NCBI RefSeq assembly: GCF_000497125.1
Contig: NC_090601.1
Coordinates: 868,001-932,000, forward strand
DNA length: 64,000 bases
Source: Spironucleus salmonicida
Taxonomy: Eukaryota
Direction: 5' to 3'
This document shows positions 1 through 64,000 of this stretch, piece by piece (the first letter of the stretch is position 1; each line of letters begins with the position of its first letter). The notes beneath the pieces were generated by a model. It was not told the origin of the DNA. It was given only the letters and a program-made list of their open reading frames with translations, and searched no databases. The position numbers and the translations under genes were made by a program.

Positions 1-499
1 TTCTTTTAATAATAAAATTCTGCAAAAAAATGTTATGTTACTGTTAATCACATTAGTATTAGTTGAAATACTATATGTAGACCAATGTTACTATTAGCTC
101 GTGGTTGATTGATTATATGATATTACATGTTTATTTATGTGGATAGACAATCCGATAACTATTTTACATTGAACTATGCAATAGTAAAATTAATGGCACA
201 GTCTTATAAAATAATTCTGTTTTTCAGATATTAATAAGTATTCTGAAAAAGATACTTAAAACTTTGTTCGAAAATAAAGATAGTATATTATTATTTTTAT
301 TATCAATAAATAATAACTTATTGTCTTATAAAATATGAGTTAAGTTGAGTAATATTATATAACTGTAAATATTTGAAATATAATATAGTGGCTATACTTA
401 ATGTATATAGTAAAATGAACTACGTGTTTACTTAAAATTATACTGGGATCTAAACACTGCGCGAAAAGTAAATATATTCCATCTAGATAACTTTAAGCA

Positions 500-709
500 T
501 CATATATCACTGGTTTCTAAAAAATTCATGCTAAACTCTAAAATAGACGATTATACATTAGGTTGGGAGAATGTATTAGATTTTGTAACAGGTTTCCTTT
601 TCTAGAGCTGAGATGCTGAGAAATTTGTAACAATATGTCTTCTCTATGAAGTTGAAGTCTTGGGATTATCTGATTAGGTCTTCTAAGCTCTTGAAGCTTC
701 TGTTCCCAT
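500..709 (-). CDS. Small hypothetical protein (69 aa) with a possible N-myristoylation motif (MGTEAS)
   Basis: Open ATG..TGA in table 6; begins MGxxxS; higher GC than flanks. Confidence 0.55.
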
Positions 710-887
710 TTTATAAAACCAGAAAAACTTAATTACCAATGAATATTAAATATTAAATAAATAATATTTGATACTTATTTAAAAATGGCAAGACTAAAAT
801 CGATTCTATATATATAATTAAATAGATAGGTAGTTATAATACTAGTAATAATTATAATTCAATACAAGGTAATTGTAATATCCTTAT

Positions 888-3647
888 TCATATTAAAACA
901 ATACTAAATATAATTTTATGATTCTTGGATTAATCAAAATTAATTAAGATCAAGTATACCAGTTATTTCTTCTGGTCCTCGACCTCCTGGACGACGACCT
1001 TGCTGAGTGCTGCGACGCGGGTGTTGCGCCCCTTCAGGGACTGGTCCAGGAACAGCGTCTTCTGGATCTCCAGTTCGGAGTTGTCGGCCTTCTGTGCCAT
1101 CCTCTCGTCCTTCTCCCGCTGCTTCAGGCCCTCCTTCTTGAGATTATAGTCGTCGATGAAGGTGTTCTTGCTGATTCGCTGGTCGTCCAGGTCCTGGTAG
1201 ATGGCACTTGGGTCGATCCAGGCATCGTTTCGCGTCCTCCTTACCACATTCACCGCGCGAGTGCTCTGATTAAAGTTGCCTACGTCGTTGCCCTCCTTAC
1301 CCTCCAGGCGCTGGTTCTTCTTCTTCACAAAGTCGGAGCGCCCCAGGTCGGCCCTGAGGTACGCGGAGTCGACAATAAAGTTGCGGAAGTCCGCAGGGGC
1401 AGGGGCGCAGGAGATCTGGAGATAGCGTACCAGCAGGGGGGATACCGAGGCCACGTGTATTTTCTGATTAGTGATACGAAGTGGGTGGGACTTCAGCGTT
1501 TCAATAGCATCGGTCTGCGGCTTCTCCTGGCTCTGCACCGACTTGATCTAGGGGAGCGGCTTGTAAATTTTCTGTGAGTGTGTAGTTTTGACGGACGATA
1601 TCGCGCTATTAATGATGGTCTCGTAGTTCTCGTCATGGATGTTGATAATGATGTCGTTGTTAGTGGCCACCTCGTTCTGAATGACCTGCTGGATGTGGGT
1701 ATCCTGCGGTCCGAACTTGTGGTACTTTGGGGGCAGACGTATGATGAAGGTATTATCGATGGTCATGGAGTTGGTCTTCTGGTCGATCTTGGGAGTATCC
1801 AGCTACGTCAACCTGAGCGAGTTATCTTGCGCGTCGGGAGGCGGCTGTTACTTGTACGCCTCGATATCGGACTGCACCATATCCTCATACTTGTAGGACT
1901 TCTTCGTCTTCTTGACTTCCTTCTTCTCCTCGAACTGTATCTGGGTATATTTCACCGACGGCTCTTGGACGTCGTCCAGATCGTATATCTTCGCGTTCTG
2001 CCTATTCTTAGCCTGGTAGTACATCTGTTCCTCTGTTTTTTTGGTTTTCTCGGTTAGCTTCGCAGTGTTGTCAAGGTTTTGTAACGTCGACCTCGGAACG
2101 GCATGCCTTACTACCTTGATGGCTTCTGCGTTCATGGCCGAAGTCAGGGACGGAAAGATATTCTAATTCTGCTGATTGCTCTGAAACAATAGCTGCGGGG
2201 TAATATGATTGATAGCCTTCGACTTGTTGAAGACCTGGGTGTTCCTGATTGATGATCGATCCACTGAAAAATTATTGTTTATATTGACCAGCTCATCAAA
2301 AAGGACAAAGTCAAAGTCGATTGGTTTGATTACTGCAGAATATGTGATGGCACCCTCGTCCAGCTAGTTCTAATTTTGCTCGTCAGATTTGTAGAACTGG
2401 GCGGTCTTTCGCATATTGTCAGATATCTCGGAAGTGCTATTGAAATATTTACCATGGAAGACATTGATTAAATCAACTTGGTCTAATGTTTCTGCACCGA
2501 TTAGTGGCGAACCTGATGGGAGATGATTTGCCACCGAATAAACTGAGCTTATCTAGCTATCCCCGAAAATTGCATAAATTACAGATTTTTAATAGTCTGG
2601 ATAGTTTAATATACCAGAAAATGAATACACTACATTATTATAGAGATCATCAACAAATTTTGGAGAAAATACATGGTGATATTGAGGGAATGTTCTCAAA
2701 AACATTCGGTGAACGGCATTTGCTACAAAATATGGCAAATATTCTTAAATATAATCCTTCTCGCTCCCTCTGCATCCCATCCAACTGCGCTAAATTGTGG
2801 CATAGTCATCCGAAATTCTATTAGATAGGAAGTCGATAACCGATAAATCTTTCTCTTAAATATCTAAATGTTCAGGTAAAATATCCTACCCTTCCCATTT
2901 TTTTCTTTGTATACCAAATTCACTAAACTTTTTTCTACAATTCAACCCATCAAAAATAACAGCCCAAACCAACCAGAAAAGACTCTCTACAAGATCTATA
3001 ATTCTATTATTTAGAAACCATGCACATATTCCTTCATTTAGTTCTGTCTACGCTGCAAATAATGTCAATAACATTGCTAGCCGTGGTCTTGCATCCAAAG
3101 GTGGAATTGGCAAAAAGGATTGAATATCAGTATTTAAAAATGCTGGAATAGGTGTAAAAGATATCTTAATTGGGTCGCATGCTTTAAACATCTACTATTA
3201 AATTCGTAGCTGCTATATAGTGAATTTAGACGCGCCGAATACACTAGTAACAATTTTAAATTAAATAATTTCAAGTTATTTTTTAGTAAATTTCGAAATA
3301 ATAATGGGTTTAATATATTTTTTGTTAATAAATCCTAAGCATTTGTCAGCTGAAAACGAATTGGAGAATATTTTTTGAGAATCTGGAAAAAGACTGTACT
3401 CAATTGCTTCATCTAAAGTAGGTGGTACCCAAGATGGCATAGATGTAACAGATTAATCATTGATGAACTTTTTTGTCTCTCTCAGAGGAGACGTTAATGG
3501 ATTAAGAGATGAAGAACGTTGTTATGTAGTATGATTTGTGCTTACCTATTTTATCTGTGATATATCTATCATTTAAACCATAGACTAATTTTATAGCTGC
3601 ATAAGTTAGTTGGCAAGAAGTTCGGTTTCATTTTTGCGGGTTTTCAT
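888..3647 (-). pseudogene. 3'-truncated, chimeric copy of the FAM227-like gene
   Basis: Mirrors 5293-7973; the last ~63 codons are replaced by ~25 codons read from AT-rich flank to TGA at 890-888. Confidence 0.7.
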
Positions 3648-4423
3648 TTTTTGATATCTTATTATTAATTTTCTTATATAATATTATATGTTACATTTTC
3701 TAATAATAATTTAGTGGTAATAATGTATTACTTATATACTGAGATTGGAAAGCCACGTTAACACTAGCCTAAAATAGTCTCTACTTTATTAAGTATGCTC
3801 AACGACCCTAAGTGTGAAATAATTTGATTTTAGGTTAAATTATAATAGCCTTGTTCTAATAATGATATTAAGTTTCCAAATTTTGTAAAGCTAGTATCCA
3901 ATTGATGAATATATGAAACATATTACATTATAATACGTACTTGCATCCACTCCACTATATGCATCGATAGAAGACGCTTCAAGCTGTAATGGATAGGTTA
4001 TTCGATGCAGCAGATGCAGATTAGTCCCAATATCTAGAAATTGCAGAAGTACGTCAGCTTCTGCATAACTTAGATATTAGTATTACATATGAAACAGTAT
4101 AGCTTATTATCGATTTAATTGATATTGACGGAAATGGAAAGTTAGATAAGAAAGAATTTCCGACATTTATATATATTATTGATAACTCTGATACAGATAA
4201 GTTTGCTAGTATGTTTTTCTTTGCAGTTGACTCTCATATGTTAGGATCGCTAAAAGGATGGTAGCTAGAGAAATAAAAGGATAGACTTTTATTAGGAATG
4301 AACACAAAGTAGGCAGAAGCTATTATTTTCACATTTGGAGATAAACTAACCATAAACCATGATGAGTTTGTGGGTATGGTACAGAAGATGACTCTAAAGT
4401 GAATTGGATTCTTTCTAATTTAT
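967..4423. repeat. Inverted repeat 1, left arm (3457 bp)
   Basis: Reverse complement of 4517-7973 (paired coordinates sum to 8940); mirrored ORFs are identical; 93-bp unique spacer. Confidence 0.97.
3959..4402 (+). CDS. Calmodulin-like EF-hand protein (147 aa)
   Basis: EF loops DADQSQYLEIAE and DIDGNGKLDKKE; ends AAG TGA; CCACTCCACTA box before ATG. Confidence 0.88.
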
Positions 4424-4516
4424 AGACTATTTTAATATATTTTAAGGATATTTAAAATGAACATTATCTGCTACAATTATAATCAAATATGTATAATAAT
4501 AATTAGTGTTGTAAAA

Positions 4517-7500
4517 ATAAATTAGAAAGAATCCAATTCACTTTAGAGTCATCTTCTGTACCATACCCACAAACTCATCATGGTTTATGGTTAGTTTATC
4601 TCCAAATGTGAAAATAATAGCTTCTGCCTACTTTGTGTTCATTCCTAATAAAAGTCTATCCTTTTATTTCTCTAGCTACCATCCTTTTAGCGATCCTAAC
4701 ATATGAGAGTCAACTGCAAAGAAAAACATACTAGCAAACTTATCTGTATCAGAGTTATCAATAATATATATAAATGTCGGAAATTCTTTCTTATCTAACT
4801 TTCCATTTCCGTCAATATCAATTAAATCGATAATAAGCTATACTGTTTCATATGTAATACTAATATCTAAGTTATGCAGAAGCTGACGTACTTCTGCAAT
4901 TTCTAGATATTGGGACTAATCTGCATCTGCTGCATCGAATAACCTATCCATTACAGCTTGAAGCGTCTTCTATCGATGCATATAGTGGAGTGGATGCAAG
5001 TACGTATTATAATGTAATATGTTTCATATATTCATCAATTGGATACTAGCTTTACAAAATTTGGAAACTTAATATCATTATTAGAACAAGGCTATTATAA
5101 TTTAACCTAAAATCAAATTATTTCACACTTAGGGTCGTTGAGCATACTTAATAAAGTAGAGACTATTTTAGGCTAGTGTTAACGTGGCTTTCCAATCTCA
5201 GTATATAAGTAATACATTATTACCACTAAATTATTATTAGAAAATGTAACATATAATATTATATAAGAAAATTAATAATAAGATATCAAAAAATGAAAAC
5301 CCGCAAAAATGAAACCGAACTTCTTGCCAACTAACTTATGCAGCTATAAAATTAGTCTATGGTTTAAATGATAGATATATCACAGATAAAATAGGTAAGC
5401 ACAAATCATACTACATAACAACGTTCTTCATCTCTTAATCCATTAACGTCTCCTCTGAGAGAGACAAAAAAGTTCATCAATGATTAATCTGTTACATCTA
5501 TGCCATCTTGGGTACCACCTACTTTAGATGAAGCAATTGAGTACAGTCTTTTTCCAGATTCTCAAAAAATATTCTCCAATTCGTTTTCAGCTGACAAATG
5601 CTTAGGATTTATTAACAAAAAATATATTAAACCCATTATTATTTCGAAATTTACTAAAAAATAACTTGAAATTATTTAATTTAAAATTGTTACTAGTGTA
5701 TTCGGCGCGTCTAAATTCACTATATAGCAGCTACGAATTTAATAGTAGATGTTTAAAGCATGCGACCCAATTAAGATATCTTTTACACCTATTCCAGCAT
5801 TTTTAAATACTGATATTCAATCCTTTTTGCCAATTCCACCTTTGGATGCAAGACCACGGCTAGCAATGTTATTGACATTATTTGCAGCGTAGACAGAACT
5901 AAATGAAGGAATATGTGCATGGTTTCTAAATAATAGAATTATAGATCTTGTAGAGAGTCTTTTCTGGTTGGTTTGGGCTGTTATTTTTGATGGGTTGAAT
6001 TGTAGAAAAAAGTTTAGTGAATTTGGTATACAAAGAAAAAAATGGGAAGGGTAGGATATTTTACCTGAACATTTAGATATTTAAGAGAAAGATTTATCGG
6101 TTATCGACTTCCTATCTAATAGAATTTCGGATGACTATGCCACAATTTAGCGCAGTTGGATGGGATGCAGAGGGAGCGAGAAGGATTATATTTAAGAATA
6201 TTTGCCATATTTTGTAGCAAATGCCGTTCACCGAATGTTTTTGAGAACATTCCCTCAATATCACCATGTATTTTCTCCAAAATTTGTTGATGATCTCTAT
6301 AATAATGTAGTGTATTCATTTTCTGGTATATTAAACTATCCAGACTATTAAAAATCTGTAATTTATGCAATTTTCGGGGATAGCTAGATAAGCTCAGTTT
6401 ATTCGGTGGCAAATCATCTCCCATCAGGTTCGCCACTAATCGGTGCAGAAACATTAGACCAAGTTGATTTAATCAATGTCTTCCATGGTAAATATTTCAA
6501 TAGCACTTCCGAGATATCTGACAATATGCGAAAGACCGCCCAGTTCTACAAATCTGACGAGCAAAATTAGAACTAGCTGGACGAGGGTGCCATCACATAT
6601 TCTGCAGTAATCAAACCAATCGACTTTGACTTTGTCCTTTTTGATGAGCTGGTCAATATAAACAATAATTTTTCAGTGGATCGATCATCAATCAGGAACA
6701 CCCAGGTCTTCAACAAGTCGAAGGCTATCAATCATATTACCCCGCAGCTATTGTTTCAGAGCAATCAGCAGAATTAGAATATCTTTCCGTCCCTGACTTC
6801 GGCCATGAACGCAGAAGCCATCAAGGTAGTAAGGCATGCCGTTCCGAGGTCGACGTTACAAAACCTTGACAACACTGCGAAGCTAACCGAGAAAACCAAA
6901 AAAACAGAGGAACAGATGTACTACCAGGCTAAGAATAGGCAGAACGCGAAGATATACGATCTGGACGACGTCCAAGAGCCGTCGGTGAAATATACCCAGA
7001 TACAGTTCGAGGAGAAGAAGGAAGTCAAGAAGACGAAGAAGTCCTACAAGTATGAGGATATGGTGCAGTCCGATATCGAGGCGTACAAGTAACAGCCGCC
7101 TCCCGACGCGCAAGATAACTCGCTCAGGTTGACGTAGCTGGATACTCCCAAGATCGACCAGAAGACCAACTCCATGACCATCGATAATACCTTCATCATA
7201 CGTCTGCCCCCAAAGTACCACAAGTTCGGACCGCAGGATACCCACATCCAGCAGGTCATTCAGAACGAGGTGGCCACTAACAACGACATCATTATCAACA
7301 TCCATGACGAGAACTACGAGACCATCATTAATAGCGCGATATCGTCCGTCAAAACTACACACTCACAGAAAATTTACAAGCCGCTCCCCTAGATCAAGTC
7401 GGTGCAGAGCCAGGAGAAGCCGCAGACCGATGCTATTGAAACGCTGAAGTCCCACCCACTTCGTATCACTAATCAGAAAATACACGTGGCCTCGGTATCC

Positions 7501-7973
7501 CCCCTGCTGGTACGCTATCTCCAGATCTCCTGCGCCCCTGCCCCTGCGGACTTCCGCAACTTTATTGTCGACTCCGCGTACCTCAGGGCCGACCTGGGGC
7601 GCTCCGACTTTGTGAAGAAGAAGAACCAGCGCCTGGAGGGTAAGGAGGGCAACGACGTAGGCAACTTTAATCAGAGCACTCGCGCGGTGAATGTGGTAAG
7701 GAGGACGCGAAACGATGCCTGGATCGACCCAAGTGCCATCTACCAGGACCTGGACGACCAGCGAATCAGCAAGAACACCTTCATCGACGACTATAATCTC
7801 AAGAAGGAGGGCCTGAAGCAGCGGGAGAAGGACGAGAGGATGGCACAGAAGGCCGACAACTCCGAACTGGAGATCCAGAAGACGCTGTTCCTGGACCAGT
7901 CCCTGAAGGGGCGCAACACCCGCGTCGCAGCACTCAGCAAGGTCGTCGTCCAGGAGGTCGAGGACCAGAAGAA
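4517..7973. repeat. Inverted repeat 1, right arm
   Basis: Reverse complement of 967-4423. Confidence 0.97.
4538..4981 (-). CDS. Calmodulin-like EF-hand protein, inverted copy
   Basis: Mirror of 3959-4402. Confidence 0.88.
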
Positions 7974-8166
7974 GTAGATGAATGTGGCAAAGGGAGATTA
8001 GGCACAGGCTATGCTTCTTGATATGCGTGAAGATCTTAAAAAGAAACTTAAATGTGTTGATGTTACAGAGAAAATTGCTAAGACTAATCTATATGCTGAG
8101 AGAAAGAGAAAGGATAAAATGGAAGATATTCTATTGAGATCTAATAGTAAGAGGGAATAATAATGA
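5293..8166 (+). CDS. FAM227-like (FWWh-domain) protein, 957 aa
   Basis: Single frame free of TGA joining track ORFs 6805/7174/7402; ESLFWLVW...NRISDDYA...KDYIQEYLPYFVANAVHRMFLRTFP...FSPKFVDDLYNNVVYSFSG resembles the FAM227 domain. Confidence 0.72.
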
Positions 8167-9916
8167 TTATTTCACTCTATTTTATAAACTATTATATTTT
8201 TTATGTATATCATTAAGAAATTATCGAGTAGTGTAAAGTTAATTTATGATCTTAAACCTCTATTTGAATAGTAAATTTACTAATATTTATATTTCTCCAT
8301 TCTATTCACTCCCAAATGCAATGAAATATCGTTAATTATCTTAAAAAATAAGTAAACGTTACTTATTTTAGTTATGTCTTAATGTTAATATCTTAAAAAT
8401 TTACAATGATGATAATAATACAACTACCAAAATTGAAATTTTTTTTAAATTATTATTATATTAAGATTATTATGGTTTATGTAGTAGTAGATATTAAAAA
8501 TATCTATTTGAGTAATGAGAAATCTTTGAAATTACTTTATATTTAAAATTATCTACACGTAATTTTAATACTAATTAATTATTACATATTTTACTACACG
8601 AACTATTATAATTGACAAAATTGTAATATTTTAAGATCTCCTATTAAAATAAATTACACCTTCACTGGTAGCTTTTAATTTGTGATCTAATAATATATTA
8701 TATTAGAAAAAGGAGGATAATTATTTATCAACACAAAAAAATTATATATCAATTTAAAAATCAAACATATTCTACCACTAATACTATTTCAGTCTATACA
8801 TCAACAATTTCATTAATAAAATTATTATATAATCATTTAAATACATTTAATTCACCATTCTTAAGTTAAATTTTTGGCATAAGTGATAACTACGTAATAT
8901 TATGCTTCTAAGATACAATTATAAAATTATAAAATTTGTAAAAGAAATTAGCAAACACCTAGTTAAAGTTCATTTATTTTTTCTCTAATTGCTGTCAAAA
9001 TTACAAAACTATTATTCTAGATCACTTACTATACTTCATCTCTGATAAGCTATTTAGTTTTAAGAAATTGCTTTCACAGCTTAGTTGTCAACATATTGTT
9101 ATTTTAACATAGATTTATTTAGCAGTAAAGTTTCAGATTTGGTTTTACTATATAAATATATAGGGATTATATTTCATTTGTTCACTCTAAAGCTTTTTGT
9201 GAAGCGACAGCGATCAGACAAGTGTCGAACGTACGCACCACTTTACGCACAGTATGGCGCTATAAAAAGGAAAGGTTATATTGAAATATGATACTAAGAG
9301 GCGATACTATTTTCTGAAAGGCTTTTTCCGAGATTATATCTGCAAGCTGCTCTTAGTGCTTTAGTGTAGTGTAAAATAATGGGATTTAGGTCATCTCAGT
9401 GCAAAATTAATGATTATTAATTAAGTGTTCTGATTTAACATCTGGTGGCGGTGGAAGGGAAGGGAAAAGTACTCTTCTAGAGAACATTTAGTATAAATTA
9501 TAATAATATAAATTAACATATAATAAATTTAGTAATGCATAAATGAATGTTAATTTAAAAATATTAATTCATAAATAAGATATTTAATATTTAGTTTGTT
9601 TTTATTAGACATAGATTTATTTTAGTTTACACAAAAAGGTTGCTTAACACGGAAATTCTATGAACCAACTATTTGTAGATAAATTAATCTCGCGACTAAA
9701 ATTATATAGTTTAATGAGAAATCTTGATAATATAAGTATCTTATAATAAAAGTTAAAAAGTAGAGTTTTTATAAAAGTTTACCGCAGTTTTGAGTAGCCT
9801 AGGAAAAAATATAAATAATATAGAATAACTAATATTATATTAGTAGTAGATTGTTTTTATATATATCTTAGAAATAATGGAGTTTATATAACTTATAATG
9901 ATCCGCTCCATCAAAC

Positions 9917-11296
9917 ATGTATTTTTTGATTGACGACCTCAATCCATCTGTAATCCAGGCTGAATATGCTGTACGCGGTAAGATAGTGGCAGAGGCTGCT
10001 CAGATCGAGCAGCAGCTTAAAGCAGGTAAGGAGTTCCCTTTCAAATCCATCGCTTACCTTAATATCGGTAATCCACAGGCACTAGGTATGCCTTACCAGA
10101 CCATGCTAAGAGAATTTATAGCGTTATGCATGGCACCACATATCCTCAAAACTAACACGGAGGCATTCAATCCTGACGCGGTTTCTCGCGCAAAAGACTT
10201 CATCAAGGAGAACCCTGCTGGCATTGGTGCCTATACCAATTCCCTAGGATTCGAATCTGTGCGGAAGCAGGTTGCGGGTTTCATTAAGAACCGTGATGGC
10301 TACGAAGCCGGTGAAATATTCCTTTCTAACGGTGCCTCGTCGGCCATCAGAGATGTCATATAATTAATTTCTGGACCTGAGTTCCATTTCTTCCTACCAG
10401 TTCCCTAGTATCCTCTGTATTCGGCCGCTCTTGCGTTGAACTCTGCTGACTACGTAAACTATTATTTGGACGAGGAAAACCAGTGGAAGGTTACGGTTAA
10501 GGAACTCAAGCGCGCGTATGCTGCTGCAAGGCACCAACCTAAAGCCATTATCTTGCTTAACCCATCAAATCCCACAGGTTCTATCCTAACCCAGACCGAG
10601 CTGCTCGAGATCATCGAGTTCTGCCACCAGCACACGATAGCCATCTTGGCGGACGAAGTGTACCAGGAGAACATCTACTACGGTGAGTTCGTCTCTGTAA
10701 AGAAGGCCCTCAAGGTATTTGAGGAAACTCGCAAATGCCAGGGACCAGTGGTATTTAGCTTCCACTCGGTGTCCAAGGGCTACTTAGGAGAGTGCGGTCT
10801 GCGTGGCGGTTTCATGGAAGTCGTAAATGGCTCGAAAGGGCTCATGGAGAACCTACGCAAACTCGCCTCTATTAGCCTCTGCAGCAACACAACGGGTCAG
10901 CTAGCCGTCTCGATGATGGTCGACCCTATCCTGAACGCTACGTGGAAAACCGAAAAAGAGTCCAAACTAGGCCTAATGAAGCAGAAAGCGGACAAGATGA
11001 GCAGGCTGCTCAACACCCAGCACATGAAGTGTCAGCCTATCACGGGTGCTATGTATGCATTCCCCCAGATATTCTTACCGGCCAAGTTCGTCTAGGCGCA
11101 CGAAAACCCTAATCTTGAGTGGTGCGTTTAGCTGCTCCGGACTCGCGGTGTGGTTGGAGTACCAGGAAACGGCTTCCTGCAGGTTGCAGGTACCTACCAT
11201 GTCCGCTTCTCGGTGCTGGAACGTGCGGAAAAAATGGATGGTCTGATAGCGAGCATCACGGAGTTCCACGAAGAGCTCTGGAAGGAGTGGGAGTGA
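9917..11296 (+). CDS. ALT: Alanine aminotransferase (PLP fold type I), 459 aa
   Basis: YAVRG, LNIGNPQ, NPSNPTG, LADEVYQEN, SFHSVSKGYLGECGLRGG (PLP Lys), GAMYAFP, GTYHVRF; internal TAA/TAG read as Gln. Confidence 0.96.
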
Positions 11297-11346
11297 GACT
11301 TTCTATTATTGCTCGAAGAACCAAAATTGAGCGGTTATAATTTCTC

Positions 11347-11559
11347 TCGCTTAGTCAAACCTGCCTCATTTATACGCTCGGTCTCCCGTTTCAAAATTTG
11401 TGCAAATTCCTCTCGCAGCTGAACAATATTTTCACTGTTTTTCTCCTCGAACTCTGCCATTTTTTCTGTCATCAATTTAATAAATTTCTGATTCTCTAAT
11501 ATGAGCTTTTCTTGCATTTCGTTCTTCTTCTTTTTGGCCTAGGCAAGTGTAGTTTGGAG
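11347..11559 (-). pseudogene. 5'-truncated fragment of the coiled-coil gene at 52046-52408
   Basis: Homology starts mid-gene; the stop TGA has become CGA. Confidence 0.75.
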
Positions 11560-11686
11560 ATTATTAATAGAAAAATTTAGCTGCAAGTTTAATCCACCTT
11601 GATAAAGGTATGAATTAACGGTAATAGTATCAAAATATTACTAGGAACACACTAAAAGTCAAAAAATATTACAAAAATTAGTAAAG

Positions 11687-12883
11687 ATGAAGAATTTGTT
11701 TAAATATTTCTTCCAAAAATCATCAAATATTTAGCTTCAAGTGCTAGTATTAGAGGTATTTCTATGTAAATACGGAATTTATATTTTAGGAAAATAAGTA
11801 TTTTCTAACTCCTTATTAACAGCCACCTTAATATTTTGTCATGTATAGTCGGTTTTTTTTGAGAAGTCAAAATATGATGTCATTACTGCATTAATTGTTA
11901 TTAAAGCTTACTTTAGTGACCACAAATCTATAGCTTCATTTTTAAATACTTAACAATTAGTATCTTACATGAAAAATGGTTCATTAAAGTACTAAATTTG
12001 TAGAGCCATAAAATTGTACATTTTGACTCAACTTAACCCAAACGGATATAAATAAATTAGTCATAAAAAGAATTAAATTAAATATATGATTATATATAAT
12101 AATAAATCGAATACTAATTTAATGCAGGATAATTGCGTAGAAAGCCATACAGGACAAAAAATATAAGTAAAAGATCAAGCGTAAACCCTTCAATAGTAAA
12201 AGCAAAATAAGCGAATAAGGCCTAAAAAATATAAATAATAATAGAAAACAAATATCAATATTTTGAATCTAAATAATTTAACTATTGTTGACTTGGAATG
12301 CTTCTAAAACCTATAAGTATCTGAAGTCGGAGCAGTCCGTATATATAAAGGCCAAATAGTTGCATAATTACATTCACTTGTTAAATAGGAACCAAAAATT
12401 CCAGATAATTCCTTTTACGGCTCTTTAATGACAAAAATTTAGTATAGCCATGTAACAAATGGAATGTAGTAATCAGATATTAAGCAACTACTATAAGAAT
12501 TTTCTACATTATCTTCGGATGAATTAAAATCATATAACACAGTTAAATTATTTTCTAAGTTTTAATAAGAGAAAGCAACTTACATGGCAAAAGGACCTGG
12601 ATTAGAAAGATAGATAACAAAATTTGCATTTTAAGACTCAGATATTTTCATTAAGTAAGATAGAGCTTTTTACCATGGCACTGAGCGCTCAGATATAGAT
12701 TGGTGTGATTTCCACAAAACAGTTGAACATAAAACTTATTTTAGGAAAAAAAATTCTCCTTAGCCAGAGCTTATGCATTGTGCACTAGATGATTGCTATG
12801 TTGTAGCCAAGGCAATAGTAAAGTTATCATCTGAGACTAGTCTATAAGACATGTAGTAAATTGAAAATAATTTTTAAAAGTGA
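11687..12883 (+). CDS. DEDDh (DnaQ-fold) nuclease with Maelstrom-type ECHC residues, up to 398 aa (start uncertain; alternative ATG at 12122)
   Basis: TIVDLECF, VSEVGAV, YMAKGPGLE, WCDFHK, MHCALDD; frame checked codon by codon from 11603 to TGA at 12881-12883. Confidence 0.78.
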
Positions 12884-13249
12884 AATATTATATTGCAGTT
12901 TTAATAATAATTTAAGTCCATATTGAAATCATGGTTATCTGGTATCCAGACTGTTGTTAGTATAAAAAATTATTTTAGCGTTATTTTAAGCAATTTTTAT
13001 CATCAGCAGTACACTTATACACTAAATGCAAACCAGACATCATTTCTATATTTTTTCATTATATAACCCTAAAATATCGCACTAGTCTTTTGTACTAGCT
13101 CCCTTACACAGCATCCTCAAAATCCTACAGTCAACTTTCCAAAAACTCTATTTACCCCATATTAACTTAATATTATACAGTATACTCATCATTACTTTTC
13201 CCTTCCATATTACCACTTATAGATATCTACCCATCCCCCAAATTCCAGA

Positions 13250-40812: not shown

Positions 40813-41595
40813 TCATTCATAATATCTACCAGTCGTAGTAATAGTTGATGTTTTTTGAACTCCTTTTTACTTATTGCTCCAATTTCTTTGAGCCCTTTCT
40901 TAGGGAGCTCCTTAAATTGACCATCTAGCCTAGTATTTATGAAAATTACTTACTGGGTCAGCTTTCCTCTTCTTTTTCTCAGAAAGCGTATACTAGTTTG
41001 GGCCCAGTAACCCATTAATTCGTGTGTGCCCTGTCGTTCTTAGGGTAGATTAATATGTAGATTGATATGATTACTTTGGTTAATAATGTGACTCTTCATC
41101 AGAAGAACTAGATTCTAATAGCTACTATCTTAATAAATCTTCTTTTGCCATTCTAATAGGTTTTTTATCCACTGGTTTTCTCGTTTGTTTTTTAAATACT
41201 GGAACATATTAGTCAGAATCATCTGACTCAATGGACTATTAAGGATGTTATCTTTATGTATTTCTTGATTAATTCTGGTGCGGGTTTTCTGAATACATTC
41301 TAGCAAATTTCGTATCATCTGATATCTCTTCATCCTCAGAAGTTTCGTTTATATCTTTGCCTTGCTATAATTTCGGCGGCGATGGTGTATCATTAGAAGA
41401 TTTCTTATATATTTGTTCATCTTCTGATTCTTCGTAGTAATCGTTAGTAAATTTATTTTATTATGGCTTTTCAGGTTCTTATTTGAGTCTAGCCATGACA
41501 TCTTTCTATAAGGCCATTACTTACTCATCTGGAAGATCTGGAAATCCCATTTCTTCTAAATAACGGCGTATAGTTTGTAGATCAAGATCTGACAT
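40813..41595 (-). CDS. HYLS1: HYLS1-like centriole/basal-body protein (260 aa)
   Basis: N-terminal IRRYLEEMGFPDLPDEQV and C-terminal KRKADPVSNFHKYQARW resemble the two conserved HYLS1 blocks. Confidence 0.68.
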
Positions 41596-41723
41596 TTAGA
41601 ATTTAGAAATAAATTTAATAATAATAATAAATATATAATAACAATATTTTTTGTTTTAAAGAAATATACTAAATTGGATCCAATTACAAAATAATAATCT
41701 GATGAACCACTCCCCAATCTACA

Positions 41724-44700
41724 ATGTATTGGAATTCAAAAACTTAACCTTTAACCCCTTTGCCTAAATCACCACTGTGCTTATCAATTCATGACTCTGA
41801 CGAGTCAATTTTATTCTCTGGCTTCTTTTATAAGAGACATCCGTTTTTTAAATCTTCTTATACTACACGATTATTAATTTTTACACCTACTCGCCTCGTT
41901 TGGGCAGATGGTGAGGATGATTAGGTAGTACCTAAAAGATCTTTTAGACGAAGTAGAATCAATGCTGTTAAATTAGCCTGTGGTCCTAAATTCCTTCCTG
42001 GGTTATCAATCTAAATTGATGAAAAATATTTTATTTTTACTCACGATGATCCATTAAAAATAGACAAATTAACAAATTTTGTTGTAAATTACATAGGAAT
42101 GGCCGAAGATTGGCCTAGCTTTGACTGTTATATACCCTAGCGTCCAATTATTAAAATTGGAGTTACTGTTCCAGGTGAAAGAACACAATACCCCGAAGTT
42201 GCCTATCGTTCAAACCCTGTATTCACGCCCTCATAAATTGCTTTATGTAGGGGCTCGAGAGTTTTCTGTTAAGGGCTTGTTTATTTAAATAAATAGCGAT
42301 GTAGAATGCTCATTACAAATGAATTAATACAAATCTGCGATGATACTGGAGACATTTTACTCAAATGCACTCCACTTGAAGTCTAATCTATATTAATTAA
42401 TCAATAACCAGTAGCTATTAATTCATTAGAATTTAATAATCAAAGAGATTTGTAAATTGATGTATCTGGTGAAATATTCAATATTATCAATGATCCATAA
42501 AGTTAATGTTAATGGAATGGTGCTTTAGCATCTTTTCTAGGGGTTCTTCCAAGTTTAGATTGTATTAAAAATATTGAACAGTATGCTGAAAATGAAGATC
42601 AATATTTCCAAATTTTTGAAGATATTAATAGAAACGACAATATTAAATAACGTGTTAAAAACGAAAAGAATGAAGATTCATAAAGTAGTGATGATGACTA
42701 CGTTATGTTTTAAGGAGAAGGTGAAGACGGAATATCAGAAGAAGAAAATGAAATAGTAGATGTTCTGATTCATGATATTGTAGAAGACGAAAATGTGGTT
42801 ACCACTAGTGAGTAGGAAAGTGCAAACAGTAGTGCTATGAACAAGAGCCTTGTTGAGCATATTTAAAAGAATACACGTATGAGTTTCCATGCTAGTGGTG
42901 CGAGAAAAAGTAAAACTAAGTAAGAGAAAATGCAAAAAATGCAAAATAAATTATAAAAGAAAGAAAGAGAGTATATAAAATAGGTTCAAGAGTAAATTCA
43001 ATAATTGAATAAAGAAATTGATAATCAATCTACTGATTCATTTGAACAATCAAATACACCAGAGTTGGATATTTAAGAGCTGTAAGACAAGGCTGTTAAG
43101 TATTCTTTGTAATCTTTAACAAAAGTTTTAGATCATGCGGACTATTAAGACGATCCAGAACTTAATACTTGGGATTTATTGGTCCCATTTTTTGAAGAAT
43201 ATGAACTAGAGCCCGACCATCTCACGTTAATAGATGAAGCTGCTCAAGTTCGTCGTAAAGTATTATTCGAATATGCAAAATAACTATCCGTAAATGAATC
43301 AGACTTATCAGTGACTATTGGAACTATTCCAGAGCCATTTGGCGATTTGCTTGAATTTATAGATAAAATAGTAATTTCCACACCAAAGACTATTGATCCT
43401 TCATCTCTTTGTATAGCTTTTCCTGCCTCTGATGTAATTTCAGAGCGTGCAAAATATGTCAGGCATGAACTTTTAGACTAATTTAATGAAAATTGCGCGA
43501 TGTATGGTGAATTAATAGATTTCCTTAAAGCATTTTTAAATTTAGAGTATGACCACAGAAATGATAACCAGGAGCGTTATTTACTGTTACCCCCAGAGTT
43601 TATTATAAATTTGAAATTACACAAATATATACCAACCTATCTTAAATATCATCCATAACCAGATGTTCTTACGGCATTATAAACTTATAAAATTATTTTT
43701 TGGTATTCTGAAAATTTAGGATGTACGCTAGCACAGAGTTTGAGAAAACTAATTGCCTAAGAAACACTATTATCAGTTAATAATTCATCCCATTGTGTCA
43801 GAGATGCCGCTATTTAATTTCTGCAAGATGGTGATATGTTCGATGTAAATGAAGCGGAACAATTTATTCAGGAACTTAGTTCTTATTCAACATAGAGAAA
43901 ATAATAATTCTTCGCTTCTTTGGACGCTGAAAATTCGACATTTTTTGGTCAGAACTTACACATTTTTGGTGCTAACGAGCGAGTTAGGAGGGCTGGTAAG
44001 ATAGTTGTTTAGGCGTTAGTGGGAAGATTGGAGGCAAGAATTATCAGACAGTATTTCTACTTCATAACAGGCAATATAGATATTGGATTTGATTTCTAAG
44101 AAGCTGAAAAATTCGTAAGCTACTGCGAAGGAAGCTACTGTGAAATTCTTTGCCAACCACATAAAATCCATATAAATTAGGTTTGTAGAGGTGTGATTAA
44201 GGAAATTTACGAAGGTTACGTACAGATGGTCAAGGGCTTGGAGAATAGAAATGTAAGCCAGTTCGTCAAGTTTGATCTTAACGGAAAGAAGTGGGAGCGC
44301 AGAGGCCTATTTATGCGTTACGAAAACCAGTTTTTCAAGCAGCGTGGCTGCTGCGTAGAGCGTGTAACTGGCTCGCGCCCCGATGAAGAGCTCCCAGCGC
44401 GCCAGTTCCTGTTTTTCTTCGGGTAAACATGCTGGATTTGCCGAATTCTCGAGGGCCCTAAGATAGCACTCCTATGCCAGCTGAAAATAGAACGGGAAGG
44501 TGACAGATTCGAGATTAGTATGAAAGGCAAGCCGCTGCTGATATGTGAGATGTAGGAGGAGGTGTGGAAGATAGACGGCGAGACCAGGGCCGAGATCCCA
44601 GCTTCGGTCAATCTTCTGCAACTTCTCTTCGCATTCTGCTACGAGAAGTTCACGTAGGAGGCCGTACGAGACATGAATCCGACGTAGTTCAGACTATTTA

Positions 44701-44873
44701 CATTGGACTCGCCCCTGGACCATCAGGGCGCTGAGTACCGCGTGCACGCCGATGCGGAAGAAGAGGGCCTACTCACGTTCTGCCAGGAACTGAAGGCCAG
44801 GCAGATCATCCGCTCGGCTGACGAGATTGACGCTTGTTTGGAAGTGTTTAAAGACGTGGATGGTCTGGATTGA
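41724..44873 (+). CDS. Large PH-domain-containing protein (1049 aa)
   Basis: SGFFYKRHPFFKSSYTTRLLIFTPTRLVW (PH beta strands 1-3), acidic linker, coiled coil; frame spot-checked. Confidence 0.72.
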
Positions 44874-45113
44874 GCGAGTTGATATTTTTATTTTGAAAAT
44901 TTTAATTTTGGGCAGGAAGTAACGTTTCGTTTCATGGAATATAAAAATAAGTAATTTTTCGTCTAATTTTAGAATTTTGATAAGAAAAGGTGTAGCTAGG
45001 CAACAAATTCAGATAATGGCGGTGTTATATCACTTTATTTTGCAGAATTAACGAAACAAATAAAGCAGTTGCTGCGTGTCATTAATTAAATAGAAAGAAA
45101 CCCATAAATCAAC

Positions 45114-45671
45114 TCAATGCGTCATGCACATTCTCTTTTTCGCAGTTTTCGAGCCATTTGCCTGTTCCTATTGCCTAATTGCTTTCACGACGTCCTCAAA
45201 AACCTGTGCAATGTTAATATTGTCCTTGGCTGATGTTTCGATGTATTAACATTTCCATTCTTCAGCAAGTTTTTCTGCCTCTTCTCTTTGGACTTCACGG
45301 TCCTCTATATCACATTTATTACCAACAAGAACCATAGGAACTTGGTCTTTTTCTTTGATTCTTAGGGCCTATTCTCTGAGTTTCTTTGTTTCATCAAAAG
45401 ATGAAGCTGAGTTAACTGCAAAAACAATGATGAAACCGTTTCCTGTTTTCATATAAGAATCACGCAGAGATGAAAATTCTTCCTATCCTGCGGTGTCAAG
45501 AATATCAAGCATAACTGCTTCACCATCGACATCTAACTATTTTCTATAAAAATCTTCAATGGTGGGATCATATCTCTTGATAAATTTACCTTGCACGAAT
45601 CTGACTGTAATGCAAGATTTACCAACTCCTCCTGAGCCAACTACGACTACTTTATGTGTAGAATCTGACAT
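45114..45671 (-). CDS. Ras/Rap-family small GTPase (185 aa)
   Basis: [35 protein letters not shown]-terminal KKRMCMTH. Confidence 0.95.
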
Positions 45672-46458
45672 ATCGTAGTGGAGTGGGAAATTAACTCTAA
45701 TATAACTGTATAAGAATGTTAATATATTTTTATGACGTATTTAATAATAAGAGAAGTATAATCAATCATTGCTTATATATGCCTTACCATAAATCAAACA
45801 ACTCCTAAAACACAAAATCAAATACTACCGAATTTTTGGTTAGTTTCTAAATTTTTGTCCAGCATGGATAAATAAAAAGTTCTGTGAATAGTTCTCTAGA
45901 AAACACCACACCATTTTATGAGAATGATATTTCTTCAATATCAGTTTCATATAATTTTAAAAATTAATCCGTATTAGGAAAGCTTGTAATAACCTCTGGT
46001 ATTAATATTTCGGAATGATGCTTGACTTAATTAATTTATATATTTTATTACATAATGACTTTGAACCATTGATAAATAAATCTTCTAACCTTGAAATTAA
46101 TCAGATATTCAAGATAAATATATAACTATGTATCAGGGGCCAATATATGAAACTTAATTCTATAATTTTTAAACTATTTTACATTATATAATAGCTTTTA
46201 CTTGAGTGGTATAACATTGTAGACTGTCTCATTAACTAGTAAATTTGTATTTTTATAAGTAATTGGATATTGTTCTTGTAACTATTTTACTACATTTTTA
46301 TTCATTATAATAGTTAAAAATATCAAATTAGAGGTTTAGTAGTTGAAGATTCGTACCTGCTCATTGTATAAAGTAACATCAAAAATTATCATTTACAAAA
46401 CTATTCTCTAATTATAAATAATAATATTACTTTTATTACCGCTCTACTCATTCTAAAA

Positions 46459-46881
46459 ATGCAAGACTATGATTGTTTTTTAAGTGCTTTTTATATGATG
46501 CGAGATAAACCTATTGTGCCACTTAATGAGTAGTAAATGTAAGATTTTACTGTTACTTATGACAAATAGTAGGTTAAGTAATAATAAAGTTAACTACTGC
46601 AAGCTTATAAAAAAATTAAAAAACCGTTAAAAAAGTAATCGAAATAAGACGATTTTGATGATTCATTTGACGATTCTGAAGAAAATAGAGGTTAATGTCA
46701 ATCTTTACCAAATGTTGATGCCATTCTTGCTTATAAAGCCAACCCAGATTAGAAATTTGTTTAACTGACGAACTACCAGAATGATGTTTTATCTAGGCGG
46801 GATATCTATCCTCAAATATAGTTTTAAAAAGCAACTGCATTTACCATGGATGAAGAATTCATGTCTGTATTTACATAGTGA
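46459..46881 (+). CDS. Hypothetical protein (140 aa; the frame is open upstream to ATG 46015)
   Basis: MQDYDCFLSAFYMMRDKP...; TAG TGA end. Confidence 0.55.
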
Positions 46882-47850
46882 ATATTTTTATCTACATTTC
46901 ATACGAATTTGCGACACCTGCTTCTGCAAACTTTATCCACCAATTTGCCCCATACACCGATCAAATTTGCTACTTCTGCAAATAAAATTCACATAAATCT
47001 GCTCCAACGACGATTTGATGTCCAAATTCGCGAAAAAATCTTATAAATTTAAAGCATAAAACTCATTACCTCGTATTTAGCTTCGGAGTCAGCATTCGCC
47101 TGCCACTGGAACTTCTGCAGGGCTTAGAACCGCCAATTCCATCTCCCTAAATGCAACATTTTGGCGCGAACGCTGCGATGGGCTAAGCAATTTTGCAGTT
47201 TGCACGTCTTAGCCTATCAGCCTCCATTTGCTAGGAACGAGAGATGCCAATATCGTAAAACATGGGCTTTTCACAGGCGAGGCGGTGCTGAGACATCCGT
47301 AAATCGCGAAGCTGGAGGTCAATCGAGGCGCTGAGCACCTAGCGATAGCGGAGCGAATCCGGCGGCGGGGAGAACATTATTTGCGGAGATTTACACTATA
47401 TACTGAGTATATAAAAATGACCTTCCCAACAACATATCCGACAACCCCGTTTTCGCTAAAAATCAGATCGCCCGCCGCTGCGCTACGCACAACGCATGCT
47501 TAATATCCCCTCGCAAACACTCCAATCTGCCCAGATTCTTAACGCAGCACGCGCTGCTACGGAACCCTTGATTTCGAGTGACGATTTCCTGCACCGCATC
47601 GGCGCGCTGTGCTCCTTAAATTTTGACTAATAAACGCCCCTTGTATCACAAAAAACTTTTTCGGTGCGTCTGAATTCGCTTTTCTTTCCTTTTTTGTCCG
47701 CGGCGAAGCCCGAAAGCTCAGAATCCGGCCTTTCAGAGCGCCCGCTGGCAAACGCTGCAAAGGCCTTCGGCGCGAACTTCCGAAACGCCGCTTCGCGCGC
47801 CGCGCGAACGTCGATTGCGGCGGTCATTTTTTTGCGTTTTCCACTCCTAA

Positions 47851-49497
47851 ATGGACAAAACGCCGCAGCCCAGCGCCTCCAAGCGGGCGCAGCGGCAGTC
47901 GCTGGTTAACGAGATCCGCGAGCGGCTGGAAAACGGCGATTCGCGCGCGGAGATCCTGTCGCTCTACGACGCGCACCAGCACACGTACCTCTCGAAGCTC
48001 ATCGCGCAGCTGCAGGAGGAGAATACGACCGAGGCGCCTGCAGCGCCCAGAACGGGCCATATTGCGCCTAAAATCGACAAATTCCTGCGCCTGAAGACCT
48101 CGCCGGACGCGCTGATTTCGTCCATGCGCGAACAGATCCAGCAGCTGAAGGGCGAAAACGGTACTTTGCGTGCCCAGCTAATTTCAATTCAAAATCAATT
48201 TTCCACTCCTAATTAGCTTTTGAACAAAATTAACCTCGCGTTGCGCCTGCACGAGTTTGAGGCGCAGGAAATCGCGAGCCGCTACGCGAATTCGCGCCAG
48301 TTCGATCCGATTCAGCCGAATTCCCCTTCCTAAAAAGAACTGGAAAACCAAAATGAAATTCGCGATTAGGAGGCGTTTTTGCAGACCGCAAAATTGCAGC
48401 TCGAGGCCGAGACGACGAAGAGCGGAAAGCTGGCGCTGCAGCTTCACATAGGCAGCCTGAACGAGCGTCTGGTGGGCCTGCGGCGCCTGCATTTCCAGCT
48501 CGTCGAGAGCTCCGAAATCGCACAAATCGACATAAAACGCTACAAGAATCTGACCGTAAACAACAGTTTCCGCAGCTTCAATTTGCCGTGTTTTTACCCA
48601 ACTTTTCCGCTCCAGCAGCACCCGCTCCGCTCCTCGTTTCCAATCCAATTTCCGCCCCAAACGCCGCAGTTTCTGCTGCTGCGGAAGCTCGGCAGCGGCG
48701 GTTTTTCGTCCGTTTTCAAGGCCTTCAACCTGCAAAAATCGACGTTTTCGGCGCTCAAAATTTCGACTTTTGGAGCGGAAACACACAAGAAACTCACTAC
48801 CCGGGAAGCCGAGATTCACAAAAAACTGGCCCATAAGAACGTTCTTCAAGTACACCAAATTTTGAAATTCGATACCGAAATTGCGATCGAAATGGAGATC
48901 TGCGACGGCCTTTCGCTGCACGAATTCATCTGCCTGGCGGTCCGGAGGTGCCAGTACCAGGAGAAGCTGACGCAAAACGAGGCCGTTTCGATCATTTTGC
49001 AGATCTCGGAGGCGCTCGTTTACCTGCACCGCCAGGGCGTCGTTCACAACGACATCAGCCTCATGAATATCCTGCAGAGCGCCGGCGCGTGGAAGCTCGC
49101 AGATTTCACGCTCGCGAAAGAGGCGTTTGCTGAGTCGCCTGTCACGACGCTGGGCATGACGTGCCCCTATGCCGCGCCTGAGCGCTTCAGGCGCGTTTTC
49201 AGCGCCAAAAGCGACGTCTACTCGCTAGGCGTCGTCGGTTTCCTGCTCCTGACGGGCTACATCGAGTTCTTCAATCGGGTCGGAAAGATGCTTTAAATGG
49301 GCCAGCAGGGGCCTGACATCGCCAGTGGGGCGCGGGACTACTTCAAAATGCACGGGAGCGTTCTGTGCGATTCTGGGGACGAGCTGCGGGAGCTCATTTG
49401 CGCCATGCTGGGCGAGGACGCAGCGGCCCGGCCAACGGCGATGGAGGTCAGCCAGCGCCTCGAAGGGCTCGTGAAGGGCAAGAAAGTGCGGCGCTGA
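47851..49497 (+). CDS. Ser/Thr kinase, Tousled-like (N-terminal coiled coils), 548 aa
   Basis: LGSGGFSSVFKAFNL, ALKI, HKKLTTREAEIHKKLAH, HNDISLMN, DFT, APE; three track ORFs fused via TAG/TAA. Confidence 0.85.
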
Positions 49498-51268
49498 GGT
49501 GAGACTTTTCTGTGGTGGAGTGGAAAATAGTTAATATTATATATTAATAAGTAGTAGATACCAGTCCAATTAAAATTGCGATTGTGAAAATCGTCAAAAG
49601 GCTGAATTTTTCGACTGAGAAGGGCTGCGATTTCGCGCAATTGCTGTTCATGTGGTTCAACTGTCTCTGCTCGGCGCTGCAGAAGTAGATATTGCACATT
49701 TTTCCAGATGAAAATTTGACACTCATTATTTTATCTGAATAGCGTTTTTACTTTACTCGCGAAATGACAAAATTTGCGTTCTGGATACACGTAGAATAAA
49801 CGAAAATCGCGTCCGTCACGAAGTACAATTCAACATTTTTGGCAGCAAAACTAACGTCGGAAATCGCTTTTAAAATTATATCAACTTTTCGCCCAATGAA
49901 TTGAAGCGAAATTGTTATATCAGTTATTTTCGGCTTATTTTCTTCTACTTCCTGTGACACAACGAGTAAATCCTGGCTGTACGATAACCACACTTTGATT
50001 TATTCCGTAATGTGTTGTCCCCAGAGTTCTGAGCTTTAAATTACGTACTGATATGATCCGTGCTTGCCGTTCACGGTGCCCACAAAATGCGGTACGAACC
50101 GGATTCCCACCTTCTGGCAGACGTAGATCGACAGACCACTAAAGCGCTCTAGCGCGCCCCGGTTGTCCGCTATGTGCGTCTCGTATATGTTCTCATACAG
50201 CGGCTGGAACGTGTCCTTAGCACCACGGATCGTCACGTACGTGCGAAGGACCTGGAACGAAAGCAGCTCCAGCAACGCCCCCGATACGATCCCGCCAGCA
50301 CCAATTACGTCCAGTTGCACATCCTGGCGGGTAAAATCACTAACCATGGCAGTCTTCTAGATCGCCAGCATGTCCGTTATCCCGTTGCCGAGGCCATGTG
50401 TCCCGTGACGGAACTGGTTCTTGACCAAAATCGAGCTTTGGAGCGCACTCAAAACCTGATCGAACCGTGCACTGCGATCCTAGAGCTGCAGTTGGAACCG
50501 AACCAATAATGGGAACCCGCTACCGATGAAACCAGTGCCCCCTATACCCTGGGGACCCATGCCGATCGGCACTGCCACAAAGCAGCTCTAGCTTGACGTT
50601 TAAGGGTGGTAGTTGGATGAAATATGGCAAAATTGCAGCGAGTTGAACTACAGCATGGAGGTGGTATCTAACGCGGAGCCAACGATGAGGACGTTGCTGT
50701 TTTTCAGTTTCTAGCTCTCAAAATCATAATAGCGCTGCTGGGGCGTTGTGGATTGTTTTAGCAGGTCTCTGTAGCCCCTCATGCTTGTCTGAATCTATTC
50801 GATTGTCTGCACTCTAGAAAATTCCAAATTCGCACCTTAGTAGAAGTCGTTCGTTCTATCATAAAGTGTAATTTCTTTGTCCTAAGGTGCCTAGCTTTCG
50901 CAGTTAATCATGGGAAGCAAAATAACGTCATTATCTTGAATTACTACCTTTCTGAGTTCGTCAAAGTATTGGTCGGTCGTTGCAGCAATTGGTAATAGTA
51001 CTTAAATTATTTGCTAATACTCCTTTACTATTGTTTTAATAGAATTTAAGATAACATTTAAATACTCTTAGGAGTCACCAACAATGATAAGTCTCTTAAT
51101 ATTCTATTACGAATAATCTTGTTACAACCATGGCGAAGCTATAGTTGAAGTAAATACGGAACCTTAAGATTACAACCAATCTTAGTTTATCTACGGATAC
51201 TTGTAAGTATAAAATTCAATCATTGACGGAGAACAGTATCCAAATAACGTGCTTAGTTGTATAATCAT
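49448..51268 (-). CDS. Secreted or type-I membrane protein (606 aa), possibly a degenerate kexin/furin-like subtilase
   Basis: Short hydrophobic N-terminus; NVLIVGS, GGTGFIG, HGLGNG, P-domain-like SSELWGQ; C-terminal TM. Confidence 0.55.
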
Positions 51269-52045
51269 TTATGTACTTTACCCAACATAATCGCAAAGTA
51301 TATAATACTATATATATAAACTTTTATTGTAGGTGATAATTTTTACTTATAACTAAAGTTAAAGTTAGATATCAGTTTTTCAACTTAATATATTATATAG
51401 AGTCCTATTTTTTTATCGTATAGGCCAAAAAAAATATTTATATATTTGTAAATACTCTTATTTTAGTATTAATATGAAACATATTTAAAAAGTACTAATA
51501 TAATTGATATAAGTTTATTTTAATTAATTAGTTTCTTCGAGCCGAAGTTAAAAAAATAATGTATAGAAATAAGTAATTTAATTCTAGATACTGACTCAAT
51601 AATAGAGTTACATAAATAAAAGGCATGCTAAACATTAAGTTTAAATAAAAAACTTAGCTGTTAATTTAAAGTTAATCGCGTGAAACTACATTGGATGTAG
51701 AAATTATTTTATATTAATCAGTATTATTCAATATAAATTTTAATTATTACAATAATCTGTATCCTGAAGTAGGCAGGAATAATATTGAGTGTGTATATAA
51801 TAACTTTTATTGTTTATTTCATAAGCATATCAATAATAGTTTATTATGCCTAACTATGCTGCTGCAGCTAGAACTAAATGTTTAAAGCAAAAAAAAATTT
51901 ACTTATGAATATATATACTTCGATTAGTATGAATTATATCATTCAGTACATAGTTAAAAAGAATAATTGTTAAAACATGACTCATTTTATTCATTATATG
52001 TAAACGATATAATAAATATATTTTATTTTTACCATTCCTTTTAAA

Positions 52046-52408
52046 ATGACCTAAAAAGAGAAAGTCCCGAAATTCAGCACAGATTTCCATGTGAAACTCT
52101 ACAATTAGATAACACGTTAAATAATGAAGCAATGTTTCATGATTAAAAAGAGCACCAAGCAGCTTAACAATTGTAATTACGCAGAACGGACTCAGCTCCA
52201 AACTACACTTGCCTTGGCCAAAAAGAAGAAGAACGAAATGCAAGAAAAGCTCATATTAGAGAATCAGAAATTTATTAAATTGATGACAGAAAAAATGGCA
52301 GAGTTCGAGGAGAAAAACAGTGAAAATATTGTTCAGTTGCGAGAGGAATTTGCACAAATTTTGAAACGGGAGACCGAGCGTATAAATGAGGCAGGTTTGA
52401 TTAAGTGA
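52046..52408 (+). CDS. Coiled-coil hypothetical protein (120 aa)
   Basis: Extends the track ORF upstream through TAA/TAG to ATG 52046; C-rich box; AAG TGA end. Confidence 0.72.
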
Positions 52409-53838
52409 GAGAAATTATAACCGCTCAATTTTGGTTCTTCGAGCAATAATAGAAAGTCTCACTCCCACTCCTTCCAGAGCTCTTCGTGGAACTCCGTGAT
52501 GCTCGCTATCAGACCATCCATTTTTTCCGCACGTTCCAGCACCGAGAAGCTGACATGGTAGGTACCTGCAACCTGCAGGAAGCCGTTTCCTGGTACTCCA
52601 ACCACACCGCGAGTCCGGAGCAGCTAAACGCACCACTCAAGATTAGGGTTTTCGTGCGCCTAGACGAACTTGGCCGGTAAGAATATCTGGGGGAATGCAT
52701 ACATAGCACCCGTGATAGGCTGACACTTCATGTGCTGGGTGTTGAGCAGCCTGCTCATCTTGTCCGCTTTCTGCTTCATTAGGCCTAGTTTGGACTCTTT
52801 TTCGGTTTTCCACGTAGCGTTCAGGATAGGGTCGACCATCATCGAGACGGCTAGCTGACCCGTTGTGTTGCTGCAGAGGCTAATAGAGGCGAGTTTGCGT
52901 AGGTTCTCCATGAGCCCTTTCGAGCCATTTACGACTTCCATGAAACCGCCACGCAGACCGCACTCTCCTAAGTAGCCCTTGGACACCGAGTGGAAGCTAA
53001 ATACCACTGGTCCCTGGCATTTGCGAGTTTCCTCAAATACCTTGAGGGCCTTCTTTACAGAGACGAACTCACCGTAGTAGATGTTCTCCTGGTACACTTC
53101 GTCCGCCAAGATGGCTATCTCGTGCTGGTGGCAGAACTCGATGATCTCGAGCAGCTCGGTCTGGGTGAGGATAGAACCTGTGGGATTTGATGGGTTAAGC
53201 AAGATAATGGCTTTAGGTTGGTGCCTTGCAGCAGCATACGCGCGCTTGAGTTCCTTATCCGTAACCTTCCACTGGTTTTCCTCGTCCAAATAATAGTTTA
53301 CGTAGTCAGCAGAGTTCAACGCAAGAGCGGCCGAATACAGAGGATACTAGGGAACTGGTAGGAAGAAATGGAACTCAGGTCCAGAAATTAATTATATGAC
53401 ATCTCTGATGGCCGACGAGGCACCGTTAGAAAGGAATATTTCACCGGCTTCGTAGCCATCACGGTTCTTAATGAAACCCGCAACCTGCTTCCGCACAGAT
53501 TCGAATCCTAGGGAATTGGTATAGGCACCAATGCCAGCAGGGTTCTCCTTGATGAAGTCTTTTGCGCGAGAAACCGCGTCAGGATTGAATGCCTCCGTGT
53601 TAGTTTTGAGGATATGTGGTGCCATGCATAAAGCTATAAATTCTCTTAGCATGGTCTGGTAAGGCATACCTAGTGCCTGTGGATTACCGATATTAAGGTA
53701 AGCGATGGATTTGAAAGGGAACTCCTTACCTGCTTTAAGCTGCTGCTCGATCTGAGCAGCCTCTGCCACTATCTTACCGCGTACAGCATATTCAGCCTAG
53801 ATTACAGATGGATTGAGGTCGTCAATCAAGAAATACAT
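52196..53838. repeat. Inverted segmental duplication 3, right copy
   Basis: Reverse complement of 9917-11559. Confidence 0.93.
52459..53838 (-). CDS. ALT: Alanine aminotransferase, second copy (459 aa; R430S)
   Basis: About 99% identical to 9917-11296. Confidence 0.93.
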
Positions 53839-54311
53839 ATCTAAAGAAGATTAATGCTAGGTATATTTATTAATATCATTGAAAACAGGCTCACATACGA
53901 GTTATAAAAGTGAATCTAATTTAATATATACGTTTTTACTACTAAGAAGATTAAGAATAAATTTTATATATGAAATTTTATTAGTACATATTTGAAAATT
54001 ATATTTAAATATTTTAGCGAGGACAACTTTAGTAATTTTTTAAACAAGCTATGTAGTTGTTGTAACAACTAATAAAGAATAATTGTAAATCAACAATGCT
54101 CCTATTTAAAATAAAATTCTTATAAGCTGTTATTTATTACGCAAATTTCCATTTTAAGAATATCATTATTATAATATATATACATATTTTATTGTAATAT
54201 AAAAATGGTACGAACCTTTAAATCACTGCAGATGTGTAGTTTATGAAAAGATAGATATAATAAGTATTTAAACAACAATTAAAAATAATAATCATACTTG
54301 AAATACCTGAA

Positions 54312-54920
54312 TCAGAATATAACTACTTATTTTGACGACTGTCTTCTTCCCATAGTTCCACCTTTAATTGGACTTTTAACAGCAGTATTATACTATCCTG
54401 GACCTGGTGTAACTTAAATCTTAGTAGGGCTATACTTATTTTTAATTGTTTGTTCTGCACTATTTTATTTAATTTATATATTATATTTTCCAGGTCCTGG
54501 CCCATTACTTTTCAAAACACTACTAGGCCTACTTTGCATTGTTCCACCTTTTATATGCTGAGTGTAAGATTATAAATTATATTAACCTGGCCCCGGAGAT
54601 TACTGAATTTTAGGAGGTGGGGACCTAAATGTCATAGATCCGCCTCTCTAGGGAATTCCTTCTCTAATGTTATATTTACCAGGACCAGGGCTTTCGCTTT
54701 TTTATTTTTAAATGTAACGACCAGAGATAATAGCACTTCCAAAACTTCTTAAAACTGGTTTAGGATAATATTGCCCAGGCCCTGGAGCCTGAGGGGGTAG
54801 GGCTTAATGCTACCTAGACGACATCACCGATGAAGGACCTTAAAATAAAGAACTTCGAATAGTATAATCTGCAGGTCCTGGCAAGGTTGCGAGTTCTGGC
54901 ATCACCACTTTATAATCCAT
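54312..54920 (-). CDS. SHIPPO/ODF3-type PGP-repeat axonemal protein (202 aa)
   Basis: Six PGP(A/G)xY repeats at about 30-aa spacing. Confidence 0.92.
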
Positions 54921-55036
54921 TTTTATTAAATTCTATAAGCAGAAAATTTATAATTTATAATATATTATTAATTTTTAAAAACAAACAAAAACTGAATCTA
55001 ATAGATGGTAACAGAAAATAAAATTTATCTTTCACA

Positions 55037-55426
55037 TCATAGAAATAATTCATCTATAAGTTAGCATCTCAGATATGATTTTTCTCTGATGATAGACCTT
55101 TATTCAGAGATATTTTACTCTCTATAAGCTCCAAGTTCTTATTTGTTTAAATTTAAAATAATATCATCATCTAAGTACTATCTACACAGATTATTTTGCG
55201 TGGATGAAAGTTACTTTTACTTGTTGATTAGCTCGGACAATCGTGAACTCCCAATAGATTTAGCGGGACAGCTATTGGTAAGGCCTTAGGAAGACTACAA
55301 AGTATCTCTGCTTGACATCAGTATTCTAAATGAGTCTAGCTCTTGCGGATACTCGCCCCTCATTGACTGCAGGTTCTAGCTACTACAGTATTATTTCAGA
55401 TTTGATAAATTTAATTTCAGCGCCAT
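55037..55426 (-). CDS. Hypothetical protein (129 aa)
   Basis: Open ATG..TGA in table 6, checked codon by codon. Confidence 0.6.
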
Positions 55427-55578
55427 TTTAATTCTAAAATTAATACATTATTATTTATCTAATTAAGAAGATTAATTAGTTTTTCCTTGTATTAAATTAT
55501 TCAATTTACAATATGTCTACCAACAATATAATTATCTAAATTTGCTCGTAAATTTTATATATATATAATAACTGAAAC

Positions 55579-55962
55579 TCAAAGAAACTGATCGACCTCA
55601 AAGTTCAAATCTGCCAATCCATCTTCTACCTATTTTGCATATTCCTCCTTAATATCTACAACTAGCCCATCCTCTAGTTTTTTCTGGAATAGGTCCCTCT
55701 TGACATCGGCCAAATTAAGTGGCTACATCCTCATTTTCTGCAGCGAACGATTGCGAAAATCAGGGCGCTGCATGGCAGCCTTAAAGAGCTTGGAAGCACC
55801 TTGCGAGTAGGAAAAGTATGGCTTTGGAATGATCGAGACTGACTCTATAAGATGCCTAGAGGACTTCATGGGTTTCTAAGCATTTTCGATCCGTTGCCTG
55901 AGCGCGATAACTGTGGGTTTAAACGCTGCATCGTCGTTTCTTAATAAAACGAGTGGCTTCAT
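55579..55962 (-). CDS. Hypothetical protein (127 aa)
   Basis: Open ATG..TGA in table 6; GC-elevated island. Confidence 0.62.
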
Positions 55963-56048
55963 TTAGAATGTTTTTTTAAAAATAATTACTTCTGATTACG
56001 ATATAATACTCTTATAATATTTAATCATGGCCTTTCCTAAAGTCCAGA

Positions 56049-57038
56049 ATGTAGCTCGACTGGTCAAACGAGCAGCTGACAGATGAGATGGTCATTTCCA
56101 AAATTGATGCTTTAATGCAGAACTCCGAAAATAACTAATCTATTACCTCGATAAACGTCTCTTGTAACGCCATTACCAACTTAAATTTTATTGACGTTCT
56201 CTAAAGCCATAATCTGGTTTCGAATCTAAGAATTCTTAACATCTCTTCAAACACCATAACTACGCTAAGATTGTCCCACTTGAGCACTCTGATGACTCTC
56301 GATTGCTCCAGAAACCCCGTACGCGACATCGAAATGCACCATCTTCAGTCCCTGAAGTCCATCGATCTCCGCAACTGCGAAATCGACGATATGTGCTTTA
56401 TCTAGCTCCTGTAATCCGGCTTAAGCCTCAGACACCTCAGGCTCTCAAAAAACCAAATCACAGATCTCGGAATTCAAGCCGTCATAAGAGACAAGAAGCT
56501 GGAAAAGCTCTTTCTAGAGACTCTAATGACCCTAGACCTAAAAGACAACAACACACAATATGCAAATCTGACGCAAATTCGCGATCTTCTAGAAGTGAAG
56601 CTCCCGAATCTCTCCAAAAACGCCCTAAACAAGCTACCGTCGCTGAACAACTCCCAAATCTCGTCCAGATCCGGCTCGATCAGGGAAAACGCCGAAACGC
56701 TTCTGGACAACATTTTCAACACATCCCAGAAAGGCGTTTTAAAGAAGAATTACCCGCAGGCGCTCGCTGCGGTAATGCTCGGAAACTCGCACGAATTGGT
56801 CCAAAAGGCGGCCGATTTGTGCCACGGAAATTGCATCAGCGGCCTCTGCGCGGCGCTTTACGTCGGCGTTCACGCGCAGCCCGATTTGGAGGAGCAAATC
56901 GCCTTCGGATTCGCGCGAAAAGTGAACACGATCTTCTGCAGGGACATCAAACCTGGCGTCGGAAAAACCTGCCGTGAAAGGTGCAAAATCGTGCTTGAAA
57001 TTAGCCAAAAAAAGATAGACGAGCAAAATGTGAAGTGA
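56049..57038 (+). CDS. Leucine-rich repeat protein (329 aa)
   Basis: ITSINVSCNAI, LRILNISSNTI, LMTLDCSRNPV, LKSIDLRNCEI, LRHLRLSKNQI, LMTLDLKDN; AAG TGA end. Confidence 0.9.
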
Positions 57039-59989
57039 AAAAATTTGGCATTATTATATAATAATAGATATATTTGAAAAAAAATGTGGAAGGGGGAAAT
57101 TATTGATATATTATGTATAATAATTATATTTTTTCGTTTTGTAAAAAAATGGAAGAATGCAGGAACGCGCCGCAGTTTTGGAAACTGGGTAGCGAATTGG
57201 CGCAAGATGCAGAGCGTTTCTGTTTGGAAATGGAAGAGGAAACGCCCAATTCGGATGTCGCTGCGGCGGTTCGGTGGCCTCAACGCTCGCTGCTGCATCA
57301 AATTGGCGTCTTCGCGGCTGCGTTTTCCTGTAAAGGAGGTTGGTGTCTGCGTTATTTATCGCTGGTGTTTAGAATCATTTTGTGCGTTTAAATCTGCGGC
57401 CAACGGCGTGAGGATCAGCGAATTTAAGCTCTGCAAAGATTGCTGTTCTTGTCGTTTGTGCCATCTGGCTCGCATTGCGGCACTTATTGGCCTAACGTTA
57501 TAGCTTGAGTTTGCAATATTTATGTGGTGAATCCAGGGGTTTTTCATGGGCTGTTGCTACCCTGTGCATCGGCGTATGGTAGGTATGGTATGTTTCAGGT
57601 TTATCTAGGGAATGCCGGATTAGAGGTTTCGCTTTTTTCGAGATATGGGAATTTGGCATTTCAAAGTTTCTATGTTACGACTGTCATGGGAAGTAGGATA
57701 TTGAACTTTTGTTGATTTTCGCTATTATCTTGCATTCGGCGCTTGAGGCGCAGGCCGTTTTAGCTTTTTAGTAAATTGCGTTATTATATCCTAAGAAAGT
57801 TTTATTTTTCAATTTTTAATACGAAAATTTCGGGCCTCTGATACGTCGTGCTGAAATTTGGAGGCACACGACTCGCAGAGCAGACAAGAAGTGTACCAAA
57901 GTTTTTGGAACTTAGTTACTGTTTTCTCCTAATCTTGGTCAGGGTTTTGTTTCCGTGCTTTGCCAAATGTTCACGAGTAGATAGTCACTACTGGTAAACT
58001 AATACGTCTTTATTTCCTATTTTCAAAATAATTTGATATTTCTATTCATTTCTTGATTTTTATCACTTTAACTGGTTAATCATGCATAATTTATTATTGT
58101 TATTCATTTTATAATAAAAACTATGAAAAAAACTAACTAAAAGTCTAGTTTAATAATTAAATTAACATTTCATATTTATATAAAAACAATAAAATATATA
58201 TACCATCAAGAATGCAGGCTAGGATGCGAAACATGTGTTCGATAATCCCTTGGAAAGAATTGCTTAAGTAGTTAGACAACATGAGTAAAGGCATAAAACA
58301 GTCATTTACAGTTTTTGAAATAACCATCGCAATAATTTTACTCGCATTTACGACCATAAAATGATGACAATAATTTCCAAAACTAAAAAATTACTGTTTA
58401 ATGTTTTTTCTTATGGTGAGTAATTATTATAAAATATCTTATCACAGAACATAATTCAAATCTACAATTTCATATAAGTCTATTGTAAAATAACCTCTTG
58501 AATTACAGGAAGCTCCACTATAAAATTTGATATTTAAGTAAGCGTAAGATAAGCTATTTTTAACAATTTTATAAATAAATTAGATTTAAAGTTCGAGAAT
58601 GAAAGAGAGTAATGAAAGAAAATTTATTATGAAAAATGCAAAATCATCAACGAATAACCTAAGCAATATTATATAAATTTAGAAAGAGAATACTTTTTCG
58701 GTGATTTTATCTGATAGATGAAAAGTAATATTTTCAATAATTATGATTTAATTATTTATTTTAAGGTAAGAGTGAAAATACAATAAATGTTATAAACTAA
58801 CTTCCTTATTATGTATAGTCGAAACATTTAACTACAAAACCTGATCTTTTTTAGTGGAGTGTATTGTTTGTAATTCTTTTTTATAATATACGGTTCTAGT
58901 TAATTTTTAATTCTATTCTTCAGTATCTACTTATTGAAAACTAATTCTTATGCTTTATTTTAAGTACTATAAGTATATAGACGTATTTTTCAGCCTTTGA
59001 CACGAGAATAAAATATTACTCAGTCAATGAACTAGCTGCTTGCTTAAATTTAGATAGTTTGAACATGTCATAAAAAATAATAAGAGGTTTAACACTTTGC
59101 TAACATTCACTCGTAAATTTCTCATTCATTTGGAAAAAAATCAAATATAGGTTATATCATTTATGTAACAAACAATATTCTTTTTTACTGATCTGTCATC
59201 TTTATTCACTGTTTACCTAGCCAAACTAACTATCACTTTAAATTACCACTATTTTTTATTATAATTACAAGGATCAATCTATATCAATCTTTTAATGGAT
59301 GTAAACCTAACAGAAATTTTTTAATATTTGTGATACGCTATTAGTCCGACATAAAGTTATCATAAACCCTATTCTATTACACCCTGAATTAAATATAAAG
59401 CATAATCTCCACAAAGTAATTCTATTATTAAAAACAAGATAAACCGGGTATTTACCTGTTTTTAGTCTATCATTATGTTTCATCCTAGCGGTTTGACTGA
59501 TTATACTGTCTTTTATCACTTCCTCTGCAATTTGAGTTAAAATGGTAAATAAGCTTGAAATTGAAGCGGACAAGCTTACCTGACGTCTATAATGTAAATA
59601 TGCACCTTCTCATACCATCAACCGATTAATATAGACGAATGCTTAATAAATTTGACCAATCATTTCTATCACTCTAAATAGCTAAAGCAATTGACCTCAA
59701 ATGCAGCATCCAACATTTAGCAATTGAAGTACTGGAAGCACAGTAACTCATGCATAATCTTATGTAATCATAATGCTTAAAAATTATCTGAAAGCAAGAT
59801 ACCTTACAAAGTTTCGACCTATTCTTAAAACCTCACTCATTTTGAAATACCTTATTTCAAGCTTAAGGAAGCCGTTCAAAATTCTACAATATGATATATA
59901 TGAAACGGTTAATATAAATAAGCAGTTATTTAGCCCACCAGTTTCCCCATGAAGCGACCTCAAGCAGTAGAACCAACAAACCCTCACTT

Positions 59990-62900
59990 TCACTCAAGAA
60001 TTATCACGTGGACGACGCCATCCTCGATGGCCACTATAACAGCTTTGAGTCGTGTGAACGTTTCCAGTAAGTTCTCTTTGGATTTTTAAATAATTGCAAA
60101 ACAATCCTCCTAAAACAATATTCTCTACCTTCTCGTAATAGACATTTAGTATTAATATTTTACTTTAAATATAAAAACTCTTTCATCAAATTATAGTAGC
60201 GCGCATGCTGCATCAAAAACTTCGTCTTCCTTCTTTTGCAGGAATTCGATATCGCGCTCGGAGAGTTTGCTTTTATACGTTTCGATTGCACTTTTGCACA
60301 AAATTTCGTATTACGATTCAGTGTATTCAACCTCAATTTCTGACTGACTGAAAGCTGGAGGATTGAACTGCTCATGATCGGTGGTGAGCTTGCAGACTAT
60401 TAACGTTTAATTTGCAGCATATACTGGGAACAGATGTAGGCGTGAAAAGTATGTGAAAATGTCAGCTTCGACCTCTTTGGTATCATTGATAGCCTAGTCG
60501 CTAAAGAAGGTTTTGTAAGTCACCTTGCTTTTGTCTGTACAAGAGTTTACTATTTAGACGAGCTCTTTAAGAATCAGTGGTGGGATCGTTTTGTGTTCTG
60601 TCCTAGAGGAATTCAGTAAATTTGGGACCCAGTCGTGAGTCTGTAGATGAATGCAGGTCCTGGCTTCTTCTACTTTCTCCTGAATATCACCTAACTGGCT
60701 AAACAGATATTTATACTCCTCAATAAACTAGTGCACGTCTATCTGGCAAGTGCCATCTTCTAGAATGCTGTCATCTGACTGAATGAACTTTTGAACTTTC
60801 TTAGATTATAAATATTTTAAGACCATATTCTAGTCTTTAAACGCGCCTTAGATAGCTTGACCTTCCTTTAAGACAACATAAACCTGCTTCTACGTGTGAT
60901 CCATGAATACGTTATTCAAGATAGTTTTTAGTTTTTCGTATGCATAGTCTTACACAGCGAAATATGTTCTTTCTTCCTTGACACGTAAATCAGTGTTCTC
61001 TTCTATAAGTTTATCTTACTACTTTTTCAGGGTTTGTTATTACGTTGCATCTTTGCATTTTTGCTTTTGTTTAGCTAAAGCCAATTGGCTTGCTTCATTC
61101 TCTTTGATAATTTCGCCCAGGTTTTTAGTTAGCGCGTAATATTCCTCCCTAGAGCCACTAAAGCCACCAATCTAACCTACTTTAGTCAGTAGTATATTTT
61201 ATTTTTGGATCTATTGTTCTGCACGTGTTTATTTCTTTTATGCTTACTTCACCATAGCAGTTACTTTTGCAACGGTCTCAGTTTTTGCGTTTTATTTAGA
61301 TTCCACATCTAAGAGTTAAGCTTTCAGCTTTTCCACATTCACAGTAGCCCTTTCAAGGTCAACATATACTTGCTCTTCCTCTTCCTTTAATAGCTTCTGA
61401 ACCTGCAATTCTCCTTCTTTTGTAATCTTCCGCCCTTGCTTGATTAGGTCAATTTATGCCGTACTTATCCCGGGCACATTGGTCGTTTGGAAGCATATGT
61501 TAACTCCAGCATCATTTGATTTATTGAAAACTGCCAAATTACCACGCGTACCTGAGTCTAGCAGAAAGTTAAGACTCTGAAATTGGCGTTCCTTGACTAA
61601 GTGCTACTGCACTGATAGCATATCATTGTACAGTAAGTTATTGGTGTTTTCTTCTATGGTTCCGAATAACGATATCAAGTAGTCTGGCATTGCAGGAGCG
61701 GGGTTGAAAAACAAATTTGAAATTTTAGTCTTATCAACAATAGTAACAATTGCTATTTTTTGATTGGGTTCTAGTAATTTCATTTCCAGTAGCGTAGCAT
61801 AGCAATTGGCTGCATTTGCTATTGCATGCTAAATATAGCTTTTCATGTTCCGCTTATCTGCTGACTGGAAGAATATGTCAAATGATTGTTGTAGAAACAT
61901 GAAAGTGGCACCCTAAAATAAAGTTTACAAATTTTCATAAATTGTTTTTAGGGGAGTGGTTATATCGTAGCTGGTGACATACACCGGGTTAAAGTATATT
62001 TCTAGAAACTGCTCATATTACTTAAGCTCCCTCATAAGCTTATTAAGTAGTAACATATTACTGTCGCTAACTATATTCAAATCAGCGCTTGTACTATCTT
62101 AAGATCCAGTGCAAGATAACTGCATAACAAGAAATATTGCCGCAGAGATTTCAGATATTTATTACTGTTTGAACAAACACAGCATCTGATCGATGCCACT
62201 TTTTTCTCTAGATTCTTTTGATATTACATCCGATTCTAAAAGTCTTAGATTTGTCAAGAATTATTAGCTCGCTAAGAAATTTAATACGAACACCACATCT
62301 CGATTTAGCGATGAGGAAGACGTGAGGTGTAAATGTTTATTAAATTCTGCAATTGACTACGGCTCTAACAATATCTCTTGGTCACTAGAATTTATGAGCT
62401 AGTTAGCTCCAACTAATTCCTCATCCCTCATTATGCACAATGAATTGTGAATTTACATATGAGAAGAAATCTAATGCAAAGGAATAGACTTTGAATTAAT
62501 AGTTAGCTAGAATTATTGTGTAGAATTAAAAAAGTACGCATTTGCACCCTCATTAATAATTATCTATGGGCACACCAAGGGACATAGGAACTGCAGCTCT
62601 GCGGCTAGCTCCGGTACCGTCGTAAGGTAGAAATCCTTGATGTCCATACCCTATACCTGCTTCTTTACGTATTGGATCATAGAATCGTCAGTGAGGGCTG
62701 CAATTTGCATACCTTGGTAGTAGCGTTAAGTCAAGCAGGAGGAGTGCATTTAGGAGGTGCCCAGTATATTAGATTCTGTAAATATGTTACTGCCACTACT
62801 ATTGTAAGAAGTGTAGTGAGATTAATTGTATCCAATGAAGTTTACAATCGATATATCCGTTCCAGCGGTCAGTAGGTGAACGGTATTCTTCGAGGTAAAG

Positions 62901-64000
62901 GGTACTTCTTCGTAAACATTCTTTTAAGGGAATGTTATCTTAACATCATATGTATTTTTGAAGAAATCTGTATACTGGTTTTCTGTATCAAACTATTCCC
63001 TAAAATATTCGTTTAATTTATATGTAACATCAATTGGTGTATTCAAGCTGGTAGTTCTATCGTGTTAATTAATAAAATAAGAAACATTAAGCCAGAATAT
63101 CGTCTCGACCCCACGCGGGTTGTACATCATAAGGAGGAACTAGTAGATTTTCTCTCTGAATACTTCCAGCGTACTTAATTTTCTAGCATCTAACATCATT
63201 TCCTAGAATTACTCCCTTACTATTTATGGCTATCTAAGGTTGATAAAATTGGGTGACGAAATGCCCATTAGATCAATAATTTTATAGGCTTTACAGTTTT
63301 TGAATAGTTCAGATGGTATTAGCGTCAGGAAGTATCGTTCAATCTCTGTAGGATCAAGAAGAATTGATTCTAGTTTTTTCTTTGCATATTCTAAGTATTA
63401 AGGAGTGTCATAGTAATCAATTTTCCTTACTATCAAACCATTTTAACGAATTTATAACCAGTCTAATAATTATATGAGATAATTAACTGATATATCATCT
63501 ATTTTGTTAAGTATTTCATCAATGCTCGATTTTGCCTTTTCCATAAATTTGACAACGAATTAATCTGTTATTCCCACTAGCGCGCTGGTGCACAATGCGT
63601 AGCTGGCTTTCTGCTAGGATAAACACTCATCGACTAAGAGAATGACTTCCTTATTGGAGTTATACGATTAAACACTAATTGACCGGGGCTGAGTTTTGTA
63701 TGCTCTATAAGAGGCTTTACGCTACTTCAATAGCTCAATTTATTACTCTATAGCTCTAATAACGTCTTTCTAGTTTTGTATGCTGTCTTCCTAATTTAGT
63801 GTACCTATTATTTTTTTAGCTGCTTTTAATTTATTTGCAGACGCCTAAATTTCATCATTTAAGAATTTTGTAGTTTATTCTAATTACTTGTTCTGATCAA
63901 ATTTAAAAAAATCAAGCAGGCCGGTCACAGAAAATTCACAAAATACTGACGTACCCTACAAATACAACTCAAACGCACCCTTAAGTTATTATTAGGCAGT
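59990..64000 (-). CDS. Very large hypothetical protein, 5'-partial (>1336 aa) with a coiled-coil segment
   Basis: Same frame is free of TGA in every block checked from the window end to GAG TGA at 59992-59990; no domain recognised. Confidence 0.78.

What the first reader, a model, noticed from the sequence alone, without database searches (positions are those of the whole stretch)
11687..12883. Maelstrom-like nuclease with both DEDDh and ECHC residues, invisible to the standard-code ORF track
Seen: ExoI D-L-E (TIVDLECF), a second Glu in SEVGAV, AKGPGLE at the ExoII position, WCDFH, and ExoIII HCALDD. Established: Maelstrom domains are DnaQ-fold nucleases with a Glu-Cys-His-Cys Zn site, and protist versions such as Entamoeba keep the DEDD(h) residues too. 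Inference: this is an ancestral-type MAEL nuclease in a diplomonad, possibly acting in small-RNA silencing or RNA turnover. It sits between large inverted repeats that could yield dsRNA, and its 5' region abuts a duplication breakpoint at 11559.
Basis: partly seen in the sequence, partly recalled or inferred. Interest (0 to 1): 0.75.

Follow-up and report, generated by a model that had tools for sequence, protein, structure and literature searches.

The report
Maelstrom-type nuclease family without RNAi
A fish-parasite gene encodes a probable RNA-trimming enzyme with the zinc site of the animal piRNA factor Maelstrom; it is one of eight related genes in an organism in which no RNA-interference machinery has been found, so the enzyme family probably works without it.

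Summary
The motifs are real. The gene is probably 12122-12883 (253 aa, table 6), not 11687; a poly(A) tail follows 14 nt after TGA. It has a DnaQ fold with D-E-E-H-D catalytic residues (Glu at ExoII) and E, C-x2-H, C in Maelstrom's zinc register. It is one of 8 paralogous genes (10 loci) in this genome, whose paralogues are labelled Spironucleus salmonicida; relatives occur in Hexamita and Trepomonas. ECHC is invariant in 19 of 19 family domains; the C-x2-H...HC tail is in 0 of 18 generic DnaQ. A compact paralogue's model ranks the three Maelstrom structures first of 48,161 chains (Z 13.4-14.4). The window protein's own model ranks generic DnaQ first, and it misses Pfam Maelstrom. Small-RNA silencing is unsupported: no Piwi, RNase III, RdRP or PAZ match here, as published for the species. 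The inverted repeats are ordinary duplications. Best reading: an Argonaute-independent 3'-5' exoribonuclease, possibly preferring dsRNA like trypanosome RIF4, which is lost wherever RNAi is lost; here the family expanded instead. No activity is shown. The scan had no look-alike stretch, only one unconfirmed 'Maelstrom-like' note elsewhere in this genome. New variant; interest 0.55.

The parts
12122..12883 (+). Probable coding sequence, 253 aa (table 6): MAEL-type zinc DEDDh nuclease
   Evidence: Public record P0006 starts at this Met; codon-position GC and shuffles; putative RNA contigs lie on 12120-12897
11687..12121 (+).
   Evidence: GC 0.23 at all three codon positions, open in 8.8% of shuffles; no Pfam match
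12122..12259 (+). Short Gln/Lys-rich basic N-terminal segment (46 aa); may help bind RNA or target the nucleus (inference)
   Evidence: Sequence
12260..12838 (+). DnaQ/RNase H-fold nuclease domain
   Evidence: AlphaFold2 pLDDT 86.8; VIA Z 10-12.5 to DEDDh nucleases, Maelstrom and arenavirus NP; Pfam RNase_T E=0.0077, below cut-off
12290..12298 (+). ExoI D57-x-E59 (253-aa numbering), catalytic metal ligands
   Evidence: D in 19 of 19 and E in 18 of 19 family domains
12323..12325 (+). E68 on strand beta2, first ligand of the ECHC zinc site
   Evidence: 19 of 19 family domains, but also 11 of 11 generic DnaQ; lies in strand E20-29 of the model
12587..12607 (+). ExoII motif A-K-G-x-x-L-E162 (Glu where DnaQ has A-H-N-x-x-F-D)
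   Evidence: E in 19 of 19 family domains and 5 of 5 Maelstrom-type set; D in 10 of 11 generic DnaQ
12704..12715 (+). C195-x2-H198, zinc ligands 2 and 3
   Evidence: 19 of 19 family domains; C-x2-H...HC tail in 0 of 18 generic DnaQ; H on a short helix in the model, as eta2 in Bombyx MAEL
12776..12793 (+). ExoIII H219-C220-A-L-D-D224: catalytic His and Asp plus zinc ligand 4
   Evidence: Cys four residues before the ExoIII position, as Bombyx C302/R306; DNA pattern for HCALxD hits 10 places in the genome, all family loci, control 2
12879..12897 (+). AGTGA stop/polyadenylation signal and poly(A) site 14 nt after the stop
   Evidence: Non-templated A9 loose end at 12897 in run X3; matches the signal described in PMC3916229
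9906..11559 (.). Context, not part of the gene: left arm of a 1654-nt inverted duplication (partner 52196-53849) carrying an aminotransferase gene 9917-11296

Best explanation
The gene encodes a catalytically intact Maelstrom-type (ECHC) DEDDh nuclease, one member of a family expanded in hexamitine diplomonads (Spironucleus, Hexamita, Trepomonas). Shown: coding frame, a poly(A)-ended contig, DnaQ fold, conserved catalytic and zinc residues, 8 paralogous genes. Inferred mechanism: D57, E59, E162 and D224 hold two Mg/Mn ions and H219 activates water to remove nucleotides from 3' ends, while E68, C195, H198 and C220 bind a structural zinc that pins the ExoIII loop to the sheet. Inferred substrate: RNA, likely duplex or structured ends, as for the assayed relatives (Entamoeba MAEL, trypanosome RIF4, Lassa NP). 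Inferred role: Argonaute-independent trimming or decay of RNA, with paralogues aimed at different substrates by their varied N-terminal domains.
For: ECHC and ExoII Glu in 19 of 19 family domains; H and D of ExoIII in 18 of 19. Tail absent from 18 of 18 generic DnaQ. Paralogue P0010 model (pLDDT 90.2): Maelstrom 4ybg Z 14.4, 9nhc 14.3, 5af0 13.4 are ranks 1-3 of 48,161, next generic 12.8; Foldseek TM by query 0.64-0.73 for Maelstrom rows against 0.51-0.64 for the other listed rows. P0010 is the same family: a profile built without it scores it 65.5 bits, above all 11 generic controls (best 40.8). The family profile retrieves Pfam-Maelstrom proteins P0062 (81.1 bits) and P0053 (33.9 bits) and aligns them over the whole domain, while generic DnaQ align mostly in the N-terminal part. 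Three family members hit Pfam Maelstrom weakly at the C-x2-H...HC stretch. A relative has an RRM-type N-terminal fold. Assayed relatives are ribonucleases. No RNAi core found, while the same search finds CAF1.
Against: The window protein's own model ranks generic DEDDh first (DinG exo Z 12.5, ExoX 11.7, epsilon 11.3-11.6) ahead of Lassa NP 10.9 and Maelstrom 10.6; no Maelstrom chain is among the 42 Foldseek rows shown. No Pfam Maelstrom match. Profile-profile scores tie (119.8 to the Maelstrom-type set, 125.2 to generic DnaQ). With six motif columns masked, 10 of 19 rows are closer to the Maelstrom-type set and the window protein is closer to generic DnaQ (0.22 against 0.56). The His of MAEL's H-G/D-I/L-P motif is Thr here. 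Ligand geometry could not be measured. No activity, substrate or partner is shown. Expression rests on contigs of one study.
Confidence: 0.65

Rival explanations
1. The family comes from a bacterial DnaQ/PolC-type exonuclease by lateral transfer, gained its Cys/His site convergently, and acts on DNA (repair, proofreading or salvage).
For: Best sequence and fold hits of the window protein are bacterial DNA exonucleases. Its N-terminal half is closer to generic DnaQ (0.90 against 0.20). Lateral transfer is reported for diplomonads (titles in search listing).
Against: Needs six matching motif changes (K, G, Glu at ExoII, C, H, C) in the same register as Maelstrom-type proteins. A paralogue's fold prefers Maelstrom. 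The Maelstrom-type control alignment also returns PolC exonuclease as its only PDB hit, so that ranking does not discriminate. The tree separates generic DnaQ from all ECHC rows, 99/98 (motif columns included, no outgroup).
Confidence: 0.15
2. One reading: a cofactor of small-RNA silencing, working like RIF4 with an Argonaute too divergent to have been detected, possibly on dsRNA from the inverted repeats.
For: Trypanosome RIF4 is essential for RNAi and prefers dsRNA. The window holds three long inverted repeats. Genome family searches miss weak members: PF00929 found none of these nucleases.
Against: No Piwi, RNase III, RdRP or PAZ match (the RdRP and PAZ controls were blank, so those two are weak). 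Two papers report no Dicer or Argonaute. Duplicated regions make up 19.2% of the species' assembly.
Confidence: 0.1
3. A catalytically weak or dead RNA-binding MAEL module, as in animals.
For: ExoII is Glu rather than Asp. Some relatives carry extra copies of the domain that have lost the ExoI acids. Bombyx MAEL binds RNA without cutting.
Against: All five catalytic positions are kept in 18 of 19 family domains, which implies selection on catalysis. Glu at ExoII occurs in nidoviral ExoN motifs (PMC7968707 legend).
Confidence: 0.1

Closest known systems
Protist MAEL, Entamoeba histolytica EHI_192630 (PMC4408791, PMC2628886)
   Same: DEDD(h) catalytic set together with ECHC; lineage-specific expansion (five copies in Entamoeba); exoribonuclease activity shown for the amoeba protein.
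   Different: Glu at ExoII; Thr in place of one of the extra MAEL histidines; 13-residue insert between H198 and H219; below the Pfam Maelstrom cut-off; host lacks detectable RNAi. Entamoeba sequences were not retrieved, so no direct alignment was made.
Trypanosoma brucei RIF4 (PMC3359990)
   Same: DEDDh 3'-5' exonuclease that the paper ties to the Zhang 2008 Maelstrom screen; H472/D477 spacing equals H219/D224; distributive, Mg-dependent, prefers dsRNA.
   Different: RIF4 is single-copy, loads AGO1 and is found only in RNAi-proficient trypanosomatids. Here there are 8 genes and no Argonaute was found. ECHC in RIF4 was not checked here.
Animal Maelstrom MAEL domain (PDB 4ybg, 5af0, 9nhc; Pfam PF13017)
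   Same: Fold and ECHC zinc register; top three structural matches of paralogue P0010.
   Different: Animal MAEL lacks DEDD, carries an HMG box and works with Piwi; none of these applies here.
Arenavirus nucleoprotein ExoN (PDB 3r3l, 4o6h, 7v39)
   Same: DEDDh plus ECHC zinc finger (PMC7968707 passages); dsRNA-preferring exoribonuclease (PMC13483370 abstract); Z 9.4-10.9 and weak profile hits at the C-terminal motif.
   Different: Viral, fused to a nucleocapsid domain; no significant sequence similarity (E 0.7 or worse).
Generic DEDDh exonucleases (DnaQ epsilon, PolC exo, DinG exo, ExoX, ERI1; Pfam PF00929)
   Same: Fold, ExoI D-x-E, the beta2 Glu, ExoIII H-x4-D; best raw hits of the window protein.
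   Different: They have A-H-N-x-x-F-D at ExoII and H-R-A-L-D-D at ExoIII, and 0 of 18 have the C-x2-H...HC tail.

Membership tests
DEDDh (DnaQ-H) 3'-5' exonuclease superfamily | RNase H-like DnaQ fold | tested here: met
   Model pLDDT 86.8; Z 12.5, rmsd 2.9, 158 aligned to DinG exonuclease
DEDDh (DnaQ-H) 3'-5' exonuclease superfamily | ExoI D-x-E and ExoIII H-x4-D | tested here: met
   D57, E59, H219, D224; kept in 18 of 19 family domains
DEDDh (DnaQ-H) 3'-5' exonuclease superfamily | Acidic residue at ExoII | tested here: met
   Glu, not Asp, in 19 of 19; same column as the Asp of 10 of 11 generic controls
DEDDh (DnaQ-H) 3'-5' exonuclease superfamily | Metal-dependent 3'-5' nuclease activity | not testable with these tools
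   Needs an assay
MAEL domain, structural definition (ECHC; PMC4408791) | E on beta2, C-x2-H, and C four residues before the ExoIII position | tested here: met
   E68, C195, H198, C220; 19 of 19 family domains; H-to-C spacing is 22 here, 9 in paralogue P0010 and in Bombyx
MAEL domain, structural definition (ECHC; PMC4408791) | The four residues converge on one zinc | not testable with these tools
   Model coordinates are not returned; the secondary-structure positions agree with Bombyx
MAEL domain, structural definition (ECHC; PMC4408791) | Fold closer to MAEL than to other DEDDh proteins | tested here: inconclusive
   Window protein: Maelstrom Z 10.6 below generic 12.5. Paralogue P0010: Maelstrom ranks 1-3, Z 14.4/14.3/13.4, generic 12.8
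MAEL domain, sequence definition (EHHCHC; PMC2628886) | Two further conserved histidines | tested here: not met
   The His of H-G-I-P (P0062) / H-D-L-P (4ybg) aligns with Thr, and no row shows His there. Which two His the paper means is my inference, as its figures are not held.
Pfam PF13017 Maelstrom | Score at or above 22 bits | tested here: not met
   No match for the window protein; relatives P0010 18.6, P0066 17.5, P0043 17.4 bits
Animal Maelstrom (piRNA factor) | N-terminal HMG box and loss of DEDD | tested here: not met
   No HMG match; catalytic residues intact
RNAi/piRNA cofactor (RIF4-like role) | Argonaute/Piwi and Dicer in the same genome | tested here: not met
   No Piwi or RNase III match, controls rang; CAF1 positive control found; published absence. 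A very divergent copy is not excluded.
RNAi/piRNA cofactor (RIF4-like role) | Preference for duplex RNA | not testable with these tools
   Needs an assay

The most novel reading that the evidence does not exclude
Hexamitine diplomonads lost Dicer, Argonaute and RdRP but kept and multiplied the MAEL/RIF4-type exonuclease into a stand-alone dsRNA surveillance system. It would clear duplex RNA from inverted duplications, antisense transcripts, transposons or RNA viruses, and might control the cysteine-rich surface genes that Giardia controls by RNAi. Some relatives also repeat, independently of animals, the switch from active nuclease to zinc-only MAEL domain.
Probability: 0.15. Interest if true: 0.85.

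Novelty: new variant of a known kind. Interest (0 to 1): 0.55.

Why it matters
The characterised cellular MAEL proteins I read about are tied to Piwi or Argonaute, and in trypanosomatids RIF4 is present only where RNAi is. A catalytically intact MAEL-type family expanded to 8 genes in a eukaryote without detectable RNAi would separate the enzyme's own function from silencing. That makes the ancestral role of Maelstrom testable in a culturable protist. It also names a family now labelled 'hypothetical' in three diplomonad genera and gives candidates for RNA control in a fish parasite whose surface-gene regulation is unexplained.

Tried and rejected
Pfam scan of the window protein: no Maelstrom match. 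NCBIfam: only weak bacterial DEDD models, all far below cut-off. Single-sequence homologue search found only the protein itself. ESM Atlas features gave unnamed clusters at 0.92-0.93, one viral 'Exonuclease' and one Rv2179c-like, none Maelstrom. A search with the Pfam-positive P0062 domain returned only itself, so no named Entamoeba, trypanosomatid or animal MAEL sequence was available for alignment or tree. The tree (P0047 dropped because the slicing pattern failed) has three groups and no outgroup, so it cannot show which two are sisters. Viral contigs: 48 pattern matches, 0 confirmed. BFVD fold search: generic phage exonucleases first, an arenavirus NP at rank 48. PF00929 found nothing in the genome although family members exist, which shows the limited sensitivity of family scans. 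Run search: no holder on record as RNA. Contigs of the four runs leave 11777-12119 without cover, and one low-depth contig lies on 11609-11776; neither is taken as evidence. No joints pointing to hairpin transcripts were listed. No long inverted repeat within 8 short family loci, though two genes sit in larger inverted duplications. No Giardia name among the 35 of 42 profile hits whose source I saw; 7 were not looked up and many are unnamed, so absence from Giardia is not shown. No complex prediction was run, as no binding claim is made.

Full report
Observation. The frame 11687-12883 is open only when TAA and TAG are read as Gln (32 such codons), and no ORF of 100 aa is listed there under the standard code. 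The likely gene is shorter. The public collection holds the product as 253 aa starting at Met 12122. The upstream 145 codons have GC 0.23 at each codon position and stay open in 8.8% of shuffles, against 0.8% for the core. In 253-aa numbering the residues are D57, E59 (ExoI), E68, E162 (ExoII), C195, H198, H219, C220 and D224 (ExoIII).

Expression. Four runs of one study, flagged only as probable RNA, give contigs on 12120-12897. One ends in nine non-templated A at 12897, 14 nt after the TGA, and the neighbouring aminotransferase gene shows the same kind of tail. PMC3916229 (passages seen) describes AGTGA overlapping the stop with a poly(A) tail about 14 nt downstream. This is good but single-study evidence of an mRNA.

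Organism and family. Paralogues encoded in the window's genome are labelled Spironucleus salmonicida 'hypothetical protein'. Protein, Pfam and pattern searches of the genome gave 10 loci: the window gene, C6:546787 and C6:578645 (39% identical to it), C1:1220827 and C1:1245213, C3:620754, C3:215867, C3:1440058, C3:170080 and C1:376911. Two pairs are inverted duplicates, so there are 8 distinct genes. A DNA pattern for HCALxD hit 10 places, all family loci, against 2 for the reversed control. A five-sequence profile against 1.84 billion representatives returned 42 proteins. The named top hits are Hexamita inflata, S. salmonicida and Trepomonas sp. PC1 proteins, labelled hypothetical, 'RNase H-like' or 'exonuclease family'. 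The tail mixes generic bacterial-type DnaQ with unnamed proteins that carry the same Cys/His tail.

Is ECHC conserved? In 19 full family domains (8 from this genome, 8 Hexamita, 1 Trepomonas, 2 unnamed) E, C, H, C and the ExoII Glu are invariant; one row has lost three catalytic residues. The C-x2-H...HC...D tail is in 19 of 19 family proteins, 5 of 5 other ECHC-type hits and 0 of 18 generic DnaQ; 1 of those 18 has His-Cys at ExoIII only. The beta2 Glu is in 11 of 11 generic controls, so it is not diagnostic. PMC4408791 (parts 1-2 of 4 read) gives the Bombyx zinc ligands as E137 on beta2, C290, H293 on a short helix and C302, with R306 in the catalytic pocket. The window protein has the same C-x2-H, a Cys four residues before ExoIII, and matching secondary structure in its model. 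Its H-to-C spacing is 22; paralogue P0010 has 9, as Bombyx. I could not measure ligand distances.

Is it closer to Maelstrom than to DnaQ? For the window protein alone, no test says so. Pfam gives RNase_T at 17.2 bits and no Maelstrom. PDB sequence hits are PolC and DnaQ. The model's best matches are DinG exonuclease (Z 12.5), ExoX (11.7) and epsilon (11.3-11.6), then Lassa NP (10.9) and Maelstrom (10.6, 10.4, 10.2). Profile-profile scores tie. With the six motif columns masked, 10 of 19 rows lean to Maelstrom-type proteins and the window protein leans to DnaQ. At family level the evidence is stronger. The compact paralogue P0010, folded with an alignment of family-type sequences, ranks the three Maelstrom structures first among 48,161 chains (Z 14.4, rmsd 2.6, 153 aligned; 14.3; 13.4; next 12.8). 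By Foldseek E-value two DnaQ chains come first, but Maelstrom rows have the highest TM-scores. Leave-out profiles tie P0010 and the window protein to the same family (65.5 and 90.7 bits; best generic 40.8 and 44.6). The family profile aligns P0062 and P0053 end to end; both pass Pfam Maelstrom, while P0060 in the same control set does not. P0062 matches Drosophila 4ybg at E 1.3e-6. That control set also returns PolC exonuclease as its only PDB hit, so 'best hit is DnaQ' does not refute MAEL type. The tree keeps generic DnaQ apart from all ECHC rows (99/98) but has no outgroup. I therefore describe it as MAEL-type and do not file it in PF13017 or under the EHHCHC definition of PMC2628886 (parts 1-3 of 8, section 17 and passages read), one histidine of which is Thr here.

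How it probably works. By established DEDDh chemistry, the four acids hold two metal ions and H219 activates water, releasing nucleotides from a 3' end; the zinc is structural. RNA is the inferred substrate. Entamoeba MAEL with both motifs degrades ssRNA. Trypanosome RIF4 is a distributive, Mg-dependent, dsRNA-preferring 3'-5' exonuclease (PMC3359990, sections 6 and 10 and passages read); that RIF4 is the trypanosome MAEL is my inference from its citation of the Zhang screen. Lassa NP ExoN, which shares ECHC (PMC7968707 passages), prefers dsRNA (PMC13483370 abstract). One relative has an RRM-type N-terminal fold, TM 0.63-0.69 in 10 of 10 listed rows though under the tool's naming bar, and P0062 is RRM plus MAEL. 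The window protein has only a basic 46-residue arm.

Silencing? Searches of the genome found no Piwi (control 2 of 14 genomes), no RNase III (8 of 14), no RdRP and no PAZ (controls blank), while CAF1 was found over cut-off. PMC3916229 reports failure to find Dicer, Argonaute and RdRP in S. salmonicida (passage). PMC11437800 reports no Dicer or Argonaute in its newly sequenced diplomonads (passage). The Hexamita genome paper does not mention them. RIF4 was found as one of five genes present only in RNAi-proficient trypanosomatids. The pattern here is the reverse: RNAi core undetected, MAEL-type family expanded. A very divergent Argonaute is not excluded, since family scans miss weak members.

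Context. The three inverted repeats are real. The nearest duplicates an aminotransferase gene 40.6 kb away and ends 563 nt before the likely start. Contigs that leave the window at 11559 continue into the flank of the second copy. PMC9509377 (passages) puts 19.2% of the species' assembly in duplicated regions. I see no specific link. None of the 20 other window ORFs scanned matched an RNA-silencing or mobile-element family.

Novelty. I found no paper placing Maelstrom in diplomonads. 'Maelstrom' occurs 0 times in the 30 listed of 773 papers; the 7 papers with 'maelstrom' and 'Giardia' look unrelated by listing; the 15 listed of 480 have 0 occurrences; 'maelstrom' with 'RIF4' gave only the RIF4 paper. 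The library lacks most subscription papers. Alignment figures and supplements of PMC2628886, PMC4408791, PMC3359990 and the genome papers were not seen and may bear on the histidine assignment and on existing annotations. The scan's earlier notes hold no look-alike stretch and one unconfirmed 'Maelstrom-like' domain on a ZNF598-like ligase elsewhere in this genome, which I did not test.

Verdict. A real, probably expressed gene of a divergent MAEL-type zinc DEDDh nuclease family, most likely an Argonaute-independent 3'-5' exoribonuclease (0.65). New variant of a known kind. Interest 0.55, rising to about 0.85 if it proves to be a stand-alone dsRNA surveillance system (0.15).

Noticed in passing
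Proteins P0034 (unnamed record, residues about 109-299) and P0030 (Hexamita inflata, residues about 5-174 and 623-796): Extra, degenerate copies of the domain sit beside an intact one. ExoI D-x-E is replaced (A-L-N in P0034, I-N in P0030) while S-E and C-x2-H persist. Drosophila MAEL has A-F-N there, so the animal 'active-site switch' may have recurred in this lineage.
   Followed up: partly
G000 C3:215867 (L014), C3:1440058 (L015); Hexamita P0031, P0036: Long family members (674-810 aa) carry several hundred N-terminal residues without a Pfam match, apparently repeated alpha/beta units; possible RNA-binding modules.
   Followed up: no
G000 C6:546787/578645 (L002, L003) and C1:1220827/1245213 (L006, L007): Two family genes are present as inverted duplicates about 32 and 24 kb apart; the C6 pair lies just downstream of a tRNA-Ser(aga) gene.
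   Followed up: partly
Unnamed proteins P0046, P0047, P0053, P0060, P0062: Metagenomic proteins with DEDDh plus the ECHC tail and a Glu at ExoII, with varied architectures (RRM in P0062); catalytically intact MAEL-type nucleases look more widespread than described.
   Followed up: partly
G000 C4:1352661-1353674 (L029) and C4:1374480-1375493 (L030): CAF1 deadenylase is present as an inverted pair; one copy has an in-frame TGA inside the match.
   Followed up: no
window 964-4423 / 4517-7976 and 15559-18543 / 20979-23963: Two perfect inverted duplications (3460 and 2985 nt, 100% identical; spacers 93 and 2435 nt). The first gives two divergent copies of an FWWh-domain gene that differ only at the C-terminus.
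   Followed up: no
window 23923-25587: Long tandem array with an 8-nt period and strong strand skew, starting at the end of the second inverted repeat.
   Followed up: no
window 9917-11296 and 52459-53838: Aminotransferase class I/II gene (alanine aminotransferase-like, recalled label) duplicated in inverted orientation; contigs show the downstream flank of the second copy.
   Followed up: partly
window 13250-14947: Gln-rich coiled-coil gene downstream, with a C-rich element before its ATG and contigs covering it in 4 of 4 runs; no Pfam match.
   Followed up: no
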